Below are positions 1 through 64,000 of a stretch of 64,000 nucleotides of DNA, piece by piece; the first letter of the stretch is position 1, and each line of letters opens with the position of its first letter. Below the pieces are notes generated by a model, which was given only the letters and a program-made list of their open reading frames with translations, was not told the DNA's origin and ran no database searches. Source of the DNA: a virus; IMG/VR virus record IMGVR_UViG_3300020446_000004, positions 1 to 64,000 of that record. One strand, given 5' to 3'. The position numbers and the translations under genes were made by a program.

Positions 1-484
1 CAACACATAAGGTTAGCGGGCCAGTTTGTAATACCGCTGAGAAAGAGCATCCGTATAGGAGCACTCGTACACGTTGAGCCGCGTCCGGTAATAGGACGGC
101 AGGATTGACGCAGATTGAATGTTGCCAATCAAGAATCATTATGTTCATAAAAACCCTTAGCAAAGGAACGAAGCGAGGGATATTACGGTGTAGCGTATAT
201 TTTAAGAATATACGGTATAGCGTAAGATGTCGATGTAGGTTGGGAAAGGTCAGAGCCCATTGAACAATGCAAATACCTACTTCCAAGTCTTGGCTGTGAC
301 GGACTCACATGAAGTTCAAGATTAGATGGAACCATAAAATAGGTTCCGTCTGACTGAAACAATCTACATGAAGCAATTACAATGTTACTTCGTAACATTG
401 CTTTAATTCATATCTATTACTTCTAACAAACGAAGTGTTGTAGTTTGAGCGATAGCGAAAACTTGTTTTAACGAAGTTAAAACA
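1..484 (+). ncRNA. Candidate large structured non-coding RNA (or structured origin region), probably truncated at the window start
   Basis: No credible ORF and GC-richer than flanks. Helices seen by eye: CGTCC/GGACG, CGTATATT/AATATACG, ATGTAGGTTG(233-242)/CAATCTACAT(360-369), TGTGA/TCACA, AGATGGAACC/GGTTCCGTCT. The G-U wobbles favour a + strand RNA. Confidence 0.5.
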
Positions 485-490
485 TAAATA
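484..490 (+). promoter_or_regulatory. T4-like late promoter motif (ATAAATA)
   Basis: CATAAATA about 35 nt upstream of ORF 523. The same (A)TAAATA motif recurs ahead of most structural genes. Confidence 0.55.
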
Positions 491-522
491 CACTTGTATA
501 AATTATATTAAGGATAATTCAG

Positions 523-1836
523 ATGAAAGTTGCACAGATTGTTACAGAAGCTCCTAGGATTGAACCTGGCTTTGATATTAATAAAGCTATGTCAAGTATA
601 GATGTTGGTAAAGAACCAACAATATCATCTAAAAAATCTACAAACACTGGAACAGGACCTTTAAAAGGACAAGCTATCAAACATCGTGGCGTTGTGTACC
701 AATGGAAAGGTGCTAACTGGATTGTAACTGATAATTCTGAATGGAAACAGAAAAATCCAAGAAATAAAAAATCATTCAAAGTAGGATCTATTGCTCCTGC
801 AGATACTACTACTGTATTGAATAACAAAGCAAATGCTGTCAATGCAGGTAGGGGCGGAAAATCCAATACTTCATCAAATACTGATACAAAAACAACAACA
901 AAATCTAATCCTACTGATTCTTCTAAAATTTCTGCAACAAAGTCTGACAAAACAGATTATGAAAAGGACATGGATAAATCTAAGAAGAATAAAGTAAAAG
1001 ACTTGATTGATCCTAAAAAAGATATGGGTTTACTGAAAAAGATTTGGAAAAGCAAAGCTACATCAGTAATATTAGGAGCAGTTAAAGGATTCCTTGGTGG
1101 TTGGGCAGGAAAAATTGCTATTACGGCGTGGGACGTAAGTGGTGTTGTAGGAGCTCACAACGAATATTTTGATGTGTTACAAAAACAGTATGATGATAAA
1201 AAATCTGGTGCACCTGTAAGAACACTTATGGAAAATGGAAACAAGCTCAAATATATACGAGAAGAAAAAATTGTAAAGCCTATGGTAGAACTAACCTTTG
1301 GCTCTATTGGTATGTTCATAGCCGCTGGTGGTCTTGGAATAGCCGCTGGTGGTTTAGTAGCAGGATTTTTTACAGGTGGTATAGGATGGATTTTAACATT
1401 ACTAGCAGGTGCGGCAGCAGCCTATGGCGGATATGAAGGCGGTATAATGATAGCCAAAGAACTTGGTTGGTATGAAGCATTGTACACAAGATGGATGAAT
1501 CCTGAAAACGGATATCTTACTTCCAAGTATCTTGCACGAGAATATGAAGAGTTTGGAGATCTAACATTTTGGACTACGTTAATGGCAATTAGTAGAGTAA
1601 ATCCAGCTGTAAATCCTTTGCAAGCGCCTTTGATAGATCCTAGAGATGTAGGCGGAGTTGTAAAAGATAAAATAGATGCTATAATAAAAGAAGAAACTGT
1701 TATTTCTGCAGATTCTTCAAAAGAAAAAGTAATAGATATGCTTAAGAGCGATAAAAAACTTGCAAAATTATTCCAAAAAGGCAAACAAGAATTAAAGAAA
1801 CAAAGAAAGCAAGAAGCTAAACGAGAGGCAACCTAG
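523..1836 (+). CDS. Hypothetical virion-associated protein with Lys/Thr-rich N-half and hydrophobic glycine-zipper segment
   Basis: 437-aa ORF with AAGGA RBS and late promoter. Contains a GxxxG-rich hydrophobic stretch (FIAAGGLGIAAGGLVAGFFTGGIGWILTLLAGAAAAYGG). Confidence 0.7.
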   Translation: MKVAQIVTEAPRIEPGFDINKAMSSIDVGKEPTISSKKSTNTGTGPLKGQAIKHRGVVYQWKGANWIVTDNSEWKQKNPRNKKSFKVGSIAPADTTTVLNNKANAVNAGRGGKSNTSSNTDTKTTTKSNPTDSSKISATKSDKTDYEKDMDKSKKNKVKDLIDPKKDMGLLKKIWKSKATSVILGAVKGFLGGWAGKIAITAWDVSGVVGAHNEYFDVLQKQYDDKKSGAPVRTLMENGNKLKYIREEKIVKPMVELTFGSIGMFIAAGGLGIAAGGLVAGFFTGGIGWILTLLAGAAAAYGGYEGGIMIAKELGWYEALYTRWMNPENGYLTSKYLAREYEEFGDLTFWTTLMAISRVNPAVNPLQAPLIDPRDVGGVVKDKIDAIIKEETVISADSSKEKVIDMLKSDKKLAKLFQKGKQELKKQRKQEAKREAT

Positions 1837-2050
1837 TTTTTTCAGTTGTTTCAATATTATCTTTGATAATTTTGTTTAATATTTCCAAATCATCTACACT
1901 AATTTTATACATGAGATCATGATAACTAAATGCTCCTCGCATGTACCATCCTAGTCTATATCTGCTGTCTTTGATTTGTTTTATTTCTAATTCGTAGTTT
2001 TTTCCTAGAGCTACGATATCAGATTCCTCGAGTGGAGAAACTTGGTTCCG
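1817..2050 (-). CDS. Unannotated ORF in the -1 frame of the gp26-like gene (frameshift extension; gp51-like / gpGT-like segment)
   Basis: Manual translation: RNQVSPLEESDIVALGKNYELEIKQIKDSRYRLGWYMRGAFSYHDLMYKISVDDLEILNKIIKDNIETTEKTRLPLV*. It is open from the slippery site and has no ATG until 1942. Confidence 0.65.
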   Translation of the reverse strand, partial: RNQVSPLEESDIVALGKNYELEIKQIKDSRYRLGWYMRGAFSYHDLMYKISVDDLEILNKIIKDNIETTEKTRLPLV

Positions 2051-2877
2051 AAAAAATTTGCGTAATCCACATCTAAAGCTGCCCTATATTCTTTGCCACA
2101 GTCTTCTGCCCCACAAACTGCGTCTAATGCTGGTAGATTCCATTTCAGCACTAGTTCCTGTATTTTTTTCTTTAGTTGATCAAAAAATTCTACGTCATTG
2201 CTTTTTACAAATTCTGTAATTGCATTCAAATCAGTTTCTTTTTGATCTCCTCGTGTAACTTCACTGATATATGAAATAGCAAGACGTATGTTAATATCTG
2301 CTCCTGTGTTGTAACAACCTTGTGATTGTTTGTTTTTGTCGTCGTCTGATAAATTTGGATCTCTAGCTATCTGTAATAGTGTTCTTTCATTTGTAAAATT
2401 TTCAATACTAAAATCAGTTTGACTTCTATAAGTTATAGGTGATAAATGAAAAGTGAATCCGTTGAGTTCAAATGAAAAATCAGTTGTATAATTTGTAAAA
2501 TTATCTAACACTCTAGTTAGTTGAACTTGATGTTCGTGTGATGCTGAACAATGTGGACACATTGTTGTTGTGTCCATAGATTCGCCATATGTCGCTATTC
2601 TAATAGCAATAAGCACGTAATCTATATCATATCCTACTAATTGCCACGGGTCTTTTATTGTTGGAATACAACTTTTTATCACTTCTGCTGTTGCATCTCC
2701 GGAAAACAAAGCATCAGGAGTTTTGAAAAGTATTTCGTCCATTGCGTTCATACCAAACACTGGTATTTGCACAAATTGATTACCTTCTATAATAGACTCG
2801 TCATACCATTTGCCTTTACTAGGCAAGTCAATAAAAAGTTTTGGTTGTCTTTGGTATTCTTGAAGAAAACTAGTCAT
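2011..2877 (-). CDS. T4 gp26-like baseplate hub assembly / tail assembly chaperone protein
   Basis: RQPKLFIDLPSKG N-terminus, D..Y.L.AIRIATYG motif, CPHC and CxxxxC Zn-ribbon motifs, near-terminal NFF. Divergent from the tape-measure-like gene. Confidence 0.7.
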   Translation of the reverse strand: MTSFLQEYQRQPKLFIDLPSKGKWYDESIIEGNQFVQIPVFGMNAMDEILFKTPDALFSGDATAEVIKSCIPTIKDPWQLVGYDIDYVLIAIRIATYGESMDTTTMCPHCSASHEHQVQLTRVLDNFTNYTTDFSFELNGFTFHLSPITYRSQTDFSIENFTNERTLLQIARDPNLSDDDKNKQSQGCYNTGADINIRLAISYISEVTRGDQKETDLNAITEFVKSNDVEFFDQLKKKIQELVLKWNLPALDAVCGAEDCGKEYRAALDVDYANFFGTKFLHSRNLIS

Positions 2878-2939
2878 ATAATTCCTTAGCTAAATACATA
2901 TACTATATTTATGGATACTAGTTATCTAGGGTTATAATA

Positions 2940-5036
2940 ATGACTGAAGAAGAACTCAAAGACTTACGAATTGCTATAGCAGAAGGCGTCACTGCAGGCG
3001 TCAAAACGGGCATAGCTCAGGCTGAAAAAGCCAGAACTGATCCGAGCACACAAGGTGGATTTAGTGGTGTAAAAGGAAAAACTAATTTTGACGGATTCTT
3101 TTCTTCTACACAACAAGCGGCACACCAAACAGATAAATTTGGCAGGATGATAAACGAAGCAGGTGGTAGTTTATCTGCAAACATGGGTGATCTTGCCAAA
3201 AGGTTCAAAGACGTACCTATAATTGAAACATTAGCTGGTGCATCTAGTAGTGTAGTTAGTTTTATAGAAGAAACAAACGATACCTTTCAAAAATTATCAA
3301 AAGTTGGTGCAGGATTAGAAGGTAGACTGTCAGAATTACGTATTGGTGCCGCTGATACCAGGATGCCACTAGGAACTTTTGCAAATATGATAGGTAGTAA
3401 TGCTGAACTATTAGCAGGTTTTCAAGGCGGTGTTACAGGTGGTGTAAAAGTTTTTAGAAATTTAAGCAAAGCTATGATGGAAGGCGATACAATTAATCAA
3501 TTCCAAAATCTAGGCTTTACACTAGAAGAATCAAATGAATTTATCCTTAAAAACTTAGAAGTACAAAGACGTCAAGCAAGATTTAGAAATAGAGACGGTA
3601 GTTTAAGCGAAACGGCAATGCTAGAAGCTAGTTTGCGTATGGCTAAAAGTTTAGATGTAATGGCAAAGGTTGCAGGCAAACAACTAGACCAAATGCAGGA
3701 TGAAATAATCAATAGGCAAAGAGTTGGAGCAACAGATGCTAAACTACGTCTATTAGAACAGCAAGGTATAATAGGTGCAAGAGATGCCTATGACAGAGCA
3801 AACGAATCTCTTGCTGGTGCACCTAAAGTAACAAGAGATTTATTAGCAGAACTTGTGCAAACAGGAGCACCTATGTCTGCGGCTACTAAACAATTTGCGG
3901 CTTTGAATGGAGAAGCATATGACGCTTTGCGTAAACAAGCAAACGCTATTAAGAGTGGTGACACAGAAGCAGCCGCTAAATTAGGTCAACAAGCTACAGC
4001 GGCTACAGTTAAGTCAGTAAGTAGCACACAAAATCTCACAGTGGCAACACTAGCAGGAGTTAGTGAAATAGCTCAGAATCAAGCAAACGTATTGGAAGAA
4101 ACAAGTCCATTAATTGACCAAATACAAAACACAGCAAAACGAACCGGTGTAGCTTTGCAAACAACTGAAGATTATGTAAAAGTCTTCAATAGAATATTAG
4201 AAGAAGCGGCAACAAGGACAGATACCCAGGCTGCAGGTGCAGGGCAAGATCAAGAGTTAAGTGTAACTGTAAACGAAATACAAAAAGGTCTAGCCAACAC
4301 TGCTTCTGAGTTGAATAAATTTATTGGTCAGCAAATAAGAGGACAGACAGAAATAGCAAATATGTTAGATGGTGCGGCAAAGGAAATTACTAGAGGACTA
4401 GATTTAACAACACAATTTTTTAAAGGTATTAATAATGATCCGGCTAATCCAGCTAACTTGCCGCCAGAACAAGTAAACAGCTTACAAGCAGAAATAGACA
4501 GCGGTTCCGCAACTGCTGAAAGATTAGCTGAAATAGGGCGTATAGTAGATGGAATGGGCTATATGATTGATGATGAAATGCAAATTGTCAAAAAAGCAAG
4601 ACTGTTAGGTGGTATGGTAAACAAAGGCAAGGTATACACAATAGGCGAGCAAGGACCAGAAACATTTGTACCAGGCATGGATGGCGCAATTATACCTAAC
4701 ATGAAGAGCATGCTTAATAAAATGCCAGATCTAGCAAAACAAATGAGCAATAACTTTAGTCCTGCTAACATGCGGAATATGATGAAAGCACAACCAGATA
4801 TGTCTAAAACATTGCAAGATGAGATAGCTATGCTAGGTGCTCCAGTGTCAGAAGCGGCTAGAACTGCGGCTGTAAACATGCAAAATAGCCAATCTGTAGA
4901 AGAAAAACTTGACATCCTGAACCAAAGTGTGTTACAATTAGTTGGTATAAATAACATGCAGGCACAAATTGGTAACAAACAAATTAAAACTATGCGAAGT
5001 ACCGGTAATTTCATGCAGGGGATAGGTAGAGTATAA
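2940..5036 (+). CDS. Tape measure-like tail protein
   Basis: 698-aa Ala/Gln-rich helical protein with the GG.V..G..Y.IGE.GPE.FVP motif typical of tape-measure C-terminal regions. Confidence 0.65.
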   Translation: MTEEELKDLRIAIAEGVTAGVKTGIAQAEKARTDPSTQGGFSGVKGKTNFDGFFSSTQQAAHQTDKFGRMINEAGGSLSANMGDLAKRFKDVPIIETLAGASSSVVSFIEETNDTFQKLSKVGAGLEGRLSELRIGAADTRMPLGTFANMIGSNAELLAGFQGGVTGGVKVFRNLSKAMMEGDTINQFQNLGFTLEESNEFILKNLEVQRRQARFRNRDGSLSETAMLEASLRMAKSLDVMAKVAGKQLDQMQDEIINRQRVGATDAKLRLLEQQGIIGARDAYDRANESLAGAPKVTRDLLAELVQTGAPMSAATKQFAALNGEAYDALRKQANAIKSGDTEAAAKLGQQATAATVKSVSSTQNLTVATLAGVSEIAQNQANVLEETSPLIDQIQNTAKRTGVALQTTEDYVKVFNRILEEAATRTDTQAAGAGQDQELSVTVNEIQKGLANTASELNKFIGQQIRGQTEIANMLDGAAKEITRGLDLTTQFFKGINNDPANPANLPPEQVNSLQAEIDSGSATAERLAEIGRIVDGMGYMIDDEMQIVKKARLLGGMVNKGKVYTIGEQGPETFVPGMDGAIIPNMKSMLNKMPDLAKQMSNNFSPANMRNMMKAQPDMSKTLQDEIAMLGAPVSEAARTAAVNMQNSQSVEEKLDILNQSVLQLVGINNMQAQIGNKQIKTMRSTGNFMQGIGRV

Positions 5037-6803
5037 ATGAGTTGGAAAAAATATTTCACTCCGGTGCAAACTGGAGATAACATAGCTGGAAGCTATTCAC
5101 CTATCAGCGGACAAGGATCAAACGGGCGTCCAGGACCAGCAAGGTCTAATTATTCATCTTATTTGCCTGATGTTTATGTTGGATCACCCAATAGAGTAGA
5201 ACGTTACGGACAATACAATACAATGGATAATGATAGTGAGGTAAATGCCGCACTAGATATCCTTGCAGAATTTTGCACACAAAAAAATGACGAGAACGGT
5301 ACAAATTTTACTTTTCAATATAACAAACATGCGACGAACAATGAAATTAAAATTCTTGGTGAATATTTAAAACAATGGTGTAAAATTAATAATTTTGAAA
5401 CACGTATGTTTAGAACATTTCGTAATGTATTCAAATACGGCGATGCAATATTTTTGAGAGATCCAGAAACAAAAAAATTATTTCATGTAGATCCTGCAAA
5501 ACTTACACGTATTATTGTTAACGAATCAGAAGGTAAAAGACCAGAACAATATATTATCAAAGAAGTAAATTTAAATTTTAAAGAAATGGTAGCTACGACT
5601 CCTCATATTACACAAGGTGCTATGGGAACACCAGGTGCAAGTTTACCAGGCGCAAGTTATCAAACTGGTGGTGCTAGAGGAATGGTAGGCGGAGTTAATG
5701 TACCGCCTGGATCAAGATTTACTATTGAAGAAGGCGAAACTGCAATTGATGCAGAACATGTAGTTCATTTAAGTTTATCAGAAGGGTTGGACAATAACTA
5801 TCCATTTGGTAATTCATTACTAGAAACTATTTTTAAAGTATTCAAGCAAAAAGAATTATTAGAAGACGCAATTATTATTTACAGAGTGCAAAGAGCACCT
5901 GAACGTAGAGTATTCTACGTTGATGTGGGTAACATGCCATCACACCTTGCTATGCAATTTGTGGAACGTGTTAAAACGGAAATACACCAAAGACGTATCC
6001 CATCGGCGACAGGCGGAGGCACAAATGTTATAGACAGTTCTTACAATCCGTTGTCAATCAACGAAGACTACTTCTTTCCGCAAACAGCTGAAGGACGTGG
6101 ATCTAAAGTTGAAACACTACCCGGCGGTACTAACTTAGGTGAAATAGACGACCTACGTTATTTTACAAACAAACTTGTGAGAGGTTTGCGTATTCCAAGT
6201 TCTTATTTGCCTACAGGAGCAGATGATGCAACATCTTCCTACAATGACGGTAGAGTAGGCACAGCGTTTATCCAAGAATTAAGGTTTAACAAATATTGTG
6301 AGCGTTTACAAGGATTAATAATTGAAGAATTCAATCAAGAATTTAAGCGTTATCTTTTAGAAAAAGGTGTTAACATTGACACTGCAATGTTTGATATTAC
6401 TTTTGAACCACCACAAAACTTTGCGGCTTATAGACAATCAGAATTAGATAATGCAAGAGTTCCAACATTTACACAAATGAGTGCAATACCTTATGTGTCT
6501 AATAGATTTGCAATGAAACGTTTCTTAGGCATGAGTCCTGAAGAGATAGCAGAAAACGAAAGATTATGGCGTGAAGAAAATGATGAGAATCTGGATACGC
6601 CACCACAAGATGCAAGTGCTGAAATGAGAGGTGCAGGTATTAGTTCTGCAGGTATTAGTGCTGACATTGAAGGTGCAGAAGATATTGCACCAGGGGATGC
6701 AGGTGCAGAGATAGGACAAGAAGCTACTCCACCTGACACTGTTACAGGTGGCGGAGCAACAGCTCCAGGCGCACCAGCGGCAACAACTGATCAAACGATA
6801 TAA
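5037..6803 (+). CDS. gp20: Portal vertex protein (T4 gp20-like)
   Basis: LLEDAIIIYRVQRAPERRVFYVDVGNMP, EDYFFP, GSKVETLPGGTNLGEIDDLRYF motifs. Confidence 0.95.
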   Translation: MSWKKYFTPVQTGDNIAGSYSPISGQGSNGRPGPARSNYSSYLPDVYVGSPNRVERYGQYNTMDNDSEVNAALDILAEFCTQKNDENGTNFTFQYNKHATNNEIKILGEYLKQWCKINNFETRMFRTFRNVFKYGDAIFLRDPETKKLFHVDPAKLTRIIVNESEGKRPEQYIIKEVNLNFKEMVATTPHITQGAMGTPGASLPGASYQTGGARGMVGGVNVPPGSRFTIEEGETAIDAEHVVHLSLSEGLDNNYPFGNSLLETIFKVFKQKELLEDAIIIYRVQRAPERRVFYVDVGNMPSHLAMQFVERVKTEIHQRRIPSATGGGTNVIDSSYNPLSINEDYFFPQTAEGRGSKVETLPGGTNLGEIDDLRYFTNKLVRGLRIPSSYLPTGADDATSSYNDGRVGTAFIQELRFNKYCERLQGLIIEEFNQEFKRYLLEKGVNIDTAMFDITFEPPQNFAAYRQSELDNARVPTFTQMSAIPYVSNRFAMKRFLGMSPEEIAENERLWREENDENLDTPPQDASAEMRGAGISSAGISADIEGAEDIAPGDAGAEIGQEATPPDTVTGGGATAPGAPAATTDQTI

Positions 6804-6811
6804 ATACTACT

Positions 6812-7060
6812 ATGATACTGAGAGAAATATTTTATTACGATAAAGAAACTGTAGAACCGATCGAAGACGATCGTTATGAACCTCAGTATGATGATTCTAT
6901 AGTTGATTTAGATGATACAAGAAAAACTAGATTAACACTACGCCAAATCAACCGTGCAAGGAAAGCAAGCGAGCTACATACTACTGAAAAGTCTGAAGAG
7001 TTAGACTTTGTAAGAGCAATGTATGGAATAGCGGCGCAAGCGGCCGCTGCCGGTGTTTAA
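6812..7060 (+). CDS. Small head-module protein (hypothetical)
   Basis: 82-aa ORF directly after portal, with TATAAATA late promoter at about 6799-6806 and a DTRKTRLTL.QINR.R motif. Confidence 0.7.
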   Translation: MILREIFYYDKETVEPIEDDRYEPQYDDSIVDLDDTRKTRLTLRQINRARKASELHTTEKSEELDFVRAMYGIAAQAAAAGV

Positions 7061-7818
7061 TGCCCAAGTTAGATAAGACGCAATATTCAAAAGAAGAAGC
7101 AGCTCGTTTAATGGAAATTAGACGTTTAGAAAAAGTATCTCGTCAAAAAAAAGAAATATTTGCTAAAAGAACAAAACCTATAAGTTTTATAGAAGAAGAA
7201 CCTATTGACATTGAAAGATTTAGACATAATCAAAAGTTTGCATTTGTGTTAGGAAATGGTGTAAGCAGAGGATTTGTTGAGCCGCAAGACTTAAAAATAT
7301 ACGGTCCTATATACGGATGTAATGCTTTATATAGAACTTTTAGACCAGATTATTTGGTTGCAGTAGATGTTAAAATGGTTCTTGAAATAAACAAATCAGG
7401 TTATCAAAATAAAAATCAAGTCTGGACAAATCCTAATAATTCATATAGAGGCATACAACATTTAAACTTTTTCCAACCTAGCAAAGGATGGAGTAGTGGT
7501 CCAACTGCTTTATGGTTGTCTGCTCAACATAGACATAATCAAATCTATATTTTAGGTTTTGATTACAGGGGTTTAAATGATGGACAACGTTTTAATAATT
7601 TATATGCAGATACACCTAATTATAAACGTTCACAAGACGGTGCTACATTCTTCGGAAATTGGCTTAGACAAACAGTTTCTGTAGTAAAAGAGCATCCAGA
7701 AACACAATTTTATCGTGTTATAGCACCAGATAATTACTGTCCTGACGAACTAAATACTCTTGAAAACTACAACACTATTAGTATAAAAGAGTTTAAAACA
7801 CGGTTTGTTTTACCGTAA
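7060..7818 (+). CDS. DUF115/Maf (sialyltransferase-like fold) putative glycosyltransferase
   Basis: FVLGNG.SR, YGCNALYR, PDYLVAVD, WSSGPTA and IYILGFD motifs characteristic of the DUF115/MAF/CstII-like Rossmann fold. Confidence 0.6.
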   Translation: MPKLDKTQYSKEEAARLMEIRRLEKVSRQKKEIFAKRTKPISFIEEEPIDIERFRHNQKFAFVLGNGVSRGFVEPQDLKIYGPIYGCNALYRTFRPDYLVAVDVKMVLEINKSGYQNKNQVWTNPNNSYRGIQHLNFFQPSKGWSSGPTALWLSAQHRHNQIYILGFDYRGLNDGQRFNNLYADTPNYKRSQDGATFFGNWLRQTVSVVKEHPETQFYRVIAPDNYCPDELNTLENYNTISIKEFKTRFVLP

Positions 7819-7825
7819 TTAATCA

Positions 7826-7849
7826 AAACGGCTCGTTTTGAGCCTGTTT
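7826..7849 (+). terminator. Possible terminator hairpin
   Basis: AAACGGCTC-GTTTT-GAGCC(T)GTTT immediately after the stop at 7818. Confidence 0.35.
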
Positions 7850-7924
7850 CTACGCATATTTCCCAATAAATAGTAAATACAATGACAGCCTTACCATAGG
7901 TAAAATTATTTATAGGAGAAAAAA

Positions 7925-8944
7925 ATGGCAGATCGCAATAAATTTGAAGAAATGCTTGAGAAACTTGTCAACGAAGACAAGGCAGGAGCAGAAGAACTAT
8001 TTCATGAAATAGTTGTAGAAAAATCAAGAGACATATATGAAGGATTACTTGAAGCTGATCTAGAAGTAGATGAAGCTGATGACGAAGAGACAAAAGAATC
8101 TTCTAACGATGAAGAAGTCGATGAAGCATCAAAGGACGAAGAAGTAGATGAGTCCGATGAAGAAGAAGTTGATGAAGCATCAAAAGATGATGACGAAGAC
8201 GTTAAAGAAGATTTTGATCTTGACGAATTTGAAGTAGAAGGTGACCCAGCAGACGACATGATGGATAAGATGGGAATGGACGACGACGGTGAAGGCGACA
8301 TGGACATGGATATGGACATGGACGGCGACAGCGATGACGAAGATTTAGAAGACCGTGTTGACGATCTTGAAACTGCGTTGGATGACCTTAAAGCAGAATT
8401 TGACAAAATGATGGGCGACGAAGAAGGCGGCGACGAAGAAGGCGACATGGACATGGATATGGATATGGACATGGGCGACGAAGGCGAAGCTGAAGACGAG
8501 TCCGTTGCATTAGAATCTAAGGATGACGAAGAAGTAGATGAAGCGTCAGACGAAGAAGTTGACGAATCAGATGACGAAGAAACTGATGAATCAACAAAAT
8601 CAGAAGCAGAACAAATGCGTGAATATGTTGAAAAAGTAGCAGGCGGTGGACTTGATGCACAAAAAATTGGCGGCGACAATGGCGCTAATACAAAAAGTCC
8701 AGTAGCAAGCAAAAACGACATGGGCGGTGATGCTTCAAACTTGGTAGCAGGTGGCGAAGCTGACACAGGCGGAACATCAGGCGGATTAGCAGGTAATACA
8801 CCAAAAGTGGACGACCATAAAAATGTTAACAAGCCAGGTGGTAAAGCAGGTAAGTCAATGAGCAACATGCCAAAAGGCCATGGCGCAGAGAAAAAAGGCG
8901 CAGGCGACACAGCAGCCAATAAGAAACCTGTAATTGGCGGTTAA
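7925..8944 (+). CDS. Highly acidic prohead core / internal scaffolding protein
   Basis: Extreme Asp/Glu content, EEVDE and DMDMDM repeats, position between portal and protease, AGGAGA RBS and ATAAATA upstream. Confidence 0.75.
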   Translation: MADRNKFEEMLEKLVNEDKAGAEELFHEIVVEKSRDIYEGLLEADLEVDEADDEETKESSNDEEVDEASKDEEVDESDEEEVDEASKDDDEDVKEDFDLDEFEVEGDPADDMMDKMGMDDDGEGDMDMDMDMDGDSDDEDLEDRVDDLETALDDLKAEFDKMMGDEEGGDEEGDMDMDMDMDMGDEGEAEDESVALESKDDEEVDEASDEEVDESDDEETDESTKSEAEQMREYVEKVAGGGLDAQKIGGDNGANTKSPVASKNDMGGDASNLVAGGEADTGGTSGGLAGNTPKVDDHKNVNKPGGKAGKSMSNMPKGHGAEKKGAGDTAANKKPVIGG

Positions 8945-8964
8945 ATTAAGTTAGGAAGTTTTGT

Positions 8965-9588
8965 ATGGTTAATTTACGAGAGCATTTGACATTCGACCAG
9001 GCACAGATTGTTGTGGAGAATGCCAACGAAGGAAAAGACTTGTATATGAAAGGTATTTGTATACAAGGCGGAGTACGCAATGCTAATCAGCGTGTGTATC
9101 CTGTAAATGAAATTGGCAGGGCTGTCAAAACTCTCAATGATCAAATAACAGGAGGATATAGTGTTCTCGGAGAAGTTGATCATCCGGAAGGACTTAACAT
9201 AAACTTAGATCGTGTGAGTCATATGATTCAAGAAACTTGGATGGATGGCGCAAACGGTTATGGTAAATTAAAAATTCTACCAACACCAATGGGAAACCTA
9301 GTTCGCACTATGCTTGAAAGCGGTGTGAAACTAGGCGTCTCATCTAGGGGTAGCGGAAATGTATCAGAAGACGGTAACAATACTGTCTCTGACTTTGAAA
9401 TAATTACAGTGGACGTTGTTGCACAACCAAGTGCTCCAGGTGCGTACCCTACGCCAATTTACGAACACTTAATGAATGCCCGCGGAGGGTACAAGGCTTA
9501 CGAATTTGCACAGGCGACAAAAGAAGATCCTAAGGCTCAAAAATACTTAAAAGAATCTCTAATCAACTTGATTAGCAGACTCCAATAA
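8965..9588 (+). CDS. gp21: Prohead core protease (T4 gp21-like)
   Basis: NANQRVYP, LGEVDHP (His), GVSSRGSG (Ser), DVVAQPSAPGAY motifs. Confidence 0.95.
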   Translation: MVNLREHLTFDQAQIVVENANEGKDLYMKGICIQGGVRNANQRVYPVNEIGRAVKTLNDQITGGYSVLGEVDHPEGLNINLDRVSHMIQETWMDGANGYGKLKILPTPMGNLVRTMLESGVKLGVSSRGSGNVSEDGNNTVSDFEIITVDVVAQPSAPGAYPTPIYEHLMNARGGYKAYEFAQATKEDPKAQKYLKESLINLISRLQ

Positions 9589-9600
9589 AAGGAGAAAAAT

Positions 9601-10695
9601 ATGTTGGACGCACTTAAAACACTTTTTGAAAACGATGTAGTTTCAGAAGAAGTACGTGCCGAAATTGAAAACGCTTGGGAAGCAAAAATCAAGGAGAACA
9701 GACAGACTGTAACTGCTGAACTTCGTGAAGAGTTTGCTAAAAAGTATGAGCATGATAAATCAACTATGGTTGATGCAATTGATGCTATGCTTTCAGAGCG
9801 TTTAGAGTCAGAAATTACTGAGTTTGCGGAAGACCGTAAGCAACTAGCAGAAGCAAAAGCAAAATATGCAGTAGCACAGCGTGAAAATGCTGATCTAATG
9901 CAGAAATTTGTTATGCAAACGCTGAAAAAGGAAGTTTCTGAACTACATGAAGATCAAAAAGGCATGGCTGACAAGTTTACTATGCTTGAAAACTTCATTG
10001 TAGACGCACTTGCAAAAGAAATTGCAGAGTTCCACGAAGACAAAAAAGATTTAGCGGAAACTAAGGTAAAACTTATAAAAGAAGCTAAAAATAAATTTGC
10101 TGAAGTCAAAAAAGACTTCATAGCGAAAGGTGCAGCTAAGGTATCTTCAATTGTTGAAAATCAATTACAAAAAGAACTTTCAACATTGAAAGAAGATATT
10201 GGAGAAGCACGTAAAAACGACTTTGGTCGTAAGATGTTTGAAGCATTTGCCAGTGAGTATGCAACAAGTCATCTGAATGAAAAATCAGAGACTGCAAAAC
10301 TTATGAAAGTAGTGGCAACTAAAGACAAACAACTAGCAGACGCAAAGACATTTGCTGTGAAAGCAAAGAAACTTGCAGAAGCTAAAGACAACGAAGTCAA
10401 GCGTATGGCACAAATCGCTGAACGCAAAGAAAAAATTAATGATTTGTTAGGTCCTTTGAACAAGGATCAAAAAGAGATCATGACAGATTTACTGGAATCA
10501 GTTCAAACAAACAGGCTACAATCTGCGTTTGATAAGTACCTACCGGCAGTTATCGACGGTAAAACTCCAGCAAAGCAGAAGGCAGTTATTACAGAAGGCA
10601 CAGAAGTCACAGGCAATAGAGAAACAGAAACTAACGTTAGTTCAAAAGCAGACGATAATGTCGTTGACATTAGACGTTTAGCTGGTTTAAATTAA
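9601..10695 (+). CDS. gp22: Prohead scaffolding protein (T4 gp22-like)
   Basis: Coiled-coil, Glu/Lys-rich, located between gp21 and gp23; GRKMFEAFASE motif. Confidence 0.85.
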   Translation: MLDALKTLFENDVVSEEVRAEIENAWEAKIKENRQTVTAELREEFAKKYEHDKSTMVDAIDAMLSERLESEITEFAEDRKQLAEAKAKYAVAQRENADLMQKFVMQTLKKEVSELHEDQKGMADKFTMLENFIVDALAKEIAEFHEDKKDLAETKVKLIKEAKNKFAEVKKDFIAKGAAKVSSIVENQLQKELSTLKEDIGEARKNDFGRKMFEAFASEYATSHLNEKSETAKLMKVVATKDKQLADAKTFAVKAKKLAEAKDNEVKRMAQIAERKEKINDLLGPLNKDQKEIMTDLLESVQTNRLQSAFDKYLPAVIDGKTPAKQKAVITEGTEVTGNRETETNVSSKADDNVVDIRRLAGLN

Positions 10696-10705
10696 GGAGA
10701 AAACT

Positions 10706-11881
10706 ATGTCAGAACTATTAGAAAGTCGCTGGCAGGATACAAAAACAGCACTTCTTGAAGGCCTTAACGGCACAAAGAAAAGCGTGATGGCGGCTACACT
10801 TGAAAATACTCGCAAGTATTTGTCAGAAACTGCTACAGCTGGTGCTACATCTGCCGGTAACGTTGCAACTCTTAACAGAGTTATCCTACCCGTTATTAGA
10901 CGTGTAATGCCAACAGTCATTGCTAATGAGCTTGTTGGTGTTCAGCCTATGACAGGTCCAGTGGGTCAAATCCACACATTGAGAGTACGCTACTCTGATA
11001 CAGCAGGCTCAGGCGCAAGCGGAGCAGTAGCTGGTGAAGAAGCACTTTCACCATTCAAGATTGCTGAAGCATATTCAGGTGACGCATCAACTGCTAAAGG
11101 TGCTAATACAGCAGCTTTAGAAGGTTCAGCTGGAAACAGACTAAGCATTCAGATCTTAAAGCAAACAGTTGAAGCTAAATCAAGAAAGCTATCAGCTCGT
11201 TGGACTTTTGAATCTGCTCAAGATGCTCAGTCACAGCATGGTATTGATGTTGAAGCAGAAATTATGGCTGCTTTAGCACAAGAAATAACAGCTGAAATTG
11301 ATCAGGAAGTTATCGGTTCATTGAACACACTTGCTGGTACAGCAGTTGAAACATACGATCAAGCGGCAGTATCAGGTACAGCAACATTTGTTGGTGACGA
11401 GCATGCGGCACTTGCTGTTCAAATCAACAGAGCAGCTAACTTGATTGCACAGCGTACAAGAAGAGGCGCAGGTAACTGGGCAGTTGTAAGTCCATTTGCA
11501 CTTACAATTTTACAGTCTGCAACAACTTCTGCGTTTGCACGTACTACAGAAGGTTCATTTGAAGCACCAACTAACACAAAAATGGTTGGTACATTGAATA
11601 ACGCAATGAAAGTATATGTAAACACATACGCAGGTGATGATGCAAACGTACTTGTTGGTTACAAGGGATCAAGCGAATCAGACGCAGCAGCGTTCTATTG
11701 CCCATATATCCCACTAATGTCAAGCGGCGTTGTATTAGATCCAACATCATTCGAGCCAGTCGTGAGTTTCATGACTAGATACGGATATGTTGAGCTTTCA
11801 AATACAGCTTCTTCATTAGGTAACGCGGCTGATTATCTTGCAAACGTTGCTATAACAAACGGTAACGTAAGCTTCAGCTAA
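10706..11881 (+). CDS. gp23: Major capsid protein (T4 gp23-like)
   Basis: LVGVQPMTGPVGQI, VEAKSRKLSARWTFE.AQD, EITAEIDQE, FYCPYIPL, MTRYG motifs. Confidence 0.97.
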   Translation: MSELLESRWQDTKTALLEGLNGTKKSVMAATLENTRKYLSETATAGATSAGNVATLNRVILPVIRRVMPTVIANELVGVQPMTGPVGQIHTLRVRYSDTAGSGASGAVAGEEALSPFKIAEAYSGDASTAKGANTAALEGSAGNRLSIQILKQTVEAKSRKLSARWTFESAQDAQSQHGIDVEAEIMAALAQEITAEIDQEVIGSLNTLAGTAVETYDQAAVSGTATFVGDEHAALAVQINRAANLIAQRTRRGAGNWAVVSPFALTILQSATTSAFARTTEGSFEAPTNTKMVGTLNNAMKVYVNTYAGDDANVLVGYKGSSESDAAAFYCPYIPLMSSGVVLDPTSFEPVVSFMTRYGYVELSNTASSLGNAADYLANVAITNGNVSFS

Positions 11882-11900
11882 GTTTTACTTACAAAATATT

Positions 11901-11928
11901 AAATAGGCCCTACGGGGCCTATTTTTTT
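11901..11928 (+). terminator. Rho-independent terminator after the major capsid gene
   Basis: AAATAGGCCC-TACG-GGGCCTATTT followed by a T run. Confidence 0.9.
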
Positions 11929-11943
11929 GACTAAATATTTGTA

Positions 11944-11987
11944 CGTTCATCCTACGGGACGGAAGTAGCATTATGCGAAGGAACGCA
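11944..11987 (+). promoter_or_regulatory. Glutamine riboswitch class I (glnA RNA motif) candidate
   Basis: CGTTC-A-TCC(TACG)GGA-C-GGAAGTA-GCA(TTA)TGC-GAAG-GAACG-C reproduces the three-stem glnA architecture: P1 CGUU..AACG, E-loop GGAAGUA...GAAG. It lies upstream of an RBS and a short ORF. Confidence 0.8.
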
Positions 11988-12011
11988 CTCAACTGTAAAA
12001 AGGAGAGTGAT

Positions 12012-12164
12012 ATGAACTACAGAGACTTCGAACTTGCTCGCAAAAAAGAGCGTACTAGATTAAGTCATTTAGCAATAATACGCAAACTTATCAAAGAACG
12101 CCAATCTAGACCACGTTGCGAGAAGAATATCTTGAGTAATGATCCAAGATTGCAAAAAATATAA
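12012..12164 (+). CDS. 50-aa basic peptide downstream of the glutamine riboswitch
   Basis: AGGAGA RBS at 12001-12006 and ATG at 12012. The track start at 11973 lies inside the riboswitch. Sequence MNYRDFELARKKERTRLSHLAIIRKLIKERQSRPR... Confidence 0.65.
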   Translation: MNYRDFELARKKERTRLSHLAIIRKLIKERQSRPRCEKNILSNDPRLQKI

Positions 12165-12183
12165 CATTTTGGTAAAAAAAAGG

Positions 12184-12212
12184 TTGACATTAGTAATTTA
12201 ATTTGCTATAGT
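12184..12212 (+). promoter_or_regulatory. Sigma70-type (early) promoter
   Basis: TTGACA-17 nt-TATAGT with extended -10 TG. Confidence 0.8.
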
Positions 12213-12218
12213 GTATAC

Positions 12219-12474
12219 ATAAGCTAAAAACTTGTAGCTAGAGTTTTTATATAGTGCAAGGAAGAGGCGTTTACCAGAGCGTCGAACTTGGCAAGTTAGG
12301 GGTGGTACCCAGGCATGGTTGTAGAAATACGTTGTGTCACATCGCTCTCCCGAGCGGAACTTGGCTCCCTGGCTTTGAGAATGGTATCTCGGTCGAGGGG
12401 TTGGAGGTATAACCTAGTCCTCCCTATTTTGCTTATTCTATTTTAGGTATACAAGGCAACTTGTATACCTTTTT
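12219..12474 (+). ncRNA. Unknown structured ncRNA (about 250 nt) with its own promoter and terminator
   Basis: No ORF. GC-rich core 12256-12432 with many short helices (GGCGTT/AGCGTC, AACTT/AAGTT, GGGT/ACCC, GTA-GAAA-TAC, CGCTC/GAGCG, GAGA/TCTC, GGAGG/CCTCC), bounded by a consensus promoter and a terminator. Confidence 0.65.
12445..12474 (+). terminator. Rho-independent terminator
   Basis: AGGTATACAAG-GCAA-CTTGTATACCT-TTTT, a perfect 11-bp stem. Confidence 0.85.
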
Positions 12475-12483
12475 CCTTTTGTG

Positions 12484-12580
12484 ATAAATACATACGTCAG
12501 ATAGTGTGCCGCAAGGCGGACTTATGCTGTGACCCACAGCGTAGCCCATAGAACGGGCATCGGACTTCTATAAAGGAGAA
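12484..12580 (+). promoter_or_regulatory. Late promoter plus structured 5' leader (four-way junction candidate)
   Basis: ATAAATA, then GTCAGAT/ATCGGAC enclosing GCC-GCAA-GGC, TATGCTGTG/CACAGCGTA and GCCC/GGGC hairpins just before the AAGGAGA RBS. Confidence 0.5.
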
Positions 12581-12585
12581 AACAA

Positions 12586-13047
12586 ATGGGAAGACCACTT
12601 AATAAAAGATTATTCGGAGTTGCAGGTGTAGGTCCTACAGCGGCCGGTAACGAAATCAAAGTAAACTTTCATAACGGCTCAGGTGTTAAAGAAGGTTATA
12701 TCGTAAAACAGCTAGGATCAAAAAAATTCCGTTGTGAAGAAATTGAAACAGCTGGTACATTTGATTGTACACTAAAAACTGGGATACTGCCTGCAAACTT
12801 ATCAGCAGGTGAAATGGCAATTTCATTCAAAATGGATGACGGCGAAACTTACGGTGTAAGTAAAATTTCAGGACGTAAAGCAACATTAGCAAAACCAAGT
12901 AATACTGGCTCTAATGCATTTGACGGAAAGTCTGTTGCATGGAACTTTGCAACATCTACTTCAGATGGTGCCGCACAAGTTGAAGAAGCTGGTGACGATA
13001 ATACATTATCAGGTACTGACGATGATGATTTCACAGAAGACGCATAA
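12586..13047 (+). CDS. Hypothetical virion structural protein
   Basis: 153-aa ORF with strong RBS and late promoter; paralogous to the next ORF. Confidence 0.75.
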   Translation: MGRPLNKRLFGVAGVGPTAAGNEIKVNFHNGSGVKEGYIVKQLGSKKFRCEEIETAGTFDCTLKTGILPANLSAGEMAISFKMDDGETYGVSKISGRKATLAKPSNTGSNAFDGKSVAWNFATSTSDGAAQVEEAGDDNTLSGTDDDDFTEDA

Positions 13048-13057
13048 GGCATAATCT

Positions 13058-13426
13058 ATGAAACGGCCAATAAACGTCTTTTTTGATATACTATACAAAC
13101 TTAAGGATTTGATAGTGAATGTGAAAATAGGAGATGCTAATTTTTCGTTGTTAGGAAAAATTGTTTCGCAAATTTCACCAAACACTTTCAAAGTAAAAGA
13201 TGATATAGGCAATCAAGGCGTTTGTACTTTAGTCGAAAAAGAGGCTGAAGAATTAAACAACAATGAAATGAGTGTAAAGGGCTATGTAGACTATACAATG
13301 TCCTTTGCATTCATTGCAAGCATTGTTTACAACATAGTAGAAGATTTCAAAGGTATTACTTACAACTGGACAGTTGAACACGATTCAACATCTAGTGTAG
13401 TTTTACTAAAATATAAGGAAGCGTAA
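13058..13426 (+). CDS. Hypothetical protein, diverged paralog of 12586-13047
   Basis: MKRPIN vs MGRPLN; IVSQISPNTFKV vs IVKQLGSKKFRC; CTL...L...EMS vs CTL...L...EMA. Confidence 0.65.
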   Translation: MKRPINVFFDILYKLKDLIVNVKIGDANFSLLGKIVSQISPNTFKVKDDIGNQGVCTLVEKEAEELNNNEMSVKGYVDYTMSFAFIASIVYNIVEDFKGITYNWTVEHDSTSSVVLLKYKEA

Positions 13427-14478
13427 TGGCAAAGATAGTAAAAGTAACTGATGGAAATTATAAAGTTATTGTTAGTAATGGTGCAACTGGTACAATTACT
13501 CTAGATACTACAGCAGGCGCTTCAACTGTTCAAGGCACAACTGTTATAAACGGAAATTTAGAAGTAAAAGGTACAACTACAACTGTAGAATCAACTGTAA
13601 CTACAATAGCAGATAATATTATCACACTCAACGAAGGCGAAGCTGGTGCTGGTGTTTCTGCATCTGTAAATTATATTTCTGGTATTGAAGTTGATAGAGG
13701 AAGTTTTCCTGCGGCAAGACTTGTATTCAATGAGCAAACAGCATTTGAAACTGGTGGCTCATCAGGTACAGGCGCATGGAAGTTCCAAGATATAAATGGT
13801 GCAACACTTCCTATTACAACAAATAGTATTAACGCTGAAGGTACACTATATATTACAACTCCTACAAGTTATATAGACGTAGCTGGCACAGTAAATTATG
13901 AAAGAAATATTTTTAACTATGCATTTGATGCTGTGTTAAATGATTTTAAAATTACTGATCCAGGAGGAGGTCCTACTTTACAATCAGACGGACTTGTAAA
14001 TGCAAAAGCAGTAGTTGATTACGTAACATATAGCCAATCTAATCTTTTACAGCCTGGTATTGAAGATGGTGATACTAGTGTAAGAACAAAGGATTTTGAT
14101 ACTACAGGAGTTGAAAGCACAGTTGAAGTTGCAGTAGACGGAACAGTAATAGCAAACATTTATCAAAACAGATTAGAAGTTGCAGATATAAAAATACAAG
14201 ATAATGAAATTTCTACAAATATATCTAACCAAGATTTAAAATTATCAGCACCTGGTGTTGGCAGTGTGCTAGTCAAAGATAGTTTTGTTTTAGATGCTAC
14301 ACCATGGGACAATGATGCTGGATCCAATCCAAATTCTCCTGCAAGCGGTGTTAAATTTTATGCAAGAGATACGGCCAACACAGAAGGAAACACTGGACTA
14401 TTTTTTGTAAATAGTAATAGTGATAGAGATGAAATAATAAGTAAAAACAGAGCATTACTTTTTAGTATGCTTTTTTAA
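13426..14478 (+). CDS. Tail fibre / baseplate structural protein
   Basis: Beta-rich INGNLEVKGTTTTVES..IADNIITLN.GE...SGIEVDRG fibre motif; hydrophobic C-terminus. Confidence 0.7.
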   Translation: MAKIVKVTDGNYKVIVSNGATGTITLDTTAGASTVQGTTVINGNLEVKGTTTTVESTVTTIADNIITLNEGEAGAGVSASVNYISGIEVDRGSFPAARLVFNEQTAFETGGSSGTGAWKFQDINGATLPITTNSINAEGTLYITTPTSYIDVAGTVNYERNIFNYAFDAVLNDFKITDPGGGPTLQSDGLVNAKAVVDYVTYSQSNLLQPGIEDGDTSVRTKDFDTTGVESTVEVAVDGTVIANIYQNRLEVADIKIQDNEISTNISNQDLKLSAPGVGSVLVKDSFVLDATPWDNDAGSNPNSPASGVKFYARDTANTEGNTGLFFVNSNSDRDEIISKNRALLFSMLF

Positions 14479-14487
14479 GGAAGAGAT

Positions 14488-14832
14488 ATGGCTATAGCAA
14501 CATTAACATTAAGCACAGGTTCACAACAGGATATAATTACTGTACCATCAGGAAAAAGATATGCTATCACAAATATAATGGTATGTAATACATATGATCC
14601 AGGAGGATCTAGTCCAGAAGCAGAAACATCAAAATTTGATATGCATATTTTACCAAGTGGAGAAGCGTTATCTACTACATTGAATTGTGTAGTACGACAG
14701 TTAAGTTTACCTGCTGGTGAAACATTTACATTTGATTCTGAAAGGATTGTATTAGATGCAGGAGATAAATTATCATTTGTTGGTGATGTAAATGGAAATA
14801 TATGTGCAGTTGTAAGTTTCTTGGAAGTATAA
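14488..14832 (+). CDS. Small virion adaptor-like protein (family of 3 paralogs in the window)
   Basis: 114 aa; TVP...AIT.I.VCN ... LPAGET...E.IVL.AGD..S.LEV pattern shared with 23835 and 39527. Confidence 0.7.
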   Translation: MAIATLTLSTGSQQDIITVPSGKRYAITNIMVCNTYDPGGSSPEAETSKFDMHILPSGEALSTTLNCVVRQLSLPAGETFTFDSERIVLDAGDKLSFVGDVNGNICAVVSFLEV

Positions 14833-14833
14833 A

Positions 14834-15367
14834 ATGAGATTAATGAAAGCTCAAAATACTAACCTACGTAATATCTACGGTAATGGTATAAAGTACGATG
14901 TTAATGGTCAAATCATTATGGACAGCACTAACACAATGCTTGTACCTAAAGGCACAGAAGCTCAGCGTCCGACCAGTCCTGCTAATGGACATTTGAGATA
15001 CAACACTGACGATGATCAGTTTGAAGCATATCAAAATGGAGCCTGGAGAGAACTTAGGTTTAAAGAGCCTAATCAAGATCCTGGTATCACGCAACAAAAC
15101 CTAGGTAATGGAGATGCAACTGAAACAGTGTTTGGACCTTTAGTAAGTGGTGATGCAGATTATCCTGTACCTGCGGCCGCACAAAATGTTCTTGTGTTTG
15201 TTGAAAATGTTTTCCAAATATCAACAACAAACTATACATTAGAACAAAGTACAAGTGGAAATTTAACAGGACCCAATCAGCCTTATGCTGATGGATATTA
15301 CATAAAATTTACATCAGCACCTGATGTAGGTAAACCTGTAACCGTATTACATAACTTCGACAAATAA
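14834..15367 (+). CDS. Virion structural protein (fibre-type)
   Basis: VPKGTEAQRP..GHLRYNT..FEAY.NG.W fibre motif and a V.VENVFQ domain. Confidence 0.7.
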   Translation: MRLMKAQNTNLRNIYGNGIKYDVNGQIIMDSTNTMLVPKGTEAQRPTSPANGHLRYNTDDDQFEAYQNGAWRELRFKEPNQDPGITQQNLGNGDATETVFGPLVSGDADYPVPAAAQNVLVFVENVFQISTTNYTLEQSTSGNLTGPNQPYADGYYIKFTSAPDVGKPVTVLHNFDK

Positions 15368-15395
15368 CCAATAAATACTACTGCAAGGAGCAGTT

Positions 15396-18300
15396 ATGGC
15401 AGTAGGTAGAATATCCGGACCATTATTACAAAATAATCTAGAAAGAAACGGAATTGATCTGACGTTTGCAGATACAAATCCAAATTCTCCATTATTAAAA
15501 TTAGACGTAACAAATAATAAAGTTATGGTGGCCGGCACCACTTCAACAGCGGATCTTCATGTACACGGTACATTGAACGGAGTGATATTAGGCATAACAT
15601 CGTCGTTCGATACTGGAGATTTAGATTTTTCTGGAAATACTATAACAGCTCTAACAGGACCAATTAATTTAGATGCTCCTGAAGCTATTGTCTTAAGTGG
15701 ACTTGCTACAGATAACATACAAATTAATGATAACATTATTTCTTCTCCAAATTCAAATTCTAACATAGATTTATTACCAAATGGAACAGGTTCTGTAGAG
15801 ATTTTTAATGGTTTAGAAGTTTTTGGTAATTTACATTCCAATTCAAATATTACGGCTGACGGTAATATTACAATAGGTAATGACAACAACGATAATATCG
15901 TTCTTAACGCTGACATTGCAACTGATTTAATTCCAGATCAAAATAACACATTCAACATCGGAGCTGACGGTAAAAAATGGAATAATCTTGAGATAGAAAC
16001 TGTTGAAGCTGCAAATGTTTTTGCACAAGGTGTTACAGTTGGAACAACTAGTTTTCATATTCCCCAAGGCAATATTTTTTATGTTGCTAAAGGTGGAAAT
16101 GATAGTAATGTTGGCGACAATATGTATGGACCTTTGCTAACAGTAAAACAAGCGTTGGCAAGAGCAGATGCTAGTGTGCAAGGTCCTGTAACTATTTTTA
16201 TATATCCAGGAGAATACGAAGAAATTTTTCCTTTAGAAGTACCTACTAATGTAACTGTAGCAGGCTTAGATTTGCGAAACACAATAATAAAACCTACGTC
16301 AGCAACAAATACAAACAACTGTTTTTTAATGAATGGCGAAACAACAATTCAAAATTTGACTATAAAAGATTTTTATAGTCCAGGGCATGCATTTAGTTTT
16401 GCTAACAACACAACCGTAACAACAAGATCACCATATATAAAAAATGTTACAGTAATCACAAAAGGAAGTGTAACAAGTGTAAGTGACCCAAGGGGATTTG
16501 ATGCTGGAGATGCAGGTAAAGGAGCTTTAGTCGACGGAGCAAATGTTACAAGCACTAGTGAAGAAGCTAGTATGTTATTTCATAGTGTGACATTTATTAC
16601 CCCAGGTGTAGATGCATTAACTATGACAAATGGTGTAAGAGTTGAATGGTTAAACTCTTTTACATATTTTGCAAACAGGGGGTTGTATGCAACAAATGGA
16701 AGTACAGGACATCTTTCTTCTGATGGAAGCACAACTATATTTGGAGCAGAGCTACGGTCAATAGGGTCAGCAAATGTATATGGAAATTTTGGAGCAGTTG
16801 GTGACGGATCGGGCGTGTTATTTTATTTGATACAACACAATATGGCTTACATAGGAGTAGGAAAAAATGTAACAAATGATTCTAGCCTAGTTATACAAAG
16901 CCAAGAAATAAGCAAATCAAATAGTGCAAATATATATTACCAAACTGTTGATCATAGGGGAAATTATCGTGTAGGCGATCAATTTTTAGTGAATCAAGAC
17001 ACTGGCGAAACAACTATAGTTATAACAGAAGGTCAAGTTGATTCTCTCAATGGTTTGAATATCACTACAAATAATAGCACTACTATTATAAATGGACAAG
17101 AAATTGTTGTAGGACAATTACTTTTAAAAGAAAACACAATTAGCAGTTCAGCAGGTAGAATAGATTTAAACAGTGCATCAGGTCAAATTAACTTTTTAGA
17201 TAACACAAATGTTACTGGAAACGTTAGTATGACTGGCAATTTTACAATAGGTGGTAGTGCAATCGGATTTGGTAATCAACCAGGAGATACAATAAATTTT
17301 AACACACCTTTTAGCCAAAATTTATTACCTGATATAAGCGGTTTATATAACTTAGGAAGTATAACAAAAACTTGGAGCAAAGCATTTTTAAGCGAAATAC
17401 AAGCTGATGATATTAATATAAAAGATAATTATATTACTACTACAGAATCAAATAGTGATTTAGAATTACGTGCTAATGGTGCAGGTAGGATTCGTTTCGA
17501 CGGAAGTACATTAGACATTGATGATCAATTAGAGGTAACAGGTGTAACTAATTTTCAGAACAATGTTTCTGGTACAGGGACTTTGACACATGTAGGAAAT
17601 ACTTTACAAATAGGTGATAGGTCTACAACAGCTAGTGTTACGGCAACGCAAAATTTAAGATCAGGCGGTGATCTAGTTTTAGTTGGGAATGTGTTAGATC
17701 CTGGATTTTTTTATGACAAAACTTACACGTTAACAGCAAACGGTATAACTTACACATATGGACCTACTGGCGGTCCGGGAACACCTACAGATTCTTATGA
17801 AGGTAATCATTATTCAGGAATTGCCGCTTTGAATGTACCAGGACTTGTATACGGAGTAGCACCTCCGCAGCCAGGTGGTGGTCCTGTCCCTGTGCAAATT
17901 ATATATACTCCACAGGCACCAGGAGATCAATTAATATTAGCAAATACTAATGGTTGGGTACATGTGGGTTTAATGGCAGGAACTTATCCAGTCAATGCAG
18001 GAGGTAGTGCAGATTTCAAAGATATTCTTATAGATGAAAATTTTATAACTACCAAAGCTGGTAATCAAGACTTAGATTTAAGAGCTCATAATACTTCTAT
18101 TACAACAACATTAGGACCTTCATTTAGTGTAAATTCTCAAGAAGCAAACCCCAGGGGAATAACGTTTAATAATTTTGGTACTAAGATGTTTATTGTAGGT
18201 ACTTCAGGTGACGATGTAAATGAATACACTCTCTCAGTAGGATTTGATTTAACTTCTACAGTGACATTTATTGATAGTTTTTCTGTAACACAATGTCCTA

Positions 18301-19883
18301 ATCCAACATCAGTAAAGTTTAACACTAACGGAAGAAAAATGTTTGTTACTGGCGTAGGTAACAGCAATGTACATGAGTATGCATTGACATCTGGATTTGA
18401 TGTATCAACTGCAAGTTTTACACAAACACTAGTTACAAACACAAGAGATAATGACAATTTTGGACTTGATTTTAGCAGTGATGGTACTAAAATGTATATT
18501 ACAGGAAATCAAAATGACAAAATATACGAATACAATTTATCTACTGCATTTGATATTTCAACTGCAACATTTAACCAAGACCTAAATGTAAATTCAATAG
18601 ATGATGAACCATTTGGAATAGAATTCAGCCCTGACGGGGACAGATTATTTATTGTTGGCACTAAAGGAAACGGTGTTGACGAATATAGATTACAAACTGC
18701 ATTTAATATTGCAACTGCTACCCATATAGGATTTGTACATACAGGCGGAAATCCTTCAGGAATACACATTAGTCCAGACGGAACAAAAATGTTTATTGTA
18801 GGAAATTCAACTGATCAAGTTAAGGAATATTCATTGAGTGTTCCGTATAGTATCGCAACTGCTGGTACAGGGTTAGTACTTTTTGAAGACGATGTAAATA
18901 TTACAAATAATTTGCAGGTAGCAAATATTACTGCAAATAATATTGTTACAAATCAAAATTTTTCATCACAGGCTTATGCTACGAATGATATTTTAATTGA
19001 AAATAACTTTATAACTACTACAAATTCTAATTCAAATTTAGAATTGAGAGGTACAGGTACAGGACACGTTAACTTTGAAAACATAGGAGTTATAGATGAA
19101 ACTATAACAACTAGACACGGAGATAGTTCATTACCTAATTTAGTTTTAACTACAGATGCAAACTTTATAATATCTAGCACAGGATCGATACAATTACCTA
19201 AAGGCACTACTGCTGAAAGGACAGCAACAGCTGGTAGTTTAAGATTTAACAGCGAAGTGAATGCCTTTGAAGGCTACGCAACTGATAATCTTTTCTTGGG
19301 TGGTATTTTTTCCGCAGACGGACAAACAAGTGTTACAGCTGACGAAACTGCTAACAATATTTTACTTACAGTGAATAGTGCAATAGGAGCAATAGATAGC
19401 TCAAAAATTGTAGGCGAAATAAATGGTGATGGAATTAATTTACATAGATTAGATGTAGATGACATATACATAGATAGTAGTACAATTAGGACTAGTGTTT
19501 CTAACAGCAATTTAGAATTAGAAAGAGATGGCTCTGGAAAAGCTGTATTTGGAGATATTAAAATAAGTTCAAATACCATATTAAATGACAGCAACGGTAA
19601 AGCATCATTTGCAGGCACTAGTGGAATATCAGGAACAGGCGGTCCAACAGGACTTGGTTCTTGGCATAAATTTACAGGTGGTACAGGTATTGTAGTTCCT
19701 CATGGCACTAACAGCAATAGAGGAACTTTAGGACAAGTAGCTGAAATAAGATGGAATACAGAGGAATCAATACTAGAAGTGTATGACGGAGCAGAATGGA
19801 TTTCAGCGGCTGGAGACACTGCGGGTGTAGATGAAGCATTTATGACAAACTCAGCACAACTTTTTGCTCTATTATTAGGGTAA
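15396..19883 (+). CDS. Large tail fibre/spike protein with beta-helix region and beta-propeller insert
   Basis: 1495 aa, paralog of 20030 (MAVGRISGPLL). Repeated I.DN.ITT..SNS.LELR..GTG units, YVA..G.D...G..P..T...AL beta-helix start, and five G..F..DG.KMFIVG repeats. Confidence 0.8.
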   Translation: MAVGRISGPLLQNNLERNGIDLTFADTNPNSPLLKLDVTNNKVMVAGTTSTADLHVHGTLNGVILGITSSFDTGDLDFSGNTITALTGPINLDAPEAIVLSGLATDNIQINDNIISSPNSNSNIDLLPNGTGSVEIFNGLEVFGNLHSNSNITADGNITIGNDNNDNIVLNADIATDLIPDQNNTFNIGADGKKWNNLEIETVEAANVFAQGVTVGTTSFHIPQGNIFYVAKGGNDSNVGDNMYGPLLTVKQALARADASVQGPVTIFIYPGEYEEIFPLEVPTNVTVAGLDLRNTIIKPTSATNTNNCFLMNGETTIQNLTIKDFYSPGHAFSFANNTTVTTRSPYIKNVTVITKGSVTSVSDPRGFDAGDAGKGALVDGANVTSTSEEASMLFHSVTFITPGVDALTMTNGVRVEWLNSFTYFANRGLYATNGSTGHLSSDGSTTIFGAELRSIGSANVYGNFGAVGDGSGVLFYLIQHNMAYIGVGKNVTNDSSLVIQSQEISKSNSANIYYQTVDHRGNYRVGDQFLVNQDTGETTIVITEGQVDSLNGLNITTNNSTTIINGQEIVVGQLLLKENTISSSAGRIDLNSASGQINFLDNTNVTGNVSMTGNFTIGGSAIGFGNQPGDTINFNTPFSQNLLPDISGLYNLGSITKTWSKAFLSEIQADDINIKDNYITTTESNSDLELRANGAGRIRFDGSTLDIDDQLEVTGVTNFQNNVSGTGTLTHVGNTLQIGDRSTTASVTATQNLRSGGDLVLVGNVLDPGFFYDKTYTLTANGITYTYGPTGGPGTPTDSYEGNHYSGIAALNVPGLVYGVAPPQPGGGPVPVQIIYTPQAPGDQLILANTNGWVHVGLMAGTYPVNAGGSADFKDILIDENFITTKAGNQDLDLRAHNTSITTTLGPSFSVNSQEANPRGITFNNFGTKMFIVGTSGDDVNEYTLSVGFDLTSTVTFIDSFSVTQCPNPTSVKFNTNGRKMFVTGVGNSNVHEYALTSGFDVSTASFTQTLVTNTRDNDNFGLDFSSDGTKMYITGNQNDKIYEYNLSTAFDISTATFNQDLNVNSIDDEPFGIEFSPDGDRLFIVGTKGNGVDEYRLQTAFNIATATHIGFVHTGGNPSGIHISPDGTKMFIVGNSTDQVKEYSLSVPYSIATAGTGLVLFEDDVNITNNLQVANITANNIVTNQNFSSQAYATNDILIENNFITTTNSNSNLELRGTGTGHVNFENIGVIDETITTRHGDSSLPNLVLTTDANFIISSTGSIQLPKGTTAERTATAGSLRFNSEVNAFEGYATDNLFLGGIFSADGQTSVTADETANNILLTVNSAIGAIDSSKIVGEINGDGINLHRLDVDDIYIDSSTIRTSVSNSNLELERDGSGKAVFGDIKISSNTILNDSNGKASFAGTSGISGTGGPTGLGSWHKFTGGTGIVVPHGTNSNRGTLGQVAEIRWNTEESILEVYDGAEWISAAGDTAGVDEAFMTNSAQLFALLLG

Positions 19884-19907
19884 CTCCTAACATTTTAATA
19901 ATAACGA

Positions 19908-20029
19908 TAAATACTATTAATGCAGTAACAGCGACCATTGTTCTGCAGGTACAAACCGTGGTCAACCAGCGATAGAGGCATAAGTCTAGACAGGTTGGAG
20001 GCACAGGATGCCCATATTGAGGAGAGAAG
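19908..20029 (+). promoter_or_regulatory. Late promoter plus structured leader with possible pseudoknot
   Basis: TAAATA at 19908. TGCAG/CTGCA plus AACA/TGTT hairpin whose loop GACCA(19933-37) is complementary to TGGTC(19959-63). Also CAACC/GGTTG and GGCA/TGCC helices. Confidence 0.45.
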
Positions 20030-23000
20030 ATGGCTGTAGGTCGCATATCCGGTCCGCTCTTGAAGTCAAATCTTTTGCGTAACGGCATAGATCTGGCATT
20101 TGAGACAGACCTGCTATATTTAGATGTTAATAACCAGCGTGTCGGTATTAAGAACGCAAATCCTCAATATGAGTTAGACGTTAACGGAACAATTAGAGCA
20201 ACAAATTTAATTGCTGATAACAGCATCCAAATCGATAGTATAGCTGTAAATGGTAATACAATAAGTGCAACAACACCTACATTAAATTTAGGTACGTTAG
20301 ATAATGTAGTATATCAAAATAAAGCAAGAATAGATTCTATTGACATTGAAGGCAATGTAATTAGTACTAATGATTCTAATGCAAATTTAGAATTTAGACC
20401 AAACGGTACCGGTACTGTTGATGTTCATTCTAATATGAATGTTACAGGCAATATACATGCAACAGGTAATATTACAGCAGACGGCGATATTGTTCTTGGT
20501 GATGCTGATACTGATAATATAGTAATCAATGCAGACTTTGCAAGTAATATTATACCAGATCAAAATAATACCTATAATTTAGGTAGTCCAACAAAACAAT
20601 GGAATACTGCCTATGTAAATGATGTAAGAGCAACTACAATTAATACACCAAATCTAGATGTTGGCGGAGTAGATTTAACACTTAGAGCTGGCAATATAAT
20701 TTATGTTGCAGAAAACGGAGATGATACACATACAGGAACACATCCTCAAGATCCGGTTGCATCTATAACGCAAGGTTTAAGTTTAGCAACATCAGGAGAT
20801 ACAGTTATGGTATTTCCAGGTGCTTATACAGAAGTATTTCCTTTAACAATTCCAGTAGGTGTAACACTTAAAGGGCATGGTATTAGAACTGTTACCATAC
20901 AACCTACAACAGCAACACGCTATAATGACGCTGTGCTATTAAACGGTGAAACTACAGTTGAAGATTTGACACTAACAGGTTTTTATAGTGGCGGTAACTT
21001 TTTTACAACAATAAGTTCAGGGACAGGTACTTTTGTAGTTAATATAGGAACTACAGACCAAGCTCACACTTACGTAAGTGGAGGCTCTGTTACTATTGGT
21101 GGAACAAGCTATAATGTGCTAGGAGCAACATATACTCATGGAACAGGAGAATTAACAGTTAATCATGGTGGAGGAGTAGATGCAGGCACAGGCGCAGATG
21201 TATTTGTGTCAGGATTACTTTTCAGTTGTAGCAGTGGAAACAAAACATATCCTAATAACGGTTATTCGTTTCGTTTTGCAACAGACTTTGAAGTAACAAC
21301 TCGTTCTCCGTACATAAAAAATGTCACAGTAATTACACAAGGTAGCACAACAACAGTGGAAGATCCTAGAGGATTCAATGCCGGAGATGCTGGTAAAGGC
21401 CCTTATGTAGATGGTTCATATGCAACTACAAATTCCAAAGAAGCAAGTATGCTTTTCCATAGTGCAACATTTATTACACCAGGCGTTGATGCTCTTACTG
21501 CGACAAATGGTGCTAGAATTGAATGGTTAAATTCATTTACGTATTTTGCAAATAGATCTTTGTATGCTTATGACAGCAATGACGGAATCAAACGTAACGG
21601 TAAAACAAGAATTAGATTAGGCGGAGTATCGGGTACATTTGCCGCAGGAAATACTATTACATTTACCTCAACAGACAATTCTACAGTAGTAAATGTTACA
21701 GCAGAAAGTGTAGACGGCAATATTATTACTGTTGATGGAAGAAATATTAATCTTGTAGGATTTGATACAACGCCGGCTAGTATATCTAATGGAGCAGGTG
21801 CAACAGCTACATCAATTGAAAATTTAGATTTACAAGACTTTGGCGCAGAAATAAGAATGATAGGTTCTGCAAGTGTTTATGGTAATCAAGGACTTGTTGG
21901 GGATGGTGCAGGAGTAATTGTATATGCTATTGGACAAAATTTAGCATACATAGGCAATGGTAAAGAAGTTACAAACGATCCAGGAACTGTAGACCAAGCA
22001 GACGAAGTTATAGAATTAAATGATGCAAAGGTAAGATATAATTCTGTAGATCACAAAGGTGATTTTAGAGTTGGTGATTTATTTAGAGTAAATCAGGCAG
22101 ATGGCACTGTAAACTTTGTTGCAAGTGCATTAAATTTAGACTTGACATCTGGTGCCACTTTTACAACAAACGGACAAAATACTTTTATCAACGGCGAAAG
22201 AATTGACACTGGAAACTTAAGACTTACAGGTAACACAATTTCAAGTACAGCAGGAGCAATTAATTTAGATAGTGCAAGTGGTGTAATAAACTTACTAGAC
22301 AATGTTGCCGTTACAGGAAATTTAGATGTATCAGGAGATGTTTCTATTGGAGGAAATGTAACACTAGGTGATGAAACTACTGACAGTATTGCTATTGTTG
22401 CAGGAATAAACAGTAATCTTATACCAGATGTTACTAGCACATTTAGTCTTGGTACAAATACAAACACTTGGGCAAAATTATTTGTATCTGAAATATTAGC
22501 TGACGATATAGAAATTAACACAAACTATATAACAACAACTACTTCTAATAGTGATTTAGAATTACGTGCTAATGGCACTGGTAAAATTGTTATCCCAAAC
22601 AACAACGTTTTAATTAATAACACTCTTACAGTTGGTAGCACAAGCACTCTTGCTACAACAAATATCACAGGTCAATTTACTCATAATGGCAATTATTCAC
22701 AAACAGGCAATTCAACAATCGTAGGTGATTTGACTGTAAGCCAAGATTTAGATATAGGCGGTGTTGCACAATTTGAAGAAATCAAAATAGAAGATAATAT
22801 TATTACAACTACTACTTCTAATAACAATTTAGAGTTACGTGCCCACGGTACAGGAAAAGTTATTATACCTAATAATAATGTGCAGGTTACTGGAAATTTA
22901 ACAGTTGATGGAACATTCAATGTAAGTGATATTACTAGTACAGGAGATATTACTGCAAATAGTTTTAGCACAGGTGATATCCGTATAGATGACAATTTTA

Positions 23001-23824
23001 TAGAAACAACGAATTCTAACAGTGATTTAGAACTAAGAGCGGCTGGTACAGGAGCAATACTTGTTGAAGGATTTACATTCCAACAGAATGATATATCAAC
23101 CACAGGAGACATGACACTTTCTCCTGGCAGTGAAAATGTAATTTTATCAAGCACAGGTGCTGTAAAACTTCCTACAGGCACAACTGCTCAAAGACCCACT
23201 GCTGTGTCAGGACAACTTAGATACAATAGTGAATTGAACAGATTTGAAGGATATAATGGTGCTAATTGGATCAATATTAAAGGCGTGGAAGATCTTGATG
23301 CAAATACTAAAGTGACAGCTGAAAACACAGAAGGCGGTAACGACGATACAATTAGATTTATAGTCAATAATGCTACTATAGTTGATGTAAATGCAACACG
23401 ATTGAACGCCCCAAGAGTAACCGTAGATGATATACAGATTGACGGAAATGTGATAAGTACAATAACAACCAACGCTGACTTACAGTTTACAGCAAATGGC
23501 ACTGGTAGTGTTGTAATTGATAATTTTGCTTTCAAAGATAACACAATTACCAACACAGTAGCAGACGCTGTGACGTTGTTTGAAAAAACAGGTGCAGATG
23601 CATATTGGAAGTTTGATGGCACATATGGCTTAGTTATACCTTCAGGCGACGGAGCAACTAGACCAGTAACGCCAGAATTAGGAATGATGAGATATAATAC
23701 ATTTGACGAAAGAGTTGAAATTTATGACGGAGTCAGTTTTGTTGGTGTGGCAGGTTCAAGTGCTGGTGTCAACGTGCAGGAAGCTGAAGATATAGGAATA
23801 TTACAAGCTCTTATGTTTGGATAA
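20030..23824 (+). CDS. Large tail fibre protein
   Basis: 1264 aa; same repeat units as 15396 and LPTGTTAQRP..GQLRYN motifs. Confidence 0.8.
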   Translation: MAVGRISGPLLKSNLLRNGIDLAFETDLLYLDVNNQRVGIKNANPQYELDVNGTIRATNLIADNSIQIDSIAVNGNTISATTPTLNLGTLDNVVYQNKARIDSIDIEGNVISTNDSNANLEFRPNGTGTVDVHSNMNVTGNIHATGNITADGDIVLGDADTDNIVINADFASNIIPDQNNTYNLGSPTKQWNTAYVNDVRATTINTPNLDVGGVDLTLRAGNIIYVAENGDDTHTGTHPQDPVASITQGLSLATSGDTVMVFPGAYTEVFPLTIPVGVTLKGHGIRTVTIQPTTATRYNDAVLLNGETTVEDLTLTGFYSGGNFFTTISSGTGTFVVNIGTTDQAHTYVSGGSVTIGGTSYNVLGATYTHGTGELTVNHGGGVDAGTGADVFVSGLLFSCSSGNKTYPNNGYSFRFATDFEVTTRSPYIKNVTVITQGSTTTVEDPRGFNAGDAGKGPYVDGSYATTNSKEASMLFHSATFITPGVDALTATNGARIEWLNSFTYFANRSLYAYDSNDGIKRNGKTRIRLGGVSGTFAAGNTITFTSTDNSTVVNVTAESVDGNIITVDGRNINLVGFDTTPASISNGAGATATSIENLDLQDFGAEIRMIGSASVYGNQGLVGDGAGVIVYAIGQNLAYIGNGKEVTNDPGTVDQADEVIELNDAKVRYNSVDHKGDFRVGDLFRVNQADGTVNFVASALNLDLTSGATFTTNGQNTFINGERIDTGNLRLTGNTISSTAGAINLDSASGVINLLDNVAVTGNLDVSGDVSIGGNVTLGDETTDSIAIVAGINSNLIPDVTSTFSLGTNTNTWAKLFVSEILADDIEINTNYITTTTSNSDLELRANGTGKIVIPNNNVLINNTLTVGSTSTLATTNITGQFTHNGNYSQTGNSTIVGDLTVSQDLDIGGVAQFEEIKIEDNIITTTTSNNNLELRAHGTGKVIIPNNNVQVTGNLTVDGTFNVSDITSTGDITANSFSTGDIRIDDNFIETTNSNSDLELRAAGTGAILVEGFTFQQNDISTTGDMTLSPGSENVILSSTGAVKLPTGTTAQRPTAVSGQLRYNSELNRFEGYNGANWINIKGVEDLDANTKVTAENTEGGNDDTIRFIVNNATIVDVNATRLNAPRVTVDDIQIDGNVISTITTNADLQFTANGTGSVVIDNFAFKDNTITNTVADAVTLFEKTGADAYWKFDGTYGLVIPSGDGATRPVTPELGMMRYNTFDERVEIYDGVSFVGVAGSSAGVNVQEAEDIGILQALMFG

Positions 23825-23834
23825 GGAAAATTAG

Positions 23835-24164
23835 ATGGCAACATTTTTTAGAAACACAGTAGTTAAAAATGTAGGGAAAGTACCTGTAAAAGTATTAGAA
23901 ACTACTGCCTCACAGAGAGCAACAGTGTTAGGTATAAGTTTTACAAACCTTACTGATAAATTTGTATATTGTGATGTTGAAATACAAAGTGACGACAGTG
24001 TAAGGGGATTTTATTTGAAAGATTCAGTATTACCTTCAGGCACAAGTTTAAGAGCAGTATCAACTGGAGAAAAATTAATATTAGCACCTAGTAATCAAAT
24101 GTGGGTGAGTTGTAGTTTAAATGACGCTGTAGATGTTATTATAAGCTACGTGGAGATTGTATAA
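23835..24164 (+). CDS. Small virion adaptor-like protein (paralog of 14488 and 39527)
   Basis: 109 aa; ATVLGISFTN...LP.GTSL....GEKLIL...DVIISYVEI. Confidence 0.7.
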   Translation: MATFFRNTVVKNVGKVPVKVLETTASQRATVLGISFTNLTDKFVYCDVEIQSDDSVRGFYLKDSVLPSGTSLRAVSTGEKLILAPSNQMWVSCSLNDAVDVIISYVEIV

Positions 24165-24601
24165 TGAGTTACTATATAGGAACAACGCCGCAAGAAGTAT
24201 CTGCAGGATTTATAAAAAGATATTTTTACGGACTACGCAGAAACGAAGATGGTGAATTATTTTTAGTTGTTTTAGACCAACTAAGAGGCGGCAATCAAAA
24301 TGTTGTAATTGTTAACGACTTAGGTATTGCGGCGGAAAACTACCCGGACTTTGAAGAAGGTATTGACTTTTTAGATGGAATCGATGTTGATCATGAACAA
24401 CTTTATCCAAATTTAAGATATCAACAGTTTAAGTGGGAAAACAGAAGTTTATTATATTACATAGAAGAAGAAACAGGATTTTTTGTACAACGTATTTCAG
24501 AAGCGTATGAATATCCAGATAAAGTAAGTACACCTGGATACGGCGCAGGCGTAGACAACCAAGTATTAACCAAATACAGTTCAGAAACGATAGGATACTA
24601 A
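24164..24601 (+). CDS. Hypothetical tail-module protein
   Basis: 145-aa ORF coupled by TAATG overlap; YFYGLRR..DGELF motif. Confidence 0.7.
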   Translation: MSYYIGTTPQEVSAGFIKRYFYGLRRNEDGELFLVVLDQLRGGNQNVVIVNDLGIAAENYPDFEEGIDFLDGIDVDHEQLYPNLRYQQFKWENRSLLYYIEEETGFFVQRISEAYEYPDKVSTPGYGAGVDNQVLTKYSSETIGY

Positions 24602-24602
24602 A

Positions 24603-27600
24603 ATGGCAGAATTTAAACTAGATAGATTTAGATATACGTGGCGAGGTGAGTGGCAAGAAAGTACTGTCTATAAAAAAGATGATATCGTTTACAATGGTGG
24701 TAAAAGTTATGTATGTGTAACTGCACACACAAGTTCATCTAATTTTGCGAACGAATCTGCTAGAATTTTACCTGGTTCAAATCCGCCACAACCTGATCCA
24801 TATTGGATAGTAATGGTAAGCGGTAAAACATTCAGCGGAGTTTATACACAAGGACAAGATTATGCACCTGGAGAACTTGTATTTTATCAAGGTACGTTAC
24901 ATCTATGTACTATTCCTCATACTGCAACAAGTTTTGGAGAACAAAGTACTTATTGGGAAGATTTTATAGATGGCATAGATTATGTAGGAGATTGGGTAAG
25001 CGGACTTGATTACGGTGAAGGCGCCCTTGTAAAATACGGCGGTAATGTTTATAGATGTGTAAAAGCTCATAGTGCTGGAGCAACATTAGAGGAAAACGTA
25101 AGCACTAATAAAAACATTAACTGTTGGGATATGTTCCATCCTGGAATCGAATGGAAAGGAGCATGGGCAACTTCGACATTATATGAAAAGAATGACATTG
25201 TAAGTTTTGGTGGAGCAATATATGAATGTATAACCACACATACATCAGCCGGTACACAAATAAGTGCAACTGATTTTCAGATTAGGTTCACAGGAACAAA
25301 ATTTAATAATGAGTGGGATAGTAACACTGTTTACTCTATCGGAGATATTGTTAGGTACGGAGGATTTTTATACAGTGCTGTAAACACAAATCAAGATAGT
25401 CAGCCATCAGTAGTTACAACATTAAACGCAAACGGAGATGTAATAAAAGAAGCAGTAGGCGGTGACTCTACGAAGCATTGGATAATACTTGCAAAAACAA
25501 ATGATTTTGTAGGAGATTGGTCACTAAGCGGAAAATATCAAACTGGAGACGTAGTACAGCGTGGTGGATTTTTATATGAAGCAGTACGTGATATAAATTT
25601 ACAAGACGGAGATGATAGTTCTGCAACAGATTTAGATCCTGAAGTTTGGTTATTACTAGCAAAAGGACAAAGATGGAAAGCACAATGGACACCAAATACT
25701 TTATACTCTCAAGGAGATACAGTTTATTACCTAGGTAGTGCTTACACTTGTACAAACGAGCATACTTCTAGTTATCCTACGGCTCCTGGAGATTTTGCTG
25801 TAGATTTATATGATTATTGGGACCTTAATGTCCAATCTGGAAGACCTGCCGCACTAACAGAAAAAGGTGACTTACTTACCTATGATTATTGGAGGTTTGA
25901 TAATTATGAAGATGATAGTACATTAGGTGATGGAAGATTAGGCATTGGTGAACAAAATCAGATACTTAGTGTAACTGCTGAACAAGAGATTTTTTGGAGA
26001 AATAGAGATTACGAAAATCAGCTTGTGTTTGTAGCTACAAATGGAAAAGATCAAGAAGGATATGGTCGTGAATGGGAAACACCTTTTCGTACTATTAGAC
26101 ATGCATGTGAATGGATAGAAGATAATTTTAATCCATTAGTTCCTACAAAAGTTGCAGTAGCCGCAGGAGATTTTTACGAAATAGGACCAATTAGTATACC
26201 AGCTGGATGTGTTGTAATGGGCGATGAATTAAGAGCAACAACAATACATGCAACAGGTCCAATACCTGCATATCAAAATGATTATACTTTTCATACAGCT
26301 ATATTACAAAGGTTTATTTCATTATCTCAAAACCTTGTGCAAAATATACCTGTAGTTATTAGTACAGGAAATACTACTGAACAGATTAGGAGTTTGCCTG
26401 CAGGTTCAAATGATGCTTTTGTTTTTATGAATTCACAATTCTTAATATACAAAGATAGAATACAATACTTAATTGCCAGTGGTGACACAAATCCTACTAT
26501 GTCAGGAACAAATACAAAAACAACAGATACAGGTTTAATTAATTCTGTAGCAATTATAAATGCTAACAAAGAATTTATTGTTCAAGATTGTTTTGCATAC
26601 ATAAAAAATGTATTTCCTGAATTTACAGGTGACTTAGTTCGTATTAGAAACGACATACAAAGTTTTATAAGAGCAATGACAAGAGATTTAGAATTTCCTG
26701 GTACATACGGAACTTTAAAAGCCGCAGATAGATATGCAAGGGCTGTTTTAGGTTCAGGAACTACAGATATGTTTTACTGTAGAGATACAACAGGTTTACG
26801 TAATTGTACAATAGAAGGACTTACAGGTGGACTTAATCCGCCAGGCGTGTATGATATATATCAAAGACCAACAGGTGGTGCATGTGTAAGTTTAGATCCT
26901 GGTTGGGGACCAGCAGATGAACGTATGTGGATTATGAAAAGATCTCCATATATTCAAGGTGTGACAAACATAGGCGAGCGTTGTTTCGGTAAGGTTGTAA
27001 ACGGTGCGTTACATAACGGCGGTAATAAGTCAATGACTTCAAACGATTTTACACAAGTTTTGAGTGATGGAATTGGCGCACATATCTTAAACAATGCAAG
27101 AGCTGAACTTGTGTCAGTGTTTACATATTATTGTGCTGTTGGATATCTAGCAGAAAGCGGAGGTATTATACGTGCCACCAACGGAAACAATTCATACGGT
27201 AGCTTTGGTTCTGTCTCAGACGGAAACGATCCAACAGAAACACCAGATGCAGTCACAGTAAACAACAGAGTAAACGAAGCTCTCGTTGATTCAGCATTCG
27301 CTGGTGGTTCATCTGATGAACTATTTTTATTCCAGTACGAAAATGCAGGTGAACAATATACAACTGCTGATGCTACAATAGTTGGTGCAGGAGATGATGC
27401 AAATATAGAATATACTGACTTCAGAGATGGAGGAGTTTTTGAACCTAGACTAATCAATACAAAAGGGTCAGGAACTGAAGGAGGTAGCGGATTTAAAGTA
27501 GAAGCAAATAGTGCCCAAATAACTGTAGATGCCGCAAGCACTATAAGATTAAACGCAAATACGCCTACACAATTTTTAAGTGATATAAACGGTATGAGAA

Positions 27601-30182
27601 TTATTATTACATCAGGTAAAGGAACAGGACAATACGCTTATATCACAGGTTTCAATACAGTTACTAAAGATGCAACTGTAGCAAAGGAATCAGATGATAC
27701 AGCAGGTTGGGATCATATTGTTCCAGGATCAGACTTAGTAGCAGATTTTGATTCTACAACAAATTATAGAATAGAAGCAAGGATTGAAGCTACTCATCCT
27801 GGATTTGTTGCAGTAAACGGAACATTACCAGCCGCAAGAAACTTCAGAGGAGCAACTTGGGGATACCAAACTGTAGATTATACAAATATAGCAATTGGTA
27901 ATGGAACTGGAGATACATTTGATGACGATCCAATACCTGCAAGATTTAATGTGCAAAGAAAAGGCAAAGACTACAATTTGACTAAAACAGTTTCTGGAGC
28001 AGGATATGCAGTTGGCGATACCTTTACAATACTAGGTACTGCACTTGGCGGAGCTACACCTGCAAATGATTGTACAATTACTGTACTCACTGTATCAGAC
28101 GATAGTACAAATGCAATAGTAACGTTTTCAAGTTCTGGCACCCCAAGAGGTAAAAGATTTGTTGCTGTGTCTGATCCTAACTTTGTTGCATATTCAGACG
28201 ATGGCACAACTTGGACAGAATCTAATTTATCTTACACAGGTGATTTTAGAAAAGTTGTAGCTGGACAAGACGCATATGTTGCAATGAGTAATGCAACTAA
28301 CACTGTTAGTTTTTCATATGATGGAGAGACTTGGATAACTAGAAGTTTACCTACTTCAGATAACTGGGTTGATCTTGCATTTGGAAACGGTTACTTTATA
28401 ATGATTGCTGAAGGCAGTAATAATGTTGTAACCAGCCAAGATGGACTAACTTGGACTGCACAAACAATCCCTGACAGTGACGATTCTACTACAGCACAGT
28501 GGCAAAAAATTGAATACGGTGCAGGAAGATTTGTTGCTATTTCAGGAAGCGGAAATCAGTCTGCTGTAACATCAAATGGTAGTAGCTGGACTCTATATTT
28601 AAATGCATTGCCTGCAGGTGATTATGACTTTAGCGGATTTGCATATGGAGATAATAGATTTATTGCAGTAACATTTGACGGCAAAACTTTATACTCTATT
28701 GATAGAGGACAAACATTTAAATCAGGAACAAACATTCCGCAACTTGCAGGAGTTGATTTGCATGTAAAAGATTTCAAATATTTACAAGGTGTGTTTATGG
28801 CTATAGGAGATCAAAGTGTACCTGGAACAGGAGCACCTAGCCCTGCAGCAGATGAGATTGACAGATGTGCGACCACTGAAGATGGAATTATTTGGACGGA
28901 ACGTAATCTAAATAATAATGCAAGGCTTTACAGTACACTCGCAGTAGGTAATCCAAATGGCACTGGTAAATTTATATGTATGGGAGACGGAGCAACATCT
29001 AACGCAACTGCTATTGTTACTACAGGAAAACGTGCAAAATTTAAGGCAAATGTTTTCCAGGGTTCTTTCCAAAATATTCTAATTTGGGATAGCGGAAGTG
29101 GCTATTCAGAACTTAATCCGTGTGCGTTAACAATTACAGACACAACTGTAGTTGTACCACTAGAAATAGATATGAGATACGGCAATGGCGTATTATCTCA
29201 ACCAGATTTTATTAACAGGGGAGCAGGTTATAGAAGTAGTAGTTCCACAATTACAATTACAGGAGATGGATACGCTGATATCATATCCGAAACAAATGAA
29301 GTTGTATTTGATGGAGTAGGCACTGTTCCTGGACCAGGTGTACAAATTAGATTTTCTACATTACCTGATTTAGATACGGAAGATCCAGATGATTTAAAAT
29401 TATATACTGGAGTAAAAATAACTGATTTAGGAGATGATGGAAGTGGAAATAATACTAGAACAGTAAGATTTACCATTAGTCCAAGATTACGTAATGAAAA
29501 CAATATGCTTCATGGTACAGCAGCCACATTAAGAAGCGGGTATAGTCAATGTAGAATTACAGGACACGATTTCCTCGATATAGGAACAGGTAATTTTGAA
29601 GAAACCAATTATCCACAAATTTATGCATCTGGAAACTTTTTTACAGCATCGCCAGAAAATGAAGTTGAAGAATTAAATGGTGGTAGAGTGTTCTATGTAT
29701 CAACTGACCAAGACGGTAACTTTAGAGCTGGAGAATTATTTAGTGTCCAACAGGCGACAGGTATTGTAACAATTAGTGCAGAATTTTTTGATCTAGATGG
29801 ATTAAGTTCGTTATCATTAGGAGGTGTTAGACTAGGTGGGTCTGGTGCTGTAATTAACGAATTTAGTACAGATGCTACATTTAGTGCAGATAGTAATAAT
29901 ATTGTTCCTACACAAAAAGCTATCGCTACATTCTTAGCAGATAGATTATCTGTTGGTGGTTCAGATCTTGAAACAAACGGCATTATAGCAGGTAGAGTCA
30001 AGGTAGGAACAGATACAAATGAAATAAGCATGACAGACGACTCTTATTTAAATGTTAACACTGTAGTAAAATTTGATGGCAAAGATGCAAACAATAATTT
30101 AACAGGTATACAAGGAACAATAATAAGTCAAATGTTGTTTACTCGTGAATATATATCGGAAGTTCAGGGTGGACAAAGTTAA
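24603..30182 (+). CDS. Giant virion structural / fibre protein with CBM5/12-like repeats, beta-helix and propeller repeats
   Basis: 1859 aa. N-terminal W...T.Y..GD.V.YGG..Y.C repeats, GDELR motif, S.DG.TW repeats, C-terminal GGRVFYVSTDQDGNFR.GELF. Confidence 0.8.
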   Translation: MAEFKLDRFRYTWRGEWQESTVYKKDDIVYNGGKSYVCVTAHTSSSNFANESARILPGSNPPQPDPYWIVMVSGKTFSGVYTQGQDYAPGELVFYQGTLHLCTIPHTATSFGEQSTYWEDFIDGIDYVGDWVSGLDYGEGALVKYGGNVYRCVKAHSAGATLEENVSTNKNINCWDMFHPGIEWKGAWATSTLYEKNDIVSFGGAIYECITTHTSAGTQISATDFQIRFTGTKFNNEWDSNTVYSIGDIVRYGGFLYSAVNTNQDSQPSVVTTLNANGDVIKEAVGGDSTKHWIILAKTNDFVGDWSLSGKYQTGDVVQRGGFLYEAVRDINLQDGDDSSATDLDPEVWLLLAKGQRWKAQWTPNTLYSQGDTVYYLGSAYTCTNEHTSSYPTAPGDFAVDLYDYWDLNVQSGRPAALTEKGDLLTYDYWRFDNYEDDSTLGDGRLGIGEQNQILSVTAEQEIFWRNRDYENQLVFVATNGKDQEGYGREWETPFRTIRHACEWIEDNFNPLVPTKVAVAAGDFYEIGPISIPAGCVVMGDELRATTIHATGPIPAYQNDYTFHTAILQRFISLSQNLVQNIPVVISTGNTTEQIRSLPAGSNDAFVFMNSQFLIYKDRIQYLIASGDTNPTMSGTNTKTTDTGLINSVAIINANKEFIVQDCFAYIKNVFPEFTGDLVRIRNDIQSFIRAMTRDLEFPGTYGTLKAADRYARAVLGSGTTDMFYCRDTTGLRNCTIEGLTGGLNPPGVYDIYQRPTGGACVSLDPGWGPADERMWIMKRSPYIQGVTNIGERCFGKVVNGALHNGGNKSMTSNDFTQVLSDGIGAHILNNARAELVSVFTYYCAVGYLAESGGIIRATNGNNSYGSFGSVSDGNDPTETPDAVTVNNRVNEALVDSAFAGGSSDELFLFQYENAGEQYTTADATIVGAGDDANIEYTDFRDGGVFEPRLINTKGSGTEGGSGFKVEANSAQITVDAASTIRLNANTPTQFLSDINGMRIIITSGKGTGQYAYITGFNTVTKDATVAKESDDTAGWDHIVPGSDLVADFDSTTNYRIEARIEATHPGFVAVNGTLPAARNFRGATWGYQTVDYTNIAIGNGTGDTFDDDPIPARFNVQRKGKDYNLTKTVSGAGYAVGDTFTILGTALGGATPANDCTITVLTVSDDSTNAIVTFSSSGTPRGKRFVAVSDPNFVAYSDDGTTWTESNLSYTGDFRKVVAGQDAYVAMSNATNTVSFSYDGETWITRSLPTSDNWVDLAFGNGYFIMIAEGSNNVVTSQDGLTWTAQTIPDSDDSTTAQWQKIEYGAGRFVAISGSGNQSAVTSNGSSWTLYLNALPAGDYDFSGFAYGDNRFIAVTFDGKTLYSIDRGQTFKSGTNIPQLAGVDLHVKDFKYLQGVFMAIGDQSVPGTGAPSPAADEIDRCATTEDGIIWTERNLNNNARLYSTLAVGNPNGTGKFICMGDGATSNATAIVTTGKRAKFKANVFQGSFQNILIWDSGSGYSELNPCALTITDTTVVVPLEIDMRYGNGVLSQPDFINRGAGYRSSSSTITITGDGYADIISETNEVVFDGVGTVPGPGVQIRFSTLPDLDTEDPDDLKLYTGVKITDLGDDGSGNNTRTVRFTISPRLRNENNMLHGTAATLRSGYSQCRITGHDFLDIGTGNFEETNYPQIYASGNFFTASPENEVEELNGGRVFYVSTDQDGNFRAGELFSVQQATGIVTISAEFFDLDGLSSLSLGGVRLGGSGAVINEFSTDATFSADSNNIVPTQKAIATFLADRLSVGGSDLETNGIIAGRVKVGTDTNEISMTDDSYLNVNTVVKFDGKDANNNLTGIQGTIISQMLFTREYISEVQGGQS

Positions 30183-30218
30183 TGATGAATCAACTAAATA
30201 CAGTAACGGAGCAATTAA

Positions 30219-32471
30219 ATGGCAGAATTTAAGTTAGGTAGAATTAGATTTGTATGGAAAAGTAGTTGGACAACTGCTACTACATACTATAAAGATGATG
30301 TTGTAGAATATGGCGGAAAGTTGTACATCTGTGTTATAGGACACGATAGTTCAGCTGCATTCTTTACTGATTTAGATATAGTTCCTACAAAATGGAATAT
30401 AGTAAGTGACGGACAAAAATGGCTAGGAGACTGGCAACCACAAACTGCTTACATTAGAGATAATATTGTACGTTACGGCGCAACAGTTTATATTTGTAAA
30501 ACTGATCATACTTCTGCAGTTGATTCTAGCACAGGTTTAGAACCAGATATTGCAAAATGGGAAGTTTTTGCTACAGGTTTAGATTTCAAAGGTGATTGGT
30601 CTACAACATTTGATTACAAGGCAAATGATCTTGTAAAATATGGTGGATCAACATATGTATGTAACACATATCACATATCAGCAGCCACAGCAAGTTTAGG
30701 TTTAGAAGCAGACCAATCAAAATGGACAATATTCAATCAAGGATTTGATTGGAAAGGTGATTGGGCATATCCTATAAGATATAAAATTAATGACGTTGTA
30801 AAGTTTGGTGCAAGTTTATGGATTGTAAATACCCATCATACATCACAAAGCACTTTCGCTGCAGATAGTTCAAAATGGACAAAGTTTGTTGAAGGTTTTC
30901 AATATGAAAATAGCTTTAGTATAACAAAAGGTTATCAACCTGGTGATGTCGTACAATACGGTGGCAATAGTTACATAGCAAGAAATGATACAATTGGCGT
31001 CAAGCCAGGAGTAATGGGTGGTGCAATTTCTGGTGCATCACAAGCAACAGAAATTGTAATTACAAGCAACTTACATGAACTTTATAATGGAGTAAGAATT
31101 AAAATTACAGGTGTTGTAGGTATGACTCAACTTAATAATAACAAATATTATGTTGGTTCAGTAACTGCAAATACATACAAACTTTATACTGATAGTGCAT
31201 TATCAACAGCAGTAGATTCAAGTGCATTTTCTGCATATACTTCAGGCGGAAACTGGATAGTAGAAGAAGCAGACATAGCAAACTGGAGTTTGTTTGCTAG
31301 AGGTTTAAGATTTATTGGAGATTGGGGAGCTGATTCTACAAATGTACAATATCTTCCTGGAGATGTAGTTAGATTAGGCGGATACACATATCGTTGTATA
31401 ACTGAACATAACTCCAAGCAACCACCAGCAACTACTTATTGGCAAAAATTAAATACAGGATTTAGTTGGCGCGGAACTTGGTTAGATGACCAAGAATATT
31501 TCTTAGGTGATACAGTACGCTATGGTGATAATAGTTATGTATGTGTACTAGGACATATTTCAGAAGGCGATGACGGGTCAACTGGTGATCCGGACAATAC
31601 AGGCGGAGTTTCAGCAGGTAATTCTAGACCAGATCAAGACACAACTGGTACATATTGGAACGTTATTGCAATAGGCACAGAACAAAGTGTATTAACTACA
31701 AAAGGTGATATGGTTTACTATAGTGGTAGTGCACCTGTAAGATTACCAATTGGTCAAGATGGACAGGTGTTAACTGTTGGGTCAGCTGGAGTTCCTAATT
31801 GGGAATTTTTAGGACAAAGCGTTGACGTATATTATGTAGCAGAACATGGCACTGATAATCCTGCTCCTATATACGGAAAAAATATTGATAGACCTTTCAA
31901 AAGTATTAGGTATGCGGCTCAACAAGTTGAAAGAGGTACAAAAGCACCTGATGCTACAAGACTATTGGAGATGAATAGAAGATTTATTCAAAGAGAAATT
32001 GTTGAATGGACTGAATATCAGGTTGCAAATAATATTTCTCCATTTACATCTAGTTTCAAATATGATAGTAAAAAATGTGAAAGAGATATGGGTTATATTA
32101 TAGATGCTTTCATACATGATTTAAGACTTGGCGGAAACGTAAAATCAAGAGAAGCGGCACTTGAATACGTAACTAATCCTGGAAAGTTTTATACGTTAGG
32201 ACAAGAAGCAGAAACAGTGGCAAGTATTAATTATGGAATTAGTTTAATTCAAAAAGTGTTGGCGCAACAAGCACCAGCAACAAATTATCAAACAACAAAC
32301 GGAGACAATTCAACAAGAATTGTTCCACAATATTTTGAAACTGCATTAGGTGCTCAAGATGCAGTAGAATACGAGGGAGTCATCAGCGGTAGTAGTACTG
32401 GTGGTACTTACTCAGATGCGACACCTGGAGGAGGCTATAATCCAGGTGGTGGCAACGGCGGAGGTTACTAA
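30219..32471 (+). CDS. Virion structural protein, N-terminal half of a split paralog of 24603
   Basis: MAEFKLGR start and the same CBM-like repeats; aligns only to the N-terminal part of the 1859-aa protein; ends in a Gly-rich tail. Confidence 0.8.
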   Translation: MAEFKLGRIRFVWKSSWTTATTYYKDDVVEYGGKLYICVIGHDSSAAFFTDLDIVPTKWNIVSDGQKWLGDWQPQTAYIRDNIVRYGATVYICKTDHTSAVDSSTGLEPDIAKWEVFATGLDFKGDWSTTFDYKANDLVKYGGSTYVCNTYHISAATASLGLEADQSKWTIFNQGFDWKGDWAYPIRYKINDVVKFGASLWIVNTHHTSQSTFAADSSKWTKFVEGFQYENSFSITKGYQPGDVVQYGGNSYIARNDTIGVKPGVMGGAISGASQATEIVITSNLHELYNGVRIKITGVVGMTQLNNNKYYVGSVTANTYKLYTDSALSTAVDSSAFSAYTSGGNWIVEEADIANWSLFARGLRFIGDWGADSTNVQYLPGDVVRLGGYTYRCITEHNSKQPPATTYWQKLNTGFSWRGTWLDDQEYFLGDTVRYGDNSYVCVLGHISEGDDGSTGDPDNTGGVSAGNSRPDQDTTGTYWNVIAIGTEQSVLTTKGDMVYYSGSAPVRLPIGQDGQVLTVGSAGVPNWEFLGQSVDVYYVAEHGTDNPAPIYGKNIDRPFKSIRYAAQQVERGTKAPDATRLLEMNRRFIQREIVEWTEYQVANNISPFTSSFKYDSKKCERDMGYIIDAFIHDLRLGGNVKSREAALEYVTNPGKFYTLGQEAETVASINYGISLIQKVLAQQAPATNYQTTNGDNSTRIVPQYFETALGAQDAVEYEGVISGSSTGGTYSDATPGGGYNPGGGNGGGY

Positions 32472-35400
32472 TGGCTACAGTATATGAAACAATACAAGAT
32501 TTAGGAAAAATAATTACGGATGCTGTAACAGCAGGTAACAGTACAAATATTCCTGCAAGGGCAATACGTAAAACACTAATCAAAGTAACAACAGGACAAT
32601 ATAGAGAAGTTCTTCCAATTATTGTTCCTGCAGAATGTTGTATAATGGGTGATGAATTACGTGCAGTAAACGTACAACCACGTAAAGCAACCAACAGCAC
32701 TTTGACACCGAGAAGTGATTACAAATATTCAAGTAAAGCACTTGAGAGAATTGAAAAAGTTGTAGGTAATGTAGCAGCCGGACTTACAATGACCCCAACT
32801 ACAGGGAATACATTAACCCAAACAGTAGCATATCCATACGCAGAAACTCCGCAAGCATGGGAAGGTGTAACTAGACAGGTGCGTGGCATAAGAAGAAGTA
32901 TTGATGCACAACTAGGTGACAAACTTTACGCTGAATTGCCTAAGCCTTGGGAAATGACAAACACTAATGCTGGTAGAGGAAGAGATTTATTTCTTCTAAA
33001 TAAACAATTTATACAAACAGAAACCACCGCATACATAGCTGAAAACTATCCTAATATGAAATATGGTAGAACAAAATGTAAGCAAGATATAGGATTTTTG
33101 TTAGATGCTGTTGCATATGACCTAACATTTGGAGGTAACTGGCAAAGTGTGATCGCAGGTAATGCATATTACACAGGTACACAACTTAATATTCCTGCTG
33201 ATACTAAAGCCGCTACACTGGCCGCATATGGCTTTTTAAAACAGCTTGTGCAAACTGTACAACGTAATATCACTGTGACTCCGTTGCTACAAACTGATGT
33301 TGCACAAATTGCTGGCACAGGCGGTACAGCAAGTGAATCTACAACAATAGGAAACTTGTTCGATGATATTATTGACATAATAGACAATGGAATAGGTGCT
33401 GTATCTATTGTATATCCAAGTGTAGCAAACACAAACGCACTTACTTTTGCAGATTCAAATGACATTGATTCAAATAAGGCCGCAGTAGCACTTGATACTA
33501 TTGATTTTATTAACTACAACTTCGGTAGCTACAAACATGATTCTAGCATATGTCGTAGAGACTTAGAAATATTATCTGAAGGCGCACAAAATGATGTACT
33601 TACAGGGTCAAACTATAATGCATTACAAGCTGGTAGAGCGTATAATAGAGTTTCAAGCACATATTTACTTGGAGCACAAAAAACACAAACAGTTGGTGCA
33701 ATAAGAAAATATAGAGACGAAATAATCGATGATTTGACCGATGCAACATATATTACTAGAACAAGAAATTTCTATAATGAAGTAATTGATATTATACAAA
33801 ATGGTCTAACAGCGGCAAACACTGCAACATTTCCATCGTATAACTCTGCTCAAGATAAACAAGATGCAATGACAAACCTCACAGCAAATAAAACTTTTAT
33901 AGAAGATGATGTGATACAGTATGTTGAAAATACATACAATAATCCTCCAGGATCATTTATATATGATTCAGATAATTTAAGGAAATATGTAGGCGATGCA
34001 GTAGAAGGTATGGCATTTGATATTATGTATGGTGGAAACATAGCACAGGTAAGAACTGCAAAAAGTTTCTTTGATGAGCCCGGAACAGTTAGAGAAGCAT
34101 TCCTAATCACAGGCAAAGCAACACAATATGCTGGCGCACTGACACATATGTCAAGTATTTGTCAACAAATTGTACAAGAGCAAGCAGTTACAAAACAAAC
34201 AGGTAATACTCAAACACAAAGCACTGCCGGTTCTCCTGCAAGTGCGACTGAGGCAACACAGGTTAACACGTTTTTAACTGAAAGTATAAATGCTTTAAAC
34301 GCAGGTGTAGCTACTGGAATAAGTTCAATAACAGAAGTTACAAGCACAGAAACAGGACAAACTGCAACTGATTATGCATTATTTGATACTAACAGGGACA
34401 GCATTATTGCAACAGTATTACAATATGTTACTGATACGTATAACGATTTCAAATACAATCACGCAAAATGTACAAACGATTTAAGTGATATATTTGATGC
34501 GGCTCGCTATGATGCAATGCTTGACACAAATTATGCAAGTATCATAACAGCATTAAGCTATAGAAGAGCAAATAGTGGTAAAACTATAGGAGATCAAAAA
34601 GACGCTACTATCGCAGCACATAAGTTTGCATTTAAACAAATGAAAGCACTTCTGAATGACGGAAGTATTCGTCAAGAAGCAATGACAAGACAATTAGATG
34701 AAACTTTACAATGGATGAACGACATTATGTGGACAGCAAGTCCTGAAGGTGCTAATAAGCAGGTAGCAGATCCTGAAATATATAATTCAAATTATCAACT
34801 AGAAACAAACAAAGAATGGTTAGTACAAGAAGCTATTAACGAAGCAGATCAATGCTACAGAGCGGCTGTATCAAAAGTTGAAGCAAACGGAACTGTTCAT
34901 GTTGCAGATACAAGTTGGTTGACTCCAAATATGGAAGTTAAGTTTTTTAACTATGATGATAGTACAAGTGCAGTAGCTGAAATTGGTACAACAACAGAAA
35001 CAGCATTTTATGTAAAAGAAATTGTAAATGATACGAGCTTTACAGTAAGTACAAGTGTAAACGGAAGTGCATTTACTTTTGATCCTACACAGTCTGCATA
35101 TCAATACAACAAAGGAAAATGTCGTAGAGATACAGGATATATTTTAGAAGGTGTTGGTTATGATATTGCACTAGGAACAAACTATAATGCTGTTACTAGC
35201 GGAAATTTATATAGACAAAGTTATGCAAGCGAAAGTTTTGGAGCTCAACTTGTTCAAACTACAGCTGGTATTAATTTTTCCAAAGCAAGGGTAGCTGAAC
35301 TTTACAAAGTTAGAACAAGCACAACAGGATTATCTAGAGCAAATGCAGCCTTTACAGAAATAGTAGATATTTTGAATAATGGCCTAGGAAACGCAAATGC

Positions 35401-38400
35401 ATTAACATTTCCTGTTCCATCTACAACTTCAACAAACAAGCAAAATGCAGTTGCACAGCTAATTGCAAACAGAGCATTTTTAGGTGCAGAAATCACAGCA
35501 TGGGCAGCGGTCAATCATGGTGGTGTAACATGGACAACTGAACATCAAAATGAAATACTTTATGCAGTTGATGCTTTGTGTTATGATATTATGTACGGTG
35601 GTACAAGTGCAAGTCATAATCAAGCAAGAAATTACGTTATCAACGGAAATAAAAGATATGAAGGTGCAGAGCAAGGAGCAACACAAGGTGCATTTGATAG
35701 GCTAGCAACAGTTGCAAGTCAAGTAATTCAAGAGACCACAGTAACTAAGTCAACTGGTAATTCAGCGACTCAAGATACATCAGGTACAGCGGCCACTGCA
35801 ACTGAAGGCACTCTTGCTCAAACCAATTTACAAATTATTGAAGATGTTATTACATCAGGCAATTTGCCTACAGATGCAGCAACTTATCCTGATGTAAATT
35901 TTGCAAATGCTGATCTTAGAGCGGCACAAATACAAATCAACAATGAAACAAAAGCTATTGCAATTGACACAGTTAGATACTTAGACAATACATATTCTGC
36001 ATTAGTCCAAGTACGTAGCACATATGATTACAGCAAAACTCTTTGTGCAAGAGATGTAAGAGAATATGTTTATGCCATGAAGTGGGACGCTCAATATTCA
36101 AGAAACTGGAAGACAACATATCGTGCTCCATTGATAGGTATTCCTGATAGATCAGATACAGAAATGGATTTCACAGGATGGTATAGATCTGCACTAGCGG
36201 CAAGATTGTATGCTAATAGTGTACTAGGATCACAAGAAGAAGACATGTACTATCTAAGAAATGGTACAGGATTAAGACTTCAGTCCTTGGATGGATTGCA
36301 AGGCGACTTACAATCTGAAAATGCATTTGGAACTAGAAGACCAACCGCAGGAGCATACGCTTCACTTGATCCAGGTTGGGGTCCAAAAGATGAAAGAGTG
36401 TGGATTACTGCACGTTCACCATATGTACAAAACGTTTCAACATTTGGCTACGCCGCTGTAGGTCAAAAGATTGATGGTGCATTACATGATGGCGGTAATG
36501 ACTCAATTGTTTCAAACGACTTTACACAAGTTATATCAGACGGTATTGGTGCATGGTTGCTTAACAACGGTAGAGCAGAACTTGTGTCAGTGTTTACATA
36601 CTATGCACACATAGGTTACTTGTGTGAAACAGGTGGTAGAGCTCGTGCAACAAATGGTAACAATTCATACGGAACATTTGGTTCAGTCGCTGAAGGTGTT
36701 GATCCAGATGAAATACCAGTAACAGCAATAGTTGATAATTCTACACAGTATAATGCAACAATAAGCAATGTGTTCACGAATACAGACGAATTGTTAAGAT
36801 TAGAATATTCGCATGCTGGTAATGATTACACAGAAGCAAAAATTGATATTTTTGGTGCTGGTACAGGTGAAGAATTAATAGCTGACGAATTTAGAGACGG
36901 AGCAATACATAGAATAGAAATTGGAGAAACAGTAGAATCTCCAAGTAATGCAGGTGGTACAAATTATACTATTGTTTCTAATACAGCACAAGCAGGAAGT
37001 TTAACAGATATCAACTTAGCAGCCACAGATGGTAGTTTGTCAAGTGCATATGTAGGTATGGCAATTTATATTACAGGTGGTGCTGGAGTTGGTAACTATG
37101 GTTACATTACATCATATAACTCAGGTAGTAAATTAGCCGCTGTAAGTAACAGATATGGTGTAAGTGGATGGAGTCACGTGGTTCCAGGAACAACTATTGT
37201 TGCTCCTAATAGTAGTTCAACATATCAAGTTGAACCAAGAATAGAAATACCAGAGCCTGCTAATTCTGCCGATGCGGCTACAAATATTGGTACTGATACA
37301 ATCAATAATGTTGAATTTGTAGAAACAGCGGCACAATACACAGGTGTTGCTTCAGAAAGTAATGGTGATGGTTCAGGCGCAACATTTAATGTTACACGTA
37401 ACGGAGCAAAATATTATGTAACAGTCGCTAATGGCGGTACAGAATACACAAGACTAGATACTACAACAATATTAGGTAGTAGTTTAGGAGGAGTTTCTCC
37501 AGATAACGATATAACAGTTACAGTGACCACAGTTAATGCAACAACTGGAGCTGTAGTAGATTTTGACTTTGCAGGAATAGGACAAAAAGGTTATTTTGTT
37601 GCCCTTGCAGATGGTAATTTTTATTTAAGCACAGATGGTAAAACTAACAACTGGACAAATAGAGTACGTGCAGGAAATCATTCAAAATTAGCAAGTGCTT
37701 TACAAAACGACGGATCAACTACATTTAAACCACACGCAGTTGTAGCAACAGCACCTAGCACAACTACACTACAAGTTTCTACAGACGAAACACTCACAAC
37801 TTGGACATCAATTGATGCAAACGGAATATCCACAGCTGGTACAGAAATGAGTGTAGCACACGGATATGTAGGGTTAGGAACAAATAAGTTTGTTGTTATA
37901 AGTAACGGCGACCAAGCTATTTCATATTCTACAGATGGCGGATCATCATGGACAGGTGTGTCTGCGGCATTACCTGCTACAGGATTTAATGCAATAACAT
38001 ACGGCAAAGGATTGTTTGTAGCAGTCAAATCAGGATCTAATGAAGCGGCAACATCAGTAGATGGAGAAACATGGACAGCAAGGACTCTACCACAATCTAA
38101 AGATTGGGAAGATGTTGTTTGGGGTAACGGAATATTTGTTGCTATAGCATCACAAGCAGGCGCAAATAACTTTGCATATAGTATAGACGGAATTACTTGG
38201 ACATCAGCAAGTGCTCCTGATGCAACAAAGCAACCAAGCGGCCTTGCATACGGACAAGGTGTATTTGTAGTAACATACAGCGATGACGAAACAAAATTTG
38301 CAGAATCATATGATGGTGTTACATGGTTTGACAGAACTGGATTAACAGATATAGGTGAAAGCGTTGCATTTGGAAATCCATGCACAGCAGGAGCAACAAC

Positions 38401-39511
38401 TCCAATTGGTAGATTCGTAAGTGTTGAGGATACTAGCAATACAGCCAAAGTAATCTACAGAGGTGCACCTGCACTTGGTAGAGCTGGTGTTGCAAACGAA
38501 AAGGTATTTGAAGTAAGAATGTTAGAACCAGGAAGTGGTTACGAAGGCACACCTCCTACAATTACTATAACAGATCCAGGCAATATTGAAGATGTCGTAT
38601 TGAATGCAAAAATTGGTAACGGAGCATTGTCTAATCCAACATTTGTAAATAGAGGCGGTAGCTTTATAACAGCAAGTGCTGAAATAGATGCGACAAATTC
38701 AAATGGTGGAGCAGACTTCTTACAAAGTGGACAGTTTGTTGCTGTAAGAAGATTATCAGCTACTCCTGTAAACGGATCTAATGTTGTGTTTGACAGTTTA
38801 CCAAACCAATTCTTTAAATTAGTTAACACTGTTTCACTTGTAGGTACTAACGATGGTTCTAAAACAGCATTTTTACAATTATCACCAGATATGAGCATTA
38901 CTGATGCACCTTCAGACGGTGATGCAGTAACTATGCGTATAAGATTTAGCCAAGTACGACTTACAGGACATGACTTCCTTGATATAGGTACAGGAGGCTT
39001 TACATCTACTAACTATCCAGGAGTGCCGGCTATTGCTCCAGATCAAACTAAAGAAACCAAAGACAGTGACGGTGGTAGAGTGTTCTTTACTGCAACTGAC
39101 CAAGATGGTAACTTTAGAGTTGGTGACTTGTTTAGTATTGAACAAGCAACAGGTGTTGCAACATTGAATGCGGAAGCATTTAACATTGCAGGACTTCAAG
39201 AACTTACACTTGGTGAAGTTACACTAGGTGGTAACAGTGCTTCAGTTACAGAGTTCTCGACAGACCCGTTCTTTACTGCTAACAGCGATAGTGTTGTTCC
39301 AACACAGCGAGCAGTTAAGGCATATATTGAAGCACAAATTGGTGGCGGTGGTGCTACCCTAAACGTCAACAGTGTTACAGCTGGTGACATTTTTATAAAC
39401 ACTAATCAAATTACAACGGTTAGTGGAGAACTGATAAATATAAAAGCAAATGTAAACTTCAGCAAGAGTGTACTTGGTTTACCAATTGCTTTTAACTACT
39501 TTTTAAGATAA
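32471..39511 (+). CDS. Giant virion structural protein, C-terminal part of the split paralog
   Basis: 2346 aa. Contains the GDELR, SLDPGWGP.DER.WI..RSPY, GHDFLDIGTG and GGRVF..TDQDGNFR blocks of the 1859-aa protein, plus Y...KC.RD helical repeats. Confidence 0.8.
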   Translation: MATVYETIQDLGKIITDAVTAGNSTNIPARAIRKTLIKVTTGQYREVLPIIVPAECCIMGDELRAVNVQPRKATNSTLTPRSDYKYSSKALERIEKVVGNVAAGLTMTPTTGNTLTQTVAYPYAETPQAWEGVTRQVRGIRRSIDAQLGDKLYAELPKPWEMTNTNAGRGRDLFLLNKQFIQTETTAYIAENYPNMKYGRTKCKQDIGFLLDAVAYDLTFGGNWQSVIAGNAYYTGTQLNIPADTKAATLAAYGFLKQLVQTVQRNITVTPLLQTDVAQIAGTGGTASESTTIGNLFDDIIDIIDNGIGAVSIVYPSVANTNALTFADSNDIDSNKAAVALDTIDFINYNFGSYKHDSSICRRDLEILSEGAQNDVLTGSNYNALQAGRAYNRVSSTYLLGAQKTQTVGAIRKYRDEIIDDLTDATYITRTRNFYNEVIDIIQNGLTAANTATFPSYNSAQDKQDAMTNLTANKTFIEDDVIQYVENTYNNPPGSFIYDSDNLRKYVGDAVEGMAFDIMYGGNIAQVRTAKSFFDEPGTVREAFLITGKATQYAGALTHMSSICQQIVQEQAVTKQTGNTQTQSTAGSPASATEATQVNTFLTESINALNAGVATGISSITEVTSTETGQTATDYALFDTNRDSIIATVLQYVTDTYNDFKYNHAKCTNDLSDIFDAARYDAMLDTNYASIITALSYRRANSGKTIGDQKDATIAAHKFAFKQMKALLNDGSIRQEAMTRQLDETLQWMNDIMWTASPEGANKQVADPEIYNSNYQLETNKEWLVQEAINEADQCYRAAVSKVEANGTVHVADTSWLTPNMEVKFFNYDDSTSAVAEIGTTTETAFYVKEIVNDTSFTVSTSVNGSAFTFDPTQSAYQYNKGKCRRDTGYILEGVGYDIALGTNYNAVTSGNLYRQSYASESFGAQLVQTTAGINFSKARVAELYKVRTSTTGLSRANAAFTEIVDILNNGLGNANALTFPVPSTTSTNKQNAVAQLIANRAFLGAEITAWAAVNHGGVTWTTEHQNEILYAVDALCYDIMYGGTSASHNQARNYVINGNKRYEGAEQGATQGAFDRLATVASQVIQETTVTKSTGNSATQDTSGTAATATEGTLAQTNLQIIEDVITSGNLPTDAATYPDVNFANADLRAAQIQINNETKAIAIDTVRYLDNTYSALVQVRSTYDYSKTLCARDVREYVYAMKWDAQYSRNWKTTYRAPLIGIPDRSDTEMDFTGWYRSALAARLYANSVLGSQEEDMYYLRNGTGLRLQSLDGLQGDLQSENAFGTRRPTAGAYASLDPGWGPKDERVWITARSPYVQNVSTFGYAAVGQKIDGALHDGGNDSIVSNDFTQVISDGIGAWLLNNGRAELVSVFTYYAHIGYLCETGGRARATNGNNSYGTFGSVAEGVDPDEIPVTAIVDNSTQYNATISNVFTNTDELLRLEYSHAGNDYTEAKIDIFGAGTGEELIADEFRDGAIHRIEIGETVESPSNAGGTNYTIVSNTAQAGSLTDINLAATDGSLSSAYVGMAIYITGGAGVGNYGYITSYNSGSKLAAVSNRYGVSGWSHVVPGTTIVAPNSSSTYQVEPRIEIPEPANSADAATNIGTDTINNVEFVETAAQYTGVASESNGDGSGATFNVTRNGAKYYVTVANGGTEYTRLDTTTILGSSLGGVSPDNDITVTVTTVNATTGAVVDFDFAGIGQKGYFVALADGNFYLSTDGKTNNWTNRVRAGNHSKLASALQNDGSTTFKPHAVVATAPSTTTLQVSTDETLTTWTSIDANGISTAGTEMSVAHGYVGLGTNKFVVISNGDQAISYSTDGGSSWTGVSAALPATGFNAITYGKGLFVAVKSGSNEAATSVDGETWTARTLPQSKDWEDVVWGNGIFVAIASQAGANNFAYSIDGITWTSASAPDATKQPSGLAYGQGVFVVTYSDDETKFAESYDGVTWFDRTGLTDIGESVAFGNPCTAGATTPIGRFVSVEDTSNTAKVIYRGAPALGRAGVANEKVFEVRMLEPGSGYEGTPPTITITDPGNIEDVVLNAKIGNGALSNPTFVNRGGSFITASAEIDATNSNGGADFLQSGQFVAVRRLSATPVNGSNVVFDSLPNQFFKLVNTVSLVGTNDGSKTAFLQLSPDMSITDAPSDGDAVTMRIRFSQVRLTGHDFLDIGTGGFTSTNYPGVPAIAPDQTKETKDSDGGRVFFTATDQDGNFRVGDLFSIEQATGVATLNAEAFNIAGLQELTLGEVTLGGNSASVTEFSTDPFFTANSDSVVPTQRAVKAYIEAQIGGGGATLNVNSVTAGDIFINTNQITTVSGELINIKANVNFSKSVLGLPIAFNYFLR

Positions 39512-39526
39512 ACGGAGAAAAATAAA

Positions 39527-39847
39527 ATGGCAACTGGAATATTAGGAACAGCAGATTTAGCAGCAGCAGCAAATGCAACTGTGTACACTGTGCCTGCAGA
39601 TACGTTTTCAGTAGTAACTGTAAACATTACGAACAGGAACAGTGCATCACGTGATATTAGACTTGCTGTAGCCGCTACAGGCACACCAACTAATGCTGAA
39701 TATTTAGAATATGATACTGAACTACTAGGAAACGGTAGTTTAGAAAGAGGCGGTATCGTACTTGATGCGACAAAACAAATTGTTTGTTATTCAAACAGTA
39801 CTGATGTAAATGTTGTAGTGTATGGTATAGAAACAGCAACTACATAA
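39527..39847 (+). CDS. Small virion adaptor-like protein (paralog of 14488 and 23835)
   Basis: 106 aa; VYTVPA..FSVVTVNITNR...LERGGIVL...VVVYGIE. Confidence 0.75.
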   Translation: MATGILGTADLAAAANATVYTVPADTFSVVTVNITNRNSASRDIRLAVAATGTPTNAEYLEYDTELLGNGSLERGGIVLDATKQIVCYSNSTDVNVVVYGIETATT

Positions 39848-39857
39848 AGGAGCAACT

Positions 39858-40559
39858 ATGCGTAGAATTAACACAGGAACAGTAGGAAGACCGCTACTTG
39901 CAAGACTGGTAAGTATTGATAATAAAATATCAAGCCTTGTTCCGAATGAAAATATTACAATTGAACCAAATGGTTCAGGTGATGTTATAATACCTAGTAA
40001 TCCTCAACTATTAGTACAAAACACAGATAACTCTACAACTACTGCAACAGGTGGAGCAGTGTTTAGTGGAGGTATTGGTGTAGCAAATAACATTTATTCG
40101 GGTGGTAATATAAATTCCACAGGACATTTAACAACACAATATCTAACAGCGGCAAATTCAACTCATATGACTATACCAAGTGGTACAACAGCACAGCGAC
40201 CTGGTTCTCCGACAGAAGGCATGGTGCGTTTTAACACTGATTATGGACATTTAGAATGGTACAACGGCACAAGTTGGACAGTAGGTGGTTTCCAAGATGT
40301 TACTGTATCATCAAGCAGAACAACATTAAGTTGGCAAACAAATTGGGTACAAGGAAACTATACAGTTACATTACCAAGTGCGCCGGCAAGAGGTGATAGA
40401 GTAAGATTTTTCTTAGTAAGCGGTTCTAACATGACTGTTGCAAGGAATGGTAAATTAATTAACAGTGATGCAAGTAATCTAACAGTTACAACAGAGGACG
40501 CGGCTTTTGAATTAGTGTTTAACAATGACACATACGGATGGCGAATCTTTACAATCTAA
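39858..40559 (+). CDS. Distal tail fibre connector-like protein
   Basis: IPSGTTAQRP..GMVRFNT motif plus C-terminal TVTLP..P..GD.V.F...TVARNG..I domain found in T4-like fibre proteins. Confidence 0.7.
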   Translation: MRRINTGTVGRPLLARLVSIDNKISSLVPNENITIEPNGSGDVIIPSNPQLLVQNTDNSTTTATGGAVFSGGIGVANNIYSGGNINSTGHLTTQYLTAANSTHMTIPSGTTAQRPGSPTEGMVRFNTDYGHLEWYNGTSWTVGGFQDVTVSSSRTTLSWQTNWVQGNYTVTLPSAPARGDRVRFFLVSGSNMTVARNGKLINSDASNLTVTTEDAAFELVFNNDTYGWRIFTI

Positions 40560-40571
40560 TAGGAGTTTTGA

Positions 40572-41354
40572 ATGGCCACATATGAAAGTTATAAAAAAGT
40601 CACAAACGAACAGATTATTGACGGTACTGTTACTGAAGATAAACTTGGTACCGATGTAAGACATAGATTATGCACTAAATGGTTAATAGGCAACGCTTGT
40701 CGTTGTTCTGCAGGGTGTTGTTGTTTATGGACAGTACCTGCATGTACTAGACGTGTTTATTTTGAACTTTGGGCGGCAGGAGGCAATGGCCAAGGTGCAT
40801 GCTCATGTAACAGATGTCACCATTACCAAGGTGCTGGTGGCGGTTCTTACAATTCAAAAATGGTTTCAACTACACCCGGATGCCAATACAGAATGTGTGC
40901 AGGTGGGGTATATCGTTGCCTAAGTAGAAACTGCTCATCATGTAATGGTTGTATATCTTATGTTTGCGGATACAATGCATGTCAACTTTGTACAGTTGGC
41001 GGACGTTGTGCAAATGCAAATACAGATTGGACACATTATTGTATGAGTTGTTGGACCTGTTGTATTGCACCAGGATGCGGCACAGGTAGAGGTGATTTTC
41101 ATATTATGAGTCACACTGGGCATTTTAGCGGAATATTTAACTGTCATTGTCACCATCAATATGTAAGACCAACAGCGGCTCCTTTCCTAGGAGGAAATGT
41201 TGCAACATCACAATCTGTGTGTTGGATACGCTGTGGTTGTTGGATTGCACCTCCAGGACACGGTGGACAAGGTGCTATGACATCATACTGTGGACGTTGT
41301 TGTGGACAAGGTGGTACAGGTGGACCAGGAGTTGTAAAATTAACATTTACGTAA
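40572..41354 (+). CDS. Cys-rich glycine-rich tail fibre tip protein 1
   Basis: 260 aa, 33 Cys by manual count. WTVP...ELW.AGG.G and GG.GG.G.V.LT glycine-rich fibre-domain frame; CNRCH. Confidence 0.75.
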   Translation: MATYESYKKVTNEQIIDGTVTEDKLGTDVRHRLCTKWLIGNACRCSAGCCCLWTVPACTRRVYFELWAAGGNGQGACSCNRCHHYQGAGGGSYNSKMVSTTPGCQYRMCAGGVYRCLSRNCSSCNGCISYVCGYNACQLCTVGGRCANANTDWTHYCMSCWTCCIAPGCGTGRGDFHIMSHTGHFSGIFNCHCHHQYVRPTAAPFLGGNVATSQSVCWIRCGCWIAPPGHGGQGAMTSYCGRCCGQGGTGGPGVVKLTFT

Positions 41355-41364
41355 GGAATAATTA

Positions 41365-42144
41365 ATGGCTACATATGCAAGTTATAAGAAAGTACACGGT
41401 GATCAATTCGTAAATGGTACGTTAACGGATAATGACATCAATTCAAATACTTTGAATAATTTTGGTGTAAAATGGTTTCATGGTATTCCATGCAGATGTT
41501 CATCTGGTTGTTGCTGTAATTGGACAGTGCCAACAGGTGTATGTAGAATGACAATTGAACTATGGGGAGCAGGAGGCAACGGAGCTGGTGCTTGTTCATG
41601 TAATAGATGTCATCATTTCAAGGCTGCTATGGGAGGAAGTCATAACACAAAAACCATTGCTACTGCACCGGGTTGTACATATAGTGTATGTGCGGCAGGA
41701 GTATACAGATGTTTAAGCCGTGAATGCACAGGTTGTAACGGTTGTACAACATATATGAACGGTTATAATTTAAGCGGATTCTGTGCATGCGGAGGCTATA
41801 GATCAGAAGCTAATACAGCATGGTCAAATGGGTGTTTTGGAACAAATGCATATTGTAGATGTCCTACCCATAACAACGGAGATATGTATGTGGTATCACA
41901 AAATCCTGCATTTAGTACAGCAGGCACATACTGTCATTGTCACCCACAAGAAATTCATCAAGGTGTTGCACCTATCATAGGAGGTATATCCAGCCAAGGT
42001 ATTAGACAATGTTGGATGCGTTGTGCTTGTTGGAGTGTTCCATACGGCACAGGAGGACAGAGTGCAATGAACACATTCTGCGGACGTTGTTGCGGTCAAG
42101 GAGGCACCGGTGGCGGCGGCTTAGTTAGGATTACTTATATTTAG
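41365..42144 (+). CDS. Cys-rich glycine-rich tail fibre tip protein 2
   Basis: 259 aa, 28 Cys; tandem paralog. Confidence 0.75.
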   Translation: MATYASYKKVHGDQFVNGTLTDNDINSNTLNNFGVKWFHGIPCRCSSGCCCNWTVPTGVCRMTIELWGAGGNGAGACSCNRCHHFKAAMGGSHNTKTIATAPGCTYSVCAAGVYRCLSRECTGCNGCTTYMNGYNLSGFCACGGYRSEANTAWSNGCFGTNAYCRCPTHNNGDMYVVSQNPAFSTAGTYCHCHPQEIHQGVAPIIGGISSQGIRQCWMRCACWSVPYGTGGQSAMNTFCGRCCGQGGTGGGGLVRITYI

Positions 42145-42152
42145 GATAAAAT

Positions 42153-42962
42153 ATGGCAAGTTATAGAAGTTACAAAAAAGTTACAAGCAGTCAAATTGTT
42201 GATGGTGCAGTTGATTCAAATAATTTTGTCAACGGTGTACGAGATAATTGGTGTGTAAAATGGACATACGGAAATCCTTGTAGATGTTCTGCAGGATGCT
42301 GTTGTTTGTTTACTATGCCGTCAAATACTAGAAATGCAACATTTGAACTTTGGGGTGCAGGCGGTAACGGCAATGGGGCATGTTCATGTAACAGATGTCA
42401 TCATACAAAACCACCAGGAGGTGGTGCATACACAAGCAAGCACGTACAGACTAATGCTGGATGCACATACAGAATGTGTGCCGCAGGAGTTTATAGATGC
42501 TTGAGTAGAGAATGTTATGGATGTAACGGCTGTAGTTCTTTTGTTTGTGGATATGGATTATGTGTCTGTGCATGTGGCGGGCAATTAGGCTGTGCAAACA
42601 CTGCATGGACTGATCAGTGTCATAGTACTATGCCATACTGTGTTAGACCAGGATGTAACGGTACAAGTTCAAGTGGAGATTACGTAGGTTATACACACGG
42701 TGGTAACTTCCAAGGACAGTCATCATTTATGTATCCTGGATGGGCTTGCCACTGTTGGAAGCATAATGGGCATTCAACAGGTGCAGTAAGATTAAACACA
42801 GGATATGCAGAACAAAATTCAAACGTATGTTGGATTAGATGTGGTTGTTGGATTGTACCCTACGGAATGGGTGGACAATCAGCAACATCAAACTATTGTG
42901 GTAGATGTTGTGGCCAGGGTGGAACCGGTGGTCCAGGACTAGTGAAACTGACGTACTTTTAA
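42153..42962 (+). CDS. Cys-rich glycine-rich tail fibre tip protein 3
   Basis: 269 aa, 31 Cys; tandem paralog. Confidence 0.75.
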   Translation: MASYRSYKKVTSSQIVDGAVDSNNFVNGVRDNWCVKWTYGNPCRCSAGCCCLFTMPSNTRNATFELWGAGGNGNGACSCNRCHHTKPPGGGAYTSKHVQTNAGCTYRMCAAGVYRCLSRECYGCNGCSSFVCGYGLCVCACGGQLGCANTAWTDQCHSTMPYCVRPGCNGTSSSGDYVGYTHGGNFQGQSSFMYPGWACHCWKHNGHSTGAVRLNTGYAEQNSNVCWIRCGCWIVPYGMGGQSATSNYCGRCCGQGGTGGPGLVKLTYF

Positions 42963-42990
42963 ATAAATATATTAACAAGGAGAAAACATT

Positions 42991-43719
42991 ATGCCAATGG
43001 TACAATTTGAATATACATACGATATACCGAATGAATTGTGTGTTGATCATACGTTTACTGATGGAAAAACGCGGACAGCTACATATGACGGTCCAGACAA
43101 ACTTTTCTTCATTGTAAACAATGCAACGGGCAAAGAAGAATTAGGACCTATTACTGAGATAGAAAAAAATGACGGCAGACCAGTGCCAGATGATTGTAGA
43201 TACGTAGAAATCGACTGCATTAAAAATCCAGTATTATGTCAACTTAGAGGACCTATTATTGACGAAATGGAAGAGGATCATACTGGAGAAGCAACGCCAA
43301 CAGGAGCAAAAGATATAACAGGATATGCAAAATTTACATATCAAACACCTGTACTTCCTTATCAATTTATAGATAGAGAAAAGATTACGTTTGCCGAAGA
43401 TGGTACACCTACTTTACCTACTAGAGAACCTAGAGATACTGTCATGGGAATAGACGTTGAAAGAGATCTTACATGGGATGATGTAAGAGCAAAAAGAGAT
43501 TCATTGTTAAAAAACAGTGATGCAGAAATTGTTGATGACATGCCAACTGATCTAAAAAATGCTTGGAAAGATTATAGACAGAGACTGCGTGACTGGCCTA
43601 ATACAATGCAATCAAATGGCATTCCACCATTGTTTGCTTATTACATGGAACCAATACAAGTTGGTGCAGATCCAGAAACAGGAATGATAGATCCAGATAC
43701 AACATCAATTATTATGTAA
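42991..43719 (+). CDS. Tail fibre assembly chaperone-domain protein
   Basis: C-terminal W..VRA.RD.LL..SD......D.P......W..YRQ.LRD.P motif of the phage tail assembly chaperone family. Confidence 0.8.
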   Translation: MPMVQFEYTYDIPNELCVDHTFTDGKTRTATYDGPDKLFFIVNNATGKEELGPITEIEKNDGRPVPDDCRYVEIDCIKNPVLCQLRGPIIDEMEEDHTGEATPTGAKDITGYAKFTYQTPVLPYQFIDREKITFAEDGTPTLPTREPRDTVMGIDVERDLTWDDVRAKRDSLLKNSDAEIVDDMPTDLKNAWKDYRQRLRDWPNTMQSNGIPPLFAYYMEPIQVGADPETGMIDPDTTSIIM

Positions 43720-43723
43720 TGTT

Positions 43724-43750
43724 AAAGCGAGGGTAAGTCTCTCGCTTTTA
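43724..43750 (+). terminator. Probable terminator
   Basis: AAAGCGAG..loop..CTCGCTTT followed by a T-rich tract. Confidence 0.6.
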
Positions 43751-43772
43751 CTCCTTTCCTAAAAATTTACCA

Positions 43773-43810
43773 ATAAATATCTTGCATTATCAAATATCTT
43801 GTGTTATACT
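43773..43810 (+). promoter_or_regulatory. Tandem late (ATAAATA) and sigma70-like (TTGCAT-17-TATACT) promoters of the modification operon
   Basis: ATAAATA 43773-79; TTGCAT 43782-87; TG-extended TATACT 43805-10. Confidence 0.6.
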
Positions 43811-43831
43811 TAACACTATAAGGAGTTTATT

Positions 43832-44854
43832 TTGACAAGATCTACTGCATTTTTTATCAACGGAGGAGCAGGCAGAGTTATCTGTTCTATTCCTGCATTT
43901 GAGCTATACCAAAAAGAAAATCCCAATGATGACTTTATAATTGTTTGTGAAGCAGGTATGGATTTTTACAAAGGACATCCTACCCTTCATAACAGAGCAT
44001 ATGACCATTGGCACAAAGGATTATTTGAAGAACATATAAAACATAGGAATTGTATTACACCAGAACCATATAGAATATGGGAATACTACAATCAAAAATG
44101 TGATCTTGCACAAGCATTTGATATTGAAATAAATGGAGAAGGTGTTCGCAAATTAGACAAACCAAATATCTATATAAACAAACAGGAAATGGTGACTGCG
44201 GCATCAATAGTAGATGAAGTAAAACAAAAAACTGGAAAAGACAAAGTTTTAGTTGTTCAACCTTTTGGAAGATCTACAGAAACACACGGCGATTTTATAA
44301 TTGATCCTACAAGCAGAAGTTTCCAGCTAAACAATATTGTTGATATAATTAATATTCTTAAAAAAGAGTATGGCGTTATTATAATGAGTGAAATACCTGT
44401 ACCTTTAGAAGAAAGTGAAAACACAAAGTATCCTGTTGCACAACCTCAAATTCCAGAATTAAGAATTTGGTCAAGCATTATTGATGTAGCTGATCATTTT
44501 TTAGGGTGTGACAGTTTAGGACAACATATGGTAAAAGCATTAGGCGGCACAGCAACTATTGTAACAGGAAGCACATACCCTATCAATATTTCATATCCTG
44601 ATGATCCTAATTTTGATATTATTGACGTAGGTGAAGGAAAAAGATTATACGCACCTATACGTTTGACAATGGAAGAAGAACAAGACAGGCATAACGATGA
44701 AGTTATGGAACTTACAGAAAAACAAATAGAAGAAATATGCAACAGTGTAAGAAAAGTTTTAGGAAAAAGCAGTGTTAGTAAAACTCCAGACACAAAAAAA
44801 CAAATGTCTAAGTTGATACCAGGTAATAGTAATTTATCCGGAGATAAAAAATAA
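43832..44854 (+). CDS. GT-B glycosyltransferase, GT9 / heptosyltransferase-like
   Basis: N-terminal GG.G..I...PA and C-terminal I..ADHFLGCDS.GQH...ALG matching the GT9 D..IG.DSG..H.A.ALG signature; TTG start with AAGGAG RBS. Confidence 0.65.
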   Translation: MTRSTAFFINGGAGRVICSIPAFELYQKENPNDDFIIVCEAGMDFYKGHPTLHNRAYDHWHKGLFEEHIKHRNCITPEPYRIWEYYNQKCDLAQAFDIEINGEGVRKLDKPNIYINKQEMVTAASIVDEVKQKTGKDKVLVVQPFGRSTETHGDFIIDPTSRSFQLNNIVDIINILKKEYGVIIMSEIPVPLEESENTKYPVAQPQIPELRIWSSIIDVADHFLGCDSLGQHMVKALGGTATIVTGSTYPINISYPDDPNFDIIDVGEGKRLYAPIRLTMEEEQDRHNDEVMELTEKQIEEICNSVRKVLGKSSVSKTPDTKKQMSKLIPGNSNLSGDKK

Positions 44855-46659
44855 TGAGTCAATGGATTGCGGCAATAACAAGAGGTCATAACGGAGGCGT
44901 CTGCTTACTTAAGGATGGCAAAATTGTATTTGCAATCGAAGAAGAAAGATTAAGTAGGCAAAAATATGATGGCGGACCATATGCAAGTATGGTAAAAATT
45001 TTAAATTATACAGATAAAATTGACTTTTTAGTTATTGCACACACTCAGCCACTTGAAGAAACAGCAGGTAAAGTTGACTTTACTGGTGACGATGTTTATA
45101 CAGGACTTGCACGTAAACTTGGATTAATTGATAACAGCCCTAGTGTAGATGTGCTTAACCACCCGCAAGTAGTAGACCTAAGTCATATACATCATAAGTT
45201 ACATGCGGCCTGTGCATTTTATAGAAGTGGATTCGAAACAGCTACATCGGTTATTGTTGATGGAGCTGGTACATTTATGCCTGCACAAATGGATGGCTGG
45301 GATAATATGTTATACGAATTAGAAAGTATATTTACATGCGAATATCCATATAATATAAAAACTGTTTGGAAACATTTAGGTGGTAACGGACCATTTAGAG
45401 CGGCACACGTTCCAGAAATGACAAGCGAAAAATTTGACGAAGAAGGAACACATGATGTTATTATTGATGACGGAGCAGGTATTGTAAAAGCATATGAGGC
45501 TGTTACACAATACTGTGGATTTACCGCTATTGAAGCAGGTAAAACTATGGGGCTTTCTCCTTATGGTAAACCAAACGAAAACATACCACCTATATATCAT
45601 AATGCAGGCGGCAAATGGACAGTAGCAAATGCAAATCTTATTAGGCCTACATATCCTAATGGTGCGTTAGTTAATGAAAACTTTTTTGATGAATTAATTA
45701 CACCACAAAATACTCCGCAAAATGAATTAGTTGATTTAGATAACAGAAGAGATCTAGCATATGCAGTGCAGACACAGAGTCAACAACAAGTTTTAAAACT
45801 TATTTTGAATGCAGTAGAGCGTACAGGTAACAAAAATATTGTTTTAAGTGGAGGTTATGGACTAAATTGTGTTGCAAATTATTATTACTTAGACACGTTA
45901 AAAGATATGGATATAAACTTGTATGTTGAACCAATATCAAGTGATGCCGGTACAGCAATTGGTGCCGCTTACATTGCATATCATCAAACAACACAGAACA
46001 AAAAAGTATTACCATTTGGCGAAAGTTTATATTTAGGTTTAAATTATGGATATGATAACAAAGAAATTGGACACCTAGCAGATGACTACAATGCTACATT
46101 AGAAAAAGTAGAAATAGAAGATGTAGTAAAATTAATGCGAGAAAAAAATATTATTGCTATGTTTCAAGGACGTTCAGAAGCAGGTCCAAGAGCATTAGGT
46201 AACAGAAGTTTAATGTACGACCCAACAGATCCTAAAGGCAAAGATCATGTCAACAAAGTTAAGCGTAGAGAATATTTCCGTCCGTTTGCTGGGACCATTT
46301 TAGCAGAACATGCAGAAGAATGGTTTGATATGAGAGGCATGAAAGATTCACCACATATGATGTATGCAATGAACTGCCAACCAGGTGTCGAAGAAAAAAT
46401 TCCAAGTATTATACACGTTGACGGCACATGCCGTATACAGACGGTAACAAGAGAACAGAATCCATTATACTATGACTACATTAATGAATTCTATAAACAG
46501 ACAGGTGTTCCTATTATATTCAACACATCATTTAACTTAGGTGGAGAACCGTTAGTTGAAACATTAGATGATGCTTTTAGAACTCTTGCTAATAGCGATA
46601 TTGAATATCTATACATAGCAGAACACAAAATTTTAGCAAAGGTAAAAAATGTTAGTTAA
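44854..46659 (+). CDS. Carbamoyltransferase (NodU/CmcH/TobZ family)
   Basis: EEERLSR.K, HH..HA...FY.S.F, GKTMGL..YG, SGG..LNCVAN, D.GTAIGAA, E.GPRALGNRS, K.RE.FRPFA, HVDGT.R.QTV, NTSFN..GEP.VET motifs. Confidence 0.95.
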   Translation: MSQWIAAITRGHNGGVCLLKDGKIVFAIEEERLSRQKYDGGPYASMVKILNYTDKIDFLVIAHTQPLEETAGKVDFTGDDVYTGLARKLGLIDNSPSVDVLNHPQVVDLSHIHHKLHAACAFYRSGFETATSVIVDGAGTFMPAQMDGWDNMLYELESIFTCEYPYNIKTVWKHLGGNGPFRAAHVPEMTSEKFDEEGTHDVIIDDGAGIVKAYEAVTQYCGFTAIEAGKTMGLSPYGKPNENIPPIYHNAGGKWTVANANLIRPTYPNGALVNENFFDELITPQNTPQNELVDLDNRRDLAYAVQTQSQQQVLKLILNAVERTGNKNIVLSGGYGLNCVANYYYLDTLKDMDINLYVEPISSDAGTAIGAAYIAYHQTTQNKKVLPFGESLYLGLNYGYDNKEIGHLADDYNATLEKVEIEDVVKLMREKNIIAMFQGRSEAGPRALGNRSLMYDPTDPKGKDHVNKVKRREYFRPFAGTILAEHAEEWFDMRGMKDSPHMMYAMNCQPGVEEKIPSIIHVDGTCRIQTVTREQNPLYYDYINEFYKQTGVPIIFNTSFNLGGEPLVETLDDAFRTLANSDIEYLYIAEHKILAKVKNVS

Positions 46660-47296
46660 TGGAAAAGAAGAAAAAGATTTATCAGGCTTTGATTTAGCCG
46701 AAGATCAAATGATTGTTATAGATGACTTGTTCCCACAATATGTGATTGAACATGTACACGATCAAGTTTTTAATACGTATAGTTGGTTTTATGGACATAC
46801 TAGTAACTATCCAGAGGATCCAAGAACTGATGTAGGAGCAATACCTGATTGGCCAGAAGTTCCTGCGTTCAAACAGCAAATTTATCCACCTAACAGTCCA
46901 AATGCACATGACTCTAGCTGGAACATGATTTATAATGCAGTTGCACAAATGATTCCTTTTGAATTAGAAATAGGAGAAATACTTGTAAACGGTCAGCAAT
47001 GGATTCATAACACTGTTGAACATACAGATTGTCAATGTGATAATGGTATTAGTTGGATATACTATGTAAATAGAGAATGGAAAGAAGAATGGGGCGGAGA
47101 AACAATAATTAAGTTAGATGGTGAATGGAAAAAAGTTTATCCAAAGCCAGGACGTATTTTCTTATTCAAAGGTAAAATTCCACATCACGGATTACCACCA
47201 AACGATTCTTACAAAGGACTACGTGCAACACTTGTATACAAAACAATGAGAGCTCAACCATTACCACCAAAAAATAATCAACCTTGGAGAACCTAA
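46649..47296 (+). CDS. 2OG-Fe(II) oxygenase
   Basis: HTD...YY.N.EW..EWGGET...PKPGR..LF.G.IPH.....R facial-triad pattern. Confidence 0.8.
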   Translation: MLVNGKEEKDLSGFDLAEDQMIVIDDLFPQYVIEHVHDQVFNTYSWFYGHTSNYPEDPRTDVGAIPDWPEVPAFKQQIYPPNSPNAHDSSWNMIYNAVAQMIPFELEIGEILVNGQQWIHNTVEHTDCQCDNGISWIYYVNREWKEEWGGETIIKLDGEWKKVYPKPGRIFLFKGKIPHHGLPPNDSYKGLRATLVYKTMRAQPLPPKNNQPWRT

Positions 47297-47823
47297 TGCA
47301 TTATGATATGTGGGCAATACCGTTCTTTATAGGACAGGTTGATTTAGAAAAAATTAATATCACCCACAAATCGACAGAAAAAATATGGTTAAGCGAAGTC
47401 GAATCAAGTTTTGGTAAAGAACACGATATATCGCCACAAACTTTTGAATATTTACAAACTGTTATATTAGAACTTATGCCTGAAGATTTGATAGGACAAA
47501 ATCCTAGATTTGGTGAAATCTGGCGTAATACATATAGCAAAACAGATTGGCAAGATATACACATACACCCGAACTGCCAGTGGAGTTTTATAATTTATGA
47601 AAGTGTCCCTAAAGGGAAGACAGTATTTATGAATCCTAATTATAGACTTGTACAAAACCAAATAGGATCGGGAGGTCATCCAAGATTTCCTTTGGACTTC
47701 AGACCAGAATGTAAAAAAGGAGACATTGTTATTTTTCCAAGTATGATAGAGCATTTTGTTATGCCTGGAAACGAAGGATCGACAGTTTCTGGAAACATAT
47801 ATATGGATTACAATTTTTCATGA
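47296..47823 (+). CDS. Putative 2OG-Fe(II) oxygenase (HxH type)
   Basis: W.N.Y...DWQ.IHIH...WSFI.Y ... GD..IFPS..EH.V; start placed at the TAATG overlap with GGAGA RBS. Confidence 0.75.
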   Translation: MHYDMWAIPFFIGQVDLEKINITHKSTEKIWLSEVESSFGKEHDISPQTFEYLQTVILELMPEDLIGQNPRFGEIWRNTYSKTDWQDIHIHPNCQWSFIIYESVPKGKTVFMNPNYRLVQNQIGSGGHPRFPLDFRPECKKGDIVIFPSMIEHFVMPGNEGSTVSGNIYMDYNFS

Positions 47824-48968
47824 AAGTTCTTGTTATAGGTGATGTAATATTAGACAAGTATTTGTATGGTACTAGTAAAAGGATTAGTCCTGAAGCTCCT
47901 GTACCTGTAGTAAGTTTTACTGAAGAAAAGACTAGTATGGGAGGAGCGGCATTAGTTTATGAAAATTTAAAAAGTTTAGGAGTAGACGTTACGCTATGTA
48001 ATACAGGACAGCCTAATAGTGTAAAAACAAGAGTCATATGTGACGGACATTACATAACAAGAATAGATGATGACAAACAGGCTGACGGTGATGCTGTTTT
48101 ACAAATAGTAAAACAATCAGACTTTAGTCCTTATGATATAGTAATACTAAGTGACTATAATAAAGGATCATTGACACAAGCAGAAAAAATTATAAAACAT
48201 ATCAATAAATTTGGATGTAAAATTATTGTAGATCCAAAGACAGATATGTCAATATACAAAGATGCTTGGTTGGTTAAGCCTAACGAAAAAGAATATATTA
48301 AATATTTTAAAAATTGGGACGGCAATATTATTACAACTAGAGCTGGCAAAAGTGTCATAGCTAAAATTGATAGCAAAGAATATGAAGTACCTGTAGAGAC
48401 TGTTGAAGTATCAGATGTTACAGGTGCAGGTGATTGCTTTATGGCCGCATTTGTTTATGGATTAACAAAAGAATACGGATTAAAAAAATGTTTGGAGATT
48501 GCTGTCAAAGGGTCTACAGAAAGTGTTAAACATGCAGGTACTTATATACTTAAAAGAGAAGATGTTGAACACACTGTAGTATTTACTAATGGTGTGTTTG
48601 ATATACTACATATTGGCCATTTAAAGCTTCTAAGACACGCTAAAACGCTTGGAAATAGGCTAATAGTGGGTATTAATAGCGATAGTAGTGTAAAACGCTT
48701 AAAAGGCAATTTAAGACCCATTAACGGACAAGACACCCGCAAGGAAAGCCTCTTAGAGCTTGGTTTTGTTGACGATGTAATTGTGTTTGAAGAAGATACA
48801 CCATTACAGTTAATAACCAAATTAGAGCCAGATATTATAGTAAAAGGCGGAGATTATACATTTGATACTGTGGTAGGAAATCATTTAGCAAAAGTTGTTA
48901 TTTTTCCTACAGTTGAAGGACATAGTACTACTAGGATAATAGATGAAGATATTAATTACAGGTCATAA
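47820..48968 (+). CDS. hldE: Bifunctional heptose-7-phosphate kinase / heptose-1-phosphate adenylyltransferase
   Basis: PfkB-type domain (RISPEAPVPV, ILSDYNKG, DVTGAGD) fused to a cytidylyltransferase-like domain (FTNGVFDILHIGH, NSDSSVKRLKG..RP, KGGDY, STT.II). Confidence 0.93.
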   Translation: MKVLVIGDVILDKYLYGTSKRISPEAPVPVVSFTEEKTSMGGAALVYENLKSLGVDVTLCNTGQPNSVKTRVICDGHYITRIDDDKQADGDAVLQIVKQSDFSPYDIVILSDYNKGSLTQAEKIIKHINKFGCKIIVDPKTDMSIYKDAWLVKPNEKEYIKYFKNWDGNIITTRAGKSVIAKIDSKEYEVPVETVEVSDVTGAGDCFMAAFVYGLTKEYGLKKCLEIAVKGSTESVKHAGTYILKREDVEHTVVFTNGVFDILHIGHLKLLRHAKTLGNRLIVGINSDSSVKRLKGNLRPINGQDTRKESLLELGFVDDVIVFEEDTPLQLITKLEPDIIVKGGDYTFDTVVGNHLAKVVIFPTVEGHSTTRIIDEDINYRS

Positions 48969-49746
48969 TGGATTTATAGGACAAAATTTAATGTCCTATT
49001 TAGAAACAAAACACGAAGTTGCCGGATATGATTTTCATCCAGAGAACTTGCCTCTTGTAAAGGATTACGACTGGGTCATACATTTAGGAGCAATAAGTTC
49101 TACTACAGAAACAGACGTTGATAAAATAATTCTACACAACTATGAATTTTCAAAATGGTTGTTTAATCAATGTAATCAGTATAATGTAAACATGCAATAT
49201 GCATCGAGTGCAAGTGTTTATGGTAACACAAAACATTTTAAAGAAGATGGACCCAGTGATCCTAAAAGTCCATATGCTTGGAGCAAATATTTATTTGATA
49301 GATGGGTAACGGGTATTCACCCAAAAATTATTTTTCAAGGACTTAGGTATTTTAATGTTTACGGACCTCATGAAGAACACAAAGGCAATCAAGCAAGCCC
49401 TATTACAAAATTTACTAAGCAAGCAGAAGAAGAAGGCAAAATTACTATTTTCACAGATAGCGAAAACTACAAAAGAGATTTTGTATGCGTTTCTGATGTG
49501 TGTAAAATACATGAAAAAATGTTTGACATAAAAGAAAAAGGCATATATAATATTGGTACAGGAAAAGCTGTAAGTTTTAAACAAGTAGCAGATTTAATTG
49601 CAAAAAAATATAATGCAAAAATAAAATATATTCCTATGCCTGAAAACTTAAAACATCAGTATCAAAATTATACTTGTGCTAATTTAGGAAAATTAAATAC
49701 TGTATTAAAATTTAAGTTTCAAACTATTGAGGAGTATTTAAAATGA
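48943..49746 (+). CDS. hldD: ADP-L-glycero-D-manno-heptose 6-epimerase
   Basis: ITG..GFIG.NL, HLGAISSTTE, YASSASVYG, Y.WSK.LFD, GLRYFNVYGP.E.HKG..AS, RDFV.V.D motifs. Confidence 0.9.
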   Translation: MKILITGHNGFIGQNLMSYLETKHEVAGYDFHPENLPLVKDYDWVIHLGAISSTTETDVDKIILHNYEFSKWLFNQCNQYNVNMQYASSASVYGNTKHFKEDGPSDPKSPYAWSKYLFDRWVTGIHPKIIFQGLRYFNVYGPHEEHKGNQASPITKFTKQAEEEGKITIFTDSENYKRDFVCVSDVCKIHEKMFDIKEKGIYNIGTGKAVSFKQVADLIAKKYNAKIKYIPMPENLKHQYQNYTCANLGKLNTVLKFKFQTIEEYLK

Positions 49747-50261
49747 GTACAAGTCTTTTTATAGTTGATAATTTTTTACCAAAACCAGATCTTGTTAGAG
49801 AACAAGTTATAAAACTTGATTTTCCTACTAGTGGAGAATTTCCGGGCAAGAGATCTCATGCAACAGATAATGATTTTCAAATGTACTGCAAAACAAGATT
49901 TGAAGATATCATGGGTGTAAAAATCACACAATTCTTAATGGATAGTTTTTGTTATCAATTATGTTACGAAGGAGAAGAAACATGGGTACACAAAGATCCT
50001 TCTATGTGGGCGGGTATATTATACCTTACACCAAATGCTCCTATCGAAGCAGGCACTGGAATATTCAAGGAAGATAAACAAGGAGAATTTGAACTTGTTG
50101 ATGCAATAGGAAATGTTTACAATAGGCTTGTGTTGTATAGAGGTGATTTACTACACAGAAGTTTGCTATCTGGATTTGGAAACACACCAGAAAGCGGCAG
50201 GCTTACACAAGTTTTCTTCTTTGATGTTCGAGAACAACCAGCAGGAGGTTGGGGAGAATGA
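49743..50261 (+). CDS. 2OG-Fe(II) oxygenase-like protein
   Basis: IVDNF...PD.VR, FPG.R, WVHKD..WAG.LYLTP..P...GT, NVYNRLVLY....H.S...FG.....RLTQVFFF. Confidence 0.7.
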   Translation: MSTSLFIVDNFLPKPDLVREQVIKLDFPTSGEFPGKRSHATDNDFQMYCKTRFEDIMGVKITQFLMDSFCYQLCYEGEETWVHKDPSMWAGILYLTPNAPIEAGTGIFKEDKQGEFELVDAIGNVYNRLVLYRGDLLHRSLLSGFGNTPESGRLTQVFFFDVREQPAGGWGE

Positions 50262-50860
50262 CAACTGATGCTATTTGGCCAACCTGGATTTATTCAACTG
50301 TAATCGAAAATCATAAAGAAGTTTATGAACAATTTTTACCTATGTTAAATGACGATAATAATTTTGATAGTCCATGGACATACGGAGATTGTAAAAGTAG
50401 TATACGAAATAAAAGCAATGATAAATTTCCGTGGAATACATGGTTTGAAGCAATAAAGCCCTATGTAGACGAGCATTTACAATCATTAGAACCTACAATG
50501 CCTTTTGTAATACATAGTGATGAGTTTTGGGTAAACGTTTACAGCAAAGGTGATTTTCAAGAAAGTCACGAACATGCATTTCCTGGAAGGTCTTTAAGTG
50601 CAATTTATATTATGGAATTGGACAAAAATACAGAAGGCGGAGACTTAGTTTTTGAATGTCCTAATTTTGCAACTGTCAAGTTTAGTGGGTTAAATAGAAT
50701 TTTCGATAAATGGCAGTATCAACATATCATGCCCAAATTAGAAAACGGCACATTAATTTTATTTCCTAGTTGGTTGACACATTATGTGTTACCAATGAGA
50801 TCAGAAAAACGTAGAATAACAATAGCGGCAAATTTTAGTATAAAGGAAGCAAATGAGTAG
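50258..50860 (+). CDS. Putative 2OG-Fe(II) oxygenase (HxH type)
   Basis: WVNVY..GDFQE.H.H, LS.IY, G.LILFPSWL.H.V.P.....RITIA.N; start at the ATGA overlap. Confidence 0.8.
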   Translation: MTTDAIWPTWIYSTVIENHKEVYEQFLPMLNDDNNFDSPWTYGDCKSSIRNKSNDKFPWNTWFEAIKPYVDEHLQSLEPTMPFVIHSDEFWVNVYSKGDFQESHEHAFPGRSLSAIYIMELDKNTEGGDLVFECPNFATVKFSGLNRIFDKWQYQHIMPKLENGTLILFPSWLTHYVLPMRSEKRRITIAANFSIKEANE

Positions 50861-51215
50861 ATTAAAAGGTACAGTTGAAAAAGGTTGGGGTAGTGAAACA
50901 ATATTTGCAACTAACGATTTATATTGCGGAAAATTATTAAATTTTAATACAGGTGCAAAATTTAGCATGCACATGCACAAAGATAAAGACGAAACATGGT
51001 ATGTGTTGAGCGGAAAATTTGTTGTAAAAACAATTGATACAAAAACAGCAGACGTTGATGCAGAACCTTTAGAAAAGGGAGATACATGGCACAATCCTCC
51101 AATGCTTCCTCATCAATTGCTTTGTTTAGAACAAGGTACGATTATAGAAGTTAGTACACCAGATAGTATAGAAGACAACTATAGAGTTGAAAAAGGAGAT
51201 AGCCAAGTTGTCTAG
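50853..51215 (+). CDS. Cupin-fold sugar isomerase-like protein
   Basis: KGWG.E..FA.ND.YCGK.L.F..G.KFSMH.H..KDETWYV..G...PH.L..LE.G.I.EVST. Confidence 0.75.
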   Translation: MSRLKGTVEKGWGSETIFATNDLYCGKLLNFNTGAKFSMHMHKDKDETWYVLSGKFVVKTIDTKTADVDAEPLEKGDTWHNPPMLPHQLLCLEQGTIIEVSTPDSIEDNYRVEKGDSQVV

Positions 51216-52017
51216 ATCCCTCTTTATAGGATGTAGTCATACAATGGGATATTTAGATCCAAACCCGCACTCAGATGCACCCCCTCAGCCTTGGCAAGAT
51301 AACAATTACGCAGAATTTTATGCAAAACAAAATAACAAACCTAGTATTATTATGGCTAGTGCTGGAGCAGGAAACTCTCTATGGCCAAGATTTTTAGCGT
51401 ATGCGTTCCAAAAATATAATGACATAGATGAAGTATTTGTTCAAAGCACTTACTGGGGAAGATTTGCTATTGCAATGAATCCAAATCTAGACGCTTACAA
51501 TATTTTACCTATTGATTATTTTATAGAAAAAGAAAAAAGTGATGATCTAATTGAAAGATATAGTTTAGGATTGTATCAAGATAAGTTTGTAGAATATTAT
51601 CTTAAACCAGAATCGTATGACTACGACGAACTACCATACAACCGTTATACTGCACCATTTTGTGCTGAGCCTGATGTCCGACGAAGCAGTCATATGTATA
51701 TTAGAATGTGGCATTATTCAAACACACATTTAGATCAATATGATTATTTCAAAGATGTTTTGGCATGTGATGCTATTTGTAATTATAACAATGTAAAAAT
51801 GCACTTATGGAATATAAATGATAGATGTTTTATACCAGAACAAACAGGCAATTGGTTAACTAAACTACAAGCAACTAAAATTGCAAATATAGATGCTATA
51901 AGTTTTCTTAAAAAGCATAAGAAAACAATTAAATTAGGTGATACCGAACATTACTCAAAAGAAACACATGAGATAATTGCAAAAGAATATATACCTTATA
52001 TAAAGGACACAAAATGA
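51208..52017 (+). CDS. Hypothetical SGNH/GDSL-like protein
   Basis: LFIGCSHT.G block I, GAGN, C-terminal D.EH; TTG start with AGGAG RBS chosen over the track start 51187. Confidence 0.55.
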   Translation: MSRSLFIGCSHTMGYLDPNPHSDAPPQPWQDNNYAEFYAKQNNKPSIIMASAGAGNSLWPRFLAYAFQKYNDIDEVFVQSTYWGRFAIAMNPNLDAYNILPIDYFIEKEKSDDLIERYSLGLYQDKFVEYYLKPESYDYDELPYNRYTAPFCAEPDVRRSSHMYIRMWHYSNTHLDQYDYFKDVLACDAICNYNNVKMHLWNINDRCFIPEQTGNWLTKLQATKIANIDAISFLKKHKKTIKLGDTEHYSKETHEIIAKEYIPYIKDTK

Positions 52018-52592
52018 AAGACGATTACAACGGAATAGAAGAATATCCTCTTGCATACGAAAAGGATTACTGCGACGAAATTATAAAACATTTTGAAGTA
52101 ATGGCACGAAATGCAGTTACATATAAACAAGATAATCTAGATGTTAATCAAGACGAACGTATTGTTTTTGATTGGGCACATACACAAAATCAATATCATT
52201 ATGATTTCAAATTGTGTGATTACTTTTATCAAAGATTGCATGAAGTATACACAAAATCCTATATGGAAAAATATCAAATGCTAAAAAATAGTGAACAGCA
52301 TAGTCCAAAAGGTATGAGCATACAAAAATCAAAGCCACATCAAGGTTATCATGCCTGGCATGCAGAAGCTGCAGATATAGGGTCTTGTTCAAGGGTAATG
52401 AATTATATGTTATATCTTAATGATGTAGAAGAAGGCGGTGAAACAGAATTTTTATATCAAGGTGTAAAATTAAAACCTGAAGCTGGAAAACTAGTTATTT
52501 TCCCCACAAGTTATATGTATCCACATAGAGGAAATCCTATTTACAAAGGAGAAAAATATATAATTACAGGCTGGTATACATATGATAGATAA
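52014..52592 (+). CDS. 2OG-Fe(II) oxygenase (prolyl-4-hydroxylase-like, cyanophage type)
   Basis: GYH.WH.E, R...YMLYLNDVEEGGETEF.YQ...KP.AG..VIFP....HRGNP....KYI.TGW. Confidence 0.88.
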   Translation: MKDDYNGIEEYPLAYEKDYCDEIIKHFEVMARNAVTYKQDNLDVNQDERIVFDWAHTQNQYHYDFKLCDYFYQRLHEVYTKSYMEKYQMLKNSEQHSPKGMSIQKSKPHQGYHAWHAEAADIGSCSRVMNYMLYLNDVEEGGETEFLYQGVKLKPEAGKLVIFPTSYMYPHRGNPIYKGEKYIITGWYTYDR

Positions 52593-53193
52593 GTATAAAG
52601 TCGCTAATGCAACTCCAGTAATTCCTACAAAATGCGTAATAGGTTTAGATAGAGATGGAGTAATTAATCAAGATTTAGGTAATGAGCAAGGATGTAGATA
52701 TGTAACTTCGCCTAATGAATTTAAACCAATTGAAGGTAGCTTAGAAGCTGTGGCAAAGATTAGACAACTAGGGCATAGAATAGTAATTATAACAAATCAA
52801 GGCGGTATACAAAAAGGTATAATGTCTGCTGAAGATGTTGATAGTGTTCATGATCATATGCTTGAGTTATTAGGGCAAGCAGGTTGTCCTAGTATTGATG
52901 CAATATATTATAGCGAAAGTAGCCAAAAAAATGATATGTATGCAAAGCCCAATGCAGGCATGTTTAAAAGATGCGCCAAAGAACATAAAGATATTAAGTG
53001 GAGCCAAGGATTTTTTGTTGGTGATAAAATGAGCGATTTACGTGCCGCAGTCAAAGTAGGTGCAAGACCTGTATTGGTTAGAACCGGTTATGGACGTGAG
53101 ACTGAAAAACAGCTAAATAAGTATACATACAAGGATATCAAAAAGAAAACCTATGTATTTGACGATTTAGCTGATTTTGCAAACCAGCTTTGA
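52582..53193 (+). CDS. gmhB: D,D-heptose 1,7-bisphosphate phosphatase (HAD)
   Basis: LDRDGVIN, ITNQGGI, KP..GM, FVGD..SD..AA, VLVRTG.G motifs; located in an operon with hldE/hldD. Confidence 0.88.
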   Translation: MIDKYKVANATPVIPTKCVIGLDRDGVINQDLGNEQGCRYVTSPNEFKPIEGSLEAVAKIRQLGHRIVIITNQGGIQKGIMSAEDVDSVHDHMLELLGQAGCPSIDAIYYSESSQKNDMYAKPNAGMFKRCAKEHKDIKWSQGFFVGDKMSDLRAAVKVGARPVLVRTGYGRETEKQLNKYTYKDIKKKTYVFDDLADFANQL

Positions 53194-53207
53194 TAGGAGA
53201 AAAATAT

Positions 53208-53540
53208 ATGCCATATGCAGTAAAAAAACCGCATCCAACAGTGGACAACGTTATGCTTTATCACACATGGGATCCTGATGGTGACGGTTACGAAGAAATT
53301 AGAAAATTCCCAGATCAAGAAAAAGCAAACGTATTTGCAGCCGAACACGCAGGCGCAGTCGTGGTAGAAATAGGTTACGAAATTGATCAATCAGATCAAA
53401 TGATAGCTGATAGATATGCACAGTCAATTGATCCAGCAAGACCAGAAGGTAGTATTACACCATCAACTAACGCAGAAGCAGAACACAGATTCGAGCCAGG
53501 ACCACTTAGAGCTTTCACTGCACACGGCATTTTAGGTTAA
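53208..53540 (+). CDS. Hypothetical protein
   Basis: AGGAGA RBS before ATG 53208; 110 aa. Confidence 0.65.
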   Translation: MPYAVKKPHPTVDNVMLYHTWDPDGDGYEEIRKFPDQEKANVFAAEHAGAVVVEIGYEIDQSDQMIADRYAQSIDPARPEGSITPSTNAEAEHRFEPGPLRAFTAHGILG

Positions 53541-53550
53541 GGACTAACCT

Positions 53551-55071
53551 ATGGCAATACCAGTAGCTCCCGTATTCGATAGGATTAGATTAGTACCTCG
53601 TCCAACTGACTTTTTGGACAGGAATACAGGAGCCAGTGGCGAGCTTTTCTACGAGAAGGAAACAAAAACACTTCGTGTATACAATGGGTTACAACGAGGT
53701 GGTTTTGAAGTTCTCAGCGAAGAAAGATTAAGAATAAACACTGCTAATTTAGAGGTTGCTACAGTAAAATATAATACATTTGTAGGCAATGACGGAGTAG
53801 GAAACAAATATTATTTTAACAATGATTTTTCAAACTATGCACCTGCTTTAACTTTTGTAGTAGGATACACATATAGATTTGATCAATCAAATTATACCAA
53901 TTTGTTTTATCCTAATCCACAAGGAGGCACGTTAAATCCTCATCCTTTAGAATTTAGTGTGCAAGAAAACGGCACATTAGGTGGAGGCGTCCAATATACT
54001 GAAGGTGTTGTATATCTTTTAGATGACGCAGAAGTAACTAGGGAAAAATACCTAAATGATTTTACAAGCTCTACAACTAGGGCAATACAAATAACAATCA
54101 CAACAAATACACCAAATACTCTTTACTATTACTGTACTAGACACACAGGAATGGGCGGAGAAATAACAGTAGGTATGCCAGGATCAGGCACAGGCTCCGG
54201 CGGAGCAAGTATTACAGCAAGTGATTCGGCACCTACAGAACCTAGTGCAGGAGCACTATGGTATAACAGTGCAACTGGATATTTGTATGTATATGTTGAT
54301 GACGGTGATAGTCAACAATGGGTACAGCCTGTTGCTGGTAACGTGTTTAGTGGATTGTATAATGATTTATTAGGCAAACCAACTTTCGCTACAGTTGCCA
54401 ACACAGGCGATTGGAACGATATACAAAATAAACCTACTATACCAGCTAGCCTTACTGATTTAGGAATTTCCGACGGGACTGCAAACCAAGTTCTAACCAC
54501 AGATGGTGCAGGCAATTTTACATTTGAAGATGGCGGAGGAGGATCTTCATATGATCAAAGTCTTAACACGACAGATGATGTTACATTTGACGAAATTACT
54601 GCAACAACAAGTTTAACTGCACCTAATGTAATTACAAATGGTGTAGGCGTAACTAACTTTACAAGTTCTACAAGTTTAACACTATCTGCTACAGATGGCG
54701 TGTTTCTTTCTGGAATAGCAAGATCTAGCGAAATAGTAAACACACTTACTGGAGCAACTTCAACAGTTGACCACAGTCTAAACTTAGGTAGTGTTTGGAA
54801 CCATACTAGCATTGCCGCAAACTTTACAGCAAACTTCACAAATGTACCAACAACTACTGACAGAACTATTTCGGTTGCATTAATATTAAATCAAGGTGCA
54901 TCACCATATCTTCCTAATGCTGTTCAAATAAACGGAGGCACTGAAAGTATAAACTGGGAAGATGCATCTGCACCGACACCTAATGCAAACCAAACAGATG
55001 TTGTTGTCTTTACACTTGTACGTACAGGCGGTTCATGGAATGTATTAGGGAGTCTAACAACTTATGGCTAG
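53551..55071 (+). CDS. Fibre-type virion protein with cupredoxin-like (C-x2-H-x2-M) domain
   Basis: HPLEF ... LYYYCTRHTGMGG; SAP..P.AG.LWYNS.TG.LY.Y fibre motif; C-terminal beta-sandwich. Confidence 0.7.
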   Translation: MAIPVAPVFDRIRLVPRPTDFLDRNTGASGELFYEKETKTLRVYNGLQRGGFEVLSEERLRINTANLEVATVKYNTFVGNDGVGNKYYFNNDFSNYAPALTFVVGYTYRFDQSNYTNLFYPNPQGGTLNPHPLEFSVQENGTLGGGVQYTEGVVYLLDDAEVTREKYLNDFTSSTTRAIQITITTNTPNTLYYYCTRHTGMGGEITVGMPGSGTGSGGASITASDSAPTEPSAGALWYNSATGYLYVYVDDGDSQQWVQPVAGNVFSGLYNDLLGKPTFATVANTGDWNDIQNKPTIPASLTDLGISDGTANQVLTTDGAGNFTFEDGGGGSSYDQSLNTTDDVTFDEITATTSLTAPNVITNGVGVTNFTSSTSLTLSATDGVFLSGIARSSEIVNTLTGATSTVDHSLNLGSVWNHTSIAANFTANFTNVPTTTDRTISVALILNQGASPYLPNAVQINGGTESINWEDASAPTPNANQTDVVVFTLVRTGGSWNVLGSLTTYG

Positions 55072-56659
55072 TGAAAAAGAATATGTGGTTGTTGTACATA
55101 GAGGAATAGATTTAGAATCATTTGATGCTGAACTTGCCGCAGAAACAGGCACGGGACCAATTCCAAACAGAGCAGTAGAAGTAGCAAATCCAAGATGGGG
55201 TTCAAAACGCATGACCCATTGGATGCTTAGTGACGCAGAAGCAGAAGAACTTACAAAAGATGAACGTGTGCTTGCAGTTGAAATACCTGCAGATCAAAGA
55301 ACAGATATACAAATTGGACTTAATGCTAGACAGACTGGAATTTGGTATAGAGGATCAAGCACAAATAACACGCACGGCAATTGGGCATTGCGTAGATGCA
55401 TAGAAGTACATAACGATCCGTTTGGAAGTGATACAATACTCACTGGTGATTACACATATCCCTTAGACGGTACAGGGATAGATTTTGTAGTACAGGATAG
55501 TGGTATACAACCTGATCATCCAGAGTTTCAAGATGCAAATGGTGTCAGTAGAGTACAACAGATAGATTGGTTATCTAACAGTGGCATCGGCGGCGAAACA
55601 CAAGATGACAACTTTTATACAGACTATGATGGCCATGGCACTCACTGTGCAGGTACAGCAGTAGGTAAAACTTTTGGATGGGCAAAAAATGCAAGAGTAT
55701 ATAGTCAAAAACTAGCAGGATTAGAAGGCTCAGGTGATCCAAACAACGGAATTAGTATAGCTAATGCTTTTGATACTATAAGAATATGGCATAACAACAA
55801 AGCAGGTGCAGATGCTAATAGGCCAACTGTAGTAAACATGAGTTGGGGATACGGCACAACAAGAACTGGTGATCCTACAGATGGTGTTTATAGAGGAACT
55901 GCTTGGACATACGGTGTTGATTATAGTGATAGAGCAAGTTTAGAGCAAGCTACAGGTGTGCCTATTATGAGGATAACATCCGGTGGTGTGCCGGTGGCGG
56001 CTAGATTAAGCATAAGGGTAGCAAGTGTTGATGCTGAAATAGAAGATATGATCGATGCAGGCATACATGTATGCATTGCCGCAGGTAATAATTATAATAA
56101 AATAGATACTGGTGCCGGTAGTGATTATGCAAATACAGTAAATTTTAGTGGCAACGTAAGCTATCATCAAGGAAGCTCGCCATATAGTACTAGAGCGTTT
56201 ATGGTAGCAAGTGTAGATAGTGCAGTAAACGGATCAGATAACGATAAACCTAGTGTGTTTTCAAGCAGAGGTCCAGGATGTAACATTTGGGCACCAGGCA
56301 GTGATATAATGAGTGCAACAAGTAACGATTATAACAGTGCAAAATTTTCTCCTATTGAATATTTTGGAGATAGTAATTTTAAGCAAATGAGTATTAGTGG
56401 CACATCAATGGCATCTCCTCAAGTAGCAGGAATTTGTTGTCTTTACTTACAAGTATTTCCTGACCTTTCTCCTGAACAACTACAACAAAGAATATTAGCA
56501 GATAGTAAAGGTGTTATGGATACAACAGGATCAGATACAGATTATGACGATACACAAAACAGTCTACTAGGACAATCAACACAGTTTTTATACACAAAAT
56601 ACAGCCAAGAAAATCCGTGGACACTTACTGGTCCTTCGAATATATCAATAGGAAGTTAA
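55064..56659 (+). CDS. Subtilisin-like serine protease (peptidase S8)
   Basis: Catalytic triad motifs VVQDSG (Asp), HGTHCAGT (His), SGTSMASPQVAG (Ser), oxyanion AAGN, and an N-terminal propeptide-like region. Confidence 0.92.
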   Translation: MASEKEYVVVVHRGIDLESFDAELAAETGTGPIPNRAVEVANPRWGSKRMTHWMLSDAEAEELTKDERVLAVEIPADQRTDIQIGLNARQTGIWYRGSSTNNTHGNWALRRCIEVHNDPFGSDTILTGDYTYPLDGTGIDFVVQDSGIQPDHPEFQDANGVSRVQQIDWLSNSGIGGETQDDNFYTDYDGHGTHCAGTAVGKTFGWAKNARVYSQKLAGLEGSGDPNNGISIANAFDTIRIWHNNKAGADANRPTVVNMSWGYGTTRTGDPTDGVYRGTAWTYGVDYSDRASLEQATGVPIMRITSGGVPVAARLSIRVASVDAEIEDMIDAGIHVCIAAGNNYNKIDTGAGSDYANTVNFSGNVSYHQGSSPYSTRAFMVASVDSAVNGSDNDKPSVFSSRGPGCNIWAPGSDIMSATSNDYNSAKFSPIEYFGDSNFKQMSISGTSMASPQVAGICCLYLQVFPDLSPEQLQQRILADSKGVMDTTGSDTDYDDTQNSLLGQSTQFLYTKYSQENPWTLTGPSNISIGS

Positions 56660-56660
56660 A

Positions 56661-59600
56661 ATGCCACGTCTGACACAATTAGCAGGACTAGTAAAAAAAT
56701 CAGCAGGTGAAATAAGTTTTGTAAATCCTTATATAGATTTTAGTAGCGGTACAGCACCTACTGCTGTTGTATCTGAAGGATCTACTATTGAAGCTTTTTT
56801 TCAAATTTATGATGGCAGTCCTCAAGCTGGTGAGACAGTAAGTTATAGCATTACAACAGGCGGTGGCTTTGTGAACTCTGCAGATATTTCGATTCCCATT
56901 ACTGGAACATGCCCAGTAACAATTAATCAATTTGGCAGAGGAGTTTTTAGTATTAATTTCGAAATTACTGAAGATATAACAACAGAAGGCGCCGAGGATT
57001 TATCAATTACATTTACATATAATTATACTAATCCTTCAACTGGTGCAGGAACTGCTCAATATGTTTATGATCTGGGAATTTCTGATACAAGCCAAACACC
57101 AGCCAATCCAACATATGTGCTTAACAGAACTACAAGTAGTGCAAATGAAGGTGAAAGTTTTACTATCTCGTTAGTAACTGCAAATGTTGCAGGCGGCACC
57201 ACAGTTCCTTACACAATTACAGGTGTGTCCAGTGCTGATATTGGCGGTGTTAGTTTGACTGGTAATTTTGTAACTGGCACAACAGACGATGTAACTTTTA
57301 ACGTAACAGCAGATGCAACAACAGAAGGTGCAGAAACATTTAGTCTTGAATTAGATAACGGTGAAGATACTATTACAGTAACAATTAATGATACTAGTTT
57401 AGATCCTACATATGCTGTCAGTGCAAGTAGGGCAAGTGTAAACGAAGGTGAAAGTTTTACTGTTAATCTTACAACAACTGATGTACAAGATGGTGTTGGA
57501 GTAGGTTATACAATAACAGGAGTATCAAGTGCAGATATTGACGGTGCCTCTCTTACAGGTAGTTTTACAGTGAGTAGCAATGCCGCAAGTCTAAATGTAA
57601 CTGTAACTGCTGACGAATCACTAGGTGAGGGTAATGAAACATTTACCCTATCTCTTAACAATGGTGAAGATGCTGTAAGTGTAGACATTGCAGATAGTAG
57701 TGTAGATACAACACCGACTTATAGTAGCTTGACGCTACAAAGTGCAAGTAGCGTAAATGAAGGGTCTGCCAGTACGTTTAGAATTACAGGTAGAAACATA
57801 GCTCAAAATACCACAATAGACGTTATACTCACAGGAGTTACAGGTACTGTAGCGGCAAACGATTTTGCTCCTGCAAGTTTAACTCGCACAGTAACATGGA
57901 CAGGTGCTAGTAATCCTATTACACAATCACAAGATTTTACAGTAACACTTGCTGAGGACGAAATCACAGAAGGTGCAGAGTCATTCAAATGTGTATTATC
58001 AGCTACAGATAGTAATGGAACAGCAACAGGTGGACTTGAATCTCCCACAGTAACAATAGGTGATACTTCACTCAGTCCAGTAATAGGACAAGTCGAATTT
58101 ACAGGACTTACAAACGGTAATGAGGCATTCAGCCCTTGGACAGTGCCTACAGATGTAACAAGTATTAGTATTGTATGTATTGGCGGTGGGGGCGGTGGAG
58201 CAGGTTGTGCAAATTCCTACGGATACGCCGGTGGTGGAGGAGGCGGAGGCGGCCTAGCATACGCGAACAACGTTTCGGTAACTCCCGGAGAAACATTAAT
58301 AGTTAGAACAGGATATGCTGGTACAGCAGGCGGAAGAGGTCAAAATGGTGGCGACGGTGGAACAAGCAGTGTAAAAAGAGGATCAACCGAGCTTTGCTCT
58401 GTCAACGGAGGCTATGGCGGTTCAGCAAGCAATGTAGGCGGTGATGGCGGTGGAGCCAATGGTACAGGAACTAGATACACTGGCGGCGCTGGCGGTAATG
58501 GCCAAAGCTATTCGCGTGGTGGAGGCGGTGGTGGTGCCGCAGGATATAGTGGTGATGGTGGTGATGCAAGAGGCGGCAATAATTTTAGTGCTGGTGAAAA
58601 CGGTTCAGGCGGCGGCGGGGGCGGTGGTGGTGCGTGTTCTACAAGCCCTGGACAGACTGGCGGCGGAGGAATACAAAATAAAGGTCAAGGATCTAATGGT
58701 GTAGGCGGAAGTTATAACCAAGATGGTAATGGTGGATCTGGAGGTGAAGCAGGACAAAATGGTATTGGTGGTGCTTTAGGTGGAGGAGGTAGTGGTACAT
58801 CTTACACTGGAAATCCTTCGCAAGGTAATGGACAACGTGGTGGAGTTGGCAGTGTAAGGATTATATATCCAGGTACAAGTAGACAATTTCCAAGCACAAG
58901 AACAGCTAACGAAGCGGCAGTTAGTGGAACATACGACTCAATAATAAGGAATGATGCAGAAATACAAGAATATCCTAGTACTTTGAACGATGCAACTGTA
59001 ACATTTACATTATCAACTTCAGATGTTCCTCAAGGTACAACAGTAGGATATAGTTTTGTAAATGTTCAAGGCACTGTGACTGCTGACGATTTTATAAACA
59101 GAGATACGCTTTTTACTATAGGCAGTGATGGAACAGCAACAGTAAGTATGCAAGCCACAGGCGACTGGGCTACTGAAGGCACAGAAATATTTAAAATACA
59201 ATTGGCGTCAACTGACAGCATAGGTAATGATACAGAAGATTTACAAAGTCCTAATGTAACAATAACAGATAATTATCCTGCTACTATTTACAACAGCATA
59301 AGTTTAGATAAGTCAAACTACAATGAAGGCGACGAAGTTACCATTTCAGTAGATTATACAAACAATACAGATAAAGCAATATCAGTTGCATATACAGTTT
59401 CAAGTAGTTCAGGATCATCAACAGATTTTGATAACACGTATGGAATATTAAATCTAATAGGAGGAACTACATACGAAGGGCCACCTTATGCTGGGACAAA
59501 AACTACAATCCTAGCAGATGCAACAACTGAAGGTGCAGAAACTATGACTGTAACTTTGAATCCTACAGATTCAAACGGTAATCCTACTAATAGTAGATCT

Positions 59601-60947
59601 GCTACTGCAACTATCAATGATACAAGTTTGACGCCAAGAGTGCCAGGACAAAGCCTTGATGGATATATTCAGCAACCTGCGTATGACGATCAAGTAGGTG
59701 GTGCAAGACCTGGAGCAGGCTGGGGAGCTGTTTTAGGCGGAGATGATGATTTTGTAGTTGTAGGAAGTTATCTTTCAGCAAGGCCAAGTAGTGCAGGCAG
59801 TTACGAGGCAGCTCATGGGCAAGTACACATTTATAATAGACAAACAAAAGCATTATTACACGTTATCGAAAATCCCCTGACAGGTTCTGCATATGCCAGT
59901 GAAAGAACTATAATGTTTGGATCGGGTGTAGGTTTAACTAAAGTAGGAAGCACATATTATCTAGCAGTGGCAGGATCTAATTTTAAGTACAACGGAGTAA
60001 GTTATTATGATCCAAGAATCTTCGTTTATAAATCAACTAACAATTGGTCAACTTACAGTCTACATAAAACTGCAAGATTAGGTACATCAGATTCAGGTAA
60101 TCCAAACACACAAAGTGAGAAAAGATTTAGAGTAGGCGGAGATTATCTAGTTTATGGATATAATAATATGTCTAATTCAGGTACTGTAAGGTATATGCAA
60201 TTAAGTTCAAATGGTACTTCAGATCTTTCAACACCAGTAGCTCAATGGGAATCATTAGCTAGTACTACTTTACAGCAATATCAAAATTTTGAAGCAGGTA
60301 GTACTGTTGATACAGATGGTACATATATATTATATGGAAGTTATGAGAGAGATTATACATCAGGCTCTAACACATATCAGAATACAGGAACAGCTCAATT
60401 AGCTTTTAATGCTAACGGTAATGGATATAGATATCACGGTGGACAAACTTATGCAGGGTCTACTACTAATTGGGCCAATTTTGAATTTGGAAAAGGTGTT
60501 GCACTAGCTGGCAACTATTATGCTGTAGCATCTGGTGGAGACGATTACAGTGGAAACATAGATGCAGGCAGAGTAAGATGTTTTCAACTATCAACAGGAG
60601 GCTTAAGAGGAACTATCAACAGACCTGTGTTTAGTCCAGGTATTTCTGGCGGTGGTGGCTCTAAATTCTATGGAGGTCAACTATCTGGAAATTCAGACGG
60701 ATACATAGCAGTGTTATGGCAAGACGTCTACGGCCAAGATAACAACACATTGCGAATATACAATGCGGCCAATGGATCATTAGTAAATACTGTTCCTCAT
60801 CCTGGAAATGTAACGTATATACCAAATGTAAATGTAGACTTGTATCATTACAATGCAATACACATTACTAAAAGCTACGTGTTTACACGAACAACACCCC
60901 TCCAAACGCAAGGAGGCTCTGCATATTGCAGGATATACATACATTAA
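56661..60947 (+). CDS. Large adhesin-like fibre protein (Calx-beta/Ig-like repeats, glycine-rich domain, C-terminal propeller-like domain)
   Basis: Repeated V.EG..F.....Y.ITG....D....D..TEG.E.F...L....V.I.DTS units; WTVP..VTSIS.VCIGGGGGG polyglycine domain. Confidence 0.8.
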   Translation: MPRLTQLAGLVKKSAGEISFVNPYIDFSSGTAPTAVVSEGSTIEAFFQIYDGSPQAGETVSYSITTGGGFVNSADISIPITGTCPVTINQFGRGVFSINFEITEDITTEGAEDLSITFTYNYTNPSTGAGTAQYVYDLGISDTSQTPANPTYVLNRTTSSANEGESFTISLVTANVAGGTTVPYTITGVSSADIGGVSLTGNFVTGTTDDVTFNVTADATTEGAETFSLELDNGEDTITVTINDTSLDPTYAVSASRASVNEGESFTVNLTTTDVQDGVGVGYTITGVSSADIDGASLTGSFTVSSNAASLNVTVTADESLGEGNETFTLSLNNGEDAVSVDIADSSVDTTPTYSSLTLQSASSVNEGSASTFRITGRNIAQNTTIDVILTGVTGTVAANDFAPASLTRTVTWTGASNPITQSQDFTVTLAEDEITEGAESFKCVLSATDSNGTATGGLESPTVTIGDTSLSPVIGQVEFTGLTNGNEAFSPWTVPTDVTSISIVCIGGGGGGAGCANSYGYAGGGGGGGGLAYANNVSVTPGETLIVRTGYAGTAGGRGQNGGDGGTSSVKRGSTELCSVNGGYGGSASNVGGDGGGANGTGTRYTGGAGGNGQSYSRGGGGGGAAGYSGDGGDARGGNNFSAGENGSGGGGGGGGACSTSPGQTGGGGIQNKGQGSNGVGGSYNQDGNGGSGGEAGQNGIGGALGGGGSGTSYTGNPSQGNGQRGGVGSVRIIYPGTSRQFPSTRTANEAAVSGTYDSIIRNDAEIQEYPSTLNDATVTFTLSTSDVPQGTTVGYSFVNVQGTVTADDFINRDTLFTIGSDGTATVSMQATGDWATEGTEIFKIQLASTDSIGNDTEDLQSPNVTITDNYPATIYNSISLDKSNYNEGDEVTISVDYTNNTDKAISVAYTVSSSSGSSTDFDNTYGILNLIGGTTYEGPPYAGTKTTILADATTEGAETMTVTLNPTDSNGNPTNSRSATATINDTSLTPRVPGQSLDGYIQQPAYDDQVGGARPGAGWGAVLGGDDDFVVVGSYLSARPSSAGSYEAAHGQVHIYNRQTKALLHVIENPLTGSAYASERTIMFGSGVGLTKVGSTYYLAVAGSNFKYNGVSYYDPRIFVYKSTNNWSTYSLHKTARLGTSDSGNPNTQSEKRFRVGGDYLVYGYNNMSNSGTVRYMQLSSNGTSDLSTPVAQWESLASTTLQQYQNFEAGSTVDTDGTYILYGSYERDYTSGSNTYQNTGTAQLAFNANGNGYRYHGGQTYAGSTTNWANFEFGKGVALAGNYYAVASGGDDYSGNIDAGRVRCFQLSTGGLRGTINRPVFSPGISGGGGSKFYGGQLSGNSDGYIAVLWQDVYGQDNNTLRIYNAANGSLVNTVPHPGNVTYIPNVNVDLYHYNAIHITKSYVFTRTTPLQTQGGSAYCRIYIH

Positions 60948-60968
60948 TAAATACAATGAGAGGTTATT

Positions 60969-61820
60969 ATGGCAATAGATTTTCCAAACACACCAGCAGT
61001 AAATGACACACATGTTGTAGGAAATATTACTTGGACATGGACTGGAAGTGCATGGGCGATATTAAGCTCTGTAGGTGGCGGTGGCGGAGTAGGTTCGCAA
61101 AATACCTTTAGTACAATAGCAGGCGATACAGGGAGTGTAGCCGCATCGAGTCCTACAGATACACTTACAATATCTGGTGGTACAGATATTTCAACTTCAG
61201 TAACTGGTTCAATGGTAGAAATAGCTTACACAGGATCCGGCGGTGGAGGTGGTGGCGGAGGTGCCACATCATTAAACGAATTATCCGACGTAAATATTTC
61301 TAACCCTCAAGACGGTGAAGTTTTAAAATATAGTGCAGGAGAATGGGCAAACGGCACAGATGCTACAGGTGGCGGTGGAGGTGGAGGTGCATCTAATTTC
61401 ACTGATCTAGGAGATGTACCAACAGGCTTGACACCTGCAAGTTTTTATGAACATGCTATTGCTACGTTAAGAGTAGATAATGTAAATGCAGATGCTTACA
61501 CATTTAATAGTCATTACAGCGGAAATAATCCTACCATTTATGTAATAAGTGGAACAACTATAGCATTTGATTTGACAAACATAGGTGGACATCCATTCCT
61601 AATACAAGACAGTACTGGTACTAATATAACATCTGGGTTGGTGCATGTAGCTACAAACGGCACAGTACTCACAGATACAAATGCACAAGGTCAATCAAGC
61701 GGAGTATTATATTGGAGGGTACCGGAAACACTAGCAAGTCCACCTAACTATAGATATCAATGTCAATCACATACAGCTATGGTTGGACCTATAACAATCA
61801 AAAGATTAAGCACCTTGTAA
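60969..61820 (+). CDS. Short fibre protein with C-terminal cupredoxin-like domain
   Basis: MAIDFP..P N-terminus, LNELSDV linker repeats, GHPF ... YRYQCQSHTAMVG; ATAAATA upstream. Confidence 0.7.
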   Translation: MAIDFPNTPAVNDTHVVGNITWTWTGSAWAILSSVGGGGGVGSQNTFSTIAGDTGSVAASSPTDTLTISGGTDISTSVTGSMVEIAYTGSGGGGGGGGATSLNELSDVNISNPQDGEVLKYSAGEWANGTDATGGGGGGGASNFTDLGDVPTGLTPASFYEHAIATLRVDNVNADAYTFNSHYSGNNPTIYVISGTTIAFDLTNIGGHPFLIQDSTGTNITSGLVHVATNGTVLTDTNAQGQSSGVLYWRVPETLASPPNYRYQCQSHTAMVGPITIKRLSTL

Positions 61821-62063
61821 AAAACTTGTCAACTTTGTTCTTATATCTGTGAGGTTAAGCACATGTTGTCTAAGTGTATGAGGGTCTATGTTACCATCAT
61901 TATTTGGAGCATGTCCTTCATTAATTATTGCTACTTGATCCTGTAAATCTTGCAATAATTCTTGGGCATGTTTTTTATTTTTTTGTATAACAATTTTTGA
62001 TATTTTACTTTGAAAATCTTGTATTTCTTCTTTGTATCTTTGAGAGTTATCAATAGTAAGCAT
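61806..62063 (-). CDS. Hypothetical protein
   Basis: 85-aa ORF, coupled to the upstream minus-strand gene. Confidence 0.6.
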   Translation of the reverse strand: MLTIDNSQRYKEEIQDFQSKISKIVIQKNKKHAQELLQDLQDQVAIINEGHAPNNDGNIDPHTLRQHVLNLTDIRTKLTSFLQGA

Positions 62064-62422
62064 TATTCTTCCTTAAGAACAGGTCTAAGTTGATAGAAGT
62101 CATCTTTTTTATCTATGTTACTTGTTTGCGTAATACTGCCTCCATCTACCATACTTTCTAAGCCAACTGGCATACAAGGAGGTACATGAAATACACTTCC
62201 TTCTTTAACTTCTTTTTCATATAACATACCATTGCTTGTGTCTATCCAAGCAATTTTAAAATTACCCGTGTTAACAAACCAAGTCTTTTCAGTTTGTTTG
62301 TGAAAATGCATAGGCAAGCCAGCGCCTACACTATCAAAAACTAAAATTTTAGAAACATAGTTTTCTGTTTTTGCCCATAATGCTTCATATCCAAAATTAC
62401 TTTTTTCTACATTTTCGCTCAT
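62063..62422 (-). CDS. Cupin-fold protein (paralog of 50853)
   Basis: GYE.LWA..E.Y.SKIL.F...G....MHFH...EKTWFV..G.F pattern; the second-motif His is not evident. Confidence 0.7.
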   Translation of the reverse strand: MSENVEKSNFGYEALWAKTENYVSKILVFDSVGAGLPMHFHKQTEKTWFVNTGNFKIAWIDTSNGMLYEKEVKEGSVFHVPPCMPVGLESMVDGGSITQTSNIDKKDDFYQLRPVLKEE

Positions 62423-62853
62423 AATAAATCCATTACTTTAAATACAGTTTCCAATTTAGTTACATTTACTTTATTACTCAGAGTATTTTTTAATCCATTA
62501 TGCAAAGGTTTAGGCCAACTTTTAAAAGTTATCCATGCATATCCGCTATGCTCTCCATTTAATGCAGGAATAAATTCTTTATCTACAACACAAAGATATG
62601 TATGAAATTGAAATTTGCTATCATTTGAAATAAATGTTTCTAGAGGAACAGTTTTTATTATATCTATTTCTCCTATTTCTTCAAATATTTCTCTACGTAA
62701 GCCTTCCCACGGTGTCTCTGCTTCTTCGTTTGTGCCGCCAACTAATCCCCAAACGTCCTTTGCACGACCTTGTGTTCTATATAATAATAAGAAACGTTTT
62801 GTAGAACGTGCATACACCAAAGCACCACTACAGATAATGGATTTACTCTTCAT
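62419..62853 (-). CDS. Nudix hydrolase
   Basis: Exact Nudix box G-TNEEA-E-TPWEGLR-RE-IF-EE-IG. Confidence 0.9.
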   Translation of the reverse strand: MKSKSIICSGALVYARSTKRFLLLYRTQGRAKDVWGLVGGTNEEAETPWEGLRREIFEEIGEIDIIKTVPLETFISNDSKFQFHTYLCVVDKEFIPALNGEHSGYAWITFKSWPKPLHNGLKNTLSNKVNVTKLETVFKVMDLL

Positions 62854-62866
62854 ACAATTAATTATC

Positions 62867-64000
62867 TTAAAAGTTTAGATACCAGGTGCCAACTGGATAT
62901 TCTCCATCATATGATAATATCCATTCATCGTTAACATATTTGTATTGTTTGCCTGTGTTAAGATTAGTAGTAAAAACTACAGTACTATCATCTTCACTAG
63001 CATCAAATACTATATGCCACTTAGAGCCGTCCCATTCGACTATGTCGTTTGCGCCTGCAACAAATTCAGTGCCGTCTGCATTTTTCCATGCATCAGGACC
63101 GTCATAAGTTGCTTCATCGACATTTTCACTTGTATTAATAGCATCTAATATTAATATTCTAGCATTACTGCCTTTTATTGCTGTTGGATTAGTTTTGTAA
63201 GGATTAATTATATAATCTATTTTGTTTCTATCACCTGACGGACCATGCATTATTGTATCAGCAGGTATTGTATCTGTGTCAAAATTTATTGACAATTCAA
63301 ATTCATCTAACGGATTTATAGTGACTGTGCCTACAATTTCATTATCTATACCATCTCTTCTAAGATGTAAATTAGTTACTCCTGCATTGAAATCAAAAGG
63401 TAATGACTTAATATATCCTGTCCAAGTTTCTGCGCCTACAACACCAGCCTTTACTAGCTTTGCTGTATTACTCATTACAAGCAATGAATAATTATCATGA
63501 CTTGTATTAATAATTGAATCTACATCTAATTTTACCATTCCTTCTGCAGCAATTTCTGCTCGTATTTGTCCTGTATTTGCAATAGCTAATCTAGTCTTTG
63601 TAGCATTTTCTGGCTTAGGTTTATCGTCGTATGCCTGGTTTGCAGGACGCGATAAATCTAAATCAATACTTCCTTGACTCTCATTAAATATACTTGTAAT
63701 TACTTGTGTGATTACTCCAAGTCTTTTAACTTTTACAGGCGGACTTATAAAAATAGGAGTGTTAAATGTTAAAGTTGCAACATCTATTTCACTATCTACG
63801 CCTACAGGAACACTTCTACTACTAAATGTTAAATTTTCTAAGTTGACTACACTCAAACTTGTCCAATCAACATAGTTGTCAGTTGTCTGTATTTCTAAAC
63901 TAGGATTGAATAACATTAGTATTTGTTCTAATATTTGTAATTTTTGATCAGTATTACTACTCCAAACGTCTACATTCACTGTTAATGTATAAGGTGTGGG
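62867..64000 (-). CDS. T4 gp15-like tail sheath stabilizer/terminator protein (5' end outside window)
   Basis: PY.L....D.W.SN.DQKLQILEQI..LFNP ... ID.ATLTF motif; the frame stays open to the window edge. Confidence 0.7.
   Translation of the reverse strand, partial: PTPYTLTVNVDVWSSNTDQKLQILEQILMLFNPSLEIQTTDNYVDWTSLSVVNLENLTFSSRSVPVGVDSEIDVATLTFNTPIFISPPVKVKRLGVITQVITSIFNESQGSIDLDLSRPANQAYDDKPKPENATKTRLAIANTGQIRAEIAAEGMVKLDVDSIINTSHDNYSLLVMSNTAKLVKAGVVGAETWTGYIKSLPFDFNAGVTNLHLRRDGIDNEIVGTVTINPLDEFELSINFDTDTIPADTIMHGPSGDRNKIDYIINPYKTNPTAIKGSNARILILDAINTSENVDEATYDGPDAWKNADGTEFVAGANDIVEWDGSKWHIVFDASEDDSTVVFTTNLNTGKQYKYVNDEWILSYDGEYPVGTWYLNF

Follow-up and report, generated by a model that had tools for sequence, protein, structure and literature searches.

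A glutamine riboswitch behind the capsid gene of a jumbo phage probably gates a small basic protein

The major capsid gene of an uncultured marine jumbo phage is followed by a leader that carries a T4-type late promoter motif, a type-1 glutamine riboswitch of the glnA RNA class and a ribosome-binding site (RBS), and then by an open reading frame (ORF) for a basic micro-protein of 50 residues. Taken as a whole, these parts probably constitute a glutamine ON switch that is transcribed from the late promoter and gates a small basic effector. The riboswitch class, which also occurs in phages, and the logic of its expression platform are known; its presence in a jumbo phage, the late promoter and the phage-specific, uncharacterised micro-protein family are new. 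Phage glutamine riboswitches have been listed for years, and the controlled gene was left open or was assigned to a neighbouring tmRNA. Judged from sequence, a tiny basic protein would be the product of the controlled gene, both in this phage and in over 100 further viral contigs (among the matches listed), expressed in the present case from a late promoter. The family is common to a widespread jumbo-phage lineage and to cultured Pelagibacter phages, and makes it possible to test how phages that infect the most abundant bacteria of the sea read the nitrogen state of their hosts; phage Mosig and Pelagibacter HTCC1062 offer a culturable system for such tests. The case further points to small genes that are overlooked or given a wrong start in annotation, for example at an ATG inside the aptamer.

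The window, the 64,000-nucleotide stretch of DNA that was analysed, comprises the first 64 kb of an IMG/VR virus record of 78.6 kb. This record is 22% complete according to CheckV, which implies a genome of about 350 kb, and has a G+C content of about 36%. The riboswitch cassette lies within a head-gene block encoding a prohead protease (Peptidase_S77), a scaffold protein and a Gp23-type major capsid protein. The capsid protein is 66–70% identical to those of Vibrio phage 2.275.O, PA5oct, the Rak2-like group and Sinorhizobium phage Phosso, which are jumbo phages of Proteobacteria (identities above 60% all come from the best 76 of 2577 matching records), so that by its capsid the phage is not a cyanophage. 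No tRNAs were found in the window, and no psbA was found in two partial genomes that are 22% and 51% complete, a completeness at which absence proves little. In 3′ direction from the capsid gene, the order is terminator, CTAAATA, aptamer, AAGGAG and 50-codon ORF, with the following features:

10706-11881, + strand: gp23-like major capsid gene
11901-11929, + strand: intrinsic terminator ending the capsid transcript, with a 10-bp G+C-rich stem (11901-11924), a 4-nt loop and a T run
11931-11937, + strand: T4-type late promoter motif CTAAATA (TAAATA at 11932-11937)
11942-11989, + strand: type-1 glutamine riboswitch aptamer (glnA RNA, RF01739)
11944-11948 with 11981-11985, + strand: aptamer stem P1
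11950-11952 with 11957-11959, + strand: aptamer stem P1a
11960-11967, + strand: aptamer junction CGGAAGUA
11968-11970 with 11974-11976, + strand: aptamer stem P2
11986-11990, + strand: aptamer 3′ tail CACUC, in which C11986 is the conserved C directly after P1
12000-12009, + strand: RBS AAGGAG (12000-12005), overlapped by the anti-tail GAGUG (12005-12009)
12012-12164, + strand: gene for the 50-residue basic micro-protein, recognised by its tblastn relatives, codon-position bias and closed alternative frames

The aptamer matches RF01739 with 50.7 bits, well above the gathering score of 35 (E-value 3.6e-08 for the whole window; cmscan). The match extends over model positions 1–53, covering the full model length, and every conserved position is matched. 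An earlier note on this DNA, made from its letters, had proposed a compact glnA RNA match at 11944-11987 to be checked with the Rfam covariance model, and the match at 11942-11989 bears this out. The conserved core at 11944-11986 consists of P1 (CGUUC/GAACG), the junction ACGGAAGUA, GAAG before the 3′ strand of P1 and a C right after P1, and it is invariant in 27 distinct leaders of related contigs. P1 was fixed by the search pattern and is therefore uninformative for covariation. Compensatory changes are seen among the relatives in P1a (UA/GC, CG/GC) and in P2 (GC/AU and further types); 95–96% of the cells of these two stems are paired, as opposed to 25–53% in slid controls, and the observed covariation score was reached by none of 500 shuffles. 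An alignment of 90 distinct viral leaders (among the matches listed), fitted to a model made for this analysis, has 96% of its cells paired, and both sides change in 10 of its 16 pairs. When the leader was folded by minimum free energy, the aptamer stems were not recovered and the result was no better than for shuffled sequence (z = −0.93). The complete arrangement is found again in the 27 distinct related leaders, and the same architecture in more than 100 other viral contigs (among the matches listed), which argues that it is not a product of chance. On covariance model and covariation, the RNA is a genuine glutamine riboswitch of the glnA RNA class.

The CTAAATA motif directly follows the capsid terminator and ends 6 nt upstream of P1. 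On the + strand of the window's gene block, 11 of the 18 copies of [AC]TAAATA fall within the 3.2% that is intergenic (binomial p about 9e-13), each of them 15–116 nt ahead of a gene start. The motif is nearly invariant in 25 of the 27 related leaders. [AC]TAAATA is thus the late-promoter motif of this phage, as had been supposed for TAAATA at 11932. Among the matches listed, 94 unique stretches upstream of viral aptamers were compared; in 45 of them TAAATA ends 5–12 nt before P1, with a mode of 6 nt, the background frequency being 0.7%. This spacing suggests that the mRNA begins at the aptamer itself, and the transcript start probably lies at about 11943-11945, at the first base of stem P1. 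Metatranscriptomes showed only small shares of sequence words, and metatranscriptome contigs of relatives span the leader and the ORF at low depth; assembled contigs cannot show RNA ends, and the libraries may contain DNA.

The location of the ORF right after the capsid gene, already pointed out from the window, is the same in all 29 related jumbo-phage contigs, whose capsids are 74–98% identical to that of the window. The capsid terminator is kept in most of the related contigs, and most of the 29 jumbo-phage relatives have a homologue of a 153-residue ORF 3′ of the cassette. In 11 relatives, an extra ~450–550 bases are found between the capsid gene and the riboswitch cassette, which marks this spot as a variable insertion site.

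The product of the ORF at 12012-12164 contains 15 Lys/Arg and 6 Asp/Glu among its 50 residues, about 30% Lys/Arg, in agreement with its earlier description as Arg/Lys-rich. A tblastn search of IMG/VR found 60 relatives, and a single protein of the family can be recorded on as many as 154 contigs, of which the longest measures 226 kb. In 25 unique coding sequences, the numbers of variable columns at the three codon positions are 24, 22 and 42, about half of the pairwise codon differences are synonymous, and the other two frames are interrupted by stops in 24–25 of the 25 sequences. The third-position bias, the closed alternative frames and the kept place after the capsid gene identify the ORF as a real gene. 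A 63-residue version beginning at the ATG at 11973, a start used by some gene callers, was rejected; this ATG falls within the loop of P2 and lacks conservation.

Invariant residues in the family are N2, D5, P34, N39, D44, P45, Q48 and I50, and the best-conserved stretch is the C-terminal tail R-P-x-x-E-K-N-I-L-S-x-D-P-R-L-Q-K-I. AlphaFold2 (mean pLDDT 79.9) predicts a single helix at residues 3–32, followed by a non-helical, extended tail that holds most of the conserved positions of the family. This predicted pattern of a helix and an invariant tail suggests a peptide whose tail serves for docking on a partner. Searches for relatives of the peptide gave no Pfam family at E-values up to 1, nothing in PHROGs, one chance-level ribosomal match (E 2.2) in a profile search of the PDB, and only unnamed clusters at 0.80–0.81, the level of chance, in the ESM Atlas. 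An exhaustive profile search of 1.84 billion representatives returned 45 matches, almost all of 35–101 residues and none informative; one match of 380 residues is a repetitive ORF that aligns only to the last 13 positions. No family member was found by profile in 187 genomes of the order of a Pelagibacteraceae metagenome-assembled genome (MAG), a search in which the positive controls Mosig and HTVC023P were found. By these searches, the family appears confined to phages.

Among GenBank phages, the family is present only in four Pelagibacter phages, as HTVC023P gp47, in HTVC103P, in HTVC104P and as Mosig_00116, each about 51 residues long. In Mosig, an ATAAATA motif is followed by an RF01739 match (50 bits), from which the downstream Mosig_00116 is separated by 17 nt, and the tail CUCUU can pair with the AGGAG RBS itself. 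The cassettes of Mosig and the jumbo phage show that the link between riboswitch and peptide holds in two unrelated phage lineages. In the HTVC023P-type podophages, the gene overlaps the preceding ORF and has no riboswitch; glutamine gating is therefore not essential to the function of the peptide. In one homologue of this group, which lacks the riboswitch, loss of the stop codon has lengthened the product to 85 residues.

Buchholz et al. (2022; PMC9004378) previously described glutamine riboswitches in Melnitz, in Mosig and in related genomes from metagenomes, and assigned them to tmRNA and lysis control. They belong to the riboswitch class of the window and are carried there by phages that infect streamlined marine heterotrophs. 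The window's peptide has a homologue in Mosig_00116, whereas the window phage is a jumbo phage of a different lineage. Unlike the published tmRNA assignment, the arrangement in the window, in Mosig and in Melnitz places a small basic ORF with its own RBS directly behind the switch. The leader of Melnitz, a Methylophilales phage (MZ577097), is 86.5% identical to that of the window over 73 nt, and its riboswitch lies within the feature annotated as “SsrA”. Directly behind it, on the same strand, is an unannotated, basic 32-codon ORF of another family, with its own Shine-Dalgarno (SD) sequence and the same tail/anti-tail design, while GenBank annotates a 33-codon ORF on the opposite strand at this locus (about 46399-46567).

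The genomic setting could also be taken to mean that the peptide is no metabolic effector at all, and is instead a basic protein located inside the virion or bound to nucleic acid, or else a cytoplasmic factor that times lysis, in each case in an amount tuned to the nitrogen supply. The gene lies in a late structural block right after the capsid gene, about 30% of its product is Lys/Arg, and the HTVC023P copy is located two genes upstream of the endolysin. The Mosig copy, however, is found among auxiliary genes and tRNAs, away from the structural genes, and the peptide has no hydrophobic segment. Moreover, the eight invariant residues are not basic, which favours specific docking over charge neutralisation. 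A structural or lysis role is accordingly considered unlikely, and an effector that docks through its tail is the preferred reading.

Comparison with other riboswitch-linked peptides bears on what such an effector might be. A scan of IMG/VR with the aptamer-core pattern yielded at least 119 loci with at least 131 aptamers, including at least 14–16 tandem pairs. Almost every viral aptamer among the matches listed is then followed by a short ORF. At least 95 unique ORFs of this kind have a median length of 41 residues and a median net charge of +6, with 97% of them at +3 or more; among the matches listed, their products form about eight multi-member families, some of which match DUF4278. In species-representative genomes of cyanobacteria, the aptamer precedes IF17-like and IF7-like peptides, with the platform CGCCUC/GAGGCG. 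In SAR11/Pelagibacteraceae, SAR116, SAR86 and other marine Proteobacteria, the aptamer is often in tandem and located upstream of amtB, glnA, gltB/gltD or a porin gene. This distribution agrees with Weinberg et al. (2010; PMC2864571) and with a 2025 report for SAR86, and the presence of aptamers in SAR11, SAR116 and SAR86 means that the riboswitch class is at home in likely hosts of such phages.

The Downstream-peptide, or glutamine-II, riboswitch of marine picocyanobacteria and cyanophages (PMC2864571; Klahn et al., 2018, PMC6212724) is likewise a glutamine-sensing leader ahead of a very short conserved ORF, but it belongs to RF01704 instead of RF01739, and its peptides carry YRG repeats (DUF4278). 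Some RF01739 aptamers in IMG/VR do precede DUF4278 peptides, with the platform CUUUAC/GUAAAG.

In SAR11, SAR116 and other alphaproteobacterial genomes, tandem aptamers precede amtB, glnA and an ORF of 468 residues. The first aptamer there has a tail, CAUGC, that is complementary to a GCAUG 3′ of the second, and a long-range helix may enclose the second aptamer. Another family of riboswitch-linked peptides, of 45–53 residues, starts with MTKY, ends with D-N-P-F-Y-P and is usually located behind tandem aptamers; it is present both in bacterial genome bins, one of them titled SAR86, and in contigs classed as viral. Its C-terminal motif resembles that of the window's family by eye, but kinship between the two is not supported, with an hhalign probability of 0.2%. 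A riboswitch-linked peptide of 70 residues at 7379-7588 of a 263-kb contig of a Pelagibacteraceae MAG belongs to a family of 64–65-residue peptides from many viral contigs (G-T-S-G-Y motif), and is either a host copy or part of a phage contig that was binned into the MAG.

The association of this riboswitch class with IF17 and IF7-like peptides in cyanobacteria (PMC6212724; IF17-like and IF7-like peptides were also seen in the genome scan) raises the question of whether the window's peptide is itself an inactivating factor of glutamine synthetase (GS), either as a homologue of IF7 or IF17 or as an unrelated analogue that plugs host GS at high glutamine. Other viral aptamers precede DUF4278 peptides, and the peptide is small and strongly basic, like IF7 (gifA), which also follows a riboswitch in several cyanobacteria in the form of an IF7-like peptide. 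Homology to IF17 was rejected since Pfam gave no DUF4278 match (PF14105, YRG repeats); other viral riboswitch-linked peptides do match PF14105, two of four reaching the curated cut-off, with 26.5 and 30.2 bits. Homology to IF7 was likewise rejected, as an hhalign comparison of the family profile with 13 riboswitch-linked, IF7-like cyanobacterial peptides gave a probability of 0.1%. The IF7-like peptides have an NRQQSML-type core and three invariant arginines spaced 13 and 7 residues apart, without counterpart in the phage family, which is instead defined by its C-terminal tail motif and a few N-terminal residues; the two show no sequence relation. The earlier note had heard an echo of IF7 in the segment LIKERQS, and this does not hold: the segment is the most variable stretch of the family and the invariant residues are elsewhere. 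In addition, the OM43 host of Melnitz, whose leader is near-identical, lacks glnA according to Buchholz et al. (PMC9004378). On this evidence, a GS inactivating factor is improbable, and would at most be an unrelated analogue. The earlier interpretation as a whole is thus retained for the riboswitch, the late promoter, the platform and a nitrogen-gated small protein, and is not supported for the kinship to GS-inactivating factors.

A broader conjecture would be that phages of the dominant marine heterotrophs (SAR11-type hosts and their relatives), the jumbo lineage among them, carry varied glutamine-gated micro-proteins that are analogues and not homologues of the cyanobacterial GS-inactivating factors, and that the present family docks with its invariant tail onto a host enzyme of nitrogen assimilation, for example GS. 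We regard this as speculative and improbable. If true, small-protein inhibition of nitrogen assimilation would extend beyond cyanobacteria, and phages would use such inhibitors late in infection, re-budgeting nitrogen and ATP.

How glutamine would control the micro-protein gene is suggested by the sequence between aptamer and start codon. The tail CACUC (CACTC in the DNA, 11986-11990) is complementary to GAGUG (GAGTG, 12005-12009), which shares G12005 with AAGGAG and ends 2 nt before the ATG at 12012. This overlap with the RBS had been noticed from the window and proposed as an expression platform; the complementarity is confirmed in the sequence, and the helix is present in the ViennaRNA centroid structure. 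In a pairing test of 78 unique viral leaders (among the matches listed), anchored only on P1 and the ATG and using no model, all five tail bases pair just before the ATG in 50 leaders, whereas tail-shuffled controls average 26.6 and never exceed 33. The pairs are of the types CACCU/GGGUG, CACUU/AAGUG, CAUCU/AGAUG, CACUC/GAGUG and CGCCU/AGGUG; C-G, U-A and U-G all occur at three positions of the helix. Of the 78 leaders, 38 have exactly 2 nt between the helix and the ATG. In the model-based alignment of the 90 distinct viral leaders (among the matches listed), 96% of the cells of the helix are paired and four of its five pairs change on both sides. The helix has only 5 bp and hardly varies within the close family, so that its support from covariation comes from other peptide families. 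Since it co-varies across viral leaders both without and with a model, its role as the expression platform is upheld. The second viral platform, CUUUAC/GUAAAG, runs into the SD sequence and is mainly associated with DUF4278-type ORFs and with one other family of short ORFs.

In solved structures of the aptamer, the C after P1 forms a ligand-dependent pair with a junction G (PMC6212724; PMC11477058, which summarises the structural basis of this C-G pair). The model for the gifB leader of Synechocystis sp. PCC 6803 holds that this conserved C and the bases next to it pair with the RBS, and that glutamine binding recruits the C to the junction G and melts the helix; reporter expression from this leader rose after the addition of ammonium (PMC6212724). 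The gifB leader has a single 5′ UTR aptamer of the same RF01739 class, a tail that pairs from the conserved C with the ribosome-binding region, and a small basic protein under its control, as does the window, and both are expected to be ON at high glutamine. It differs in its promoter, which is an NtcA-controlled host promoter there and a phage-borne late promoter of T4 type here, in its platform (CGCCUC/GAGGCG in cyanobacteria, CACUC/GAGUG here) and in its product, the DUF4278 protein IF17, to which, as to IF7, the phage peptide has no detectable relation. By analogy with the gifB leader, from which the direction is taken, the element is most likely a translational ON switch.

The proposed sequence of events would begin at the late promoter after the capsid terminator, with an mRNA whose first bases form the riboswitch. 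Without glutamine, CACUC would pair with GAGUG and mask the 3′ end of the SD sequence and the spacer beside the AUG, so that translation would be low. With glutamine bound, C11986 would be drawn into the aptamer as an extra pair with G11961 or G11962, the short tail helix would melt and ribosomes would load, turning translation ON in a nitrogen-replete infected cell. The product would be a small effector that binds a host or phage protein through its C-terminal tail, with a target most plausibly linked to nitrogen or energy budgeting late in infection. That the phage reads the nitrogen status of its host late in infection, as earlier proposed, is a reasonable reading of the riboswitch, late promoter and platform.

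The same parts could in principle work with inverted logic, in which glutamine would stabilise P1 and a coaxially stacked tail helix, and the peptide would be made only at low glutamine. The tail helix directly abuts P1, making stacking possible, and the aptamer class is found ahead of amtB, glnA and gltB/gltD in SAR11, SAR116 and SAR86; these genes should be repressed by glutamine, so that the class is not ON by nature. However, the heterotroph leaders have different, longer platforms, and expression from the gifB leader, which has the same tail-to-RBS pairing as the window, goes up with nitrogen (PMC6212724). Moreover, in solved structures the ligand-dependent pair with the junction G takes up the C after P1 (PMC11477058), in competition with the tail helix, whose first pair needs the same base. 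An OFF switch is for these reasons quite improbable, and translation that is turned ON by glutamine remains the favoured direction.

That the ORF is incidental and the riboswitch acts on a downstream manA RNA or freshwater-2 RNA, or on transcript stability, is very improbable: no clear terminator lies between the ORF and the manA RNA gene, but the ORF is under purifying selection at the protein level, is kept where its downstream neighbours differ and recurs with the riboswitch in the unrelated context of Mosig, and the manA RNA has a near-consensus promoter of its own.

The manA RNA (RF01745) is located at 12184-12470 on the + strand, with 54.7 bits, slightly below the cut-off of 55.2. Its sigma-70 promoter lies at 12184-12212 and its terminator at 12445-12470, and metatranscriptome contigs cover it far more deeply than its neighbours. 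The freshwater-2 RNA (RF02980) follows at 12505-12588 on the + strand, with 76 bits and a cut-off of 49.9. It is preceded by the late-promoter motif ATAAATA (12484-12490) and includes the RBS and ATG of the 153-residue ORF (12586-13047), which is conserved in the relatives. Three Rfam RNAs, the glutamine riboswitch, manA and freshwater-2, are thus found within 650 nt.

Follow-up and report, generated by a model that had tools for sequence, protein, structure and literature searches.

We were interested in a short piece of phage DNA that raises a simple question: which RNA does a virus transcribe when it places a promoter and a terminator of their own around some 250 nucleotides in the middle of its structural genes, and is this RNA a product in itself or the leader of the genes behind it? 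The locus lies in a window of 64,000 nt, by which we mean the whole stretch of DNA that was analyzed (positions 1 to 64,000 of IMG/VR record IMGVR_UViG_3300020446_000004). An initial annotation, made by reading the sequence alone, had described it as a stand-alone noncoding RNA (ncRNA) of unknown class, driven by an early promoter and embedded in the late structural region.

The embedding is as described, the RNA being located between the gene of a gp23-like capsid protein and further structural genes. On its 5′ side, we find homologs of the T4 gp20 portal, the gp21 protease and the gp23 capsid protein, together with a scaffold-like protein. The capsid protein has its closest counterparts in jumbo phages, including PA5oct, Vibrio phage 2.275.O, Rak2-like phages and Phosso, with 66 to 70% identity. 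The full IMG/VR record comprises 78.6 kb and is rated 22% complete, which suggests a whole genome of roughly 350 kb. The source of the window is a fragment of a T4-like marine jumbo phage. Several very long open reading frames (ORFs), of 1264 to 2346 aa, are found 3′ of the RNA island.

The region around the RNA is rich in small elements (Table 1). Just past the terminator of the capsid gene (region 11942-12164) sits a glutamine riboswitch aptamer, followed by a 50-aa basic ORF rich in Arg and Lys, whose likely start, the ATG at 12013, stands behind AAGGAG. This pair of aptamer and basic ORF recurs in many relatives, and Methylophilales phage Melnitz has a similar aptamer at a site annotated as "SsrA". 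On the other side of the RNA, a motif resembling T4 late promoters precedes a freshwater-2 leader and a gene of 153 aa. The ATAAATAC core of this motif has six copies on the + strand (at 484, 6800, 12484, 15371, 19907 and 60947), all of them at gene boundaries before ORF starts, with a total ATAAATAC count that is not above chance; the placement of these copies fits a putative T4-type late promoter motif of the phage.

The two signals that delimit the RNA, claimed from the start as a near-consensus sigma-70 promoter and a perfect terminator, both stand up to closer inspection. The promoter scores 11/12, making it the top site in the 7 kb scanned, and a search of the 64-kb window for TTGAC-N14-16-TGNTATANT returned this promoter as its sole match, against a chance expectation of 0.08. 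In T4-like phages, near-consensus sigma-70 promoters with a TG extension are of the early type. Transcription is predicted to begin at ∼12219, about 7 nt past the −10 hexamer. At the other end, the perfect 11-bp stem of the terminator (12445-12470) runs into the T run TTTTTCCTTTT, and the predicted RNA from start to terminator measures ∼258 nt. As a side note, the 5′ arm of the terminator in the window shares an AGGUAUA heptamer with the P9 hairpin of the RNA, which we take as chance because the sharing is absent where relatives use other terminator types.

Table 1. Features of the manA locus and its immediate surroundings, in positions of the 64,000-nt window.
Feature	Position	Strand	Details
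Glutamine riboswitch aptamer (RF01739)	11942..11989	+	50.7 bits vs cut-off 35
Sigma-70-type promoter	12184..12212	+	TTGACA (12184-12189), 17-nt spacer, TATAGT (12207-12212), extended −10 TG at 12204-12205
Closing stem, 5′ strand (AUAAGC)	12219..12224	+	Starts at predicted first transcribed base; outside Rfam model
manA-class RNA core	12227..12433	+	P1 hairpin, pseudoknot, P2/P3, four-way junction (P4-P7), P8, P9
Self-complementary hexamer UAGCUA	12235..12240	+	In 9-nt P1 loop; candidate loop-loop contact between two copies
Pseudoknot, 5′ strand (UAUAG)	12250..12254	+	Rfam match, pairing survey
GAAA tetraloop capping P6	12324..12327	+	From the fold
Pseudoknot, 3′ strand (CUAUU)	12424..12428	+	Pairing survey
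Closing stem, 3′ strand (GCUUAU)	12431..12436	+	Pairs with 12219-12224
Intrinsic terminator	12445..12480	+	Perfect 11-bp stem 12445-12470, GCAA loop, T-rich tail
Late-promoter-like motif GATAAATAC	12483..12491	+	Resembles T4 late promoter; would serve downstream gene
Freshwater-2 RNA leader (RF02980)	12505..12588	+	76 bits vs cut-off 49.9; ends at ATG of 153-aa gene

Is the transcript noncoding? The statement that promoter and terminator enclose no ORF needs qualification: two ORFs can be called mechanically within the unit, one of 52 aa (12254-12412, + strand, GTG start) and one of 43 aa. It holds in the sense that no ORF is conserved: of 22 homologs, 19 have stops or frameshifts within the 52-aa frame. 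One might still argue that the 52-aa ORF, present as it is on the + strand, yields the real product, or that the fold of the RNA is incidental; given the interrupted frame, a GTG start that lacks a ribosome-binding site, and helix substitutions that are compensatory (see below), we regard the chance of this as negligible. ARAGORN found neither tRNA nor tmRNA in the window, in line with what had been judged by eye.

As to which RNA this is, the class is in fact a known one. The stretch from 12227 to 12433 aligns with the Rfam model of the manA RNA (RF01745) over its entire length (model positions 1 to 192 of 192) at 54.7 bits and an E value of 4.5e-13. This is 0.5 bit short of the RF01745 gathering score of 55.2 bits; the match is seen with E-value reporting, and a search at gathering thresholds returns only the two neighbors, the glutamine riboswitch and freshwater-2. 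An Rfam scan had been proposed in the initial annotation, with a known family as the outcome that would remove the novelty, and despite the missing half bit that is in substance what the scan gives. The homologs speak the same language. Gathered from IMG/VR at the same genomic position, which was located by means of the capsid gene on one side and the 153-aa gene on the other, 15 of the 28 related records searched gave a manA match (36.6 to 64 bits), and 11 of these 15 lie over the 55.2-bit cut-off (55.5 to 64 bits). Among isolated phages, a blastn search with the RNA itself found only Pelagibacter phage Mosig, whose manA copy scores 64 bits; the canonical cyanophage copies in P-SSM4 and P-SSM2 reach 184 and 182 bits. 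Taking together the full-length match, the scores of the homologs, and the covariation and pseudoknot described below, we are therefore highly confident that the flanked stretch is a true, if divergent, manA RNA.

Comparison with the manA motif as first described (RF01745, PMC2864571) supports this placement and at the same time brings out what is different here. The same helices are present, that is, P1, the pseudoknot, the multi-stem junction, P8 and P9, and so are the conserved junction bases UAGUGC and GGAA. The carriers are again marine T4-like phages, and, as in P-SSM4 and P-SSM2, a consensus sigma-70 promoter immediately precedes the RNA. Different from the motif are the score, at or below the gathering cut-off rather than the 181 to 184 bits of the P-SSM2 and P-SSM4 copies; the carrier, a jumbo phage and not a cyanophage; the strong terminator, instead of a gene, directly 3′ of the RNA; an extra closing stem formed by the first bases of the transcript; and an enlarged, palindromic P1 loop in place of a GACG tetraloop. 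The 2010 description covers cyanophages, two gamma-proteobacteria and marine metagenomes, and jumbo phages are absent from it (PMC2864571). With respect to the family's habitat, the homologs of gp20, gp21 and gp23 adjoin the RNA, and the sequencing runs that hold the stretch are marine metagenomes. The Rfam type of RF01745, Cis-reg by virtue of a 5′ UTR location, does not describe the locus, where the RNA has a strong terminator behind it; the mismatch is one of context and does not concern the RNA itself. What is new, then, is the stand-alone arrangement and the jumbo-phage group, the RNA class having been known before.

The slot also accommodates a second manA subtype, which again matches the full model, at 38 to 50 bits, so that Rfam annotation would miss it. 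In this subtype, GCUGUAGUGGC replaces GGGGUGGUACCC, and the P1 loop reads GACG. It is present in loci L004, L005, L014, L017, L046, L063 and others, ∼22 of them distinct, and fills the same slot in the closest relatives of the window, whose flanking proteins are 94 to 96% identical.

The minimum free energy of the RNA, −83.4 kcal/mol, corresponds to z = −2.46 against shuffles. Taken alone, this z-score is modest, and it is covariation that provides the real structural support. We projected the Rfam structure, via the row of the window, onto 23 sequences aligned with plain MAFFT, without fitting to any structure. Standard pairs filled 83.7% of the cells, as compared to 39 to 54% when the 3′ partners were slid by 1 to 3 columns. 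Changes on both sides were seen in 34 of the 55 pairs, and none of 500 shuffles reached the observed values. Covariation among homologs, put forward initially as a check on the RNA, is thus clearly present. The outer stem of P8 aligned poorly in this analysis (40.6% paired).

The ends of the molecule are held together in two ways. The predicted first transcribed bases form a closing stem of 6 to 9 bp in most subtype-1 relatives, with compensated variants in Mosig (AAUGC/GCAUU) and in the group of locus L143. Ends paired in this manner are usual for stable free RNAs. Further in, the pseudoknot forms at least four contiguous pairs in 44 of 44 distinct RNAs and occurs as five duplex types of 5 bp or more. 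Since the 2010 drawing of manA labels this element "pseudoknot?" (PMC2864571), our analysis confirms a feature that was left questionable then. The closing stem of the initial annotation, GCAAGG paired with TTTTGC, was a different one and had to be given up: GUGCAAGG is an invariant junction sequence, subtype-2 RNAs possess no UUGC partner for it, and the real closures are AUAAGC/GCUUAU and the pseudoknot (12250-12254 with 12424-12428). The same annotation was right about two smaller elements. The GAAA tetraloop is where it had been placed, and nearly all relatives carry a GNRA loop (GAAA or GAGA) at the P6 position; the GGAGG..CCTCC arm near the 3′ end forms as well, 12403-12407 pairing with 12419-12423.

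Next to the fold, it is the layout of the locus that has been kept among relatives. We surveyed 49 distinct elements for which the full flanks were available. All but two of them (47/49) have a promoter scoring at least 10/12, and the TG extension (TGn) is found in 48 of 49. The distance between promoter and RNA is fixed, which puts the start 5 to 8 nt ahead of P1 in subtype-1 RNAs and at P1 itself in those of subtype 2. Of the 49 elements, 46 have a hairpin with a T run behind it, located within ∼45 nt of the core in 43 cases, and 41 go on to ATAAATA, the motif seen in the window as the late-promoter-like GATAAATAC. These terminators are built from at least 12 unrelated stem sequences; therefore, it is the function at this position that is conserved, not the sequence. 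The description of the locus as a stand-alone, sigma-70-driven noncoding unit thus applies to a layout that is conserved in 49 distinct relatives.

What follows the unit is less constant. Most relatives have the freshwater-2 leader and the 153-aa gene, but a 356-aa ORF takes this place in locus L126 and a 578-aa ORF in L038, and L026 to L028 have a small ORF there that is equipped with a sigma-70 promoter itself; in Mosig, a rubrerythrin gene follows the manA RNA with no terminator in between. Freshwater-2 was detected in 97 related loci (nhmmer) and is far more constant than the manA unit. A literature search under the name "freshwater-2" returned no relevant paper.

The unit itself comes and goes. 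A manA-like element is present in 77 of 163 related loci; other loci have tRNA genes or unrelated ORFs in the manA slot. In some relatives (L031:2700-2990), what appear to be three tRNA genes stand in for the manA unit, after the capsid gene and ahead of the freshwater-2 leader, and this slot is a hot spot for small cargo. In locus L020, window positions 11933-12464 are cleanly absent, from which we conclude that the block comes and goes as a unit. At L020:1729-1739, the capsid terminator is joined directly to the tail of the manA terminator; the glutamine riboswitch with its ORF and the manA unit are therefore both absent and make up a single indel of ∼530 nt.

Such behavior is the signature of a moron cassette, here in the form of an independent RNA gene. 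Morons, known from lambdoid phages, are self-contained units of promoter, gene and terminator that are inserted in late operons. The manA unit resembles them in having its own sigma-70 promoter and terminator, in lying between late structural genes, and in being present or absent between close relatives; it differs in that its cargo is a structured RNA rather than a protein gene.

How does this agree with the cis-regulatory role under which manA is filed? Weinberg et al. (2010) placed manA among the cis-regulatory motifs and thought it likely to be a riboswitch, given its intricate, conserved fold and its location ahead of genes that are not homologous to one another; their cis-regulatory call was based on position only, with neither a terminator nor a Shine-Dalgarno overlap on record (PMC2864571). 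With nearly all phage genes on one strand, a position upstream of genes is a weak criterion. In P-SSM4 and P-SSM2, manA lies directly behind a perfect TTGACA-17-TATAAT promoter, with the RNA starting approximately at the first transcribed base, and a promoter of the same type stands ahead of the Mosig copy. Indeed, the link to a promoter was found in every copy examined, both canonical cyanophage copies included. The 3′ sides are different. In P-SSM2, 16 nt separate the end of the manA RNA from the next coding sequence; here as in Mosig, a protein gene comes directly after the RNA and no terminator intervenes, and the manA RNA of P-SSM4 likewise lacks a strong terminator behind it. The immediate terminator is a feature specific to the jumbo-phage lineage, and a leader role exists elsewhere in the manA family, where it could also be the ancestral state.

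Two further observations concern P-SSM4. Its manA RNA is followed (L170:1060-1120) by ATAAATA, a hairpin and CGTTCATCC, in this order. Since CGTTCATCC resembles the beginning of a glutamine riboswitch, elements of these two kinds may be neighbors in cyanophages, too. In addition, a 57-aa "hypothetical protein", PSSM4_169.1, is annotated over the manA RNA of this phage.

For the jumbo-phage locus, the riboswitch reading would have manA as a ligand-binding aptamer and the terminator as the expression platform that controls, depending on ligand binding, whether transcripts reach the 153-aa gene and the structural genes after it. In a transcriptional riboswitch, the aptamer classically stands ahead of a terminator, and both the rating of 2010 (PMC2864571) and the coding sequences directly behind manA in P-SSM2 and Mosig point the same way. 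However, a switch of this kind should have an alternative pairing for its terminator. We therefore cut the transcript before the 3′ arm of the terminator and calculated how much energy upstream pairing would bring to the 5′ arm. It brought 0 to −3.4 kcal/mol, set against terminator hairpins worth −8 to −18 kcal/mol in the same representatives, and in 12 of the 13 this was no better than the gain of shuffled arms, L100 being the one exception; no antiterminator pairing is thus detectable. Moreover, the terminator stems are unrelated in sequence and lie outside the conserved fold, the downstream gene has a late-promoter-like motif and a leader of its own, the genes that come next differ among relatives, some of them equipped with a further sigma-70 promoter, and the original call was purely positional. 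The literature searched contains no report of a manA ligand; riboswitch reviews and the yjdF paper leave manA unmentioned. We consider a riboswitch at this locus unlikely.

A nascent RNA can also act on the polymerase that makes it. In the put system of phage HK022, the order is promoter, RNA, terminator, genes, and the manA locus has the same order. By this account, the nascent manA RNA would modify its own polymerase, and transcripts begun at this promoter, but no others, would then pass the terminator and reach the downstream genes early in infection. A start at the first transcribed base in all cases examined, including P-SSM4 and P-SSM2, would suit such a processive antitermination mechanism, as would the strong terminator directly after the RNA in the jumbo-phage lineage. 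The likeness to put and to the Bacillus EAR element, however, goes no further than a promoter-proximal structured RNA with terminators and genes behind it. The manA unit shows neither sequence nor structure similarity to either and no such Rfam match; with ∼200 nt and a four-way junction, it is much larger than put; and it comes without evidence of read-through. The downstream late genes own a promoter motif, and other manA RNAs form RNA-only multimers when free, which points to a free RNA. Processive antitermination thus strikes us as very improbable here.

By contrast to both accounts, a self-contained transcript, which we consider quite probable, agrees with the promoter and terminator of the unit, the lack of an antiterminator, the motif and leader that the downstream gene has for itself, and the varying neighbors, so that the RNA itself would be the product.

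If so, what might a free manA RNA do? The roles put forward in the initial annotation, namely those of a protein sponge, an anti-defence decoy or a guide or scaffold RNA, are conjectural. A recent cryo-EM study found that several manA RNAs form 8-, 10- and 60-mers in vitro, the 60-mer being an icosahedral shell and all assemblies being built from pentamers (Ren et al. 2026, bioRxiv 10.64898/2026.07.01.735769). The molecules are held together by L5-L7′, L8-L9′ or L3-L8′ kissing loops, plus an L6-P6′ contact between GNRA loop and receptor; no biological role is given, and manA is still referred to as a putative cis-regulatory element (bioRxiv 10.64898/2026.07.01.735769). The RNA of the window belongs to the same family and, by our own P1-P9 numbering on the Rfam helices, on which any match to the loop labels of the preprint rests, it has L3, L5, L7, L8, L9 and a GNRA loop L6. 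Under this numbering, L3 contains UACCA (12272-12276), complementary to UGGUA in L5 (12303-12307) and L8 (12382-12386), and L6 is the GAAA loop (12324-12327). None of the solved RNAs has the sequence of the window. The UACCA and UGGUA loops are invariant in the lineage and hence show no covariation, and the L3/L8 and L5/L7 loops in general are either invariant or changed without a change in the partner; covariation can therefore not separate contacts between molecules from contacts within one. As judged from their sequences, the UACCA/UGGUA and GNRA features could make multimer contacts and could equally well act within one molecule.

The P1 loop offers a contact of another kind, one that is not among the interfaces of the preprint. 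Canonical and subtype-2 RNAs have a GACG or GAUA tetraloop here. Of 22 distinct subtype-1 RNAs, 19 have instead a loop of 7 to 9 nt with a self-complementary stretch of 6 nt, which a random 9-nt loop of the same composition would contain in ∼5% of cases. The palindromes read UAAUUA, UAGCUA and UAAUUG (with wobble ends), and the swap between GC and AU in the center keeps the palindrome intact. Adjacent bases cannot pair within one loop, and the palindrome, with about one compensated event to its credit, thus suggests that one copy of the RNA contacts another. Whether such contacts add up to a multimer in vivo is a matter of judgment; from the comparison with the solved RNAs, we consider it a realistic prospect that falls somewhat short of being probable.

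We also compared four RNA runs from four studies over positions 11890-12700 at the level of assembled contigs. The contigs are 88 to 95% alike to the window and so represent relatives, and short contigs pile up on the conserved manA core. Some of the contigs include the promoter, for which DNA carry-over or upstream read-through is a possible source, so that these assembled data cannot be read for start, end, strand or level.

With the assignment to manA, its fold and a conserved unit of promoter, RNA and terminator in hand, a free noncoding manA RNA gene of an uncultured marine T4-like jumbo phage is probably the best explanation of the locus as a whole. We envision that the host's sigma-70 polymerase would start at ∼12219 from the TG-extended promoter and stop at the terminator (12445-12480), releasing a discrete RNA of the predicted length. 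This RNA would fold into the manA core with P1, pseudoknot, four-way junction, P8 and P9; the six bases at its 5′ end would pair just after the pseudoknot, which would tuck in the ends, and the terminator hairpin would cap the 3′ end. Made early and in abundance, the free RNA may then act in trans as a multi-copy particle, a step that we infer because other manA RNAs form 8-, 10- and 60-mers in vitro. Candidate contacts for such a particle would be loop 1 with its self-complementary stretch, pairing of UACCA with UGGUA loops, and the GNRA loop.

For the manA family, an orphan riboswitch candidate since 2010 that Rfam files as cis-regulatory, the locus and its 49 distinct relatives add a whole lineage in which the unit is bare and shows neither an attached gene nor switch pairing. 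That a bare unit of promoter, RNA and terminator is found across a lineage argues that the RNA itself is the product. The family now extends to jumbo phages, where it is mostly missed at the Rfam threshold, and even the canonical cyanophage copies begin exactly at consensus early promoters. It is tempting to speculate, and we offer this as a tentative idea with the odds against it, that manA-class RNAs are not switches but early trans-acting RNA genes whose product self-assembles in the infected cell, by way of the L1 palindrome, kissing loops and a GNRA contact, into an RNA-only particle that would sequester or scaffold a host factor or metabolite. If this were true, the bare cassette of the jumbo phages, appearing and disappearing in the manner of a moron, would show more cleanly than any other natural case that function resides in the RNA alone.
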